NCBI GenBank assembly: GCA_046483865.1
Contig: JAWOCH010000314.1
Coordinates: forward strand, 1-35,306
DNA: 35,306 nt
Direction of reading: 5' to 3'
Source: Candidatus Brocadiia bacterium
Lineage (GTDB): Bacteria; Planctomycetota; Brocadiia; SM23-32
In this document: in pieces, positions 1 through 35,306 of the stretch
Position numbering within the stretch: position 1 is the stretch's first letter
Layout: each line of letters starts with the position of its first letter
Program-made: the position numbers and the translations under genes
The notes under the pieces: generated by a model
The model's input: only the letters and a program-made list of their open reading frames with translations
What the model was told of the DNA's origin: nothing
Databases searched by the model: none

Positions 1-7
1 GGATCCC

Positions 8-862
8 ATGAGCCCACCCGCGCCGGAACAGATTCCCCCGCCGGAAACCCACAGCCGCGGGCCGACCGTTGTCCACCTGAATCCGTCCAACCCGGCGCGT
101 CATCTGCTCAACGACCTGTTCCGACTTCCCGAGCTTCTGGAGGACATCTCAGGGGGCAGCAGCCGCCTGGCCGGGCGAACGACCTGCTGGCACTGGCGCC
201 CGGACGGCGGGCAGCCCGGCTACCTGGTGCGCCAGTACGTGCACGGCGGCGCGCTCGGACGTCTCTGGGGCGCGTTGTTCACGGACTCCGAACGGATGCA
301 GCGGGAGCTGCGCGTGGTTCGCTACGCCGTGCTGTGCGGCGTGCCAACCCCCCATCCGGTGGCCCTGCGCGTGGAGCGCGTGTGGGGGCCTTTTGTCGAG
401 GGGCATCTGGTCACCGAGTACATCCCGGACGCGTTGAACCTGTTGGAGCTGTGCAAAGGCGACCAGGAAGGTTGGCCGCCTCAGCGGAGACACGCCGCGG
501 CCCATGCCGTCGCCGGCGCAGTAGCCCGGATGCACGACGCAGGCATAGACCACGCCGATCTGAACCTGAAGAACATCCTCGTGCAGCCCGGCGATGACGG
601 GCTGCGCACGCACATCATTGACCTGGACAAGGCGGTCGTGCGCCGCCCGCTGCCCCTGGGGCGTCGGATGGCCAACCTGGTGCGCCTCGACAGGTCCGTG
701 CTCAAGTGGGCTGCCAGCCGGCAGTCAGTCACCCTCAGCGACCGCTTGCGTGTAGTGCGCAGCTACCTGGGACACTATCCCGACTGGCGGAGCCAGTGGC
801 GACAGATTCTGCGCACCCACGCAACGCGCCACCTGCGCCACGTGCTCACGCGGCAGGCTTGA
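8..862 (+). CDS. Lipopolysaccharide kinase (Kdo/WaaP) family protein, KdkA-like
   Basis: 284-aa ORF with kinase catalytic-loop-like motifs IDHADLNLKNILV and IIDLDKA, typical of the Kdo/WaaP LPS kinase family. It lies upstream of kdsD-kdsC. The ATG is 7 nt from the window edge with no in-frame stop before it, so the 5' end could be truncated. Confidence 0.7.
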   Translation: MSPPAPEQIPPPETHSRGPTVVHLNPSNPARHLLNDLFRLPELLEDISGGSSRLAGRTTCWHWRPDGGQPGYLVRQYVHGGALGRLWGALFTDSERMQRELRVVRYAVLCGVPTPHPVALRVERVWGPFVEGHLVTEYIPDALNLLELCKGDQEGWPPQRRHAAAHAVAGAVARMHDAGIDHADLNLKNILVQPGDDGLRTHIIDLDKAVVRRPLPLGRRMANLVRLDRSVLKWAASRQSVTLSDRLRVVRSYLGHYPDWRSQWRQILRTHATRHLRHVLTRQA

Positions 863-935
863 CCACCACCTGCCTGCGCGCTACCATCCCCGTGGAGCGT
901 AGCCACCATGCACTCCTGCGGGAGGGCGCCGAGAG

Positions 936-1274
936 ATGGAGAGGGTCAACGCGAACGAGCTGGAGTACCGCAACACGGTCAGCGGGCCGAAATACCTGTT
1001 CCGAGGACCGCGGATAGACTGGGGGCTGATCCGCTTCCTGCCTGGCGAGGAGCTGGGCGCCCACTACCATAACGAGGTCGAGGAGACGTTCTACTTCCAG
1101 ACCGGTTCGGGTGTGTTCGTGGCCGACGGGCTGGAGTATGACATCAGCCCCGGCGATGCCTTCCGCGTCGACCCGGGAGAGGTCCACAACGTGCTCAACA
1201 CCGGCGACGGCCCCCTCGACGGTGTGTTCATCAAGCACACCTACCAGCCGGACGACAAGGTGGGCACCGGCTGA
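936..1274 (+). CDS. Cupin-domain protein
   Basis: 112-aa ORF with cupin motifs GAHYHNEVEETFYF and GDAFRVDPGEVHNVLNTG. GGGAGGG RBS lies about 9 nt upstream of the ATG. Confidence 0.75.
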   Translation: MERVNANELEYRNTVSGPKYLFRGPRIDWGLIRFLPGEELGAHYHNEVEETFYFQTGSGVFVADGLEYDISPGDAFRVDPGEVHNVLNTGDGPLDGVFIKHTYQPDDKVGTG

Positions 1275-1372
1275 CCCGCCCACGGGCAGACCGCGCGGCG
1301 GGGACGCCGCCTCTGCCGGGTCGGAGAGGGGAAGCCGGACGACGGGTAAGGGCGCCCCTTGACGAGCCGCTT

Positions 1373-1402
1373 TTGCAACTGAGCTGCCGGGCTGGCTATA
1401 AT
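1373..1402 (+). promoter_or_regulatory. Sigma70-type promoter candidate for kdsD-kdsC (TTGCAA-N18-TATAAT)
   Basis: TTGCAA at 1373-1378, an 18-nt spacer, then a perfect TATAAT at 1397-1402, about 50 nt upstream of the kdsD ATG. Confidence 0.45.
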
Positions 1403-1450
1403 CCCTGAGGGTCGGCTACACGCACACCTCTTGCCCACGGACCCGAGCAG

Positions 1451-2434
1451 ATGGACTACCTGGAAGAGGGCCTGGAGATCATCCGCCAGGAGATCAGTGC
1501 CCTCGAGGACATGAAGGACCAGCTCGGCCCGGAGTTCGCGCAGGCGGTCGAGTTGATCTTTGGATGCGAAGGCCGTGTGATCGTCACCGGCGTGGGCAAG
1601 GCCGGACTGGTCGGCCGCAAAGTCAGCGCCACCCTGGCCAGCACAGGCACGCCTTCCTACTGGATGCACGCCGTCGAGGCTCGCCACGGTGATCTCGGCC
1701 GGGTGCAGCCTGGCGATGTCGTCCTTGCGCTGAGCAACAGCGGCGAGACCGAGGTCGTCCAACTCCTGCCGGCGCTGAAGAAGCTGAACGTGCCGATCAT
1801 CGCCATCACGGGAGACCCCACTTCCGCCCTGGCGCAGCGCAGCGACATCGTGCTTCACATCGGTCGCGTCCGCGAGGCGTGCCCTCTTGGTCTGGCGCCG
1901 TCGTGCAGCACAACGGCCATGCTGGTGATGGGAGATGCACTTGCGCTTACCATCTTCCGCATCCGCAACTGGTCGCCCGAAGATTACGCCTTCTACCACC
2001 CCGGCGGCGAACTGGGTCGCAAACTCATCACCGTCAGAGAGATCATCAAGACCGAGCACGGCAATCCGGTCTGCGCGCGCGGCGCGACGGTCCGCGAGGC
2101 GCTCGGGGTGATCGGCGGCCGGGGCAGCTATGGCGCAGTCAACGTCGTGGACGGCGACGGACAGCTGGTGGGTTATTTCACCGACGGCGATTTCCGTCGG
2201 CTCATGCAGGACGGCGATGGCCAACTGCTGGACCGCCCCATCGGCGATGTGATGACCGCCGAGCCGAAGACTATCAGCATAGACAGCCTCGCCGCCGAGG
2301 CATACCGCGTGCTCCGAGACTGCCGCGTGGACAACCTGCCCGTGGTGGACCAGGACGGGCGGCCGGTCGGGATCCTGGACGTGCAGGACTGGCTGGACCT
2401 GGAGCGCGGCATGGACACGCCACCCGAGAAATGA
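1451..2434 (+). CDS. kdsD: Arabinose-5-phosphate isomerase (KpsF/GutQ/KdsD family; SIS domain plus tandem CBS domains)
   Basis: 327 aa. SIS motif VIVTGVGKAGLVGRKVSATLASTGTPS and SNSGETEV, and a C-terminal CBS pair (NVVDGDGQLVGYFTDGDFRR; LPVVDQDGRPVGILDVQD). Adjacent to kdsC. Confidence 0.85.
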   Translation: MDYLEEGLEIIRQEISALEDMKDQLGPEFAQAVELIFGCEGRVIVTGVGKAGLVGRKVSATLASTGTPSYWMHAVEARHGDLGRVQPGDVVLALSNSGETEVVQLLPALKKLNVPIIAITGDPTSALAQRSDIVLHIGRVREACPLGLAPSCSTTAMLVMGDALALTIFRIRNWSPEDYAFYHPGGELGRKLITVREIIKTEHGNPVCARGATVREALGVIGGRGSYGAVNVVDGDGQLVGYFTDGDFRRLMQDGDGQLLDRPIGDVMTAEPKTISIDSLAAEAYRVLRDCRVDNLPVVDQDGRPVGILDVQDWLDLERGMDTPPEK

Positions 2435-2444
2435 CAGCCAACCC

Positions 2445-3002
2445 ATGCGCCTGCTGCACGAAGAAGCCCGAGAGCGCGCCCGTAGCGTCAGACTCGTCAT
2501 CATGGACGTGGACGGCGTGCTGACCGACGGCCGCGTCCTCTACTCCGCCGACCGGGAAGGCGTGCTGTTCAACGTGCACGATGGCACGGGTATCAAGTAC
2601 CTGCACCGCTGCGGCATCCAGACGGCGCTGGTCACCGGCCGGAACATCCAGGCCGTGCGCCGCCGCGCTGAGTCGCTCGGAATCCCGCATCTGGTCCAGG
2701 GCGCCAGGGTGAAGATGGACGCCTATGAGCAGGTGCTCGCAGATGCCCAAATGCCCGACGAAGCCGCGGCCTACGTGGGCGACGACCTGACCGACATCCC
2801 GGTGATGCGGCGGGTTGGGCTGGCGATTGCCGTGCCCGACGCCGTCAGCGAAGTCCTGGAGCGCGTGCACGCCGTCACCGAGAAACGCGGTGGGCACGGC
2901 GCGGTGCGCGAGGCGGCGGAGTTCATCCTGAAAGAGCAAGGCAAGTGGCAAGGCATCCTTCAGCGATACTTCGAACCGGATGAAGGGAGTGCGCAGACGT
3001 GA
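2445..3002 (+). CDS. kdsC: 3-deoxy-D-manno-octulosonate-8-phosphate phosphatase (HAD superfamily, KdsC family)
   Basis: 185 aa. HAD motif I is VIMDVDGVLTDG. TGRN and VGDDLTDIPVM motifs are also present. Immediately downstream of kdsD. Confidence 0.8.
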   Translation: MRLLHEEARERARSVRLVIMDVDGVLTDGRVLYSADREGVLFNVHDGTGIKYLHRCGIQTALVTGRNIQAVRRRAESLGIPHLVQGARVKMDAYEQVLADAQMPDEAAAYVGDDLTDIPVMRRVGLAIAVPDAVSEVLERVHAVTEKRGGHGAVREAAEFILKEQGKWQGILQRYFEPDEGSAQT

Positions 3003-3823
3003 GCACAGAGCTGGAAGCAGACCTGGACGGCATGGTGGTGGCGCTTACGGGCGGGGGAGGCGTCTTGTGCGGCACTATGGCCCGTGCCCTTGCGCGGCGC
3101 GGAGCGGCCGTTGCCATACTCGACGTGCTGGAGGAGGCGGCGCAGGAAGTGGCCGACGACATTCGCGAGGACGGAGGCACCGCCCTGCCCGTCGTCTGCA
3201 ACGTGCTGGAGAAGGAGCAGATACGCCGCGCCGTCCAGACGGTCGAGGAGCAGCTCGGACCGACCGACGCGCTGATCAACGGTGCGGGGGGGAACCGGGC
3301 CGAAGCCACCACCACGCCCGACCTGCCGTTCTTCGACCTGCCCCAGGACGCCGTGCGATGGGTGTTCGAGCTGAACTTCCTGGGCACCTTTCTGTCCTGC
3401 CAGGTTTTCGCCCGGCGCATGGTCGAGCGGGAGGCCGGGAACATCATCAACATATCGAGCATGTGCGCCTTCCGCCCACTGACCCGCGTTTCGGCCTACT
3501 CGGCGGCCAAAGGCGCCGTGAGCAATTTCACGCAGTGGCTTGCGGTGCATCTGAACCAAAACTACGGGCCCGGCATTCGCGTCAACGCCATCGCCCCGGG
3601 TTTCTTCCTCACCGAACAGAATCGCTACCTGCTGACTGATGTCGAAACCGGTGAGTTGACGCCACGGGGGCAGACCATCCGGGACCACACTCCGATGGGA
3701 CGGTTCGGTGACCCGGAGGACCTGATCGGCACGCTGCTGTGGCTGCTGAGCGAGTCCTCCGATTTCGTCAACGGCATTGTGGTGCCGGTGGACGGCGGCT
3801 TCAGCGCCTTCAGCGGAGTGTGA
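2999..3823 (+). CDS. SDR-family oxidoreductase (UxuB/YjmF-like short-chain dehydrogenase)
   Basis: 274 aa. Rossmann motif TGGGGVLCGTMARALARRGAAVAILD, plus NGAGGN and a YSAAK catalytic Tyr-Lys. The GTG start overlaps the kdsC stop (GTGA). Confidence 0.75.
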   Translation: MSTELEADLDGMVVALTGGGGVLCGTMARALARRGAAVAILDVLEEAAQEVADDIREDGGTALPVVCNVLEKEQIRRAVQTVEEQLGPTDALINGAGGNRAEATTTPDLPFFDLPQDAVRWVFELNFLGTFLSCQVFARRMVEREAGNIINISSMCAFRPLTRVSAYSAAKGAVSNFTQWLAVHLNQNYGPGIRVNAIAPGFFLTEQNRYLLTDVETGELTPRGQTIRDHTPMGRFGDPEDLIGTLLWLLSESSDFVNGIVVPVDGGFSAFSGV

Positions 3824-3834
3824 GGCGGCCTGAC

Positions 3835-5124
3835 ATGGACTTCGCAGCACTGTCCCACTGGATCGGCAATCAGTCCGACGCCATGGTCCAGCTCCAGGCG
3901 GACCTGACGGCGCGCCCGGCCATCGGACCGGATAACGGCGGGAAGGGCGAATGGGAACGCGCGCGCTTCCTGGAGCAGTACCTGGCCGGTCACGGCATCG
4001 AACGCATCGAACACTACGACTGCCCCGACGACCGTGTGCCCGAGGGGACGCGGCCGAACCTGGTGGCGACGGTGCCCGGCCAGGCCGAAGCGCCGCACAT
4101 CTGCGTGTTGACGCACCTGGACGTGGTGCCGCCGGGCAGGCGCAAAGAAGATGGTTCCTACGAAGGTTGGAAAGGCGATCCGTTTGAGCTGCGCCGCGTG
4201 GGCGATCGCATCTTCGGCCGGGGCGTCACGGACAACCAGCAGTCCATCGTCAGCTCCGTCTTCGCCGCCCGCGCTTTGCTTGAACACGGCCTGCAACCGG
4301 CCCACGATGTCCGGCTGCTGTTCGTTTCCGACGAGGAGACCGGCAGCGAGCGGGGGCTGGGCTATCTGCTGGACGAGCATCGCGAACTGTTCAGCGAGGA
4401 CGACCTGATCATCGTCCCCGACGCGGGCAACGAGGACGGCTCGATGGTCGAGGTGGCCGAGAAGTCGGTCCTGTGGGTGGAGTTCACCGTCGCCGGCCAG
4501 CAGGCGCACGGCTCGCGTCCGGACCGGGCGGTGAACGCCTTCCGCGCCGCCAGCCGGCTGGTCTGCCGCCTGGACGAGCAGCTACACGAGCGCTACAGCG
4601 CGCGCGACGAGCTGTTCGACCCGCCGGTCAGCACGTTCGAGCCCACGCTGCACGCCGCCAACGTGCCGAACGTGAACACCATCCCCGGCCAGGACGTGTT
4701 CTGCTTCGATTGCCGCGTGCTGCCCGACAACGATCTGGACGACCTTCTCGATATGCTTCGCGCTGCCGCCGCGGAGACGGACGAAGCGCTGGGGACTGAC
4801 ACGACCTTCCGGATCCGCACGCGCATGGACGCCCCGCCGGCCACGCCGCCCGACGCGCCCGTAGTGCGGCTGCTGTGCAACGCCGTGCGGGAAGTGCTGG
4901 ACGTCGAGGCGCGGCCGATGGGGGTCGGCGGGATGACGGTGGCTTCCCTGTTCCGGCGGGCCGGTCTGCCGGTGGCGGCATGGATGACGGCCGGCGGCGG
5001 CGAGCACGAGGCCAACGAAAGCTGCCCCATCGCCAACATGGTCAACGACGCCCGCGTCTTCGCCCGGGTTTTCGCTAAAGGTATCTCGTCAAGGAAGCAC
5101 TATGACGAATCCGGATTGGGATGA
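3835..5124 (+). CDS. M20-family metallopeptidase/deacylase (ArgE/DapE/CPG2-like)
   Basis: Motifs HLDVVP, GRGVTDNQ and SDEETGS. I chose the ATG at 3835 (MDFAALSHW...) rather than the ORF-track start at 3739, because the earlier start would overlap the SDR gene. Confidence 0.75.
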   Translation: MDFAALSHWIGNQSDAMVQLQADLTARPAIGPDNGGKGEWERARFLEQYLAGHGIERIEHYDCPDDRVPEGTRPNLVATVPGQAEAPHICVLTHLDVVPPGRRKEDGSYEGWKGDPFELRRVGDRIFGRGVTDNQQSIVSSVFAARALLEHGLQPAHDVRLLFVSDEETGSERGLGYLLDEHRELFSEDDLIIVPDAGNEDGSMVEVAEKSVLWVEFTVAGQQAHGSRPDRAVNAFRAASRLVCRLDEQLHERYSARDELFDPPVSTFEPTLHAANVPNVNTIPGQDVFCFDCRVLPDNDLDDLLDMLRAAAAETDEALGTDTTFRIRTRMDAPPATPPDAPVVRLLCNAVREVLDVEARPMGVGGMTVASLFRRAGLPVAAWMTAGGGEHEANESCPIANMVNDARVFARVFAKGISSRKHYDESGLG

Positions 5125-5530
5125 ACCGCACCGTTTGAAGGAACTTGCGGACAAGCAGTTCGAGCAGGTGCCCGAACAACCGGGAACCTACCGTGTATAC
5201 CAGGAGGAGAGGCCAGTCCCGCGCGCCTTCGACACAGACGGATCCGGCACGCTTAGCATTGGCGAGTCCATTAACCTGCGGCAGCGGTTGCGCAGATTCT
5301 GGCTGTGCGCACAGGGGAAGCACCAACGGGGACACGCAGCCGGATGGAAGTACCGCGACTTCTGCTTCGAGTGCCGCTTTCCCCTGAAAGAGCTGCATGT
5401 CCAATGGGTCACAGCATCATCGAAGACGACTGCCCGGAATCGCGAAAGCGATGAGATGCGTGAATACCTCAAGCAGTTCGGTGAGCTGCCCCCGCTTAAT
5501 TACCAGTTCACCAAGAGGTACACGAGGTGA
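5102..5530 (+). CDS. Hypothetical protein, GIY-YIG-nuclease-like (tentative)
   Basis: 142-aa ORF with PGTYRVY ... LSIGESINLRQRLRRF ... ESDEMREYLKQFGELPPLNYQ. This resembles the GIY / YIG-Arg / Glu / Asn layout, although the GIY-to-YIG spacer is longer than canonical. AGGAAG RBS lies 4-5 nt upstream. GC is lower than in the flanks. Confidence 0.5.
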   Translation: MTNPDWDEPHRLKELADKQFEQVPEQPGTYRVYQEERPVPRAFDTDGSGTLSIGESINLRQRLRRFWLCAQGKHQRGHAAGWKYRDFCFECRFPLKELHVQWVTASSKTTARNRESDEMREYLKQFGELPPLNYQFTKRYTR

Positions 5531-5626
5531 CTCAAAGCCGGCAATGCGGGGTACAGCGGCACGTTCGCTACTGGAGCTTCAACATCGCGTTTCGCAGCAA
5601 TGCGTGCGGCAGCGAGAGGCCGGCTT

Positions 5627-5740
5627 CTGGAGTGCGGTGGCTTGCCACCGCTTTGCCGTTGCGGGGCTTGCCCCGCCTTTCCGCGCTCGCCGGCGGCAAG
5701 CCGCCGGGTTCCAAAGCGGCGCCGAGGCGCCGCACTCCAG
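5627..5740. repeat. REP-like cluster of four GC-rich hairpins bounded by two inverted copies of a roughly 29-nt unit
   Basis: Unit A is CTGGAGTGCGGTGGCTTGCCACCGCTTTG (5627-5655). Unit B is CAAAGCGGCGCCGAGGCGCCGCACTCCAG (5712-5740). They are reverse complements in their flanks, with compensatory changes in the stems. Hairpins lie at 5634-5651, 5661-5676, 5690-5707 and 5716-5733. Confidence 0.65.
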
Positions 5741-5982
5741 AGTCGTCTTCACCCATCGCAGCACCAACCGAACCCAATGAATCAATCTTGAAGGTCCACC
5801 AGAGAAGGAGCAGTCTACCACTTCGTACCAATGACGGGGAACGCGAAAAGCGACTCAGAACTCGGCTTTCCGGAAGGCCGAAGCTCGTCGTAGGTGGACT
5901 GCGTAGCGCGAGAGTTGCCTGTGGGTGCCTTCCCGAACCTTAGCAGCGGCCATTACACCATACCCTACGCCTCAGCCCTACC

Positions 5983-8154
5983 TTACTCCGGTTCCAACTC
6001 GGCGCCCATAACGGTCACCGTCAGTCCTTCCAGCAGGTCGGGCTCGGAGATGCGGGCGACCGACACCCCCTGCCGCGTGCGCACGCTCAGCACCGGTATG
6101 CGCATCTCCTTCCAATCGGCCAGCGGCAGCAGCGGCACGTCCAGCGTGCCGCGCAGCGGGCGGAGCGTCAACTCCCCCTCCAGGCGGTTCAGCGACAGGC
6201 CCGCCGCGGCCATCGTCATGCCCAGCACCGTCGCCCCCCGCGGGTAGAAAGCCAGGTAGTTGCCCTCGGTCGTGTCGTAATAGAGCGACGCGCCCCAGCC
6301 GCTGCCGGTGGCCGCCTGGTAGTCCCAGTAGCGCCCCACGTTGTCCAGCATGTCCACTCCCAGGTAGGCGGCCACGTAGTCGCGCCACATGTTCTGGCTG
6401 AACCAGACGGTCCGGTCCGAGCCGCTGGAGTGGCGGCATCCGTAGGGAGTCATCGTCCGGCGGGCAGCGGTCTCGATGTCTCGCGCGAAGCGGTTCAGTT
6501 TCCATCGGGGCATCTTGAGCCCGGCCAGGAACAGGTAGAGCAGCCCGTTGGCCGTGTAGATGGAGTAGTCGTCCCAGCCTTCCAGCTCCTCCCCTTCCAG
6601 GGGCTCGCCGGTCCAGGGGTCGGTGAGGCCTTCGGTGCTCTTGTCCAGAACCACGGCGTAGTGGTCATCCAGCCAGGCGCCCTCTTCGACCGCTTTGACG
6701 CCCTTGGAGGCGGCGGCCCGCCAGCGCTCGGCCTGGGAGCCCTTGGCGCCGCAGTGCTGCTCCAGCTCCGCCAGGGCCCACAGGGCGGCCTGGGCCTTAA
6801 CGGCCAGGTAGGTCTGCTCCCGCCCGAACTGCACCGCCGGGCTGGCGTCGTCTATCGTGTTGGCCGTGCCCAGGTCGGGCACACCGTTGCCGCTGGTGTC
6901 GGCCTTCACCAGGAACTCGCCCAGCCGCCGGCACAGGTCCAGATGCTCCTTCGCCTTCTCCGTCTGCCCGGTGAAAGCAGTCCACGCGGCCAGCATCAGC
7001 AGGTAGTTGGCCGTTTCCTCCACTTCCATGTGGTGGGAGTAGACCTGGTGCCCGACCACGTGGTCTCCGCCCATGTCGTGGCACAGGAAGGCCGTCTTGT
7101 TGCCCTCCGCCCCGACCAGCTCGGCGGCGTCCACCTCGAACTCCGCCCACTCATCCAGCAGCATGCCCAGCAGTTCCGGCCACAGGGCGAAATACAGCAG
7201 CGCGTCGTTGTACTCCACGTCTATGGTCGAGTGGTAGTAGCAGAGCCCCTCCCAGACGCTGAACCAGTCGGAGCCGTCCTGGCGCACGGCCCACCAGGAG
7301 TCCGCAAGGAAGGAATGGAACGCCAGTGCCGACAGGTTTCCCCCCGCGCTGCCCAGAGTCCAGCTTCCGAACGCAACGTCCAGCATGTCGCATCGCTTCA
7401 GGATCTTCTTCCTGTGCTCGGCGGCCCAGGCGACCATTGCCTTGCGGGACTCGAACGCTTCCACGTACTTCAGCGTAGCGGGCTGATCGAAGACCTGGAG
7501 CACGGGTTCAGCTATCCAGCAGGACCAGATCAGCCGCATCCGCGTCTCGGGTTCCTCCGCCAGGTTGAACGCCAGCCGCAACTCCGCCGGGCCGACCCGG
7601 TCGCCTGACTCCGCTTCCACCCAGGTCGCAACCGTCACCGACTGGGGCGGCAAGTCGTGACGCGCGGGCGCATTGCTGGTGAACCGATAGCGAAAGCCGC
7701 CCTCGCCCCCGTCGAACTCCACGCCCTCCCCCCGCAGGCCGAATACCAGCTCCCCCTGTTCCAGAGGCGAATCGGGCTCGATGTGCCGGAACTCGCCCAG
7801 CCGCCGCACGGTCAGGTCTACGTAGTAGAACGGCGCCGTCGAGATGCGCACATTACGGGGGTAGAACGGCGCCCGGATCTCCAGGACGACCTCCAGGCCC
7901 AGAGCAGGATGCACGCCGCGGTAGCTTATGCCGGTCAGGGCAGCAAACTGCTCCACGAACGGCAGCGGCGTGGCCTCGGAGCTGAACGGCAGCGTCCACG
8001 TCTGGCCCTCGGGCGTGCGCACGCCGGCGACCAGCTCCAGGGGCTGCTCCAGGAAACGTCCCGTTGCATTCTGGTAGACCTTGCGGTCGTAAGGATGGAA
8101 GATCAGGTTGAAGCGTCCGCCAAGCGTAGCGGCGGCATCGGCTATCGGCTGCAT
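5983..8154 (-). CDS. Glycoside hydrolase-like protein, GH52-like (beta-xylosidase family) by motif resemblance
   Basis: Long ORF. Segments WFSVWEGLCYYHSTIDVEYND, AFLCHDMGGDH, HMEVEETANYLLMLAAW and GNGVPDLGTANTIDDASP parallel, from my memory, the conserved blocks of GH52 enzymes. Start taken at ATG 8154 (MQPIADAA...), which is preceded by a GGGAGGG RBS. The ORF-track start at 8295 lacks this support. Confidence 0.55.
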   Translation of the reverse strand: MQPIADAAATLGGRFNLIFHPYDRKVYQNATGRFLEQPLELVAGVRTPEGQTWTLPFSSEATPLPFVEQFAALTGISYRGVHPALGLEVVLEIRAPFYPRNVRISTAPFYYVDLTVRRLGEFRHIEPDSPLEQGELVFGLRGEGVEFDGGEGGFRYRFTSNAPARHDLPPQSVTVATWVEAESGDRVGPAELRLAFNLAEEPETRMRLIWSCWIAEPVLQVFDQPATLKYVEAFESRKAMVAWAAEHRKKILKRCDMLDVAFGSWTLGSAGGNLSALAFHSFLADSWWAVRQDGSDWFSVWEGLCYYHSTIDVEYNDALLYFALWPELLGMLLDEWAEFEVDAAELVGAEGNKTAFLCHDMGGDHVVGHQVYSHHMEVEETANYLLMLAAWTAFTGQTEKAKEHLDLCRRLGEFLVKADTSGNGVPDLGTANTIDDASPAVQFGREQTYLAVKAQAALWALAELEQHCGAKGSQAERWRAAASKGVKAVEEGAWLDDHYAVVLDKSTEGLTDPWTGEPLEGEELEGWDDYSIYTANGLLYLFLAGLKMPRWKLNRFARDIETAARRTMTPYGCRHSSGSDRTVWFSQNMWRDYVAAYLGVDMLDNVGRYWDYQAATGSGWGASLYYDTTEGNYLAFYPRGATVLGMTMAAAGLSLNRLEGELTLRPLRGTLDVPLLPLADWKEMRIPVLSVRTRQGVSVARISEPDLLEGLTVTVMGAELEPE

Positions 8155-8339
8155 CTGGTCCCTCCCCTGGCCGGGGCGGCGGGCCGGGGTGCCGCCCGGA
8201 AACTGTCCCGGCAGGTCTGCTGTCGGCCCCTGTGGTAGCCACGCTACTGTACGGAAATCAGCCCGCAATGCAAGCGTGGGAGGGGCACGAACCACGCGCC
8301 CCGTTCGGGACGCAGCAGACGGCGAGGGGCGCTTGCGCG

Positions 8340-9989
8340 TCAGTCGCCAGGCATCAGGGGGACCAGTTCAATGCCTGCGCCGGTGCCCAGATTCCTGGAG
8401 TACTGCTTGTCCTCCGGGTTGTTCCAGTGCTCGTAGACGCCGAGGCTGTCCATCGGCTGCCCGTCGCCGTCCGGATCGTAGAGGGCGCCCGAGATGGGTG
8501 AGCCGGCCAGGGCGGCCTCCCGCAGGTAATCTGCAGTGCCGGACATGCTCGGGTAGCTCTCGCTCCATTCTGTCCGGAGGAAGTCGAAACCGACCGAGTC
8601 AATCGCCACCGCATCCTGGCTGACGAAGATGCTCTCGGGCCAGTCGCCGTCGAACGGCGCCATCTGCCAGCGGCTTGGCCTGCCTTCCCAATCCTCCCCC
8701 GCTATGAGGCCGTCAATCAGGTAGAGGACCGTCTTGCCGCCCAGTTCCGGGTGCCCCATCAGGTCCACCACCGCCCGGTAGTGCCCCATGCCGGGCAGGT
8801 TCGTCGGCAACGTCTGGTGCATGTCGTAGAATTGCCGCCCCAGCGGATCGTCATAGGCAATGGGATTGCGGATTAGTGAGCCGTAGTGGTTCTTCGCGCA
8901 CAGCGTGATGCCGTTCATCTCGTGGCTCTTCAGGATCGCGAAGTTGACGACGTAATCCGCCTCCGCAAACGAAGTGGGAATGTGATCCTGCGCGGTTACC
9001 CGATCGAGGCGCCGCGGCTCCGGATCGCTCCAGACCACGGGTACGTCGGAGAAGGACACCAGCCTCCGCCCGGACACGGGTGAACCGTAACGGGTCAGAC
9101 ACACCACCCGCCGCAGCTCCTCGTGCCGTTGGATGGCGTTGTAGTAGAAGTTCGGCATGATGCGGGACGGGTCGCCGATGGAGATCTGCTCCGCCGGCAC
9201 TCCTGCGTCCACGACCAGTTGCCTCAGCAGGGCCACGGTGAGTTGTGGCGAGTTGCCGATGTTGTCAGCGTGTTCCCACGGCTTGCCCATGCGCATGGGA
9301 TCGGACTCTCCGCACAGGGTGTGGTTAGTCTTTATGGCTATCTTCTCGCCTGCCTGATAGCCCACGTCCCCGCGGCCGTGGGTTCGGTTATAGTGGCGGA
9401 ACAGAGCGTCCCAGGCCGCCGCCACGCTGTCCTCACCGCTCAGGTTCATCACTGCCCGCTCCAGCATCCGGCTGACGACTTGCTGGTCCGTGCGCTGATA
9501 CCAGAGCGTACCCGTATGCGGGCCGACCCAGTCAACGGCCTCCTTGTCGCGCACCCACACGACGCGTCCGGGATGGATGCCCTGCGCGATGCCCACCGGC
9601 TGGTTGACCGGCAGGGGGTCGGCAGCGGCCAGCGCCGGGCCGGCGTCTGTCAGGCTCAACGTCAGTGACAGTGTCCCCACCGCCACGGCGACCATCCCCG
9701 CGGCCAGCGGGTAGCGCGCCTTGCGCAGATAGCGCCGCGCCTTGCCCAGCGCGCCCAGCGCCCCGGCCGCGCCCAGCAGCCACACGACGAACCCCGAGGC
9801 CAGGGGCAGCGCAGCCCGTTGGCACGGATAGCGGGCCCGGGACGGTTTCGGAATCACCCGGACCAGAAACCATACGAGCGCCATTAGGCCCGTGGCCTGG
9901 AAGAGCCACTTTGCAGCGCTGCTGCGCGTCTGGCCTGCATCACGGCAAACGTCCGTTTCAGTTCCCTGCTGCTTATCTGCGCCTGACAC
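8340..9989 (-). CDS. DUF362-domain protein with N-terminal multi-TM anchor
   Basis: 549 aa. Three hydrophobic N-terminal segments, and the DUF362 hallmark DYVVNFAILKSHEMNGITLCAKNHYGSL. GTG start is preceded by GGAGG with a 6-nt spacer. Confidence 0.7.
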   Translation of the reverse strand: MSGADKQQGTETDVCRDAGQTRSSAAKWLFQATGLMALVWFLVRVIPKPSRARYPCQRAALPLASGFVVWLLGAAGALGALGKARRYLRKARYPLAAGMVAVAVGTLSLTLSLTDAGPALAAADPLPVNQPVGIAQGIHPGRVVWVRDKEAVDWVGPHTGTLWYQRTDQQVVSRMLERAVMNLSGEDSVAAAWDALFRHYNRTHGRGDVGYQAGEKIAIKTNHTLCGESDPMRMGKPWEHADNIGNSPQLTVALLRQLVVDAGVPAEQISIGDPSRIMPNFYYNAIQRHEELRRVVCLTRYGSPVSGRRLVSFSDVPVVWSDPEPRRLDRVTAQDHIPTSFAEADYVVNFAILKSHEMNGITLCAKNHYGSLIRNPIAYDDPLGRQFYDMHQTLPTNLPGMGHYRAVVDLMGHPELGGKTVLYLIDGLIAGEDWEGRPSRWQMAPFDGDWPESIFVSQDAVAIDSVGFDFLRTEWSESYPSMSGTADYLREAALAGSPISGALYDPDGDGQPMDSLGVYEHWNNPEDKQYSRNLGTGAGIELVPLMPGD

Positions 9990-10122
9990 GTGCGACCTCC
10001 GTGTAACAAAAGCCGAGCCCCGGCCGGACTCCCCGGCCGCGACGTTCCCAACCCTTTGATGAAAACCCGGGATACCCTCCCAGAAACGGTCATTCTACAA
10101 CCGTTCGGCTCGGCCGGGCAAG

Positions 10123-10149
10123 CGGAACTGACCAGTCAGTTCCGTTTTT
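10123..10149 (+). terminator. Intrinsic-terminator-like hairpin plus U-tract with no upstream plus-strand gene
   Basis: CGGAACTGAC (10123-10132) pairs with GTCAGTTCCG (10135-10144). TTTTT follows at 10145-10149. Confidence 0.55.
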
Positions 10150-10161
10150 CGCCGAAATCCG

Positions 10162-10190
10162 TTGAACAGCCGGCGCGCGCCCCCTATCAT
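10162..10190 (+). promoter_or_regulatory. Sigma70-type promoter candidate for the FKBP gene (TTGAAC-N17-TATCAT)
   Basis: TTGAAC at 10162-10167, a 17-nt spacer, then TATCAT at 10185-10190, about 78 nt upstream of the ATG at 10268. Confidence 0.5.
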
Positions 10191-10267
10191 GTCCTGTGAA
10201 TCGGCGGCCACTCTCCGACCGCCGGGAGCTTCTGTTCAGCCGCATTCTCTATCGCGAGAGGGTGACA

Positions 10268-11029
10268 ATGAAGGTAAGGGACCTGATGATCGTGCTGGCG
10301 ATGTGCCTGGCCCTGATGACAGTGCCGGCTGCCGCGGCGGAGGAAGGTGCTGCCGTTGAGGCCACCGAAACGCCGGCAGAGACGCCCATGCAAACGACCG
10401 CCGTCGGGGAGTTCGAGACTCCCATGCAGAGGATGAGCTACGCGGTTGGGTTCCAGTGGGCGGGTTTCTTCAAGCGTCGCGCGGACAACTACGACGTGGA
10501 CGCCTTCGTTGCCGGCATCCGCGACTCGCTCACTGACAGCAGGCCGCGGCTGGACCCGGCCGTCATGGAGGAGTTGATGGACGAGTTCTTCGGCGGCGAC
10601 CGCCGTCGGCGCGGCCGGCGGGGACGACCCGACCCGGAGGCCAACCTCCAGGAGGCAAAGGAGTTCCTGGCCGAGAACAAGGACGAGGAAGGCGTCCAGA
10701 CGCTGCCCGGCGGCGTCCAGTACCAGGTCATCGAGCCCGGCAGCGGGGCCTCCCCGGAAGCGGACGACAGAGTCACTGTACACTACCGCGGCATGCACCT
10801 GGACGGGGAGGAGTTCGACAGCTCCTACAGCCGTGGGGAGCCGAGCCAGCTCGACCTGTCCCACACGATACCCGGCTGGCGCCAGGCCCTGACCCACATG
10901 AAGAAGGGCGCGAAGTGGAAGGTCTGGATTCCGCCGGAGCTGGCCTACGGCGAGCGCGGCGTCGAGCGGACCATCCAACCCAACGAGCTGCTGGTCTTCG
11001 AGATAACGCTGCTGGATTTCAAGGACTGA
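10268..11029 (+). CDS. FKBP-type peptidyl-prolyl cis-trans isomerase (Mip/FkpA-like, secreted)
   Basis: Signal-peptide-like N-terminus MKVRDLMIVLAMCLALMTVPAAAA, an FKBP_N-like helix region, and the FKBP core VTVHYRGMHLDGEEFDSSY...IPGW...PPELAYGERG...LVFEITLLDF. Start at ATG 10268 follows GAGAGGG. Confidence 0.85.
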   Translation: MKVRDLMIVLAMCLALMTVPAAAAEEGAAVEATETPAETPMQTTAVGEFETPMQRMSYAVGFQWAGFFKRRADNYDVDAFVAGIRDSLTDSRPRLDPAVMEELMDEFFGGDRRRRGRRGRPDPEANLQEAKEFLAENKDEEGVQTLPGGVQYQVIEPGSGASPEADDRVTVHYRGMHLDGEEFDSSYSRGEPSQLDLSHTIPGWRQALTHMKKGAKWKVWIPPELAYGERGVERTIQPNELLVFEITLLDFKD

Positions 11030-11052
11030 CGCACCAGCCGGAGGCCCGGCCC

Positions 11053-12462
11053 GTGCCCGCCGGACGTGCGACGTCAGACAGCCCGGACTACCGCCTGACG
11101 TGGTGCAACCCCCTGCCGCTGCCCTTCACGCCGGCCGGAGGCGGCCGGACAACGGGCAGCCTGGCCGACCCCACGGTGCTGCGCCACGAGGGGAAGTACT
11201 ACCTGTACGCCACCGGGGGACAGGCGTGGGTCTCCAACGACTTGCTGCACTGGACCTACCATCCGGTCAGCGTCCCGGGCCGGCGCGGGCTGGTGGGGCC
11301 GGCCCTGATTGAGAAGGGGGGCACCTTCTACCTCACCGACAATCAGGCCATCCTCTACAGGAGCGATTCGCCGCTGGGGCCGTGGGAATCGCTCGGCCGC
11401 ATCCGCGACGAGCAGGACGAGGAAGTCCACTTCGTTGACTGGATGTTCTTCCTCGACGACGACGGGCGGCTCTACGCCTATCACAACAGCGACAGGGGCA
11501 TCGGCTCGGACGGTATCTACGTGACGGAGCTGGACGAGCGGGAGGACTACGCCCGCACCGTCGGGCCGACCACGCACTGCTTCGGCTACGAGCCCGAACA
11601 CGTCTGGGAGCGGCGCGGCGACCACAACGAGGACGCCAGCTCAAGCTGGATCGAAGCCGCCTGGATGACCAAACGCGACGGGCGCTACTACCTGCAGTAC
11701 TCGGCGCCGGGCACGGAGTTCTTCACCTACGCCGTGGGGCTCTACACGGCGGACAGCCCCCGCGGTCCGTTCACCTACGATGCGCGCAGTCCGCTGCTTG
11801 CGGACGGCGGCGCGCTGGCGCGCGGCCCCGGCCACCACACCGTTTTCGAGGGCCCGGACGGCGAGCTATGGACGCTCTACCACGTGCTCGTGCGCAATCG
11901 GAGCATCTGGGAGCGGCGGCTGGCCATGGACTGCGTGTCTTTCGACTCGGCGGGGCATATGCTCTTCGAGGGCCCGACGCAGACGCCGCAGTGGGCGCCC
12001 GGCTCCGGTCGGCGCAGGGACGTGGGGCTGGCTGCGCTCTCGGCAGGCCGCCCGGCTGCCGCCGACTCCGAGCAACCCGGCCATCCGGCCGGCGGCGCCG
12101 TGGACGGGTCGGTCAACACCTGGTGGGAGCCGGACGGGCCGTCCTGCCCGCACTGGCTGCGCGTGGACCTGGGCGCCCGCTGCACGGTGGGCGCCGCCCG
12201 GCTCGTCTTCTATGACATCGGCCCTTTCCAGTACGTGCTCGAGACCTCGGACGACGGCCAACGGTGGGAGGAAGCCGTGAACGAGCGGGACAACGTCGTG
12301 GCGCGGAACAACGCCTACCACGTGCTGGGCGGCGGGCATGGCAGGCCGGCCCGCTACCTGCGGCTGAGGGTGACGGACGTCCCGCCGGACACGCCTCTGC
12401 GCCTCATTGAACTGACTGTCTTCGGACACCGGGACGCGAAGGCCGACCACACGCCTGAGTAG
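11053..12462 (+). CDS. GH43-family glycoside hydrolase with C-terminal F5/8 type C (discoidin) domain
   Basis: GH43-like blocks ADPTVLRHEGKYYLYAT, WIEAAWMTKRDGRYYLQYS and GPGHHTVFEGPDGELW. C-terminal NTWWEP...WLRVDLG...RYLRLRV. Start inferred at GTG 11053, 8 nt after GGAGG. The ORF-track start at 10915 would overlap the FKBP gene. Confidence 0.7.
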   Translation: MPAGRATSDSPDYRLTWCNPLPLPFTPAGGGRTTGSLADPTVLRHEGKYYLYATGGQAWVSNDLLHWTYHPVSVPGRRGLVGPALIEKGGTFYLTDNQAILYRSDSPLGPWESLGRIRDEQDEEVHFVDWMFFLDDDGRLYAYHNSDRGIGSDGIYVTELDEREDYARTVGPTTHCFGYEPEHVWERRGDHNEDASSSWIEAAWMTKRDGRYYLQYSAPGTEFFTYAVGLYTADSPRGPFTYDARSPLLADGGALARGPGHHTVFEGPDGELWTLYHVLVRNRSIWERRLAMDCVSFDSAGHMLFEGPTQTPQWAPGSGRRRDVGLAALSAGRPAAADSEQPGHPAGGAVDGSVNTWWEPDGPSCPHWLRVDLGARCTVGAARLVFYDIGPFQYVLETSDDGQRWEEAVNERDNVVARNNAYHVLGGGHGRPARYLRLRVTDVPPDTPLRLIELTVFGHRDAKADHTPE

Positions 12463-12762
12463 CGAGCCCATCCGCAAACGGCGCGGCTGGGGGTGTGCCC
12501 TGCCCGCCCGGCAGTTTCCCCAATCTGTCTCGCCGCTCCTGCAGCCGCCTTGCACGCCGGCCGGCCAGCGGCGCGGGACAGCGCCCGCACCCACGGACAC
12601 AGCGTGCAGGCGGCCTGCTGAGAAGCTGGTCAAAGATTGAGCAACGCATCCGGCCTGCGCACGAATCCCACACCTTTGCAACGGCTCCGAACGCGGGCCG
12701 CAGACACGGCTGCCATGCTTAAGGCCATGCTTACAATGGACTTAGGGCAAGCCAGGCCCGTT

Positions 12763-12778
12763 TGGCATCCCGATTGCA
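12763..12778 (+). promoter_or_regulatory. Sigma54 (-24/-12) promoter candidate upstream of amtB-glnK
   Basis: TGGCAT-CCCGA-TTGCA matches TGGCAC-N5-TTGCW with correct GG/GC spacing, about 94 nt upstream of the amtB ATG. Confidence 0.6.
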
Positions 12779-12871
12779 CTACTGCGACCGTCGTGCGCCG
12801 TGGCCGCGCACAGACGGGATGTCGCGCATGCTGTTCCCCGGGGTTACCCGCAGACGAAGGGAGGACCAGGG

Positions 12872-14206
12872 ATGGGACGGACCAAGGACGAGGGCCTGTT
12901 GCCGGTGCTTCTGCTCGGCGTCGGGTGCGCCGCTGCTCTCGGGGCCGACGGGACGGTCTCCGCCAGCGCGCGGGGTGTGGACACCCTGTGGGTCCTGGTG
13001 GCGGCTTTCCTGGTTTTCTTCATGCAGGCGGGCTTCGGCATGGTTGAGGCCGGCTTCATTCGTGCCAAGAACGCCTGCAACATCCTGACCAAAAACTTCC
13101 TGGACTACTGCGTGGCCAGCGTCATGTTCTTCCTGGTCGGCTACGCGCTCATGTTCGGCGCGGGGAACGGGCTGGTCGGCTGGACGGGCTTCGGCATGTC
13201 GGGCGCGGAGAATCCCAGCGGGGTGGATCTGTTCGCCTTCTGGCTGTTCCAGGCGGCCTTCTGCGGCGCGGCGGCCACCATCGTGGCCGGCGGCATGGCA
13301 GAGCGCATGAAGTTCCCGGCCTACCTGATGTACACCGCCGTCATCAGCGCCGTGGTGTATCCGATCATCGGACACTGGATCTGGAGCGGCCAGGGCTGGC
13401 TGGCGAACCTGGGCTTCGGCGACTTCGCCGGCTCGACGGTCGTGCACGCCACCGGCGGCTGGGTAGCCTTCGTGGGCACGGCCATACTCGGCCCACGCAT
13501 CGGGAAGTTCGGCGCGGACGGCCGCCCCCGGGCACTCCCCGGCCACTCGATACCGCTGGCGGCACTCGGGGTCTTCCTGCTGTGGTTCGGCTGGTTCGGC
13601 TTCAACCCCGGCTCCACGCTGGCCGTAGGCGACGGCTCAGCGATTGGTCGGGTGGCCATGAACACGAACCTGGCCGCCGCCACCGGCGCCATCGCCGCCA
13701 TGCTCACCGTGTGGGCCCTCTACGGCAAGCCGGACCTGTCCATGACCATGAACGGCGCACTGGCAGGCCTGGTGGCGATCACCGCGCCGTGCGCCTTTGT
13801 CAGCGGAGCGGCGGCCCTGGCCATCGGCGCGGTGGCCGGCGTCATAGTGGTGCTGGGCGTCTCCATGCTGGACTCGATCGGCGTCGACGACCCCGTGGGC
13901 GCGGTGCCCGTGCACGGGATGAACGGCCTGTGGGGCACTTTGGCCGTCGGCATCTGGGGGAGGCAGTCCCTGGGGCTGGCCCGCGAGGGGCTGCTCCACG
14001 GCGGCGGCCTGACCCAGCTCGGCGTGCAGGCACTGGGCGTCCTCGCCGTCAGCCTGTTCGCCATGGCCAGCATGGGCCTGGTCTTCTATCTCATCAAACA
14101 GACCATCGGTCTGCGGGTAACGCGTGAGGAGGAATACCGCGGGCTCGACATCGGCGAGCACGGCATGGAGGCGTACGCCGGGTTCCAGATCTTCACCACA
14201 CAGTAG
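12872..14206 (+). CDS. amtB: Ammonium transporter (Amt family)
   Basis: Amt signature [14 protein letters not shown], multiple TM segments, and [13 protein letters not shown]. Start at ATG 12872 follows a GGGAGG RBS. The gene is followed by a P-II gene. Confidence 0.9.
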
Positions 14207-14220
14207 CAAGGAGGTGCGCT

Positions 14221-14562
14221 ATGAAACTGATAATCGCCTACATCCAGCCCGAGAAGCTCAACGACGTCAAGCAGGCGCTCTTCGAAGCGGAGGTCTACAA
14301 GATGTCGGTCACCAACGCGCTCGGCTGCGGCCAGCAGCAGGGATACAAGGAGGCATACCGGGGCGTGGTGACCGAGGTGAACCTGCTGAAGAAGGTGCGC
14401 CTGGAGATAGCGGTCAACGAGGGCTTCGTCGAGCCCACAGTGGCGGCCATCATCGCTGGCGCCCGCACCGGAGAGATCGGCGACGGGAAGATCTTCATCC
14501 TCGACCTGGCCGAGTGCATCCGCATCCGCACGGGCGAGCGCGGCGGGGAGGCAATCGGGTGA
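14221..14562 (+). CDS. glnK: P-II nitrogen regulatory protein
   Basis: 113 aa: [20 protein letters not shown]..., a T-loop with EAYRG, and C-terminal GDGKIFI. Linked to amtB. Confidence 0.9.
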
Positions 14563-14703
14563 ACGGGTGGTCAATCATTGAGCACCCCGGTGCCCCCTGC
14601 GCACGGATTCTACAGTCGCGTGGGAATGCCGGAGGAGACCACGAAGGCTCAGTATGCACGTAACCCATCCCCTACCAACACCTTACAAGACACATGTTCG
14701 GTT

Positions 14704-14719
14704 TGGCACCGCAGTTGCA
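14704..14719 (+). promoter_or_regulatory. Sigma54 (-24/-12) promoter candidate upstream of glnA and the GOGAT genes
   Basis: TGGCAC-CGCAG-TTGCA is an exact match to TGGCAC-N5-TTGCA, about 118 nt upstream of the glnA ATG. Confidence 0.65.
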
Positions 14720-14836
14720 CCGGGTTCCTTCAAGATCCGGGTAGCTCAGGCGTCCTCGCCGGACGAGGCGCGGCGAGACGCCGCGCCCACCAAGGGAAAG
14801 ACGCCTGATAACGAGCCCTGAAGGAAGGAGGCCGCA

Positions 14837-16168
14837 ATGGCCACGATGGACAAGGAAGCCGTGATGAAGACGGTCGAGGAGAAGCGGGTCAGGTTCATCC
14901 GCCTGTGGTTCACCGACGTGCTGGGTTACTTGAAGAGCTTCGCAATCACTGCCGATGAGCTGGAAGGCGCGCTCGACGAGGGCATGGGCTTCGACGGCTC
15001 CTCGATCGAAGGCTACGCGCGGATCGAGGAGAGCGACATGGTCGCCCGGCCGGACCCGGGCACGTTCACCATTCTGCCCTGGCGTCCGACCGAGGACGCC
15101 GCCGTCGCGCGCATGTTCTGCGACGTGCTCCAGCCGGACGGCACCCCCTATGTGGGCGATCCGCGCTACGCACTGAAGCGCAACCTGCAGAGGGCCGCCG
15201 ACATGGGCTACACCTTCTACGTCGGCCCGGAGCTGGAGTTCTTCTACTTCCGGGACAGCAACGGCACGGCCGGACTGGACGCCGGCGGCTACTTCGACCT
15301 GACGCCCCTGGACGTGGCCAGCGACCTGCGGCGCGACACCATCCTGAGCCTCGAGCAGATGGGCATCCACGTCGAATACAGCCACCATGAGGTGGCTCCC
15401 AGTCAGCACGAGATTGACCTGCGCTACACCGACGCCCTGTCCATGGCCGACGCCGCCATGACGTACCGTCTGACCGTCAAGGAGATCGCCTTGAAGCACG
15501 GCGTCTACGCCACCTTCATGCCCAAACCCCTGTTCGCGGAGAACGGCAGCGGCATGCACACGCACCAGTCGCTGTTCGAGGACGATAAGAACGCGTTCTT
15601 CGACGCTGACGACCGCTACGGTCTCTCGCAGGTCGGTAAAGCGTACATCGCGGGCCTGCTGGCGCACGCGCGGGAGATCTGTTCGTTGGTCGCGCAGTGG
15701 GTGAACAGCTACAAGCGCCTTGTGCCGGGCTACGAGGCGCCGGTCTATGTCTCCTGGGCGCGACGCAACCGGTCCGCGCTGGTGCGGGTGCCGATGTACA
15801 AGCCCGGGCGCGAGGCCGCGACCCGCGCCGAGTTCCGCTGCCCCGATCCCGCCTGCAACCCCTACCTGGCCTTCGCCGTCATGCTGGCCGCGGGGCTGAA
15901 GGGCATCGAAGAGGGCTACGAGCTGCCGGAGCCGGTCGAGGAGGACATCTTCGAGATGACACCGCAGCAGCGGACCGAGCGAGGCATCGTGTCCCTGCCC
16001 GGCAATCTGGCCGAGGCCATTGCCGAGACCGAGCGCAGCGAGCTGGTGCGCGAGGCGCTGGGCGACCATATCTTCGACAAGTTCATCGCCAACAAGAAGA
16101 TAGAGTGGGACGGATACCGGATGCACGTCAGCCGGTATGAGCTGGAGAACTACCTGCCCGTGCTCTGA
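14837..16168 (+). CDS. glnA: Glutamine synthetase, type I (short, GSI-alpha-like, 443 aa)
   Basis: VRFIRLWFTDVLG, GFDGSSIEGY, the MPKPLFAENGSGMHTHQSLF motif, and NSYKRLVPGYEAP. Confidence 0.9.
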   Translation: MATMDKEAVMKTVEEKRVRFIRLWFTDVLGYLKSFAITADELEGALDEGMGFDGSSIEGYARIEESDMVARPDPGTFTILPWRPTEDAAVARMFCDVLQPDGTPYVGDPRYALKRNLQRAADMGYTFYVGPELEFFYFRDSNGTAGLDAGGYFDLTPLDVASDLRRDTILSLEQMGIHVEYSHHEVAPSQHEIDLRYTDALSMADAAMTYRLTVKEIALKHGVYATFMPKPLFAENGSGMHTHQSLFEDDKNAFFDADDRYGLSQVGKAYIAGLLAHAREICSLVAQWVNSYKRLVPGYEAPVYVSWARRNRSALVRVPMYKPGREAATRAEFRCPDPACNPYLAFAVMLAAGLKGIEEGYELPEPVEEDIFEMTPQQRTERGIVSLPGNLAEAIAETERSELVREALGDHIFDKFIANKKIEWDGYRMHVSRYELENYLPVL

Positions 16169-16182
16169 CGGGGGAAGGACAG

Positions 16183-17292
16183 ATGAGGATCCCCGACCAG
16201 AAAGACATCAGCGGATGCGCCATCTCGGGCCTTATGTCCGAGGAGGGCCGCCTGTTGGGCGGGGACCTCATCATCCGCTCCATCGCCGTGATGCACGAGC
16301 GGTCCAACGGGCTGGGCGGCGGCTTCGCGGGATACGGCATCTACCCCGAACATGAAGAGGACTACGCCCTGCACGTCATGTGCGACGACGAGCCGTCCCG
16401 CCGTCGGGCCGAGGAACTGATAGAGACCCGCTGCACCGTCCGCCACGATGAACCGATCCCCCACCGGCCCGTGCGCGCCATACGCGGGCGCCCGATGCTG
16501 CACCGGTGGTTCGTGCGGGTGAAGCCCGGCCTGCTGCGCCGCAACTACGACATGGACGAGGACGACCTGATCGTGGCCATGGTGATGCAGATCAACGCCG
16601 AGGTGGACGGGGCGTTCGTCTTCTCAAGCGGCCGGAACATGGGCGTGTTCAAGGGCGTCGGGTTCCCGGAGGACATCGGCGAGTTCTTCCGCCTGGAAGA
16701 GTACAGGGCGTGGGGATGGATCGCCCACGGCCGCTTCCCCACCAACACCACCGGTTGGTGGGGCGGCGCGCACCCGTTCGGCCTTCTGGACTGGGCCGTG
16801 GTGCACAACGGGGAGATCAGCTCCTACGGCATCAACCGCCGCTACCTGGCCAACTTCGGATACCACTGCACGCTGCAGACGGACACCGAGGTGATCGCCT
16901 ATCTGTTCGACCTTCTGATCCGCAAGCACGCCCTGCCGGTGGAGATAGCATGTCAGGCGCTGGCGCCGCCTTTCTGGGAACAGATTGGCCGCCGCCAGGG
17001 ACCGGAGGCCGAACTGGCCGCCGCCCTGCGCATTGTCTACGGCGGCGCGCTGCTGAACGGACCGTTCTCCGTAGTCGTCGGTCACAGTGGCGGTTTGATC
17101 GCGTTCAATGACCGCGTCAAGCTCCGCCCGATGGTCGCCGCGCGGCAGGATGACATGCTGCACGTGGCAAGCGAGGAGGCGGCGGTCCGCGCCGTCTGCC
17201 CGGAGCCGGACAAGCTCTGGCACGCCCGCGGCGGCGTGCCCATCGTCGGCGAACTCAAAGGCGCGCCCACCGGCGCCGCAGTGGGGGCATGA
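16183..17292 (+). CDS. Class II (Ntn) glutamine amidotransferase; split glutamate synthase domain 1
   Basis: 369 aa. SGCAISG nucleophile region sits after a short propeptide. Also NGLGGGFAGYGIYP, AHGRFPTNT and HNGEISSYG. It starts 14 nt after the glnA stop. Confidence 0.75.
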   Translation: MRIPDQKDISGCAISGLMSEEGRLLGGDLIIRSIAVMHERSNGLGGGFAGYGIYPEHEEDYALHVMCDDEPSRRRAEELIETRCTVRHDEPIPHRPVRAIRGRPMLHRWFVRVKPGLLRRNYDMDEDDLIVAMVMQINAEVDGAFVFSSGRNMGVFKGVGFPEDIGEFFRLEEYRAWGWIAHGRFPTNTTGWWGGAHPFGLLDWAVVHNGEISSYGINRRYLANFGYHCTLQTDTEVIAYLFDLLIRKHALPVEIACQALAPPFWEQIGRRQGPEAELAAALRIVYGGALLNGPFSVVVGHSGGLIAFNDRVKLRPMVAARQDDMLHVASEEAAVRAVCPEPDKLWHARGGVPIVGELKGAPTGAAVGA

Positions 17293-17298
17293 ACACAG

Positions 17299-18867
17299 AT
17301 GGCTACTGAAACCAAACAGGAAACCGAACAGCGGAGGCCGGAGCCGTTCCAGCCACGCAAATGGCTGGTCGAACCGGACTTCGTCGTCGAGCGCGATCCC
17401 GAGCGCTGCATCCAGTGCCAGGTCTGCGTCCGCCAGTGCGCCAACGACGTGCATCAGTACGACCCGGACGCAGACGCGGTGCACAGCGACAGCAGTACCT
17501 GTGTGGGCTGCCACCGGTGCGCAACGCTCTGCCCCACCGGCGCGGTGTCCATCCGGCGCTCGGAGCTGGAGTTCCGCCCCCACGGCAACTGGACGGCGGA
17601 CGCCCTGCGCAATATCTACCGCCAGGCCGAGACCGGCGGCGTGCTGCTGGCCGGCATGGGCAACGACCGGCCGCACCCCGTCTACTGGGACCGCCTGCTG
17701 CTGAACGCCAGCCAGGTGACCAACCCCTCGATTGACCCCCTGCGCGAGCCGATGGAGCTGACCACGCACCTGGGGCGCAAGCCGGACAGCGTGCGCATCC
17801 GCTGGGAAAACGGAGCGCCCCGGCTGGACACCCGGCTGGCCCCCCAGCTCAAGCTGGACACGCCCGTGATGTTCAGCGCCATGTCCTACGGCTCCATCAG
17901 CTACAACGCCTCGATGGCCCTGGCTCAGGCCGCATACGAGGCGGGCACGTTCGCCAACAGCGGCGAGGGCGGCCTGCACAGCGACATCCGCCCCTACGGT
18001 GACAACATGATCGTGCAGGTCGCCTCCGGACGGTTCGGTGTGGACACGGAGTATCTGAACTGCGCCGCCGCCGTGGAGATCAAGATCGGCCAGGGCGCCA
18101 AACCGGGCATCGGCGGGCACCTGCCGGGGGAGAAGGTGGACGCCGCCGTCAGCGCCACGCGCATGATACCGGAGGGCACCGACGCCCTGTCCCCTGCCCC
18201 ACACCACGACATCTACAGCATCGAGGACCTGCGCCAGCTCATATACGCCATCAAGGAGGCCACCCGCTACAGCAAGCCGGTCGCCGTCAAGATAGCCGCC
18301 GTCCATAACGTCGCCGCCATCGCCAGCGGCTGCGTGCGCGCCGGGGCGGACATCGTGGCCCTGGACGGCTACCGCGGCGGCACCGGGGCGGCCCCCACCA
18401 TGATCCGCAACAACGTCGGCATCCCCATCGAGTTCGCGCTGGCCGCAGTGGACTCGCGCCTCCGCGAGGAGGGCATCCGGAACCAGGCGTCTATCGTCGC
18501 GGCCGGCGGCATCAGGTGCAGCGCGGACGTGGTGAAGGCGGTTGCGCTGGGGGCGGACGCCGTCTACATCGCCACCGCCGCCCTGGTGGCCATGGGCTGC
18601 CACCTGTGCCAGAAGTGCTATACCGGCAAGTGCAACTGGGGCATCGCCACACAGGACCCATACCTGACCCGGCGGCTCAACCCGAAGGTCGCCACTCGGC
18701 GGCTGGTTGCGCTCTTGCGGGCATGGTCACTGGAGATCAAGGAGATGATGGGCGGCATGGGCATCAACGCCATCGAGAGCCTGCGCGGCAACCGCGAGCA
18801 CCTGCGCGGCGTCGGGCTGACCGATCGTGAACTGAACACGCTCGACGTCAAAGCGGCGGGAGAGTGA
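17299..18867 (+). CDS. Glutamate synthase FMN-binding domain protein (GltB domain 2) with N-terminal 2x[4Fe-4S] ferredoxin module
   Basis: CIQCQVCVRQC and CVGCHRCATLCP, then the glutamate synthase core NSGEGG, GQGAKPGIGGHLPG and SPAPHHDIYSIEDL. Confidence 0.85.
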   Translation: MATETKQETEQRRPEPFQPRKWLVEPDFVVERDPERCIQCQVCVRQCANDVHQYDPDADAVHSDSSTCVGCHRCATLCPTGAVSIRRSELEFRPHGNWTADALRNIYRQAETGGVLLAGMGNDRPHPVYWDRLLLNASQVTNPSIDPLREPMELTTHLGRKPDSVRIRWENGAPRLDTRLAPQLKLDTPVMFSAMSYGSISYNASMALAQAAYEAGTFANSGEGGLHSDIRPYGDNMIVQVASGRFGVDTEYLNCAAAVEIKIGQGAKPGIGGHLPGEKVDAAVSATRMIPEGTDALSPAPHHDIYSIEDLRQLIYAIKEATRYSKPVAVKIAAVHNVAAIASGCVRAGADIVALDGYRGGTGAAPTMIRNNVGIPIEFALAAVDSRLREEGIRNQASIVAAGGIRCSADVVKAVALGADAVYIATAALVAMGCHLCQKCYTGKCNWGIATQDPYLTRRLNPKVATRRLVALLRAWSLEIKEMMGGMGINAIESLRGNREHLRGVGLTDRELNTLDVKAAGE

Positions 18868-18871
18868 CGCC

Positions 18872-19315
18872 ATGAAGCGCATCGTAGCATACGAGCAGTA
18901 CTGCATCGGCTGCCGGCTGTGCGAGATCCACTGCCTGGTGCAGCACTCGGAGTCCCGGAAGATCATCAAGGCGTTCCGCGAGGAGCGGGACCGCATCATG
19001 CCCGGTGTCCACGTGGAGGAATCGGGCTGCGTCTCATTCGCCCTCCAGTGCCGACACTGCGAGGAGGCCGTCTGCATCGAAGCGTGCATGACGGGCGCGA
19101 TGCACCGTGACAAGGAGACGGGCGCCGTCCTGTGCGACCAGGACCGCTGCGTGGGTTGCTGGATGTGCGTAATGGTCTGCCCGGCCGGAGCCATCCGGCG
19201 GGGGACCGATCGCCAGGTGGCCTCCAAGTGCGACCTGTGCATCGGCGAGGAGTATCCGGCCTGCGTTGCGAACTGCCCCAACGAGGCCATTGCCCTCGAG
19301 GAGAGCCGTGGATAG
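18872..19315 (+). CDS. 4Fe-4S dicluster ferredoxin-domain protein
   Basis: 147 aa with CIGCRLCEIHC, CRHCEEAVCIEAC, CVGCWMCVMVCP and CDLC...CVANCP. Confidence 0.8.
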   Translation: MKRIVAYEQYCIGCRLCEIHCLVQHSESRKIIKAFREERDRIMPGVHVEESGCVSFALQCRHCEEAVCIEACMTGAMHRDKETGAVLCDQDRCVGCWMCVMVCPAGAIRRGTDRQVASKCDLCIGEEYPACVANCPNEAIALEESRG

Positions 19316-20597
19316 AGCCCACTACATGATCATCGGCAACTCGGTGGCCGCTGTGGCCGCGGTGGCCGGCATCCGTGTTCATGACCGGAGCCGGCCCATC
19401 ACCATGCTGGCGCGGGAGCCAAGGCACACGTACTCCCGTCCGCTCATCTCCTACCTGCTGGCCGGGAGGGTTGATGAGAACCAGATGTTCTACCGCGGCC
19501 CAACCTTCTACGAGGACAACTGCGCCGAGGCGCGGCTGGGCGTTGAGATCGTCCACGTGGACCCGCTGGGCCGGACGGTGGAAACCGCCGGCGGACAGGA
19601 GCTTGGCTTCGAGCGGCTCCTCATTGCCACCGGCGGCTCGCCCGTCGTGCCGCCCGCTCTGGACGGCGCACAGGCCGACGGCGTGTTCACCTTCACCACA
19701 TGGGACGACGCCGAGGCCGTCAGGTACTACATCCAAAACCAGGGCGTGGAACGGGCCGTCGTGGTCGGCGCGGGGCTGATCGGCATCAAGGCCCTTGAGG
19801 CCCTGGTCGCGATGGGACTGGACGTGACCGTGGTCGAACTGGCTGATCAGGTTCTGAGCACCGCCCTGGACCGCACAGCCGGCGAGCTGACCCGCCAACA
19901 GATGGAAAGGGCCGGCGTTGATGTACGCACGGGCACCACGATCTCCCGCATTGAGACGATCCGCGGCGCCGTGAGCGGAGCCGTCCTGCGGGACGGGCAG
20001 AGGGTAAAGTGCGGTATGGTCATCCTTGCCATCGGCGTGCGCCCCAACACGGCGCTGGTTGCGGACACGGCTATCGAGCTGGACAGGGGCATCCTGGCCG
20101 ACCACACGATGCAGACGAGCGTCGAGGGCATCTACGCCGCCGGCGACGTGGCGCAGGCGCCGGACCTGCTGGCTGCCGGGCGCAGTTGCATCCCCATCTT
20201 CCCGGATGCCTACCGCCAGGGGGTTGTCGCCGGACGCAACATGGCCGGAGGCGATGCCACTTACGACGGCGGCGTCGCCATGAACTCCGTTGACGTATTC
20301 GGGCTGCCAACCATCTCGGTGGGCGTCACCGTCCCGGGCGACGGGGACTGCGAGACACTGTGCGAACTCGATCGAGAGGCGGGCACCTACCGGAAGGTGG
20401 TTCTGCGGGGGAACCGCGTGGTCGGCGCCGTTTTCGTGGGCAGCATCGACCGGGCAGGCATCATCACCGGGCTGATCCGCGGCCGGGTGGACGTGAACAG
20501 CGTGAAGGACCTGCTGTTGACCGATCAGTTCGGCCTCTTGTCTCTGCCGCAGGAATACCGCAAGCACGTAGTCTCCGGCGCAGGGATTGAGGTATGA
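19308..20597 (+). CDS. FAD-dependent pyridine nucleotide-disulfide oxidoreductase (NAD(P)H oxidase-like electron-input subunit)
   Basis: Rossmann motifs YMIIGNSVAAVAAV and AVVVGAGLIGIKALEAL, plus AAGDVA. Start is either GTG 19308 (GGAG 4 nt upstream, 8-nt overlap with the ferredoxin gene) or ATG 19326. Confidence 0.8.
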   Translation: MDRAHYMIIGNSVAAVAAVAGIRVHDRSRPITMLAREPRHTYSRPLISYLLAGRVDENQMFYRGPTFYEDNCAEARLGVEIVHVDPLGRTVETAGGQELGFERLLIATGGSPVVPPALDGAQADGVFTFTTWDDAEAVRYYIQNQGVERAVVVGAGLIGIKALEALVAMGLDVTVVELADQVLSTALDRTAGELTRQQMERAGVDVRTGTTISRIETIRGAVSGAVLRDGQRVKCGMVILAIGVRPNTALVADTAIELDRGILADHTMQTSVEGIYAAGDVAQAPDLLAAGRSCIPIFPDAYRQGVVAGRNMAGGDATYDGGVAMNSVDVFGLPTISVGVTVPGDGDCETLCELDREAGTYRKVVLRGNRVVGAVFVGSIDRAGIITGLIRGRVDVNSVKDLLLTDQFGLLSLPQEYRKHVVSGAGIEV

Positions 20598-21325
20598 GGA
20601 TAGATGCGACGGACATCCACTACCGCCAGCTCAACGAGCAGATCCGCGTTGCGCTCACAAACGGCGCGGACTCGGTCGAGCTGGACCATGTGCTGGGCCA
20701 GCGCTACATAGGCGCCGGACTGGGCGGACAGGGCCGCATCACCGTCAACGGCACGCCCGGCAATGACCTGGGGGCGTTCATGGACGGCGCTGAACTCGTC
20801 GTGCGGGGCAATGCCCAGGATGGCGTGGGGAACACCATGGGCAGCGGGCGGATCGTCATCCATGGCGACGCAGGCGACATCGTGGGCTACTCGATGCGCG
20901 GCGGGCGCGTGCTGGTGCGCGGCAGCGTAGGCTACCGGGCCGGCATCCACATGAAGGCGTATCGCGGCCGCTTCCCCGTCCTGGTCATCGGCGGCAGCGC
21001 CGGCGACTACCTTGGGGAGTACATGGCGGGAGGCGTTCTTGTGGTACTCGGCCTGGACGACGGCGACCGCTCGCAGGTCGGCGAGTGGGTCGGCACAGGC
21101 ATGCACGGAGGCGCCATCTACGTGCGCGGCCCGCTGGAGCAGCACCAGACCGGAGCCGAGGTGGGCATCGGCCCCGTCGAGGACGCCGACGCGCAGATGC
21201 TGGCCGGGATCATAGAGGACTTCCGCGAGACGTTCGGCCTGGGGGAGTTCGCCTTCCGCCCGGGGGAGTTCCGCCGCCTGTTCCCCCAAAGCGCCCGGCC
21301 CTATGGGAACCTGTACGCTTACTGA
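20594..21325 (+). CDS. GXGXG-motif protein (glutamate synthase alpha-subunit C-terminal domain 3-like)
   Basis: Repetitive beta-helix GXGXG segments (VNGTPGNDLGAFMDGAELVVRGNAQDGVGNTMGSGRIVIHGDAGD...). ATGA start/stop overlap with the upstream gene. Confidence 0.8.
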   Translation: MRIDATDIHYRQLNEQIRVALTNGADSVELDHVLGQRYIGAGLGGQGRITVNGTPGNDLGAFMDGAELVVRGNAQDGVGNTMGSGRIVIHGDAGDIVGYSMRGGRVLVRGSVGYRAGIHMKAYRGRFPVLVIGGSAGDYLGEYMAGGVLVVLGLDDGDRSQVGEWVGTGMHGGAIYVRGPLEQHQTGAEVGIGPVEDADAQMLAGIIEDFRETFGLGEFAFRPGEFRRLFPQSARPYGNLYAY

Positions 21326-21367
21326 GCAGCACCGACGCCGGCGCGGTTTCCCCTGCCGCCCCCGATT

Positions 21368-21376
21368 TGGTACAAT
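21368..21376 (+). promoter_or_regulatory. Extended -10 promoter candidate (TGgTACAAT) for the HAD-YvcK fusion gene
   Basis: TG at 21368-21369 and TACAAT at 21371-21376, 36 nt upstream of GTG 21412. The -35 region is weak. Confidence 0.3.
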
Positions 21377-21411
21377 GCCCGGGTGCGAGAATCCACGTGA
21401 GGAGACCACCC

Positions 21412-23127
21412 GTGCCCGGACCCATCCGCGCCGTCATATTCGACCTGGACGATACGCTCTACGACTGCACCGGGACGCTGCTGGACGCTTCGCGCCGCCG
21501 TGCAGCACGCGTCCTGGTGGATGCCGGCCTGCCGATGAGCGAACGGGAGGCGCTCGAGCTGCAGAGGGCGTTGGGCGAGGAGCACGGGCCCCACTTCCTG
21601 GTCTTCGATGAGATTGCCCGCCGCTACGATCTGGAAGAGGAGGTCATCAACCAGGCCTACCGTGCGTATAACAGCGATGAGGTGGACCACATCGAGCCGT
21701 TTTCGGACGTGAAGCCGACGCTGCGTTTCCTGCGCAATCAGGGCATTGCCTGCGCGCTTCTGACCAGCGGGGTTCACCGTCGGCAGGCGGTCAAGATCGA
21801 GAAGCTCGGCCTCGCCGACGAATTCGACCAGATCATCATCAACGACGTGGAGCGCGGCGAGTTGATGGGCGAGTGCATGCGCTACGTGCTGGAGAAGCAC
21901 CGCTTGCGCCCGGAGGAGGCTCTGGTGGTCGGCGACCGCCCGCCAGAGGAGATTCACGCGGGCAAGGACCTGGGCATGTTGACCGCGCAGATGCTGCACG
22001 GCCGGTTCAGCGCCTTTGAGGCCCGCGACGACAGCGAGCGCCCCCATTACCGCATCACACGCATCAGCCAGGTGCCCACGCTGGTGCGCCTGCTGAACAT
22101 GAACAAGACGCCGGAGTCGCTGCGCATCGTGGCCATAGGCGGGGGCACAGGGCTGCCCATCGTTCTGGAGGGCTGCAAGACCTACTGCCGCGCACCCACG
22201 GGCATTGTGACAGTGACTGACAGTGGGCGCTCCAGCGGCCGGCTGCGCGATGAGCTGGGTATCCTGCCCCCCGGTGACGCGCGGAACTGCCTGGTCGCGC
22301 TGAGCGAGCCCGGCGAGAGCGAGAGGATGCTGAACCGCCTGTTCCAGTATCGCTTCCAGCAGGGCTCGTTCGAAGGCATGAGCCTGGGGAACCTGGTCAT
22401 CGCCGCCATGACGGACCTGGAGGATAGCTTCAGGGAGGGCATCGGCTCGCTGAGCCGCCTGCTGAACATCCGGGGCAAAGTGCTGCCCCCCACCACGACG
22501 GACTGCCACATTTGCGCGGAGCTTGAGGACGGCACCCACCGGCAGGGCGAAGTGAACGTGCGCGGACTGAACAAGCCGCCCATCCGCCGCCTGTACCTGG
22601 AACCGGAGGATCCCCCCGCCTGCGAAGAGGCCGTCCAGGAGATCATGGACGCGGACATCGTCCTGATCGGCCCCGGCAGCCTGTATACCAGCGTCATCGC
22701 CAATGTACTCGTGCCGGGCATCCGGCAGGCGCTGGCGGAGACCAATGCCACGACCGTTTACGTGGTCAACATCGTCACGCAGCCCGGGCAGACGGACGGC
22801 TACGGCGCAGCGGACCACGTGCGCGCCGTGCTTCAGCACGCGGGTGAGGACGCCGTGGACTATGCGCTGATCAACGTCCAGTTCCCCGGCGACGGAATGC
22901 TCGAGCGCTACCGCAGCGAAGGGGCGGACACCGTCGCGCCCGAACCCGCGCTGCACGAACTGGGCGTAGAGGTGGTCGAGGCGAGCCTGGTGGAAGACCT
23001 GGACCAGAAGCGCGTGCTGTGGGAGAAGCAGGACCTCCTGCGTCACCACCCCGACAAGCTGGCCGACGCCGTCTGCCGCATCTACGCCGGCCTGCCGCCC
23101 AGCATGAACGGGGCGGATCCCGCCTGA
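21412..23127 (+). CDS. Fusion protein: N-terminal HAD-superfamily hydrolase plus C-terminal YvcK/UPF0052 (CofD-like) domain
   Basis: HAD motifs IFDLDDTLYD, LLTSG and VVGDRPPEEIHAG span about 21412-22100. The YvcK signature LRIVAIGGGTGLPIVLEGCK...IVTVTDSGRSSGRLRDELGILPPGDARNCLVAL...GPGSLYTSV runs from about 22120. Start at GTG 21412 lies 7 nt after GAGGAG. The ORF-track start at 21085 overlaps the previous gene. Confidence 0.75.
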   Translation: MPGPIRAVIFDLDDTLYDCTGTLLDASRRRAARVLVDAGLPMSEREALELQRALGEEHGPHFLVFDEIARRYDLEEEVINQAYRAYNSDEVDHIEPFSDVKPTLRFLRNQGIACALLTSGVHRRQAVKIEKLGLADEFDQIIINDVERGELMGECMRYVLEKHRLRPEEALVVGDRPPEEIHAGKDLGMLTAQMLHGRFSAFEARDDSERPHYRITRISQVPTLVRLLNMNKTPESLRIVAIGGGTGLPIVLEGCKTYCRAPTGIVTVTDSGRSSGRLRDELGILPPGDARNCLVALSEPGESERMLNRLFQYRFQQGSFEGMSLGNLVIAAMTDLEDSFREGIGSLSRLLNIRGKVLPPTTTDCHICAELEDGTHRQGEVNVRGLNKPPIRRLYLEPEDPPACEEAVQEIMDADIVLIGPGSLYTSVIANVLVPGIRQALAETNATTVYVVNIVTQPGQTDGYGAADHVRAVLQHAGEDAVDYALINVQFPGDGMLERYRSEGADTVAPEPALHELGVEVVEASLVEDLDQKRVLWEKQDLLRHHPDKLADAVCRIYAGLPPSMNGADPA

Positions 23128-23135
23128 GAACGTCC

Positions 23136-24077
23136 TCAGTGTGTCGCGTCCCACAGGGAGCGGCGCATATCCGCCGCTGCCGCCCCGACGGCGTCGCGCC
23201 AGCGAGCTTCCCCGTACTCGCTCTCGTACGGCGCACGCTGCCAGGCGAAGATGATGCCGCGCGAGGAGTTGACCACAGCCCCCAGCCCGTCCTCGTCGAA
23301 CGCCCCGACCACGTCCGCCACGCCGCCTCCCTGTGCGCCGAATCCCGGCACAAGCAACGGAGCGTGGGGCATGGCCTGGCGCAGGGCAAGCAGCTCCTCC
23401 GGATACGTGGCGCCGACCACGGCCCCCAGCAGACTATAGCCGGACGCGCCCCGGTGTGCGGCCCCCCACTGCTCCACGAGCTGCGCCACGCGTGCGTAGA
23501 GCGGCCCGCCCCCGCAGTCCACATCCTGGATGTCGGCCGAGGACGGATTGCTGGTCTTCACCAGCGCGAAGATGCCGCCGCCATGCTGCGCCGCGGCCTG
23601 CAGGAACGGCTCCACGCCGTCGCTGCCCAGGTAGGGGTTGACCGTCAGCGCGTCCACCACGAAGTCGTCCGAGTGCGGAACGCCCTCTCCCGCCCCGCCC
23701 AGGTGCGCGGCGGCGTAGGCGGCGGCTGTGCTGGCGATGTCGTTACGCTTCACGTCGGCTATGACGATCAACCCGGCCTCCCGGGCCGCGCGCACCGTGG
23801 CGGCGTAGGCGCGCATGCCCTCCACGCCGAAGCGCTCGTAGAACGCCACCTGCGGCTTCACCGCCACCGCGTGCTCGGCGACCGCCTGCACGACCGCCCG
23901 GTTGAAAGCAACCATGGCCTCCGCCGCCCCGCTCGCGGTCTCCCCGTGATCCCGGTAAGCCGGCTCGCGCACCTCGGCCGGCAGCCTGTCAACCCGCGGG
24001 TCGAGCCCAACCACCACCTGGCTGCGCTTGCGCTCGATCTCGGCCATCAGCCGGTCGGCAAAGTGTCTTTCTTTCAT
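23136..24077 (-). CDS. pyrF: Orotidine-5'-phosphate decarboxylase, type 2 (long form)
   Basis: 313 aa with VVVGLDP, VKPQVAFYE and IADVKRNDIASTA. GGAGG RBS lies upstream of the ATG. Confidence 0.85.
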   Translation of the reverse strand: MKERHFADRLMAEIERKRSQVVVGLDPRVDRLPAEVREPAYRDHGETASGAAEAMVAFNRAVVQAVAEHAVAVKPQVAFYERFGVEGMRAYAATVRAAREAGLIVIADVKRNDIASTAAAYAAAHLGGAGEGVPHSDDFVVDALTVNPYLGSDGVEPFLQAAAQHGGGIFALVKTSNPSSADIQDVDCGGGPLYARVAQLVEQWGAAHRGASGYSLLGAVVGATYPEELLALRQAMPHAPLLVPGFGAQGGGVADVVGAFDEDGLGAVVNSSRGIIFAWQRAPYESEYGEARWRDAVGAAAADMRRSLWDATH

Positions 24078-24226
24078 CGTTCCTCCCGCCAGGGACCAGA
24101 CGCACTTCTGCGACGGAATATACGCCCAGACGGCGTTGCGCGCAACTTCGGGCGCGGTATGGATTGACAGACCGTCCGCGCGTCCTTAGGATGGCGGTGG
24201 AGGGAACTAAGCAGTGGAGGTCGGCG

Positions 24227-24457
24227 ATGCCGCTGTACGAGTACAAGTGCGAGGACTGCGGGCAGACCACCGAGTTCCTGGAGACGCCCGGCCGAAAAGC
24301 CGAACGCGCCTGCGGCTCGTGCGGCAGCGGCGAGCTACGTCGCGCCTTCAGCGCCTTCTCCGCCCGCTCCAAGAGCGCCGCCCCCTCACGCAGCAGAGGC
24401 AGTTCCTCCAGTTGCACAAGCTGCGGCGCGTCCTCCTGCGCGTCGTGCCGCCGGTAG
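24227..24457 (+). CDS. FmdB-family zinc-ribbon protein
   Basis: MPLYEYKCEDCG...CGSCGS, then a Ser/Cys-rich tail. Start at ATG 24227 lies 6 nt after GGAGG. Confidence 0.75.
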   Translation: MPLYEYKCEDCGQTTEFLETPGRKAERACGSCGSGELRRAFSAFSARSKSAAPSRSRGSSSSCTSCGASSCASCRR

Positions 24458-24460
24458 GGC

Positions 24461-24913
24461 TCAGTCCGCCCGGACGGCCACCTCCGCCTCGACCGTGACG
24501 CTCGTCTCCCCGTCCAGCGATCTGGTAATCAGGCAGGCGCTCTCCGCCTTCCCGATGGCTTCGCGCGCCGCCTCCACCTGCTCCTCGGCGGCGACGGTGA
24601 TGTCGGCCTGCACGGTGAAGTCCGAGAAGGACATGCCCCCGCTGCCCATCTGGAGCGTCCCTTCGCACTCCGACTGGTAGCTCTTCAGCTCCACGCCGGC
24701 CCGGTCGGCGTAGTAGAGGAACGTCAACATGATGCAGGTCTCCAGCGCCCCTACCAGCATATCCTCCGGGCTCCAGACGCCCTCGTGACCTTTGAACTCC
24801 GGCGGCGTGGCGACCTCCAGGTCGGGCTTGCCCTCAGAGGACAAGACGCCCCGGCGCTCCCGTTCCCACCGGACGGACGTGCAATACCTGTGTTGTGCCT
24901 TCCCCTGCGCCAT
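24461..24913 (-). CDS. OsmC/Ohr-family peroxiredoxin-like protein
   Basis: OsmC-like pattern: PPEFKGHEGVWSPEDMLVGALETCIMLTF...AESACLITRSL. Start chosen at ATG 24913 (MAQGKAQ...), downstream of the neighbouring gene's stop. Confidence 0.7.
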   Translation of the reverse strand: MAQGKAQHRYCTSVRWERERRGVLSSEGKPDLEVATPPEFKGHEGVWSPEDMLVGALETCIMLTFLYYADRAGVELKSYQSECEGTLQMGSGGMSFSDFTVQADITVAAEEQVEAAREAIGKAESACLITRSLDGETSVTVEAEVAVRAD

Positions 24914-24942
24914 CGGTTGTCCCCTTGCCTGCGCCGCGCTCG

Positions 24943-25470
24943 TTACCCCATGCCCAGCGAACTCTGGTCGCCGACGATCAACGCCCATTCCTTCCACAGA
25001 AACCATGCGGCGTTCTCGTTCAGGTACTCCAGCGTGTTCTCCAGCATCTCGTAGTGCTGGTTCTCCTCCCTGGACAGCCGCTCGAACAGGCGCCGGGTGT
25101 CCTCGTCCGCTGCGTCTTCGGCAGCCTTGACGTAGAGATTGTAGCTCTCCGTCTCCATCTCCATTGCCTGCTGAACGGCGTCCTTCTCGTCGCTGGTGAC
25201 CGCCCCCTGCTCGTCCGTCTGTTCGGCGGCCTCGGTGAACAAGGTGCGGATCTCGTCCCTGGGCATCGGCATCTGGTCAACGTCCACGCCGACGCCTTCG
25301 GCCAGATCCTTCACCACTCTCAGGTGGCGCCGCTCGTCGGCAGCAAAAGACTTGAACATCCTCTGCCCCGCCTCGGTCGCGCACATGCTGGCGAGCGTGG
25401 TGTAGAAATCAGCTCCGTCAATCTCCAGCTTCCGGGCCTTCTGGACCGCTTCCCTCAGTGCGTCGCGCAT
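24943..25470 (-). CDS. Ferritin-like diiron protein (rubrerythrin/erythrin-like, no rubredoxin domain)
   Basis: Two E...ExxH diiron motifs (LEIDGADFY...ADERRH and MEMETESYNLY...REENQH). Start at ATG 25470 lies 9 nt after GGGAGG. Confidence 0.7.
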   Translation of the reverse strand: MRDALREAVQKARKLEIDGADFYTTLASMCATEAGQRMFKSFAADERRHLRVVKDLAEGVGVDVDQMPMPRDEIRTLFTEAAEQTDEQGAVTSDEKDAVQQAMEMETESYNLYVKAAEDAADEDTRRLFERLSREENQHYEMLENTLEYLNENAAWFLWKEWALIVGDQSSLGMG

Positions 25471-25581
25471 TGGTACAGACCTCCCTCTGTGCATCGCTCG
25501 TTGCTATCTACCCCTCTTCCAGGCTACCGCCGCGGCGGCCTGCTGTCAAAAGCACACGGCCCTGCCGGCCGGCACTCCGCC

Positions 25582-25610
25582 TTGCGGCGCCCGCGCGACA
25601 TGCCTATAAT
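25582..25610 (+). promoter_or_regulatory. Sigma70-type promoter candidate for tRNA-Ala (TTGCGG-N17-TATAAT)
   Basis: TTGCGG at 25582-25587, a 17-nt spacer, then a perfect TATAAT at 25605-25610. This ends 14 nt before the mature tRNA 5' end. Confidence 0.55.
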
Positions 25611-25624
25611 GGCCCCTGTCAGGT

Positions 25625-25700
25625 GGGGACGTAGCTCAGCTGGGAGAGCGCGGCACTCGCACTGCCGAGGTCGAGGGTTCGAATCCCTTCGTCTCCACCA
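25625..25700 (+). tRNA. tRNA-Ala (anticodon CGC)
   Basis: 76-nt cloverleaf folded by hand. Acceptor GGGGACG/CGTCTCC carries the G3:U70 alanine identity pair. D arm GCTC-AGCTGGGA-GAGC. Anticodon arm CGGCA-CTCGCAC-TGCCG. T arm GAGGG-TTCGAAT-CCCTT. CCA is encoded. Confidence 0.95.
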
Positions 25701-25853
25701 CCTTCCCAAGCCCTGCGCCCCCTGGCGGAAGTGTCCGTCACCTCCCCGGAGTCCGGATAGACGGTCTTGGTCACCCTGTTGGGGTGTTTGGCGGCGCCGT
25801 AGTAGTAGCTGGTGTCCTGGTGATTCGAGCCGTCTTCCCACGCCTGGATGGAT

Positions 25854-27227
25854 TCACTCCAACCGCCCCCGCCGGAGCGGATCAATCAGTGTGAAGGTGA
25901 TGTCACCGTCCGTCCCCGAAGCTCCGCCGTTGTCAGTGAGATCCCCTCCTATGCTGTATATGACCATGCCCGTCGGCGTACTGCGGTACGAAACGGGTCC
26001 GCCGCTGAAAGGGTCTTGGGGTTCGGCGTCCAGGTACGCGGGCACTAGTTCAGCAACGGACTCAGGCCAACTCCCGTGTCGAAGCCGGTACCTCTCGGCA
26101 GCCACCGCTGCTGCGCCAACTCTCAGCCGCGCTACCACATGCACTCGAGTTGTCACAATTCCGGCAAGTTCCGCCTGCATCCAGGGGGGGCGCCAGTCAC
26201 GGGAAAGCTCGGTAGCCCAAGTGAGCTGCTCCCGCAACGGACGCTTCAACACGCGCAACGCCTCCGCAATAGCCCGAATCTCCTTCGCAAGCCGCATCTT
26301 CCCCACACCGGGAAGCCTTCTCTCCCACCATACACGACGCGCCCACCTGCTCTCCACTGGTGAGGAAAGTGCTTTGGTAAGCTGTTCTATGCGCTCTTGC
26401 GAGCTGGATAGTCCGTGCGGGCCAGCCCAATCTCTGGCGATGCTCCAGAGCGTACTTCGGGGCGAAGTCCAGGCCTCCGCTATCGCTAGGCAGCGTGCCA
26501 GAGCACTAAGCACTTGCGGCTCAAGCTCGGCACGGCCCAACGTTTCCTCCAACAGGGCGAAAGCATCGAACACGCTATTTGTGGTGCCCAGTACGTATGT
26601 GGCCGGCGCCCCTGCGTAAGCCTGACCACAGTTGAGCAGTGCGATAACGCCTTCACCCGTAATGCTCTGCTCAGGCGACGCTTGCTGCGCCAATTCCAGC
26701 CAGCGAATCCGGTAGAAGAGGGGGCCAGCTCCGCGGACAAGGGTCTCCACGAGTGGCCGTACCTCCTCGCCGGCGAATACGTTTTCGCTCCCGTCAGACG
26801 AACCAACACACTCCCCGTAGAACGGCTGGAGCAACAGCCGTAGCACACGATGCTTTTGCCGGTACTCCAGTAGCGCGTGAGCCGCGTCAACCGGAATTGC
26901 ACGCCCAACAGCGCGGAGCCCGGCGGTTTCTGGCACTCTCAGTTCTGATCCGCTCTCTCCCTCCAGCCACGCCATCGCAGCCGCGGCTGCCAGGCGCCTG
27001 CCGGCGTCCACCTCAGTTCCGATGGGCCTCACAGTCCGCCCGTGCTTGGGAGTGAGACGCTCGATCCGCTCACGCGCCTCCTGGAGACGAGAGTCTCCTA
27101 CGTAGCCTAGAACCACTAAGAACACGAGGAGGCATAGAGCGAGGACCGCCAGGACGTAACCGATCCCCGGCACAGCGTAGAGCAGCAGCCGCCGAGTCGC
27201 CCATTTCTGCGTCTTCCTGTCTCCCAC
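25854..27227 (-). CDS. Hypothetical membrane-anchored protein (457 aa) with pseudopilin GspG-like C-terminal motif; candidate Rhs-tip immunity/partner protein
   Basis: GTG start lies 8 nt after a GGAGGA that directly abuts the TAG stop of the Rhs tip (TAGGAGGAAGGGGCTGTG). There is an N-terminal TM helix (LLLYAVPGIGYVLAVLALCLLVFLVVLGYV). The C-terminus reads WPESVAELVPAYLDAEPQDPFSGGPVSYRSTPTGMVIYSIGGDLTDNGG. Confidence 0.65.
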   Translation of the reverse strand: MGDRKTQKWATRRLLLYAVPGIGYVLAVLALCLLVFLVVLGYVGDSRLQEARERIERLTPKHGRTVRPIGTEVDAGRRLAAAAAMAWLEGESGSELRVPETAGLRAVGRAIPVDAAHALLEYRQKHRVLRLLLQPFYGECVGSSDGSENVFAGEEVRPLVETLVRGAGPLFYRIRWLELAQQASPEQSITGEGVIALLNCGQAYAGAPATYVLGTTNSVFDAFALLEETLGRAELEPQVLSALARCLAIAEAWTSPRSTLWSIARDWAGPHGLSSSQERIEQLTKALSSPVESRWARRVWWERRLPGVGKMRLAKEIRAIAEALRVLKRPLREQLTWATELSRDWRPPWMQAELAGIVTTRVHVVARLRVGAAAVAAERYRLRHGSWPESVAELVPAYLDAEPQDPFSGGPVSYRSTPTGMVIYSIGGDLTDNGGASGTDGDITFTLIDPLRRGRLE

Positions 27228-27239
27228 AGCCCCTTCCTC

Positions 27240-27932
27240 CTAGGGATCACAGTCTAGCGGATTCCCCATCATTATCCCCTTAGTGGCGCCTTTGGCAGGC
27301 ATGTTATTATTCTTGCACTCAGCCTCGATGACCCCCACGTCATGCTCTTGCGCTCCAGCACCGATGTTCAAGTTGGTACAACCGGTGAAGGGCCCTGGTA
27401 TTGTTATACTGCTGTCCGGTCTGAAGTTCTTCCAGCCTATCAGTTTCTTCTTTCTGGCCACAGAATTGTTGGTCCACGCCTGAAACGGTCTGCCATCGCA
27501 GCAGCACTGCCAACGAAATGCCCCCTCACCCGCGAACACGCATACAGCCACACCGTGTATGGCCATGCCCAATCCAACGCTTTCAACCCCCACTGCGTGC
27601 AGTCGCCACTGGATATTCGCCCAGATGAGGCGGCAGCCCCTGCTCTTACAGGCTGCCAAGCCCAAGGGGTCTCGGCTGAAACTTGGACGCCCTTTCACGT
27701 ACTGGTACACATTCACGCCATCGGCGTATCGCGCGGGATCGCCGGAGACAAAGCGGCCAACGGTCACTGAGTACTGACGATTGCGGTAGTACATGAGGTC
27801 GGATTCGAGATCGAGGCGTCTCGCGGTGAAGGCGTAGGGGTTCTCTACGTCCGAGACTCCGTCCGAGTCGTCGGAGCCGTCGCCGTCCAGGACGGTGGCG
27901 GCGCCATACGCGTCATGCCGATAGCGTTCCAC
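27240..27932 (-). CDS. RHS-repeat-associated core plus novel C-terminal toxin-like domain (5'-truncated orphan Rhs tip)
   Basis: Rhs core hallmarks: YRHDAYG, NPYAFTARRLDLESDLMYYRNRQY, GRFVSGDP and NVYQYVKGRPSFSRDPLGL. A 138-aa Cys-rich tail follows (27243-27656). The same frame stays open upstream of the GTG as far as 28034 (..DRDGDLADTNEKVWYHSNTLHSVYALTDNSESVV..). No Rhs N-terminal body is present. Confidence 0.8.
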   Translation of the reverse strand: MERYRHDAYGAATVLDGDGSDDSDGVSDVENPYAFTARRLDLESDLMYYRNRQYSVTVGRFVSGDPARYADGVNVYQYVKGRPSFSRDPLGLAACKSRGCRLIWANIQWRLHAVGVESVGLGMAIHGVAVCVFAGEGAFRWQCCCDGRPFQAWTNNSVARKKKLIGWKNFRPDSSITIPGPFTGCTNLNIGAGAQEHDVGVIEAECKNNNMPAKGATKGIMMGNPLDCDP

Positions 27933-27981
27933 GACCGACTCCGAGTTGTCGGTGAGGGCGTATACCGAGTGCAGCGTGTTG

Positions 27982-28551
27982 CTATGATACCATACTTTCT
28001 CGTTCGTGTCGGCCAGATCCCCGTCGCGATCGTGTCAAGAGTGTTGTGTAAAAGGGGGCTGGAGGGCTTCGGCGCGCTGTGCGGCCGTAGCGCTGCTGTT
28101 GTAGCTTCCGCCAGACCAGGTAGGTGGCCCTCTCCAGGCTCCGAGCACTGGGGAAGATGCCCACCTTGCGGATCTTTTTGCTCAGCTCTCCTATGAAGCG
28201 TTCGATGGGGTTGGTGGTCTTCAGCCGCGCCCGTAACTGCGTCGGGGCGTTCAGGTAGGTGAGGGTGTCCTCAAACTCGTAGCTGAATCGCCTGACGGCC
28301 TCCGGCTCGAGCTGCTCCCACCTGCGGGCCCACAGCTTCAGTCGCCGCCGCGCCTGATACGGGGTGCGCAGGCCCTCGTAGATGGCCGCCGCTTCCGAGA
28401 GGATCGCCCCCCGCCGCGAGCGGTCCCGCAGGTGATCGGCGATGTTCTGGACCTTGTGGAAGATGCAGCGCTGTCTGGGCACCCGCGGCTGGACCATCCA
28501 GAGGGCCGCCAGAAGGCCCCCATCCCCATCGGTGACGATCGTCTCCAGCAC
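27982..28551 (-). pseudogene. IS256-family (Mutator-type) transposase, N-terminally truncated remnant
   Basis: TDGDGGLLAAL...QRCIFHKVQNI...TTNPIERFIGELSKKIRKVGIFPS matches the C-terminal half of IS256-family transposases. Upstream homology (..DYLTGRARYVLE) is interrupted by an in-frame TAG and runs into the TolC gene's 3' end by about 28646. About 200 N-terminal residues are missing. The last roughly 18 codons of the ORF-track ORF overlap Rhs-derived sequence. Confidence 0.75.
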
Positions 28552-28646
28552 ATAGCGGGCACGGCCGGTCAGATAATCCTACAGTCTCTGTTGACATTCG
28601 GCGCGGACGGTGCGAAGCTCGACCATCGGGGCGCCTGCCTCAGTCT

Positions 28647-30293
28647 TCAGTTGGCCTCCGGCCGGATCGGTGACCACCTGACGCGGCTCTCGCCCAAGAG
28701 CGCCCCGACGGCAAACGCCAGGTCCACCTGTGCTATCTGGTACTCCGCGACGGCCCGGATCTCGGCCGACTGCGCGTCGGCCAGTCGCGTTTGGGCCTCC
28801 AGCACCTCCGTCGAGGTCCGCAGGCCCAGCTCGAACTGCCGCTCTTCAGCGTCCAGCGTCCTGGCAGCCAGAATCGTGCCCTGCCGGCTGGCCAGTATCC
28901 GCTGCCAGGTGGCGTCGAGCTGGTCTGCGGCGTCGGCCACCTCCTGCTGGATCTGGGCGCTTCGCCGGGCCTGACTGGCCAGACGCTGCAGACGCGTGAA
29001 CACGGCCCGCCGCAGGCGGCTTCTGGCCAGCCGGTTGCCCAGCGGCACCGACAGGCTCAGGCCAACCTGATGGCTGTCGAACTCGCAGTCGCACATCAGG
29101 TCGAACGCGTCGCCGGGCGTATCCCCCAGCCCGGAGATGCCGTAGGTGTAATCAACAGCCACCAGTGGCAGTGTCTGGTTGCGCGCGAACGCCTCCGCGC
29201 TCTGGTCGGCGGCAATCTGCAGCTCCAGCTCCAGCATCTCCATCCGGTTGGTCAGGGCGAACTCCGTAAGCCGTTCGACATCCAGATGGTAGCGGACGGG
29301 ATCGGGCTCGGTGACCGGGATGACCTGCGTCGTTCCCCCGATCGAGAGGCCGGGCCGGTTCAGCACGCGTTTCAGTTCGCGCTCCCGGTCGCGCACGCGG
29401 TTATCGGCAATGATGATGCCCTCCAGGCGCTCGGCCACGCCGGCCTCGGCGCGGATCACCTCCACCTCCGCCGCCTCTCCGACATCGGCGCGTCTGCGGG
29501 CCCGGCCAAGTTGCGCGACAGCCAGGTCGTACTCGTTCTTGCGCACCTCCAGTTCGCGCCGTGCCGCATACAGCCGCCAGTAGACCCGTTCGACCGCAGC
29601 CAGCACGCGTATGACCTCGAGCTTCGTGCGGGCTTCGACCTGCTGAGTCTCGTAGCGGGCGATGCGGATCAGGTGCGTGTTCGTGCGGACGCCGGCGTCG
29701 CGCAGCAGAGGCTGGCTGATGGAGGCGGTCATGCTCGAGCCGTACGACGGGTTCAGCGTGGAGAAAGGGTCGCTGGTCTCCAGGCGATTGGCCGCGAGGT
29801 CGAAGACCACGTCGCCCCCCGTGCGCAACGGGATCCGCACCCCCAGGTCTCCCCTGTAGGACTTGCTTTCGGCGGCGCTCAGTTCGGTGGCCGTCGGCTG
29901 CTCGACTCGTGCGTAGGCTGCGTTGCCGAACAGGGCGGGCTCGAATCCAGCCTCGGCCTCGTTGACCGACTCGGCGGCGATCGCGGGGGCGCGGAGTTGG
30001 ACGTCCAGGTCCAGGTTGTGTCGTAACGCGCCAGCGCGGCACTCTTCCAGGGCAAGTTCCAGTCGCTCAGGCGGCTCCCCCGGGCCGGGGCGCGGCTCCG
30101 CTGGTTCCGGCGCGTCCGGTTCAGCCATGTCCTGCAGATCCACGGCGTCAATCTCCCGCAGCCGGCTCTCAGGGACCCGGAGCGTCATGAATCGGTCTTC
30201 ACTGAAGTAGCGGCGGCACCCGAGAGAGAGGCCAACGGCGAGAATGGGCAGCAGGACTGCAGCCGGGATGCGCTGCCAGGAGGATCTACTCAT
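28647..30293 (-). CDS. TolC-family outer-membrane efflux lipoprotein
   Basis: Lipobox LSLGC follows a signal peptide. The body has the long coiled-coil/beta-barrel repeat character typical of TolC/NodT proteins. ATG 30293 overlaps the permease stop by 8 nt; TTG 30308 is the ORF-track alternative. Confidence 0.8.
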   Translation of the reverse strand: MSRSSWQRIPAAVLLPILAVGLSLGCRRYFSEDRFMTLRVPESRLREIDAVDLQDMAEPDAPEPAEPRPGPGEPPERLELALEECRAGALRHNLDLDVQLRAPAIAAESVNEAEAGFEPALFGNAAYARVEQPTATELSAAESKSYRGDLGVRIPLRTGGDVVFDLAANRLETSDPFSTLNPSYGSSMTASISQPLLRDAGVRTNTHLIRIARYETQQVEARTKLEVIRVLAAVERVYWRLYAARRELEVRKNEYDLAVAQLGRARRRADVGEAAEVEVIRAEAGVAERLEGIIIADNRVRDRERELKRVLNRPGLSIGGTTQVIPVTEPDPVRYHLDVERLTEFALTNRMEMLELELQIAADQSAEAFARNQTLPLVAVDYTYGISGLGDTPGDAFDLMCDCEFDSHQVGLSLSVPLGNRLARSRLRRAVFTRLQRLASQARRSAQIQQEVADAADQLDATWQRILASRQGTILAARTLDAEERQFELGLRTSTEVLEAQTRLADAQSAEIRAVAEYQIAQVDLAFAVGALLGESRVRWSPIRPEAN

Positions 30294-31557
30294 GCCTGAG
30301 GGCCTCAATGGGGTCGAGCCGAGCTGCCTTGATGGCGGGGAACATCCCGAAGAAGATTCCCACGAATGCGGCGAAGCTGAACGAGACTGCGATGGCCCAG
30401 AGCGGGATGCTGGCCTTGTCCAGTTGGGCGTTCGGAATCTGAGCGATGGCCGAGGTCAGGAGCTGAGCGGCCACCACCCCGCCGGCACCCCCGACGAGGC
30501 ACAGTACGACGGCCTCGACCAGGAACTGCAGCAGGACGGCCGACGGACGGGCGCCCACGGCTTTGCGCAGGCCGATCTCACGTGTGCGTTCGGCCACCGA
30601 CACAAGCATGATGTTCATTATGCCGACGCCCCCGACCAGCAGGGAGATGCCCACAATGCCACCTGCGACGATGGTGATGGCGAGGGCCACCTTGTTGAAG
30701 TCAGCAAGGTGCTTCGCCATGGTCTCGACGCCGAAGTCGTTTGGTTCTCCAGGTTCCAGTCCCCGCGCACGGCGCAGGAAGAAGGTCAACTCAGCCTGGG
30801 CCTCGTCCGCCAGTTCGGTCTTCCGGCTGGCAGCGATGACCCACGTACCACCCCAGCGCTCGTTCGCTCGCCACGCCGTCGTGAAGGGAATGAACACCTC
30901 CAGCTTCTCCCGCCCGGTACCCGGGAAGGTCTCGGGCTCGTCCGGCTCTTCGATGACGCCGACGATGCGATGGGAGCGCCTGCCGAGGCGGAGGTACTCG
31001 CCGACGCAGTCACGGTCCAGGCGCAGCTCGTCGCGCAGCTTGGAGTCCACCACGCACACGGGGCGGGCCTGGGCGATGTCTATGGCCGTGAACGGCCGCC
31101 CTGTCTCCACCGGCCGGTTCTCGATGTCGTGCCAGGCCGGATCTATGCCAAGGACCTGGACGTCTGCGACCGAACGCTGACCCGACTGCACTGACCGCGG
31201 CAGACCGGTCACGCGGGTGATCTTGTCAATGGAGGGGCAATGCTGCAGCACGCCTTCCAGCAAACCGGGGGTGAAGCGGAGCTGCTGCCAGGGGTACTCG
31301 CTGTCGTCCCGACCTTCGGGCACTTCGGGATAGGCGTACAGCTTGTTCGTGCCGAAGGCCTCAAACTGGGACAGCACGTTCTGTCGCAGGCCCGTGAGCA
31401 CGGCGATGACAGCAGTGACGGAGGCGACTCCAATGAAGATGCCGATGGTGGTCAGCATGGCCCGGGCCTTGTTGCTCCAGATCTGTGCCAGCGCCAGCCA
31501 GACGCTCAACCAGAGCAGGCGCAGGAAAACGATCGGGAATCGGAGCAGACGGATCAC
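30286..31557 (-). CDS. ABC transporter permease, FtsX/MacB-type
   Basis: N-terminal NKARAMLTTIGIFIGVASV, a large periplasmic domain, and a C-terminal FtsX motif VAERTREIGLRKAVGAR. The GTG start overlaps the ATPase stop (GTGA) and lies 5-6 nt after GGGAGCG. The ORF-track start at 31992 is a spurious extension. Confidence 0.8.
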   Translation of the reverse strand: MIRLLRFPIVFLRLLWLSVWLALAQIWSNKARAMLTTIGIFIGVASVTAVIAVLTGLRQNVLSQFEAFGTNKLYAYPEVPEGRDDSEYPWQQLRFTPGLLEGVLQHCPSIDKITRVTGLPRSVQSGQRSVADVQVLGIDPAWHDIENRPVETGRPFTAIDIAQARPVCVVDSKLRDELRLDRDCVGEYLRLGRRSHRIVGVIEEPDEPETFPGTGREKLEVFIPFTTAWRANERWGGTWVIAASRKTELADEAQAELTFFLRRARGLEPGEPNDFGVETMAKHLADFNKVALAITIVAGGIVGISLLVGGVGIMNIMLVSVAERTREIGLRKAVGARPSAVLLQFLVEAVVLCLVGGAGGVVAAQLLTSAIAQIPNAQLDKASIPLWAIAVSFSFAAFVGIFFGMFPAIKAARLDPIEALRHE

Positions 31558-32336
31558 GGCTTCGCTCCCGCTTGCTGGGTGCCGTCGGACTGGGCGAGCC
31601 CGCCGTGGGAGGTGTTGGGCGGCTGCTGCGCGATGCGGGCCTGCAGACCCCGGTCCTCCTTGGCTGGCAGGTCGGAGTAGATACGGCCGTCCTTCAGCCG
31701 GACGATGCGGCGGGCGTGGGTGGCGACGTTGGCCTCGTGGGTCACCATGATGACCGTCTGGCCGTCGCGGTGCAGCTCGTCGAACAGGGCCAGGATGCCG
31801 GCGCTTGTCGTGCTGTCCAGGTTGCCAGTCGGCTCGTCGGCCAGCAGAATGGCCGGGTTGTTGACCAGAGCCCTCGCGATGGCTACGCGCTGTTTCTCTC
31901 CTCCCGACAACTGGTTGGGGCGATGCCCGGCTCGGTCGGCCAGCCCCACGCGTTCCAGAACCGCGCGGCTGCGTTTTCGCCGGCCCCACCATCCCGCGCC
32001 GGCATAGATGAGCGGCAGCGCCACGTTTCTCGCCGCGTTCAGGCGGGGCAGCAGCTCGAAGGACTGGAAAACCACGCCCACCCGCCGGTTGCGCACCCGC
32101 GCCAGCGCGCCGGCACCCATCTTTGTGGTGTTCGTCCCGTCCAAATAGTAGACACCGGCGGTCGGCCGGTCCAAACAGCCGAGCACGTTCATGAATGTGC
32201 TCTTGCCCGAGCCCGAGGGCCCCATGACTGCAACATACTCGTTCTCGTCCACCTGCAGCGATACGCCGTCCAGCGCGTGGATGCGCTCCACACCCATTTT
32301 GTACACGCGCTCAACGTCCTGGAGTTCGATCAGCAT
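31554..32336 (-). CDS. ABC transporter ATP-binding protein (MacB/LolD-like)
   Basis: Walker A GPSGSGKST, signature LSGGEKQRVAIARAL, Walker B ILLADEPTGNLD. Start at ATG 32336 (MLIELQDV...); GTG 32342 is an alternative. Confidence 0.85.
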   Translation of the reverse strand: MLIELQDVERVYKMGVERIHALDGVSLQVDENEYVAVMGPSGSGKSTFMNVLGCLDRPTAGVYYLDGTNTTKMGAGALARVRNRRVGVVFQSFELLPRLNAARNVALPLIYAGAGWWGRRKRSRAVLERVGLADRAGHRPNQLSGGEKQRVAIARALVNNPAILLADEPTGNLDSTTSAGILALFDELHRDGQTVIMVTHEANVATHARRIVRLKDGRIYSDLPAKEDRGLQARIAQQPPNTSHGGLAQSDGTQQAGAKP

Positions 32337-32358
32337 GTCCACCAGATGTCTCGACGGA

Positions 32359-33723
32359 TCACGGTTCAGTGGCCTGCTGCAGGTCGGTCTCGGCACCCCT
32401 GGTCTTCTCGCGCTCGGCCTCGCGCTCATCGCGCACTTTCTGCTCGTGCTTGAGGCCCTCCAGCACTTTGTAGGGGCCGACTATGATGTGGTCAGTCTCG
32501 GTGATGCCCCCCAGCACGACAGTGTGCGTCTCGTCGCTCGGTCCGACATCCACAGGGGTCACCACCGCTTTGCCGTCCATGATCCGGTAGACGACCGTCG
32601 TGTAGGTCTTGTCGGCGTCCAGGTTGGGGTTGTTTTCGCGGATCTTGAGAGGCACTTCATCCACCCGGCGCGCCAGGATGGCCTGGGTGGGCAGCCTGAG
32701 CACGTCGCGATGGTAGCGTGTTTCGATCTCCGCCTCCGCGGTGGATGCGCAGGGCACGCGGCGGCCGTCCAGCTTCAGCAGGATCTCGGTCTCGTAGTAC
32801 CTGCCGCCCTGCTGCGCCACGTCCGCACTCAAGGCTATGGTGTCCACGGTCCCCTCGAACTCCTCATCGGGACAGGCGTGGATCTTGCCCTGCACTCGCT
32901 GTCCGACCTCGATCCGCCCGACGTCCCTCTCGTGCACCTCGGCCACCAGGAGCATCTTCGACAGGTCGGCCACCTCGATGATGACCGTGCCCGGGTTGTT
33001 CATGGTCCCGGGTATGACCGTCTCCCCCACCTCGGCGTGGACGCGGGTAACCACTCCGGCGAGGGGCGAAGCGATTGTCGTGTAGCTGAGGGCGTCCCTG
33101 GCGCGCTCGACTTCGGCCTCCGCCGCCTCCAGGTTGGACTCCAGCACTTCCAGGTTCAGTTCAGAGGCGCGCAGTGTTCGCCGGGCGGATTCGAGCCGGG
33201 CCTCCAGCTCCTTCACACGGCTCTCCACCAGGTCCACGTCCGCCTGGCTGACGTCGGCCGATTCCAGCAGCGTTCGCTTACGCTGCAGGTCCCTTCGGGC
33301 CTGGATCAGCGTTGCCCGGGTTCCCTCGATAGCCGCGCGCTGGCCGGCCAGCCTGGCCTGTTCCACCTCTATCTGGGCGGCCCGTGCCGCCCTGTGCGCC
33401 TCCGCCGAGCGCAAGGCGGCCCGCAGGTCGGTTGCGTCGAGTTCGACCAGGACGGAGCCCCTGGACACCTCGTCGCCCTGGTCGTAAGGTAATTCGTCGA
33501 TCCGCGCGGAGACCCGCGCGCTGATCTCCACCTTCGTCTTCGGTTCCACTTCCCCTTCGGCGCTGACGGTCTCGGTCAGGTCGCCCCGCTCGGGCCTGGC
33601 GACGCGGACGAGTTGCGGTTCCGACTTCCTGAGGCCGCCCCTGGACACGAACCACAGCCCCACGCCGGCAATGGAAACAGCGGTCACGATGAACGTCACC
33701 ACGGCGGTTACCAGGACTCTCAA
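32359..33723 (-). CDS. HlyD/MacA-family periplasmic adaptor (membrane fusion protein)
   Basis: N-terminal TM, a lipoyl-like domain (GEVEPKTKVEISARVSARIDEL...GDEVSRGSVLVELD), a long coiled coil and a beta-barrel domain. TTG start lies 5 nt after GGGAGGGAGGGG. Confidence 0.8.
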   Translation of the reverse strand: MRVLVTAVVTFIVTAVSIAGVGLWFVSRGGLRKSEPQLVRVARPERGDLTETVSAEGEVEPKTKVEISARVSARIDELPYDQGDEVSRGSVLVELDATDLRAALRSAEAHRAARAAQIEVEQARLAGQRAAIEGTRATLIQARRDLQRKRTLLESADVSQADVDLVESRVKELEARLESARRTLRASELNLEVLESNLEAAEAEVERARDALSYTTIASPLAGVVTRVHAEVGETVIPGTMNNPGTVIIEVADLSKMLLVAEVHERDVGRIEVGQRVQGKIHACPDEEFEGTVDTIALSADVAQQGGRYYETEILLKLDGRRVPCASTAEAEIETRYHRDVLRLPTQAILARRVDEVPLKIRENNPNLDADKTYTTVVYRIMDGKAVVTPVDVGPSDETHTVVLGGITETDHIIVGPYKVLEGLKHEQKVRDEREAEREKTRGAETDLQQATEP

Positions 33724-34182
33724 ACGCCCCTCCCTCCCGGCCGCGAGACAAACTCAGGCCACCCACGGCCATTCCTCTGCCGCGTGCGGGCTCCAGACAG
33801 CCCCGCTGGCGCTCGCCGCAGTTCCTATGTACGGCTTGATGCGGCGTTCAATGGCCAGTCGCGCACGCGACGTTAGCGGCTCCTGCCGGGCGGCCGGCTG
33901 CACCGGCGCCGCCGCGCAGAACCGCGCCCGCCGGGCAAGCTCCCGGCGCGGTTGAACACTGCTGCGGATCTGGCGTTGATCGCCGGTGGCGGGGGGCCTC
34001 CACGCAGCCCGAGGCTACCCGGGTCAAGCCAGTCCGAGCGCGGCGGGTGCCAGCCTCGAGCCCGCCGCTCCCCGCCCACGGCACGCATGAGATACTCCGA
34101 TTCGCAGCCACTGTCAAGGGGCTCCCCCCGGTCCACCCGCACGCCCCGGCCAACTGCGCGTCTCGGCTCCGCAGCATCCCAT

Positions 34183-35306
34183 CTACTGATCCTGCTCTGG
34201 CTGGGACATCCCCGCAGGAAGCCAGTCGCTCAGACGCTCAACTCGCTCTGCTTCGCGCCGGGTGACTTCATTGGCTGCGGCTGCCGTGCGCATCACGTGC
34301 GGGGTGATGAAGGCGATCAGCTCCGTCGTGGTCAGGATCGTGTCCTTCTTGCTGAACAGCAGGCCCACCAGCGGTATGTGCCCCAGGATGGGCACGCGGT
34401 TGACGGTCTCGCTCTCGTTCTGACGGAAGATACCGCCAATGACTATCGTCTGGCCGTCTTCCACCGCAAGCTCCGACTCGAACGTGCGCGTGTCCAGGAT
34501 GAACCCGCCGAACAGCACCTCGCCAGGGCGGATCTGCGAGGATTCCACCTGGATTTCGGTCACCACGTTGTCTTCCTTGTTGATGTGTGGGGTGATGACC
34601 AGCTTGGTGCCTACCTCGCGGTACTCAAAGGCATCGTTGCGCGCCGTGGTGCCGGGTTCGCGCTGGGTCTCGGTGATGAACGGCACCTCGGCGCCGACAA
34701 ACACGGTGGCTTCCCGGTTGTTGTTGACGCTGAGGGACGGCTCGCTGACGATGTGGGCGTCGAACTGGCGCTCCAGGAACTGCACGAGCGCGGAAACGTC
34801 GAAGTCGGCCGTCAGCACCGTGTCGGTGGTGATCTCCTCCCAGGCCACGCCGAAGTTGCTCAGCAGACCGTTGTTGAAGTCATCGGTCTCGAAGATCGTC
34901 GAATCGGACGTCCAGCGCGTGCCCACCCGCGTCTCGTCGGTGCGGGTAAGCTCCACCAGCCGGACGCGCAGGAGCACCTTCGGCGACTCCACGTCCAGTT
35001 GCTCGATGAGCTGGCGCAGCACGTTGAAGTGCTGCACGGAAGTGGTGATCAGCAGGGCGTTGATCCGGGAGTCGGGCACAACACGGACTTTGCCGATCAA
35101 GTTGCTGATGGGACGCTCCTCTTCCTGCCCGCGCTGGCCGCGCATGCTCAGCAGCCATGAGTAGTATGCCTGCTGGGCGTCTTCGTCGCCCTCCCTGTCC
35201 GGACGGGCTACTCCCGGCGGCGCGAACAGGGTGTTGAGCCGGTCCGCCAGCTCCACAGCGTCAGCGTGTTTGAGCTGGTAGACCAGCGTGTTGGCGTATT
35301 CGGGCG
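34183..35306 (-). CDS. Secretin (type II/III secretion system GspD/PilQ family), 3' part; 5' end lies beyond the window
   Basis: Secretin C-domain: VPFITE..., RVPILGHIPLVGLLFSKK, ELIAFITPHV. The frame stays open to the window edge (..YANTLVYQLKHADAVELADRLN.. is a secretin N-domain-like segment). Confidence 0.85.
   Translation of the reverse strand, partial: PEYANTLVYQLKHADAVELADRLNTLFAPPGVARPDREGDEDAQQAYYSWLLSMRGQRGQEEERPISNLIGKVRVVPDSRINALLITTSVQHFNVLRQLIEQLDVESPKVLLRVRLVELTRTDETRVGTRWTSDSTIFETDDFNNGLLSNFGVAWEEITTDTVLTADFDVSALVQFLERQFDAHIVSEPSLSVNNNREATVFVGAEVPFITETQREPGTTARNDAFEYREVGTKLVITPHINKEDNVVTEIQVESSQIRPGEVLFGGFILDTRTFESELAVEDGQTIVIGGIFRQNESETVNRVPILGHIPLVGLLFSKKDTILTTTELIAFITPHVMRTAAAANEVTRREAERVERLSDWLPAGMSQPEQDQ

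Follow-up and report, generated by a model that had tools for sequence, protein, structure and literature searches.

The low-GC islet between a tRNA-Ala(CGC) gene and the 3' end of an efflux operon in this planctomycete genome (Candidatus Brocadiia bacterium) appears to be an orphan Rhs toxin/immunity module that stands alone at a rearrangement junction, a reading to which we give a probability of roughly 0.7. The window, that is, the whole stretch of DNA that was analyzed, is 35,306 nucleotides long, and the islet occupies positions 25701-28646 within it. Its parts and borders are as follows.

25625..25700, plus strand: tRNA-Ala(CGC), found by ARAGORN and by Rfam RF00005 (67.4 bits), intact with its CCA end; the left border of the islet.
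25737..25860, minus strand: remnant of an Rhs YD-repeat shell (about 38 aa of its middle part), outside any intact ORF.
25854..27227, minus strand: partner gene of 457 aa, encoding a candidate immunity protein; no Pfam or NCBIfam match.
27228..27242, minus strand: junction of the Rhs stop and the partner start, reading TAG GAGGAAGGGGCT GTG in the sequence.
27243..27656, minus strand: Cys-rich C-terminal domain of 138 aa, the presumed released toxin, beginning after DPLGL in the translation.
27657..28025, minus strand: final 123 aa or so of an Rhs core, truncated at its 5' side (TIGR03696).
28026..28636, minus strand: dead IS256-family copy, recognized by profile matches and by comparison with other copies.
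28647..30308, minus strand: TolC-like outer-membrane efflux gene (Pfam OEP, 6.4e-37); the native right flank.

The sequence-only reading had described an islet that differs from its flanks in composition and carries, on the minus strand, a decayed IS256-family transposase, a 5'-truncated Rhs tip, and a tightly coupled downstream ORF, and each part of this description stands. The GC content of 25701-28646 is 62.0%, compared with a genome mean of 67.3%, which is within the lowest 2% of 3-kb windows, and the toxin-coding part (27240-27656) has 55.6% GC, within the lowest 0.26% of windows of equal size. Third-position GC (GC3) is 0.645 in the toxin part and 0.67 in the 457-aa gene, compared with 0.84-0.88 in the native genes pyrF, OsmC, rubrerythrin, and TolC, the last of which is the final gene of a MacB-type operon and has orthologues in relatives. 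The low-GC signal is attributable to the toxin and its partner rather than to the IS, because the IS piece has a native-like GC3 of 0.88. A promoter and terminator scan returned two weak sigma-70-like sites, with 0.8 expected, which does not amount to evidence of a signal.

The open frame at 27240-28034 on the minus strand matches the Rhs core model TIGR03696 (1.6e-16; 60.6 bits against a cut-off of 32.5, and 62.9 bits when the whole genome was searched). The core ends in PSFSRDPLGL, which fits the PxxxxDPxGL autoproteolysis motif, and the cleavage predicted at this point would separate the core from the 138-aa tip that follows. The Rhs frame is cut exactly at the right end of the IS (28026), with the open frame continuing for three codons into the IS end before reaching a TGA. 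No YD shell lies upstream of the core, and no RHS_repeat match was found in the frame; because the frame starts at the IS end and has no such match, it represents an orphan fragment rather than a full Rhs protein. Over 27717-28027, the DNA of the core is 83-89% identical to that of four other Rhs cores in the genome (contigs C428, C237, C247, and C47). This similarity stops before the tip, which is unique within the genome.

The tip, which is presumed to be toxic, has a W-x-C-C-C motif, and an alignment of the four known family members contains 7 invariant cysteines. These cysteines could bind metal instead of forming disulfides. Two of the relatives are true matches found with phmmer among 1.84 billion protein representatives, and the other came from a profile search of 460 planctomycete genomes, bringing the family to n = 4 with the window copy. 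All 3 relatives sit on Rhs C-termini, one of them following a 677-aa YD-repeat ORF. Three other phmmer hits (P0008, P0010, and P0011) were set aside because their similarity, to HYR, Ig, or repeat proteins, was compositional. The tip has no Pfam match even at E ≤ 5, no NCBIfam match beyond the Rhs core, and no sequence or profile match in the PDB. A word-indexed protein search with the toxin region returned the query itself only, a scan of metagenome contigs with the toxin motifs gave 599 pattern matches with 0 confirmed, and 80 Rhs loci of GTDB species representatives matched through the core only, with the tip or partner in none. The structure model of the toxin is moderately confident (pLDDT 75.5, with 52-64 for the four other models), and a Foldseek comparison with the PDB and BFVD gave no fold match (best E 0.17-0.3, TM < 0.3), both of which count against the toxin reading.

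The IS that cuts the Rhs frame is itself well advanced in decay. The ORF at 27982-28551 on the minus strand aligns with positions 189-334 of the 338 in NF033543 (91.5 bits, below the 150-bit cut-off) and with Pfam Transposase_mut (2.3e-20). Copies with 97-98% identity to the segment lie at the ends of contigs C77, C175, C317, C71, C394, C385, and C224. The right terminus is intact at 28026 (...CTTGACACGATCGC), an internal deletion joins approximately codon 27 to approximately codon 190, and a TGG codon has changed to the nonsense codon TAG. The left end and the 5' leader, both present in the C385, C224, and C394 copies, are missing; the internal deletion is also found in a second copy (C394). 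Held against a functional IS256 copy, the window copy has neither a full-length DDE transposase nor both ends, and judging from its sequence it is neither autonomous nor mobilizable.

Rhs sequence is also found on the other side of the islet, where a YD-repeat-like peptide in the spacer next to the tRNA had been suggested to be another Rhs fragment. The DNA of 25737-25851 is 89.6% identical to positions 5743-5857 of contig C226 from the same genome, which lie inside a 410-aa RHS_repeat ORF (Pfam, 1.7e-16), and the two peptides align as SIQAWEDGSNHQDTSYYYGAAKHPNRVTKTVYPDSGEVT in the spacer and TIQAWEDDTNHQDTSYYYGAAKHPGKVTKTVYPDSGEVT in C226. This degree of identity identifies the spacer scrap as a true Rhs fragment. 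Relatives of the Rhs gene and a secretion partner were both sought in the genome at large. The relatives are there, in the form of 8 more Rhs core domains and a number of YD-shell fragments, and other orphan modules form arrays behind ankyrin-repeat genes. The secretion partner did not appear: PF05488 (PAAR), TIGR03361 (VgrG), and PF05943 (TssC) had 0 matches each in a search whose positive controls worked. The genome is an 88%-complete MAG in 457 contigs, and the absence of a type VI secretion system (T6SS) is therefore not certain; as far as such a MAG shows, the Rhs system here appears to be T6SS independent.

The partner gene starts at a GTG 12 nt past the Rhs TAG, and its Shine-Dalgarno sequence (GGAGGAAGGGG) overlaps the Rhs stop. 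The N-terminus of the predicted protein is basic and leads into one membrane helix (about residues 13-49 by hydropathy); the middle part is entirely helical, and the C-terminal domain, about 100 aa long, bears a weak resemblance to GspG (AAERYRLRHGSWPE...DPFSGGPVSY...IYSIGGDLTDNGG). T2SSG (PF08334) scores 13.7 bits on the window partner against a 21-bit cut-off, and sub-threshold T2SSG matches occur in 8 of 16 members of the partner family (best E 0.0014). No prepilin cleavage/methylation motif of the G-F-x-x-x-E type is present at the partner N-terminus. Membership among the GspG pseudopilins was rejected on the sub-cut-off score and the missing motif, leaving a resemblance only. The structure model of the partner is poor (pLDDT 44).

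A homologue of this partner lies directly downstream of the toxin domain in 4/4 loci, separated at the three others by a 30-nt gap, an 11-nt overlap, and a gap of about 50 nt, and all of the toxin-linked partners begin with basic residues and a single membrane helix. Members of the wider partner family number 1-11 per genome in 25 of 30 family relatives; one member adjoins an RND efflux operon and another a LolA-like gene. Neither an Rhs core nor the toxin was found near any of 52 other partner-family loci (21 in relatives and 31 in metagenomes), a comparison that used about 5 kb of upstream sequence plus the metagenome loci, flanks of 1.5 kb being too short to be informative. The linkage is thus no by-product of the abundance of the partner family, and the partner appears to be specifically tied to the Cys-rich toxin domain. 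It is probably the immunity protein. Two features of the partner count against an immunity module: at 457 aa, it is 3-4 times larger than typical Rhs immunity proteins, and its family is mostly not linked to toxins.

A different role for the partner, which we think unlikely, would be that of an envelope protein from a lineage-expanded family that helps to export, anchor, or present the Rhs cargo, for example as an adaptor, resembling a pseudopilin, that connects with type II secretion or pilus machinery where T6SS is lacking. The weak T2SSG matches, the abundance of a family that is mostly unlinked to Rhs, its occurrence beside RND/OEP and LolA-like genes, and the lack of detectable T6SS genes would all suit such an adaptor, as would a true prepilin-type gene just downstream in one genome (G008). 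However, immunity genes canonically lie just downstream of the variable tip, whereas the known adaptors and chaperones of T6SS Rhs loci sit upstream. The missing prepilin motif also argues against an adaptor, and the occurrence of the partner follows that of the toxin domain and not that of the Rhs shell. Furthermore, the partner gene remains whole in an orphan module with no cargo to export any longer.

Comparison with the only congeneric genome, G001, places the borders of the islet precisely. Homology with G001 (95% identity) stops at 25702, 2 bp past the tRNA, and on the right side it stops at 28636. G001 has its tRNA-Ala and its TolC operon on two separate contigs, each among other neighbors, and no tRNA-TolC adjacency was found in four other genera. 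Because the flanks are on separate contigs in G001 and homology ends exactly at both borders, the islet can be placed at a rearrangement junction.

The same comparison raises the question of whether the contig itself is sound, as an assembly chimera fused at the IS copy or at the repeated Rhs core would bring together tRNA-Ala and TolC sides that are not true neighbors, with the islet between them partly an artefact. The fragmentation of the MAG, a contig that crosses two repeat families, near-identical IS copies at seven other contig ends, and the separate flanks of the congener all point in this direction. We nevertheless hold a chimera to be improbable, because the window IS has private features (a left truncation flush with the 3' flank of TolC, the TAG codon, and 2-3% divergence) and the sequence at each of its two junctions is unique. 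A single-copy stretch also runs through the tip, the partner, the YD scrap, and the tRNA, so the identity of the module does not depend on whether the contig is chimeric.

A tRNA border together with low GC had pointed to an integration hot spot, an idea that found no support, as there is no empty site in G001 or the four other genera. A classical genomic island that integrated site-specifically into the tRNA-Ala 3' end and later decayed would account for the adjoining tRNA, the low GC and GC3, and homology ending 2 bp after the tRNA, yet it is very improbable given that the contig has no tyrosine integrase (no PF00589 match, against 8 elsewhere in the genome), the tRNA 3' end is not repeated in the window even when 3 mismatches are allowed, no direct repeats flank the islet, its far border is a truncated IS, and the congener has no tRNA-TolC adjacency with which to define an empty site. 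The lack of a tRNA 3'-end repeat had been noted in the sequence-only reading and is upheld here, as is its conclusion that the acquisition was old or IS mediated rather than integrase mediated, which agrees with the missing integrase and with an Rhs frame cut at the IS end.

For the orphan module, we infer the following order of events. An Rhs gene with a horizontally acquired, lower-GC toxin tip and its cognate downstream gene would have been the starting point, and an IS256-family element would then have inserted into the 3' part of the Rhs core. The YD shell would subsequently have been lost with everything else upstream, including the left IS end and the former neighbor of the TolC operon, and a deletion on the other side would have left the 38-aa shell scrap against tRNA-Ala. 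With the shell gone, neither packaging nor export of the toxin fragment would be possible. The partner gene, by contrast, is intact, with a ribosome-binding site of its own. Its product may be anchored in the inner membrane by the N-terminal helix and lie mostly in the periplasm, there neutralizing a disulfide-rich toxin that would act in the cell envelope. A retained partner could still protect the cell from kin using the same toxin on a full-length Rhs protein, and the module may still be a substrate for homologous recombination with Rhs cores elsewhere in the genome, which are 83-92% identical to its own. A periplasmic site of action is probable from the cysteine pattern and the topology of the partner. 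More broadly, and tentatively, the Cys-rich W-x-CCC domain and the single-pass GspG-like partner might constitute an undescribed toxin/immunity family on T6SS-independent Rhs proteins of the Planctomycetota, with a toxin acting in the periplasm or envelope and a large immunity protein recruited from a lineage-expanded family of periplasmic membrane-anchored proteins.

The architecture of the islet is in itself ordinary, because orphan Rhs modules are textbook features of polymorphic toxin systems. The kind of element is well known; by their sequences, the families of the putative toxin and its partner are undescribed. The toxin-type domain is very rare, with two relatives in 1.84 billion representatives and one in 460 planctomycete genomes. 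A large, membrane-anchored, strictly linked partner would offer a handle on Rhs toxins in bacteria without type VI secretion, and the linkage is a first functional clue to an unannotated family found in most genomes of the lineage. The locus also shows cleanly how an IS can cut short an Rhs module and leave it stranded where synteny breaks next to a tRNA, and it cautions that a low-GC patch in such a position need not be an island made by an integrase.

Each part of the islet can be set against known systems. The window IS resembles the IS256 family and its non-autonomous deletion derivatives in that the C-terminal half of its transposase matches IS256 models and in being a multi-copy element with a defined right terminus; unlike those derivatives, it has lost its left end and acquired a nonsense codon. 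Amidase and lipase effectors of T6SS act in the periplasm, and their Tsi/Tli-type immunity proteins are periplasmic or membrane anchored. The logic suggested for the islet would be the same, with a toxin outside the cytoplasm and an immunity protein facing the periplasm, although it has no sequence or fold relation to these effectors and its delivery route would be another.

Enterobacterial orphan rhs-CT/rhsI modules (Poole et al. 2011, PMC3150448; Koskiniemi et al. 2014, PMC3967940; Starsta et al. 2020, PMC7043789) share with the islet a 5'-truncated rhs with its 3' core, the PxxxxDPxGL motif, a variable tip and a coupled downstream gene, as well as a GC content below that of the host. In both, the core is homologous to other rhs copies, and recombination could therefore redeploy the tip. 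Unlike these modules, the islet stands alone and is not part of an array following a main rhs gene; an IS truncates it, no T6SS was found in the genome, and its toxin domain and partner belong to no described family. The partner also differs from RhsI in being a predicted 457-aa single-pass membrane protein instead of a small cytoplasmic one. Polymorphic toxins with Sec or T2SS-type export have been described in Planctomycetes and the PVC group (Zhang et al. 2012, PMC3482391). In a comparison with Pfam, the W-x-CCC domain and its partner fall outside all models, including those of toxin and immunity families. In other respects, these systems resemble the one described here: they include RHS-repeat toxins that carry many alternative C-terminal domains and do without T6SS, and their Imm-ank ankyrin-repeat genes, a recognized immunity class (PMC3482391), are present in this genome as well.

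The low-GC islet (25701-28646) lies on the longest contig (C84) of a 3.41-Mb MAG (457 contigs, 67.3% GC, 88% completeness, 3.5% contamination). Between tRNA-Ala(CGC) and the stop codon of the TolC-like efflux gene there are four features, all on the minus strand, given here with their flanking genes:

25625-25700, plus strand: tRNA-Ala(CGC), by ARAGORN and Rfam
25737-25851, minus strand: YD-repeat scrap in the spacer, sharing 89.6% identity with a segment of a YD-repeat ORF on the genome's own contig C226
25854-27227, minus strand: partner, a 457-aa ORF with its GTG start 12 nt past the Rhs TAG
27240-28034, minus strand: open frame of the Rhs tip, with the TIGR03696 RHS repeat-associated core domain at 60.6 bits (cut-off 32.5)
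27982-28551, minus strand: ORF resembling the C-terminal half of IS256-family transposases, with a match to Transposase_mut (2.3e-20) and one of 91.5 bits to NF033543 (cut-off 150) that spans profile positions 189-334 of 338
28647-30308, minus strand: TolC-like efflux gene, Pfam OEP 6.4e-37

Every sequence statement of the sequence-only reading (an IS256-family remnant, an Rhs tip with a coupled partner ORF, deviant composition) was correct, and the spacer peptide that it had guessed to be another Rhs fragment is the scrap matching C226. The islet has 62.0% GC, placing it in the lowest 2% of the genome's 3-kb windows, and the toxin-coding part, at 55.6%, is in the lowest 0.26% genome-wide. GC3 is 0.645 in the toxin part, 0.67 in the partner and 0.76 in the Rhs core, as against 0.84-0.88 in native neighbor genes, with the IS piece (0.88) being native-like. 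We consider the islet to be an orphan Rhs toxin/immunity module that came from a foreign source of lower GC, with a probability of about 0.7.

The Rhs tip contains the sequence PSFSRDPLGL followed by 138 more residues. Its reading frame opens with three codons of the IS terminus, directly 3' of a TGA, and the homology of its core to paralogs stops at 28027, so the IS marks precisely where the Rhs gene was cut. The element is multi-copy: seven other contigs end in sequence with 97-98% identity to 28026-28636. Its terminus, ...CTTGACACGATCGC, runs into at least five different insertion flanks, which places the right end at window base 28026. In the fuller copies on C385 and C224, a leader of about 75 nt or more lies 5' of the ATG, and the sequence continues with MVELRTVRAECQQRLWDYLTGRARYVLKRLLEAFMEH...; the window copy begins only about 6 nt 5' of that ATG and thus has no left end. 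It also carries an internal deletion fusing approximately codon 27 to codon 190, which is shared by a copy on C394 that has kept its left end, and a TGG to TAG change. The window copy is dead and immobile. Genome-wide, full-length (C385:78-167, C224:29-118) and internally deleted (window 28254-28636, C394:2167-2548) forms occur; the latter, with two or more copies, may be a non-autonomous derivative that spread through the genome or was duplicated within it.

The 138 residues after DPLGL include nine cysteines and matched neither Pfam, even at E<=5, nor PDB sequences, and NCBIfam models found only the Rhs core in the tip ORF. A phmmer search of 1.84 billion cluster representatives returned only two true relatives of this domain, P0009 and P0012, each the C-terminus of an Rhs ORF cut off by the start of its contig. 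A profile search found no member in 400 other genomes of the phylum and one distant member in 30 close relatives, at the end of a 677-aa ORF with YD repeats and an Rhs core domain in the close relative G008. Invariant in all four sequences are seven cysteines (including those of a W-x-C-C-C motif), two tryptophans, two glycines, and one each of Val, Pro, Gly, Gln, and Asp. The AlphaFold model is predicted to be mostly beta-hairpins with one helix (best pLDDT 75.5, the other four models 52-64), and Foldseek found no match to it in PDB or BFVD.

The partner's GTG is preceded by GGAGGAAGGGG, which overlaps the Rhs TAG stop. The protein matched no Pfam or NCBIfam family; it begins with basic residues and a single strongly hydrophobic N-terminal helix, followed by a predicted helical middle and a C-terminal part with a long helix and then beta strands. 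In all three other toxin-domain loci, the next gene after the toxin domain is a partner homolog of the same architecture: 430 aa after a 30-nt gap in L132 (BLASTP against the window protein, E 2e-15, residues 97-425), 495 aa with an 11-nt overlap in L133 (E 1e-18), and about 486 aa after a gap of about 50 nt in the G008 locus, L221 on C99 (E 8e-16). With no more than a few genes per thousand belonging to the partner family, chance cannot account for three independent immediate adjacencies.

A wider family, defined by the partner's C-terminal domain (about 100 aa), is represented in 25 of the 30 genomes from the bacterial family, with 1 to 11 copies each. No Rhs core or toxin was detected near these loci, either in relatives (0/21, taking about 5 kb upstream) or in metagenomes (0/31), while positive controls were detected. 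This lineage-expanded, unannotated family (e.g., G000:C301:3524-5434; G009:C15:137860-142923) has an N-terminal membrane anchor and a helical region before the C-terminal domain. As many as four members can stand in tandem; one member lies behind an OEP-RND efflux operon and another behind a LolA-like gene. Of 16 members, 8 have a C-terminal domain with weak, sub-threshold similarity to T2SS protein G (best E 0.0014); there is no prepilin motif. That the partner serves in secretion or as an adaptor is unlikely. The toxin always occurs with the partner while the partner family mostly occurs without the toxin, a pattern consistent with an immunity protein drawn from a larger family of periplasmic proteins. 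With the partner anchored so that its N-terminus is inside and its bulk outside, and with the invariant cysteines of the toxin, the most economical site of toxin action would be the periplasm or envelope. In this orphan-module reading, the toxin fragment has lost its shell and is not deliverable alone; the partner, intact and translationally coupled, most likely still protects against kin deploying this toxin.

The borders were compared with a single genome of the same genus, G001, and with four other genera. The TolC ortholog of G001 (88% amino acid identity) terminates a contig, and its DNA homology to the window ends at 28636, exactly at the truncated IS. What follows it instead is a 1,039-aa M1-peptidase-like gene with a HEIGHQYWGE motif (L033, G001:C172, 155-3274, minus strand), which tblastn did not find in the window's genome (88% complete). 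The block of pyrF, zinc-ribbon, rubrerythrin, and tRNA-Ala(CGC) is on a different G001 contig; homology ends at window base 25702, and the sequence past the tRNA differs, its best match in the window's genome being C77 (76% identity). The four other genera keep the MacB-TolC operon, with no adjoining tRNA or rubrerythrin, and have no Rhs, IS, or partner match near tRNA-Ala(CGC). The native left flank is indel-prone: the congener (L048, G001:C448) lacks the OsmC-like gene (24461-25006) that separates the zinc-ribbon gene from rubrerythrin, and instead has about 1.15 kb extra between rubrerythrin and tRNA-Ala.

By these alignments, the islet sits at a synteny breakpoint edged by the tRNA end and the broken IS. 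The empty-site test proposed in the sequence-only reading yielded no empty site in G001 or the four other genera, and its preference for an old or IS-mediated acquisition over an integrase-mediated one gains from the breakpoint at a broken IS and the lack of any integrase on the contig. Together these make rearrangement and deletion associated with the IS and Rhs sequences a better explanation than site-specific integration. A chimeric join of the assembly within the IS, inside 28026-28636, is improbable: the MAG is fragmented and the contig passes through repeats of the IS and the Rhs core, but private features of the window's IS copy speak against it. It would concern the junction only, is compatible with an orphan module, and even if true leaves the module's identity unchanged. 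A decayed tRNA-targeted island is very improbable; no direct repeats flank the islet, and a repeat search confirmed the reported absence of a tRNA 3'-end repeat at the distal border.

Elsewhere in the genome, TIGR03696 matches eight more times and several stretches match RHS_repeat, mostly at contig ends. The nearest relatives of its Rhs cores are from MAGs labeled Candidatus Brocadiia, Brocadiaceae, Phycisphaerae, or Planctomycetota, which makes the host an uncultured planctomycete. Cores on C428, C237, C247, and C47 are 83-92% identical to the window core and among themselves, their tips are all different, and non-YD sequence lies immediately upstream. In these orphan modules (C428:3-2010, C247:1884-3543, C237, C47), Rhs homology begins within about 60 bp of the same core point. 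Shared cores with differing tips show that orphan tip modules are stockpiled in this genome, normally in arrays, with the window module being solitary. Two of the four are directly behind genes for ankyrin repeats, a recognized immunity class in polymorphic toxin loci (PMC3482391). In G008, the array carrying the distant toxin relative is interrupted by another mobile element, a REP-associated tyrosine transposase (RAYT-like, 66.7 bits, below cut-off) between two Rhs ORFs (L221, G008:C99:30000-42000, 7206-7991, minus strand).

TssC, PAAR, and VgrG models had no match in the 88%-complete genome, while controls rang, and the Rhs system here is probably T6SS-independent, like the polymorphic toxins described for planctomycetes (PMC3482391). 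Through the conserved core, the tip could enter a full-length rhs gene by recombination, a process shown for orphans in Salmonella (PMC3967940). Orphan Rhs toxin/immunity elements are a well-known type (PMC3150448, PMC3482391), to which the islet adds, as new members, this toxin domain and its large membrane-anchored partner.

Follow-up and report, generated by a model that had tools for sequence, protein, structure and literature searches.

In the window, by which we mean the whole 35,306-nucleotide stretch of DNA that was analyzed, an islet bordered by a tRNA gene carries a truncated Rhs gene and, directly downstream, a gene for a protein of 457 amino acids that we call P0001. The features of this locus are as follows.

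27982..28578, minus strand: remnant of an IS256-family transposase, C-terminal half (PF00872, NF033543)
27654..28034, minus strand: Rhs core remnant, last ~125 residues (TIGR03696, E 1.9e-16)
27243..27653, minus strand: Cys-rich toxin-like tip of 137 aa with 9 Cys, after DPLGL (translation, remote homologs)
27271..27298, minus strand: sigma-70-like −35/−10 match within the last part of the toxin frame, ~45 nt upstream of the P0001 GTG (consensus match only)
27228..27242, minus strand: junction, stop codon (TAG) of the Rhs fragment and 12-nt spacer (direct sequence read)
25854..27227, minus strand: P0001, candidate immunity protein with an anchor, an alpha-solenoid and a pseudopilin-fold domain (ORF translation, family HMM, AlphaFold)
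27096..27188, minus strand: predicted single N-terminal TM anchor of P0001, residues ~14-44 (hydropathy peak, AlphaFold helix)
26196..27017, minus strand: all-alpha repeat body of P0001, residues ~71-344, predicted to be extracytoplasmic (AlphaFold, 12 helices)
25857..26192, minus strand: GspG/EpsG-fold domain of P0001, residues 346-457, without a prepilin leader (model, Foldseek, hhalign)
25625..25700, plus strand: tRNA-Ala(CGC) bordering the islet (tRNA call)

An earlier sequence-only reading of this DNA had described a 457-aa product whose ribosome binding site and GTG start are fused to the stop codon of the preceding Rhs frame with a gap of 12 nt. We find the same gene and the same junction: the reverse complement of 27225-27242 reads TAG-GAGGAAGGGGCT-GTG. 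An AGGAGG sequence overlaps the stop codon of the Rhs fragment and ends 8 nt before the GTG, which is an ideal spacing. There is no ATG within the first ~85 codons of the frame, and therefore this GTG is the only sensible start. The short gap and the well-placed AGGAGG argue that P0001 and the toxin-like tip form a pair. The sigma-70-like match agrees with the consensus at 9 of 12 positions, and two such sites were found where 0.5 were expected; this weak match is a possible promoter for P0001. On the plus strand, a long ORF at 24895-26619 gives no family match and, in DNA of 67% G+C, is taken as spurious.

The same reading coupled P0001 to an Rhs tip. A tip does lie directly upstream, but what remains of the Rhs gene is a 264-codon stop-to-stop fragment (27240-28034) and not a whole gene. 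The DPLGL motif ends at residue 127 of this frame, and the variable tip follows. Over this core stretch, the protein sequences of the best-matching tips from the genome's other contigs show 73-81% identity to the fragment, and 12 further Rhs core matches are present in the genome. The fragment lies directly behind the transposase remnant, and its frame is closed at 28035. The remnant, which matches PF00872 (E 1.4e-20, profile positions 225-374 of 379) and NF033543 (E 3.4e-26, positions 188-334 of 338), truncates the Rhs frame and is itself truncated. The cassette has no N-terminal delivery part, no full YD shell and nothing else evident that could serve delivery. The source genome, which is 88% complete, yielded no type VI sheath gene. 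The islet is missing at the corresponding places of a genome of the same genus (G401), which is rearranged on both sides and whose contigs end there. Simple insertion of the islet at the tRNA gene was considered and, given these rearranged flanks, is not demonstrable.

Enterobacteria are known to carry orphan rhs-CT/rhsI cassettes, which consist of a tip fragment and a gene for a small cytoplasmic immunity protein and have no delivery part. The locus described here resembles those of Salmonella, E. coli and Dickeya: the end of an Rhs core with a DPxGL-type motif is followed by a variable tip and then by a co-oriented gene, the Rhs gene is truncated, a delivery part is missing, and several fragments in one genome share a core stretch. 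In contrast to the small cytoplasmic RhsI proteins, P0001 is long and membrane-anchored; the toxin and partner families are both undescribed, and the host is a planctomycete. Orphan cassettes of this kind retain nothing but the tip and whatever goes with it, which makes P0001 the candidate partner of the tip that precedes it.

The sequence-only reading had also proposed one N-terminal membrane helix followed by an extracytoplasmic body, and both proposals are supported by our analysis. P0001 has one strong hydrophobic segment (KD19 = 3.1), and the AlphaFold model of the full-length protein (pLDDT 83.8, pTM 0.85) places a single long helix at residues 5-58. Five basic residues precede the hydrophobic segment in an N-terminal stub of 13 residues. 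From the positive-inside rule, we infer an N-in/C-out topology, with the body on the outer side of the membrane.

The body has no recognizable relatives of known structure. Foldseek, queried with the model of the whole protein, returned from the PDB nothing but generic helical repeats at E>0.1, none of them a significant fold match for the body. Searches of Pfam and NCBIfam gave no match (for Pfam at E≤1), including none to HEAT, ankyrin or TPR models of Pfam. A PDB sequence search with P0001 alone and with profiles of its family likewise yielded nothing significant, with GspG (2kep) appearing at E 0.48.

The C-terminal tail can be assigned a fold. A model of residues 346-457 alone (112 residues) has a pLDDT of 93.7, and its best eight PDB matches are EpsG/GspG major pseudopilins such as 4lw9, 3fu1 and 3gn9, with Foldseek probabilities of 0.99-1.0 and TM-scores of 0.51-0.59. 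This match emerged only when the tail was modeled alone, and not from the full-length model. Alignment by hhalign of the family's C-terminal profile with the four GspG proteins of the same genome gave a probability of 88% and an E value of 3e-6, and the alignment is in register at the DPxG...Y...YS.G.DG..GG motif. The two methods thus agree with the earlier observation that the C terminus resembles the GspG signature, and the modeled tail can be placed with confidence in the GspG/EpsG major-pseudopilin fold.

As in GspG, EpsG and XcpT (PDB 3fu1, 4lw9, 3gn9, 2kep), the tail is predicted to consist of a long helix and a three-stranded sheet, and it carries the motif DPxG..Y...YS.G.DG..GG. The acidic loop residues D429, D432 and D442 are nearly invariant across the P0001 family, and the equivalent loop of EpsG binds calcium. 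The likeness ends there. Whereas all four true GspG proteins of the genome carry GFTL[IV]E, the N terminus of P0001 is VGDRKTQKWATRR followed by a generic hydrophobic helix, with neither a prepilin leader of the G/FTLxE type nor the conserved N-terminal hydrophobic segment of GspG. In a whole-genome search with PF08334 (T2SSG), four other genes matched and P0001 did not. The P0001 domain terminates a 345-residue membrane-anchored protein, and its gene lies outside any gsp operon. We therefore rejected the idea that P0001 is a true pseudopilin, on the basis of the missing leader and the missing PF08334 match. These data suggest that the GspG head fold is used outside pilus-like fibers, as a C-terminal module of ordinary membrane proteins.

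P0001 is, by sequence comparison, a divergent member of a large planctomycete family that has no Pfam or NCBIfam model. Word-index homology searches gave only 4-5 matches amid low-complexity candidates, and it was an exhaustive profile search that revealed the family. It counts 42,059 representatives at E≤1e-3 and, under the stricter cutoff of E≤1e-30, at least 3,953 cluster representatives. P0001 matches the family HMM over its full length (hmmsearch E 1.8e-82, profile positions 11-465) and has the family tail AAERYR...WP...DP..G.P...YS.G.D..D.GG. Ordinary members occur in tandem arrays of 2-5 copies or adjoin ABC ATPase/ABC-2 permease genes, with otherwise heterogeneous neighbors. Some are fused to ABC-2 permeases or to the PadR-associated HAAS domain. 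Paralogs on another contig of the source genome (C301) show this typical context and lie near LolA-like and ABC-2 genes. None of 44 loci of the family has an Rhs gene within 6 kb, and a general link between the family and toxins was therefore rejected.

P0001 stands alone behind its Rhs tip, with the typical family context absent. It has no ortholog even in the same genus, and its best matches span only the last ~100 residues. In the family tree, P0001 sits on a long branch (1.31), whereas the C301-type paralogs form a short-branch clade that follows their relatives. Third-position G+C (GC3) is 0.667 in P0001 and 0.65 in the toxin tip, compared with 0.685-0.758 in other tip-linked genes and 0.77 and 0.85 in the C301 paralogs.

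If P0001 is the cognate partner of the tip, then relatives of both genes should be found side by side elsewhere. Only three members of the tip family, including the one in the window, were found in roughly 600 genomes sampled. One is a remote homolog inside an Rhs fragment of a genome from the same taxonomic family and another genus (G408). It shares 24% identity with the window tip over the full length, including conserved Cys/Trp/His columns (BLASTP E 1e-4 in a single comparison). This homology is remote, and it rests on those columns and on the position of both tips behind an Rhs core. Beginning 51 nt after the G408 tip (contig C99), behind an AGGAG sequence, is a gene whose product has one N-terminal membrane anchor and shares its C-terminal domain with P0001. 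The two partners are related at BLASTP E 8e-16 (32% over 167 aa), and the family HMM detects the G408 protein at 2e-22. Both genes of the window and G408 pairs are intact at only 24-32% identity, which argues that the pair is under selection.

The third, more distant tip homolog (in G016) is also followed by a gene for a membrane-anchored protein, one with no detectable similarity to the P0001 family. Thus, all three tips directly precede a gene for an N-terminally membrane-anchored protein, and in two of the three this protein is of the P0001 type. The G016 tip was the only addition made by profile searches, apart from noise matches containing stop codons. The tip has no other match in 132 genomes of the class, 400 of the phylum and 80 further genomes, and none in an index of 5.8 billion proteins or in two metagenome scans.

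The sequence-only reading had held that it would be contradicted if homologs of the 457-aa protein never neighbored the toxin domain elsewhere; the G408 pair is such a neighbor. Among ~70 family matches and ~60 Rhs-core matches in 40 related genomes, the window and G408 are the only places where the two adjoin, and both involve one and the same rare toxin family. The G408 partner also sits on a long branch (2.02). A clade of P0001 with this partner is neither supported nor rejected by the tree (AU p = 0.249), and for this reason independent recruitment and common descent are indistinguishable.

The size of P0001 had been regarded as atypical for an Rhs immunity protein. This view holds neither for the phylum nor for the source genome, where five other Rhs tips that were checked (C237, C247, C289, C160, C179) each precede an exported or anchored protein of 330-576 aa: an FGE-sulfatase protein of 560 aa, a HEAT protein of 541 aa, an ankyrin protein of 576 aa, a lipoprotein of 331 aa and a protein of 438 aa. 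HEAT and ankyrin proteins are recorded immunity types in planctomycetes (PMC3482391). Like Imm-HEAT and Imm-Ank proteins of that survey, P0001 appears to be a large all-alpha repeat protein and a candidate toxin binder. In contrast to them, it lacks recognizable HEAT or ankyrin repeats and has a membrane anchor and a predicted pseudopilin-fold cap; the word 'pilin' is absent from the polymorphic toxin survey of Zhang et al. (2012; PMC3482391). P0001 may also be compared with the periplasmic or lipid-anchored Tsi, Tai and Tli immunity proteins of type VI systems, which place the neutralizer where the toxin acts. The three partners described here all carry an N-terminal anchor. Tsi, Tai and Tli proteins are typically small, either soluble or lipidated, whereas P0001 is large, and for its toxin a periplasmic or membrane site of action is suggested by Cys content and partner topology only.

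These observations lead us to favor, with some reserve, the explanation that P0001 faces the periplasm as the immunity member of a new toxin/immunity pair, stranded as an orphan cassette. In its favor are the pairing in G408, the anchored partners of all three tips, the exported partners of the other tips in the genome, the atypical lineage of P0001, its GC3 close to that of the toxin tip, and the specificity of the islet. The case is weakened because most of the family has no link to toxins, the G016 partner is unrelated, the toxin homology is remote, and the cassette has no evident delivery part.

A rival explanation would be that P0001 is an ordinary family member, linked to ABC-2 transport or envelope biogenesis, that merely sits beside or hitchhikes with an Rhs remnant and has no immunity role. 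In a family of this size some chance adjacencies are expected, and as a rule its members have no toxin genes nearby: they occur in tandem arrays, adjoin genes for ABC ATPases and ABC-2 permeases, or are fused to the permeases. However, chance does not readily account for two adjacencies that share so rare a toxin family, for a gap of 12 nt and a Shine-Dalgarno sequence that overlaps the stop codon of the toxin frame, or for a long-branch outlier of atypical codon composition that has no same-genus ortholog. We consider this explanation rather unlikely.

We find it improbable that P0001 is instead a toxin accessory, such as a periplasmic chaperone or a docking or maturation factor for the disulfide-rich tip. 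Conserved adjacency in G408 would fit such a function, helical repeats that face the periplasm offer a generic scaffold for protein binding, and in a genome where no type VI sheath gene was found, export may use other envelope parts. In contrast, known Rhs adaptors and chaperones of the Eag and DUF4123 types are associated with the N-terminal region of Rhs proteins and are encoded upstream, the downstream gene kept in tip-only orphan cassettes is the immunity gene, and the other tips of the genome share the layout of a tip followed by an exported binder.

There is similarly little chance that the cassette is a decaying relic with both frames open by accident and neither expressed nor functional, as the doubly truncated Rhs and IS256 sequences, the weak promoter-like match and the absence of the islet from the same-genus genome might suggest, since P0001 retains 457 codons without a stop in DNA of 63% G+C, matches its family at the E value given above and is predicted to fold with high confidence, and since orphan immunity genes are commonly retained and protect against neighbors.

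If P0001 is an immunity protein, then the Cys-rich toxin domain encoded directly before it would be the cognate toxin that it neutralizes. P0001 may have originated when a gene of a housekeeping family of planctomycete envelope proteins was duplicated and one copy diverged rapidly. An IS256 element and later deletions would have truncated the Rhs gene, and the cassette would thereby have lost its delivery part. The protein would insert into the cytoplasmic membrane through its one N-terminal helix, leaving the short stub in the cytoplasm, and expose to the periplasm a body of ~410 residues in which an alpha-solenoid is capped by the pseudopilin-fold domain. This body would bind and block an incoming toxin of the same family, which is presumably disulfide-bonded and would act in the periplasm or at the membrane.

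A far more speculative proposal, to which we give very little credence at present, is that P0001 is a decoy that evolved from the very target of the toxin. The toxin would attack, from the periplasmic side, the ABC-2-linked envelope machinery served by the mainstream, C301-type paralogs, and the fast-evolving duplicate would protect the cell by soaking up the toxin. If true, this would identify a target for a novel class of toxins and provide the first clue to the function of a family of thousands of undescribed planctomycete envelope proteins.

Rhs polymorphic toxin systems have barely been studied in Planctomycetota. Large exported repeat proteins encoded behind Rhs tips in these genomes should be read as candidate immunity genes and not as cargo. 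The combination of an anchor, an alpha-solenoid and a pseudopilin-fold cap may represent a new immunity architecture for Rhs polymorphic toxins, together with a new Cys-rich toxin family. The family to which P0001 belongs marks a considerable gap in what is known of the planctomycete envelope, and its Rhs-linked offshoots offer an experimentally tractable entry to it.

P0001, the candidate immunity protein, is encoded directly 3′ of the Rhs tip. The features of this region are as follows.

27227 down to 25854, minus strand: P0001 ORF, 457 aa, GTG start (ORF and translation)
28034 down to 27240, minus strand: frame of 264 codons carrying the end of the Rhs core and the tip
27271–27298, minus strand: weak sigma-70-like match within the toxin frame, ∼45 nt ahead of the P0001 start
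27984–28012, minus strand: weak sigma-70-like match at the beginning of the Rhs remnant
24895–26619, strand opposite to P0001: ORF of 574 codons, no family match, taken as a by-product of the 67% G+C DNA
28647–35304, minus strand: TolC-like/MacB-like/HlyD-like export cluster adjoining the islet on its upstream side, then a gene resembling a secretin and running off the window end (all by eye, from the translations)

Reverse-complementing positions 27225–27242 gives TAG-GAGGAAGGGGCT-GTG, the junction as the sequence-only reading had written it. An AGGAGG that overlaps the preceding frame's stop codon ends 8 nt ahead of the GTG, which is taken as the start because ATG is absent from the first ∼85 codons of the ORF. 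The single N-terminal membrane helix of that reading is also borne out. The sole strong hydrophobic segment spans residues ∼14–44 (19-residue hydropathy 3.1), and AlphaFold models residues 5–58 as one long helix. Five basic residues precede the segment and, by the positive-inside rule, we infer an N-in/C-out topology.

The upstream frame extends back no further than 28034. Encoded in it are the final ∼125 residues of an Rhs core (TIGR03696, E 1.9e-16), then DPLGL, and a tip of 137 residues, 9 of them Cys. The frame is immediately preceded by the C-terminal half of an IS256-family transposase (profile positions 188–334 of 338), and beyond that comes the stop of a TolC-like gene, part of a MacB/HlyD/TolC cluster. 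Because the Rhs fragment is confined to 264 codons behind an IS256 remnant, the locus is a stranded cassette of tip and partner rather than a functional Rhs gene. The tip recognized from sequence therefore stands, but it belongs to an orphan fragment rather than to a whole Rhs gene. A tRNA-Ala lies 150 nt past the P0001 gene. After the TolC gene, the same-genus genome has a gene for an unrelated exported protein of 1039 aa, and different genes flank its tRNA; the islet is therefore specific to the genome of the window. Over 25001–28000, which covers the tRNA-Ala, the P0001 gene, and the Rhs tip, G+C drops to 0.59–0.635 versus 0.673 for the genome, consistent with foreign or fast-evolving DNA.

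The full P0001 model is confident (pLDDT 83.8, pTM 0.85). In it, the anchor helix is followed by an all-alpha body (residues ∼71–344), a long helix (348–384), and three strands. Compared with the PDB at full length, it matches nothing specific. When residues 346–457 are modeled alone (pLDDT 93.7), the eight best PDB matches are Vibrio major pseudopilins EpsG/GspG (Foldseek probability 0.99–1.0, TM-score 0.51–0.59). Likewise, hhalign aligns the C-terminal profile of the P0001 family with the four true GspG proteins that this genome encodes (probability 88%, E 3e-6) in a register where the helix and the DPxG...YS.G.DG..GG motif coincide. The GspG-like C-terminal signature noticed by eye is thus real. 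P0001 itself is not a pseudopilin, since it has neither a GFTL[IV]E-type leader nor a PF08334 match.

P0001 belongs to a very large family. An exhaustive profile search puts the number of cluster representatives at 42,059 for E ≤ 1e-3 and 3,953 for E ≤ 1e-30; the majority are 450–530 aa long and match end to end. Despite thousands of clusters, the family lacks a Pfam or NCBIfam model, and no member looked up carries a name. Among 41 loci fetched from reference genomes, 39 are from Planctomycetota (Gemmataceae, Phycisphaerae, Pirellulaceae) and the other two from Hydrogenedentota. Members often occur as two to five tandem copies; other neighbors are mixed (ABC ATPase, VanZ, transaldolase, GARS, squalene synthase, and others). 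Longer relatives are ABC-2 permease fusions or, next to a PadR gene, HAAS-domain proteins. Arrays of three to five paralogues, such fusions, and HAAS proteins next to PadR are seen at Gemmataceae and Phycisphaerae loci L020, L046, L038, L053, and L032; in the fusions, proteins of 1,100–1,200 aa, the family part lies behind the permease. In the genome of the window, the only two further full-length members form a tandem pair on contig C301.

C301, 184–8115 (locus L097): two paralogues flanked by a LolA-like gene on one side and, on the other, by an ABC-2 permease and ABC ATPase pair in convergent orientation

This context hints that the family has a role in the envelope or in lipoprotein transport. 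At none of 44 family loci is there an Rhs core in the flanking 6 kb. From this and from the ABC-2 fusions and neighbors, we conclude that the family as a whole serves the envelope, probably in connection with ABC-2 transporters, rather than immunity.

P0001 could accordingly be an ordinary member that adjoins the tip by chance or by hitch-hiking. The distribution of toxin and partner genes makes this unlikely. When the places of all family and all Rhs-core matches were compared in 40 related genomes, exactly one adjacency was found besides that in the window, on contig C99 of G408 (same taxonomic family, other genus). There, a truncated Rhs of 677 codons with RHS repeats ends in a Cys-rich tip that aligns with the window tip over its whole length (24% identity; best BLASTP segment 29% over 58 aa, E 1e-4), with Cys, Trp, His, and His-Asp columns in common. 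Its partner starts at an ATG 51 nt past the tip, preceded by AGGAG, and has a basic N-terminus, and one membrane helix, then a long helical body followed by the same tail as P0001 (32% over 167 aa, E 8e-16; family HMM 2e-22). A P0001 homologue therefore adjoins a remote homologue of the toxin tip elsewhere, so that the adjacency recurs in a second genus. This locus (L083, 5046–9662) is an Rhs array of two truncated frames with different tips. A 261-aa ORF between them (7206–7991) resembles, by eye, a REP/IS200-type (Y1) transposase, and a DUF1559-like prepilin-type gene lies further downstream (1799–2746).

The toxin family is rare, with profile searches of 132 class, 400 phylum, and 80 further genomes adding one member, in G016. 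Its tip aligns on the same Cys/Trp columns, and its partner (∼195–248 aa, within a few bases of the tip) has an N-terminal membrane helix but is unrelated to the P0001 family (hhalign probability 0.5%). This most distant member is an orphan Rhs tip with a helical anchored partner (locus L087, contig C396, 7–1406), and may reflect partner replacement within one toxin family. Across these three remotely homologous toxins, two are paired with the P0001 family and all three with an anchored protein.

Within its family, P0001 is an outlier. Even the same-genus genome has no orthologue, its best matches covering only residues ∼330–455. In a tree of C-terminal domains, P0001 and the G408 partner have long branches (1.31 and 2.02), whereas the clade of C301-type copies is short-branched and tracks the relatives. 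A clade of P0001 with the G408 partner is not recovered, nor is it rejected (AU p = 0.249). The GC3 of P0001 (0.667) is close to that of the tip (0.65) and of other tip-linked genes (0.685–0.758), unlike that of the paralogues (0.77 and 0.85). This likeness is a weak signal, because long ORFs of the genome average 0.77 (sd 0.11).

The genome assembly (3.41 Mb, 457 contigs, 88% complete) contains 12 further matches to the Rhs core stretch on small contigs. The best-matching fragments are 73–81% identical, each followed by a different tip. At least ten such tip fragments are present (including C237, C247, C289, C160, C179, and C428; loci L092–L096 and L010), which looks like a rich, fragmented repertoire of Rhs orphans in a planctomycete MAG. 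Genes 3′ of these tips encode large exported products, most with an N-terminal hydrophobic segment: an FGE-sulfatase-domain protein (560 aa), HEAT (541 aa) and ankyrin (576 aa) proteins, a lipoprotein-like protein of 331 aa, and another of 438 aa that has no such label. On C428, the protein encoded after the tip has 181 aa and four membrane helices. P0001 had been judged far larger than usual for an immunity protein, but 457 aa is unremarkable beside partners of 331–576 aa, and the HEAT and ankyrin repeat types of immunity protein have been listed for planctomycetes (Zhang et al. 2012, PMC3482391). Searching this incomplete genome turned up no type VI sheath gene.

On balance, we favor the prediction that P0001 is the immunity protein of the Cys-rich Rhs tip. 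Its body would face the periplasm, where the alpha-solenoid, perhaps with the pseudopilin-fold cap, would bind the toxin domain. Judging by the 9 Cys and by the anchored partners of all three homologues, the site of toxin action would be the periplasm or the membrane. Although the cell has lost delivery of its own toxin, the P0001 gene would still guard against related toxins of neighbors. An accessory role for P0001, which would also accord with the pairing seen in two genera, seems improbable. Equally doubtful is that the stranded cassette is a dead relic.

An orphan Rhs tip with an immunity gene is a well-known kind of system. New here are both the toxin family and the partner family, a GspG-fold head serving membrane proteins as their C-terminal module, and the planctomycete family, very large and so far undescribed, from which the partner was recruited.

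Follow-up and report, generated by a model that had tools for sequence, protein, structure and literature searches.

Gene content of the locus

The DNA analysed here, a 35 kb stretch of a Candidatus Brocadiia (Planctomycetota) genome referred to below as the window, carries the tip of an Rhs protein, a cysteine-rich C-terminal domain (CT) and a membrane-anchored partner encoded on the minus strand in a low-GC cassette, with the following features:

25625–25700, plus strand: tRNA-Ala(CGC), found by ARAGORN, next to the low-GC cassette at its end opposite to the IS remnant
25854–27227, minus strand: putative cognate immunity protein of 457 aa, with homologous genes directly after the CT gene in the loci L001 and L002
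27243–27656, minus strand: Cys-rich C-terminal domain, putative toxin, 138 aa (translation; homologues P0003 and P0006)
27657–27911, minus strand: RHS repeat-associated core domain, the final ~85 aa of the Rhs core (TIGR03696, E 1.9e-16)
27912–28034, minus strand: residual in-frame Rhs-derived codons and the rhs truncation point (translation)
27982–28551, minus strand: IS256/Mutator-family transposase remnant, C-terminal half only (PF00872, NF033543)

Translation of 27243–27656 reproduces the 138-aa peptide quoted in the initial annotation residue for residue, with the strand corrected to minus. The domain occupies the toxin position behind an Rhs cleavage motif, as had been proposed: the sequence ahead of it, ...NVYQYVKGRPSFSRDPLGL, conforms to PxxxxDPxGL (PSFSRDPLGL), DPLGL itself lies at 27657–27671 of the minus strand, and the match to TIGR03696 (60.3 bits against a cut-off of 32.5; aa 42–126 of the 264-codon frame) ends exactly there. 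A DPARY motif is located exactly 18 residues upstream of DPLGL in the translation, and the arrangement DPARY-(18)-DPLGL fits the Rhs aspartyl autoprotease motif, for which a DPxGL-(18)-DPxGL spacing has been described (PMC9637101) and at which cleavage is predicted here. Identity between the window protein and P0003 falls from 65% in the rhs core segment to 37% in the CT, the pattern expected at a polymorphic toxin junction.

The Rhs core had been described as ending at this point, which holds for the motif but not for a complete core, since only a stump of ~125 aa without the shell is present. The open frame begins at 28034 with a stop codon directly upstream, the sole candidate start is a GTG at 27932, and 'EKVWYHSNTLHSVYAL' in the stump agrees with the start of P0003 when the translations are compared. 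The ~1,000–1,300-aa YD-repeat shell is absent and no Rhs/YD ORF occurs anywhere else in the window; an N-terminal delivery determinant (PAAR, VgrG-binding, or signal peptide) is missing from the rhs fragment, and no T6SS, PAAR, or VgrG domains or other secretion genes were found among the 25 window ORFs scanned. The N-terminal ~90% of Rhs is missing, and the neighboring transposase is likewise truncated, matching PF00872 at profile positions 228–374 of 379 (E 2.3e-20) and NF033543 at positions 189–334 of 338 (E 5.1e-26). This remnant adjoins the rhs stump and is followed by a TolC-like gene, and it stands where a main rhs gene available for recombination would be sought, none being present in the 35 kb window. 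The locus is an orphan, 5′-truncated Rhs tip without shell and without delivery domain, and like an orphan rhs-CT/immunity module it combines a truncated core-bearing fragment with a variable CT and, closely linked behind it, a gene that is conserved together with it. The complete, deliverable Rhs toxin that the initial annotation implied is not encoded here, the copy being truncated, orphaned, and placed against an IS remnant.

The GC dip to about 50% reported for the toxin region was reproduced (31/60 and 29/60 in the lines starting at 27301 and 27421), and the domain as a whole has a GC content of 55.8% against 66.5% for the window. Neither the surroundings of the island nor the IS end gave more than chance-level matches when searched for inverted or att-like repeats, the IS fragment had no match to plasmids, and at the cassette one weak promoter-like site (9/12 matches) and no terminator were found.

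The cysteine-rich C-terminal domain and its family

Nine cysteines including a CCC run had been counted in the domain, and translation places them at positions 3, 8, 39, 51–53 (CCC), 93, 114, and 136, giving a cysteine content of 6.5%, where 12 further window genes have 0.88% (binomial P = 4e-6). An exhaustive search of 1.84e9 representatives returned two true homologues, P0003 (E 1.5e-14) and P0006 (E 3.6e-6), both of them Rhs tips of Planctomycetota source with the domain directly after DPxG; the recurrence at other polymorphic-toxin C-termini that the initial annotation had proposed to look for is thus found on two further Rhs tips. The domain is probably the founding member of a very rare, three-member family of Rhs C-terminal toxin-like domains, as judged from these alignments; both homologous loci reach contig ends, and a full-length Rhs bearing the domain was not seen among the three loci. 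With the domain alone as query, a word-indexed search of 5.8e9 proteins returned the window protein only, and with a three-sequence profile it returned the window protein and P0003 only, and no member of the CT family was found in GTDB genomes or JGI metagenomes, whether by pattern or by tblastn. Three further candidates (P0002, P0004, and P0005; E 5e-16 to 2e-7) were rejected as long repeat proteins, each repeat of which matches the window-specific word LIWANIQW, which is not conserved in the true homologues; the score of P0002, for example, is ~13.8 bits per repeat added up over 19 repeats.

Seven of the nine cysteines (C8, C39, the CCC run, C114, and C136) are conserved, C3 and C93 varying in the homologues, and the hallmark of the family is a W-x-CCC-x-G motif accompanied by two invariant tryptophans and several invariant glycines. 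In alignment A1 the invariant positions are C8, W17, G28, G30, G35, C39, G43, W49, C51–53, G55, F78, I86, P87, P89, G92, G99, G101, Q103, D106, G108, C114, P120, and C136, a set that is weakly defined with three family members; Q103 and D106 are its polar residues. No invariant histidine column occurs in these three sequences, and a Cys-His pair of the papain-like, NlpC-P60, or transglutaminase type is not present, three sequences being a weak test for it.

The statement that the domain belongs to no recognized toxin family was borne out. Neither Pfam, NCBIfam, PADLOC, nor the PDB sequences matched the 138-aa domain, and comparison of the CT with the PDB, by sequence as well as by profile, gave nothing at E ≤ 10. 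Among known toxin profiles (Ntox/Tox-*, HNH, deaminase, ART, and peptidases) nothing was found at E ≤ 1 for all five CT sequences with one exception, SMAX1 NBD (E 0.03, with 14 bits where the cut-off is 27), which was rejected as a chance match. The best AlphaFold2 model (pLDDT 77, pTM 0.70) contains three strands of ~20 residues and one helix, with the fold uncertain because this is the one reasonably confident model of five, the other four having pLDDT values of 43–61. Foldseek searches with it gave a best E of 0.21 in the PDB and 0.23 in BFVD, both with TM < 0.3, the weak neighbors being OB-fold ssDNA binders (PriB and SSB).

The locus L002 holds two orphan fragments, CT2 and CT3, beside its family member. 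CT3 has a W-K-CCC-R-G motif and three overlapping GxxxGxxxG matches, which fall in two Gly-rich stretches, and a small multi-transmembrane ORF comes next. The score of both fragments against the family is confined to the CCC motif region (9.5 bits over a 14-residue match for CT3 and about 0 for CT2), so that a distant relationship of CT2 and CT3 to the family is possible.

The downstream partner protein

The 457-aa partner gene starts with a GTG 12 nt past the toxin stop, preceded by an AGGAGG Shine-Dalgarno sequence, and this 12-nt gap leaves no small immunity ORF between the two genes. A homologous single-pass membrane protein of 430–495 aa lies immediately after the CT in three of three loci, with a spacing of a 12-nt gap, a 0–30-nt gap, or an 11-nt overlap. 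The partner begins with a transmembrane helix, continues with a helical region of low conservation, and closes with a conserved C-terminal domain that is pilin-like. The variable region (residues 11–272) matches the L001 partner only, and its nearest counterpart is the protein paired with the most similar toxin. Position, conservation, and this co-variation make it likely that the 457-aa protein serves as the immunity protein for the CT, and the bulk of it is probably periplasmic.

The C-terminal domain was modeled by AlphaFold2 as a long helix and a beta-sheet with a pLDDT of 80–88, and carries the motif A-E-R-Y-R-L-x-x-G-x-W-P ... D-P-(F/W)-x-G-x-P. Its only sequence hits are sub-threshold (PilE, E 0.16; PF08334 T2SSG, E 0.055 and 14 bits where the cut-off is 21), which makes its membership of the pilins tentative, and a Foldseek search with the whole partner model, which is of low confidence (pLDDT 54), found nothing. 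The motif and the succession of a long helix and a small beta-sheet are shared with the heads of type IV pilins and the T2SS pseudopilin GspG, whereas the class III prepilin signal (G|FTLxE) is absent from the partner N-terminus (MGDRKTQKWATRRLLLYAVPG...) and the head-like domain begins ~350 aa after the transmembrane helix rather than being continuous with it.

Members of the partner family are broadly distributed in bacteria of the PVC superphylum (Planctomycetota and Verrucomicrobiota), often in tandem arrays of two to three divergent paralogues. No Rhs tip or CT homologue was found beside 53 further partner-family loci covered by two scans, and the three Rhs-linked partners did not cluster as a clade in a neighbor-joining tree of the C-terminal domain, a noisy tree of 100 columns; because of these two observations the partner may have a role other than immunity. 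Across 50 family members, the K+R count beside the transmembrane helix is 4.22 in the N-flank and 2.86 in the C-flank (30 cases with an N-flank excess vs. 8), which by the positive-inside rule indicates an N-in/C-out topology of the family, whereas the three Rhs-linked partners have equal K+R counts on both sides and are individually ambiguous.

Comparison with known systems

The locus resembles the orphan rhs-CT/rhsI modules of Salmonella Typhimurium, Dickeya, and E. coli in having a 5′-truncated rhs, a partial core with PxxxxDPxGL, a variable toxin domain followed by a tightly linked gene, a lower GC content, and mobile-element debris nearby (PMC3967940; PMC3150448; PMC7043789). It differs from them in that the upstream position of the main rhs is taken by the remnant of an IS256 element together with a TolC-like efflux gene, the toxin domain and partner have no relatives among the described modules, and the partner, at 457 aa, is a large protein anchored in the membrane, whereas theirs are small and cytoplasmic.

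With Tse5 (RhsP1)-CT and Tsi5 of Pseudomonas aeruginosa, an Rhs-encapsulated pore former and its partner, the window pair shares a similar CT size (~140–150 aa), DPxGL-(18)-DPxGL release, the lack of any predicted enzymatic activity, and the membrane location of the partner (PMC9637101; PMC10684867), and Tse5-CT is the best precedent for an Rhs toxin without a cytoplasmic target. The two are not similar in sequence, however, the window domain being predicted to be mostly beta and having no conserved transmembrane or glycine-zipper segments, and Tsi5 has two predicted transmembrane regions where the window partner is a 457-aa single-pass protein.

Disulfide- or DsbA-dependent T6SS effectors (Serratia Ssp2/Ssp4, PMC5792426; Tse1, PMC12302283) likewise have conserved cysteines and would meet an oxidizing target periplasm on delivery. 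They are peptidoglycan hydrolases or have other defined folds and none is Rhs-borne, whereas the window domain has no conserved catalytic Cys-His pair and its disulfide dependence is inferred.

Proposed mode of action and state of this copy

With moderate confidence, the locus is interpreted as an orphan, 5′-truncated rhs cassette. Its parts are a core stump ending in the autoprotease motif, a domain assigned to a very rare family of putative Cys-rich toxins, and a membrane-anchored partner, coupled to it in translation, that is most likely its immunity protein; domain and partner probably form a toxin/immunity pair that is new but follows a familiar pattern. As part of a full-length Rhs, the domain would sit inside the YD-repeat shell, be cleaved after DPLGL, and pass into a neighboring cell, where it may act outside the cytoplasm, either within the periplasm or on the outward side of the cytoplasmic membrane. 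The seven conserved cysteines could pair as disulfides, possibly three with one free thiol, and the partner would bind and block the toxin with its variable helical domain, which is exposed. Action in an oxidizing compartment, which the initial annotation had also suggested, receives indirect support from the conserved partner with its family-level N-in/C-out topology. Pilin heads are extracytoplasmic, and the resemblance of the partner C-terminal domain to them is counted in the same direction, as is the cysteine enrichment. A precedent is offered by T6SS effectors, some of which are reported to be activated by DsbA of the target cell (PMC5792426). The domain is unlikely to be a Cys-His hydrolase, a helical glycine-zipper pore former, or one of the known nucleases, deaminases, or ADP-ribosyltransferases.

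The glycine-zipper reading grew out of the initial annotation, which had noted a likeness to membrane-inserting toxins; on this reading the domain would insert into the target cytoplasmic membrane, form a pore, and depolarize it as Tse5-CT does, and this is now considered very unlikely. A 19-residue stretch of the window copy does reach a mean Kyte-Doolittle hydropathy of 1.75, and Tse5-CT is a known Rhs-borne pore former (PMC9637101), but the corresponding maxima in the homologues are 0.87 and 0.97, where R, P, and Q interrupt the stretch; the hydrophobic segment is thus not conserved, and the aligned segment of the family contains no GxxxGxxxG. In the AlphaFold model the Gly/Ala/Val segment is a beta-hairpin, running from the last part of one strand through a loop into the following strand, and not a helix. 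Small multi-transmembrane proteins are the usual immunity type for membrane toxins, and the partner, with 457 aa and a single N-terminal hydrophobic helix, is not a small polytopic protein; such an ORF does follow CT3, which combines W-K-CCC-R-G with GxxxGxxxG matches, but the link of CT3 to the family is the short 14-residue match of 9.5 bits. A toxin acting in the cytoplasm, with its cysteines holding a metal (Zn or Fe-S), for example as an unrecognized enzyme targeting nucleic acids or nucleotides, and with a partner that either is not an immunity protein or faces the cytoplasm, is judged unlikely. Seven conserved cysteines in 138 aa are compatible with a metal cluster, for which cytoplasmic binding is equally possible, the topology of the three linked partners is individually ambiguous, the weak Foldseek neighbors (E at least 0.2, TM < 0.3) are ssDNA binders, and most characterized Rhs CT toxins act in the cytoplasm (surveyed in PMC3482391). 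Against this, the cysteines are dispersed without CxxC pairs or a conserved histidine, nuclease, deaminase, and ADP-ribosyltransferase profiles have no match even at E ≤ 1, the 12-nt gap has no room for a small cytoplasmic immunity ORF, and the topology of the partner family is N-in/C-out.

It is distinctly unlikely that the cassette is a dead relic, either a pseudogene decaying since an IS element caused a deletion or a chimeric join in the assembly at the IS, in which the peptide is unmade and without present function and only the downstream envelope-family gene matters to the cell. The loss of ~90% of Rhs together with the truncation of the transposase, the single weak promoter-like site without a terminator, and the wide occurrence of the partner family without Rhs agree with such a state, but the 264-codon frame is intact and contains every family-invariant residue, the tight pairing of toxin and partner is kept in three divergent loci, and orphan Rhs tips can be reactivated by recombination or internally expressed (PMC3967940; PMC7043789). 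This question concerns the state of the window copy and not the function of the domain family. On the preferred reading of an orphan toxin/immunity cassette, the toxin at this locus is undeliverable for want of a shell and a delivery domain, so that the cassette is probably a recombination reservoir or is retained mainly for its immunity gene, following the reasoning developed for orphan modules (PMC3967940; PMC3150448).

Significance

Rhs tips are known to yield new antibacterial activities, and a domain without a detectable toxin relative could bring to light a novel way of killing or a novel target in the unusual envelope of planctomycetes; of note here are the seven conserved cysteines, the conserved membrane-anchored partner, and the probable extracytoplasmic site. 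The practical weight is limited by there being three known copies, of which the window copy is an undeliverable orphan, and by the commonness of unknown Rhs C-terminal domains. A bolder extension would be a Planctomycetota-specific toxin of new fold directed at an envelope structure peculiar to PVC bacteria, with immunity drawn from the large PVC single-pass family and the tandem arrays forming a general immunity or defense bank, and this is regarded as very doubtful. The partner family may itself be more widely useful, comprising widespread, unannotated membrane proteins of the PVC superphylum that have a pilin-like head and often occur in tandem arrays.

Position and composition of the C-terminal domain

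The 138-residue peptide described in the initial annotation is the exact translation of 27243-27656 on the minus strand, preceded by the residues ...NVYQYVKGRPSFSRDPLGL and followed by a stop codon at 27240-27242. A match to the RHS repeat-associated core domain (NCBIfam TIGR03696, E 1.9e-16) lies directly before it and ends at DPLGL, the cleavage-site sequence agrees with PxxxxDPxGL, and a second Asp-Pro (DPARY) occurs exactly 18 residues upstream of DPLGL. This DPARY-(18)-DPLGL spacing equals that of the DPxGL-(18)-DPxGL motif pair from which the aspartyl autoprotease of the Rhs protein Tse5 is built (PMC9637101). The nine cysteines first counted are present (positions 3, 8, 39, 51-53, 93, 114, and 136) and account for 6.5% of residues compared with 0.88% in twelve other window genes (binomial P = 4e-6); GC content is 55.8% against 66.5% for the window, and the counts of 31/60 and 29/60 reported for two 60-base lines are correct.

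Unrecognised domains are common at Rhs tips, and the initial failure to recognise a toxin signature here was borne out by database searches. Pfam, NCBIfam, and PADLOC gave no match at E <= 1 except one chance match, and phmmer and profile searches of all PDB sequences gave none at E <= 10. AlphaFold2 on the three-sequence alignment of the domain and its homologues produced one reasonably confident model out of five (pLDDT 77, pTM 0.70; others 43-61), with a helix at 104-117, three ~20-residue strands at 7-26, 35-53, and 56-78, and further short strands. Foldseek comparison of this model with PDB and BFVD yielded no similar structure (best E 0.21 and 0.23, respectively; all TM-scores < 0.3). 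The initial observation holds, and the domain is unclassified and extremely rare.

Truncation of the Rhs gene and its surroundings

The "Rhs core" of the initial annotation is present in its core residues and DPLGL, but only as a stump, as the frame is open from 28034 only (264 codons). The sole candidate start is a GTG at 27932, from which GenBank annotates a 230-aa "RHS repeat-associated core domain-containing protein" in this Candidatus Brocadiia MAG. The surrounding features are:

25854-27227 (-), 457-aa membrane-anchored partner protein
27243-27656 (-), 138-aa C-terminal domain
27982-28551 (-), C-terminal half of an IS256/Mutator transposase, directly upstream of the Rhs stump (PF00872 E 2.3e-20, profile positions 228-374 of 379; NF033543 E 5.1e-26)
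Past the partner gene, on the other side of the cassette: tRNA-Ala(CGC), rubrerythrin, OsmC, and pyrF

Since the frame opens only at 28034, half an IS256 transposase lies upstream, and no gene for YD-repeat, PAAR, VgrG, or T6SS components turned up in the window, the window copy is an orphan, 5'-truncated Rhs tip and not a deliverable Rhs toxin. The cassette forms a ~2.9-kb lower-GC island (25625-28600) between the tRNA gene and the IS remnant, with a GC3 of 0.65-0.67 for the domain and partner vs. 0.75-0.84 for neighbours, a pattern that fits horizontal acquisition next to a tRNA gene; a search around the island revealed no att-like direct repeat.

Within 27982-28646, the IS256-family gene is itself cut, retaining only profile positions ~189-338, and no terminal inverted repeat was identified at the remnant. 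A TolC-like gene of a MacAB-type efflux operon starts ~95 bp past it, a junction reflecting either two successive rearrangements or a wrong MAG assembly join at a repeated IS. A weak sigma-70-like site, a consensus match only (27984-28012, minus strand; CCGACA-17-TATCAT, extended TG, 9/12 matches), sits where the IS meets rhs, ~50 nt before the GTG, and could drive expression of the orphan fragment. Housekeeping genes fill the remaining window (ammonium transporter, glutamine synthetase, glutamate synthase, CofD). Four adjacent genes at 16183-21325 look like a split glutamate synthase of archaeal type (a GATase_2 protein, a Glu_synthase with two 4Fe-4S motifs, a pyridine-nucleotide-disulphide oxidoreductase, and a 243-aa ORF) and, adjoining glutamine synthetase and the ammonium transporter, are an ordinary nitrogen-assimilation context.

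Recurrence of the domain

Exhaustive phmmer against 1.84 billion cluster representatives gave six matches. P0002, P0004, and P0005 were rejected as long repeat proteins in which each repeat weakly matches LIWANIQW, a word specific to the window copy (P0002 gathers its score over 19 repeats worth 13.8 bits each). In addition to the window protein, this left two true homologues, P0003 (E 1.5e-14; Planctomycetota MAG GCA_048622215.1, locus L001) and P0006 (E 3.6e-6; IMG metagenome 3300033149, locus L002), each a singleton cluster among ~15 billion proteins, and scans with family motifs found no further members in GTDB genomes or JGI metagenomes. Both are Rhs tips at contig ends with the domain directly after DPFGL or DPAGR, so that the recurrence sought at other polymorphic-toxin C-termini does occur, if only barely. 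Identity between the window and P0003 falls from 65% in the Rhs core part to 37% in the domain, as is usual across a polymorphic-toxin junction.

Residues invariant among the three sequences are C8, W17, G28, G30, G35, C39, G43, W49, C51-C52-C53, G55, F78, I86-P87-x-P89, G92, G99, G101, Q103, D106, G108, C114, P120, and C136. An intact IS4-like DDE transposase gene (PF13701/PF01609) follows the P0003 cassette (L001 2286-3632); with the IS256 remnant, two of the three known cassette copies thus adjoin insertion sequences.

The partner protein and its family

A homologous protein of 430-495 aa is the next gene in all three loci (31% and 25% identity to the window partner), starting 12 nt after the toxin stop behind AGGAGG in the window, 0-30 nt after it at L001, and with an 11-nt overlap at L002. 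A single hydrophobic helix at its N-terminus precedes an all-helical region of low conservation and a conserved stretch of ~100 C-terminal aa (AAERYRLxxGxWP...DPFxGxPLxY...YSxGxDxxDxGG). In the AlphaFold model of this last part (pLDDT 80-88) a long helix leads into a small beta-sheet, and by sequence it matches only type IV pilin PilE (E 0.16) and Pfam T2SSG (E 0.055), in both cases below threshold. The variable region (window residues 11-272) matches only the partner at L001 (E 0.0047, collinear), the locus of the closest toxin, as co-evolution of this region with the toxin would predict. In a set of 50 family members, Lys and Arg flanking the transmembrane helix favour the N-terminal side (4.22 vs. 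2.86; 30 cases vs. 8), which by the positive-inside rule implies an N-in/C-out topology and would place the bulk of the partner outside the cytoplasm; counts are tied for the three Rhs-linked copies alone.

The partner C-terminal domain marks out a broad family, so far unannotated, that occurs in Planctomycetota and some Verrucomicrobiota; family scans gave 22 genome and 31 metagenome loci, frequently with tandem arrays of 2-3 paralogues. None of the 53 has an Rhs tip or domain homologue nearby, and the C-terminal-domain tree does not place the three Rhs-linked copies in one group. Members (~450-650 aa) have a single membrane pass, a variable helical region, and a pilin-like C-terminal domain (AERYRLxxGxWP...DPFxGxPL) and lack any Pfam match, and arrayed paralogues are divergent and head-to-tail, the stop of one overlapping the start of the next. 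Such arrays look like banks of immunity genes; no adjacent toxin was seen.

Partner-family loci
L006, 5466-9813
L018, 8735-13228
L019, 142-4681
L040, 710-5004
L049, 2984-6507
L038, 3-3844
Window, 25854-27227

Proposed function and alternatives

The domain is most likely the toxin, and the 457-aa partner most likely the immunity protein, of an Rhs toxin/immunity pair; we infer toxicity and immunity from position, the junction pattern, and a partner that is conserved, co-varies, and is translationally coupled. Action outside the cytoplasm is suggested by the membrane anchor of the partner, which probably faces the periplasm, and by the seven of nine cysteines that are conserved and dispersed; we infer that disulfides would form there after delivery, and target-cell DsbA is known to be needed by some T6SS effectors (PMC5792426). 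A cytoplasmic metal-binding enzyme toxin is an unlikely reading; the cysteines include no CxxC pairs. A Cys-His hydrolase is also unlikely, because no His column is conserved among the three sequences. Least probable is a membrane pore former, sustained chiefly by a neighbouring orphan tip at L002 that shares the W-K-CCC-R-G motif and bears glycine zippers (GxxxGxxxG) within two Gly-rich stretches; the small multi-transmembrane ORF that comes after this tip is of a type typical of membrane-toxin immunity proteins. The glycine-zipper membrane-inserting segment proposed initially for the window domain is not borne out by comparison, as its hydrophobic stretch is not conserved (hydropathy 1.75 vs. 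0.87 and 0.97 in the homologues), lacks GxxxGxxxG, and takes the form of a beta-hairpin in the model, making a helical glycine-zipper pore unlikely.

That the window copy is a dead relic or an assembly chimera is more doubtful than the metal-binding enzyme, though less so than the pore. Orphan Rhs C-terminal toxin/immunity cassettes are a well-known system, and since shell and delivery domain are absent at its locus, the window cassette would be an orphan module that serves as a reservoir for recombination, is kept for its immunity gene, or both. It is likened to the orphan Rhs tips of Salmonella, which have been shown to act in these ways (PMC3967940, PMC3150448), and is possibly expressed internally, as reported for an orphan Rhs tip (PMC7043789).

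Downstream, the P0006 toxin/partner pair is followed by a series of additional orphan Rhs fragments (L002 2159-3692): a truncated C-terminal domain (DPFGL...ECRICCD...IPIPNPW) fused to a new core fragment, the KWKCCCRG tip with its zipper motifs, and the small multi-transmembrane ORF. From this series, the CCC-containing N-terminal part may be a module common to different toxin bodies.
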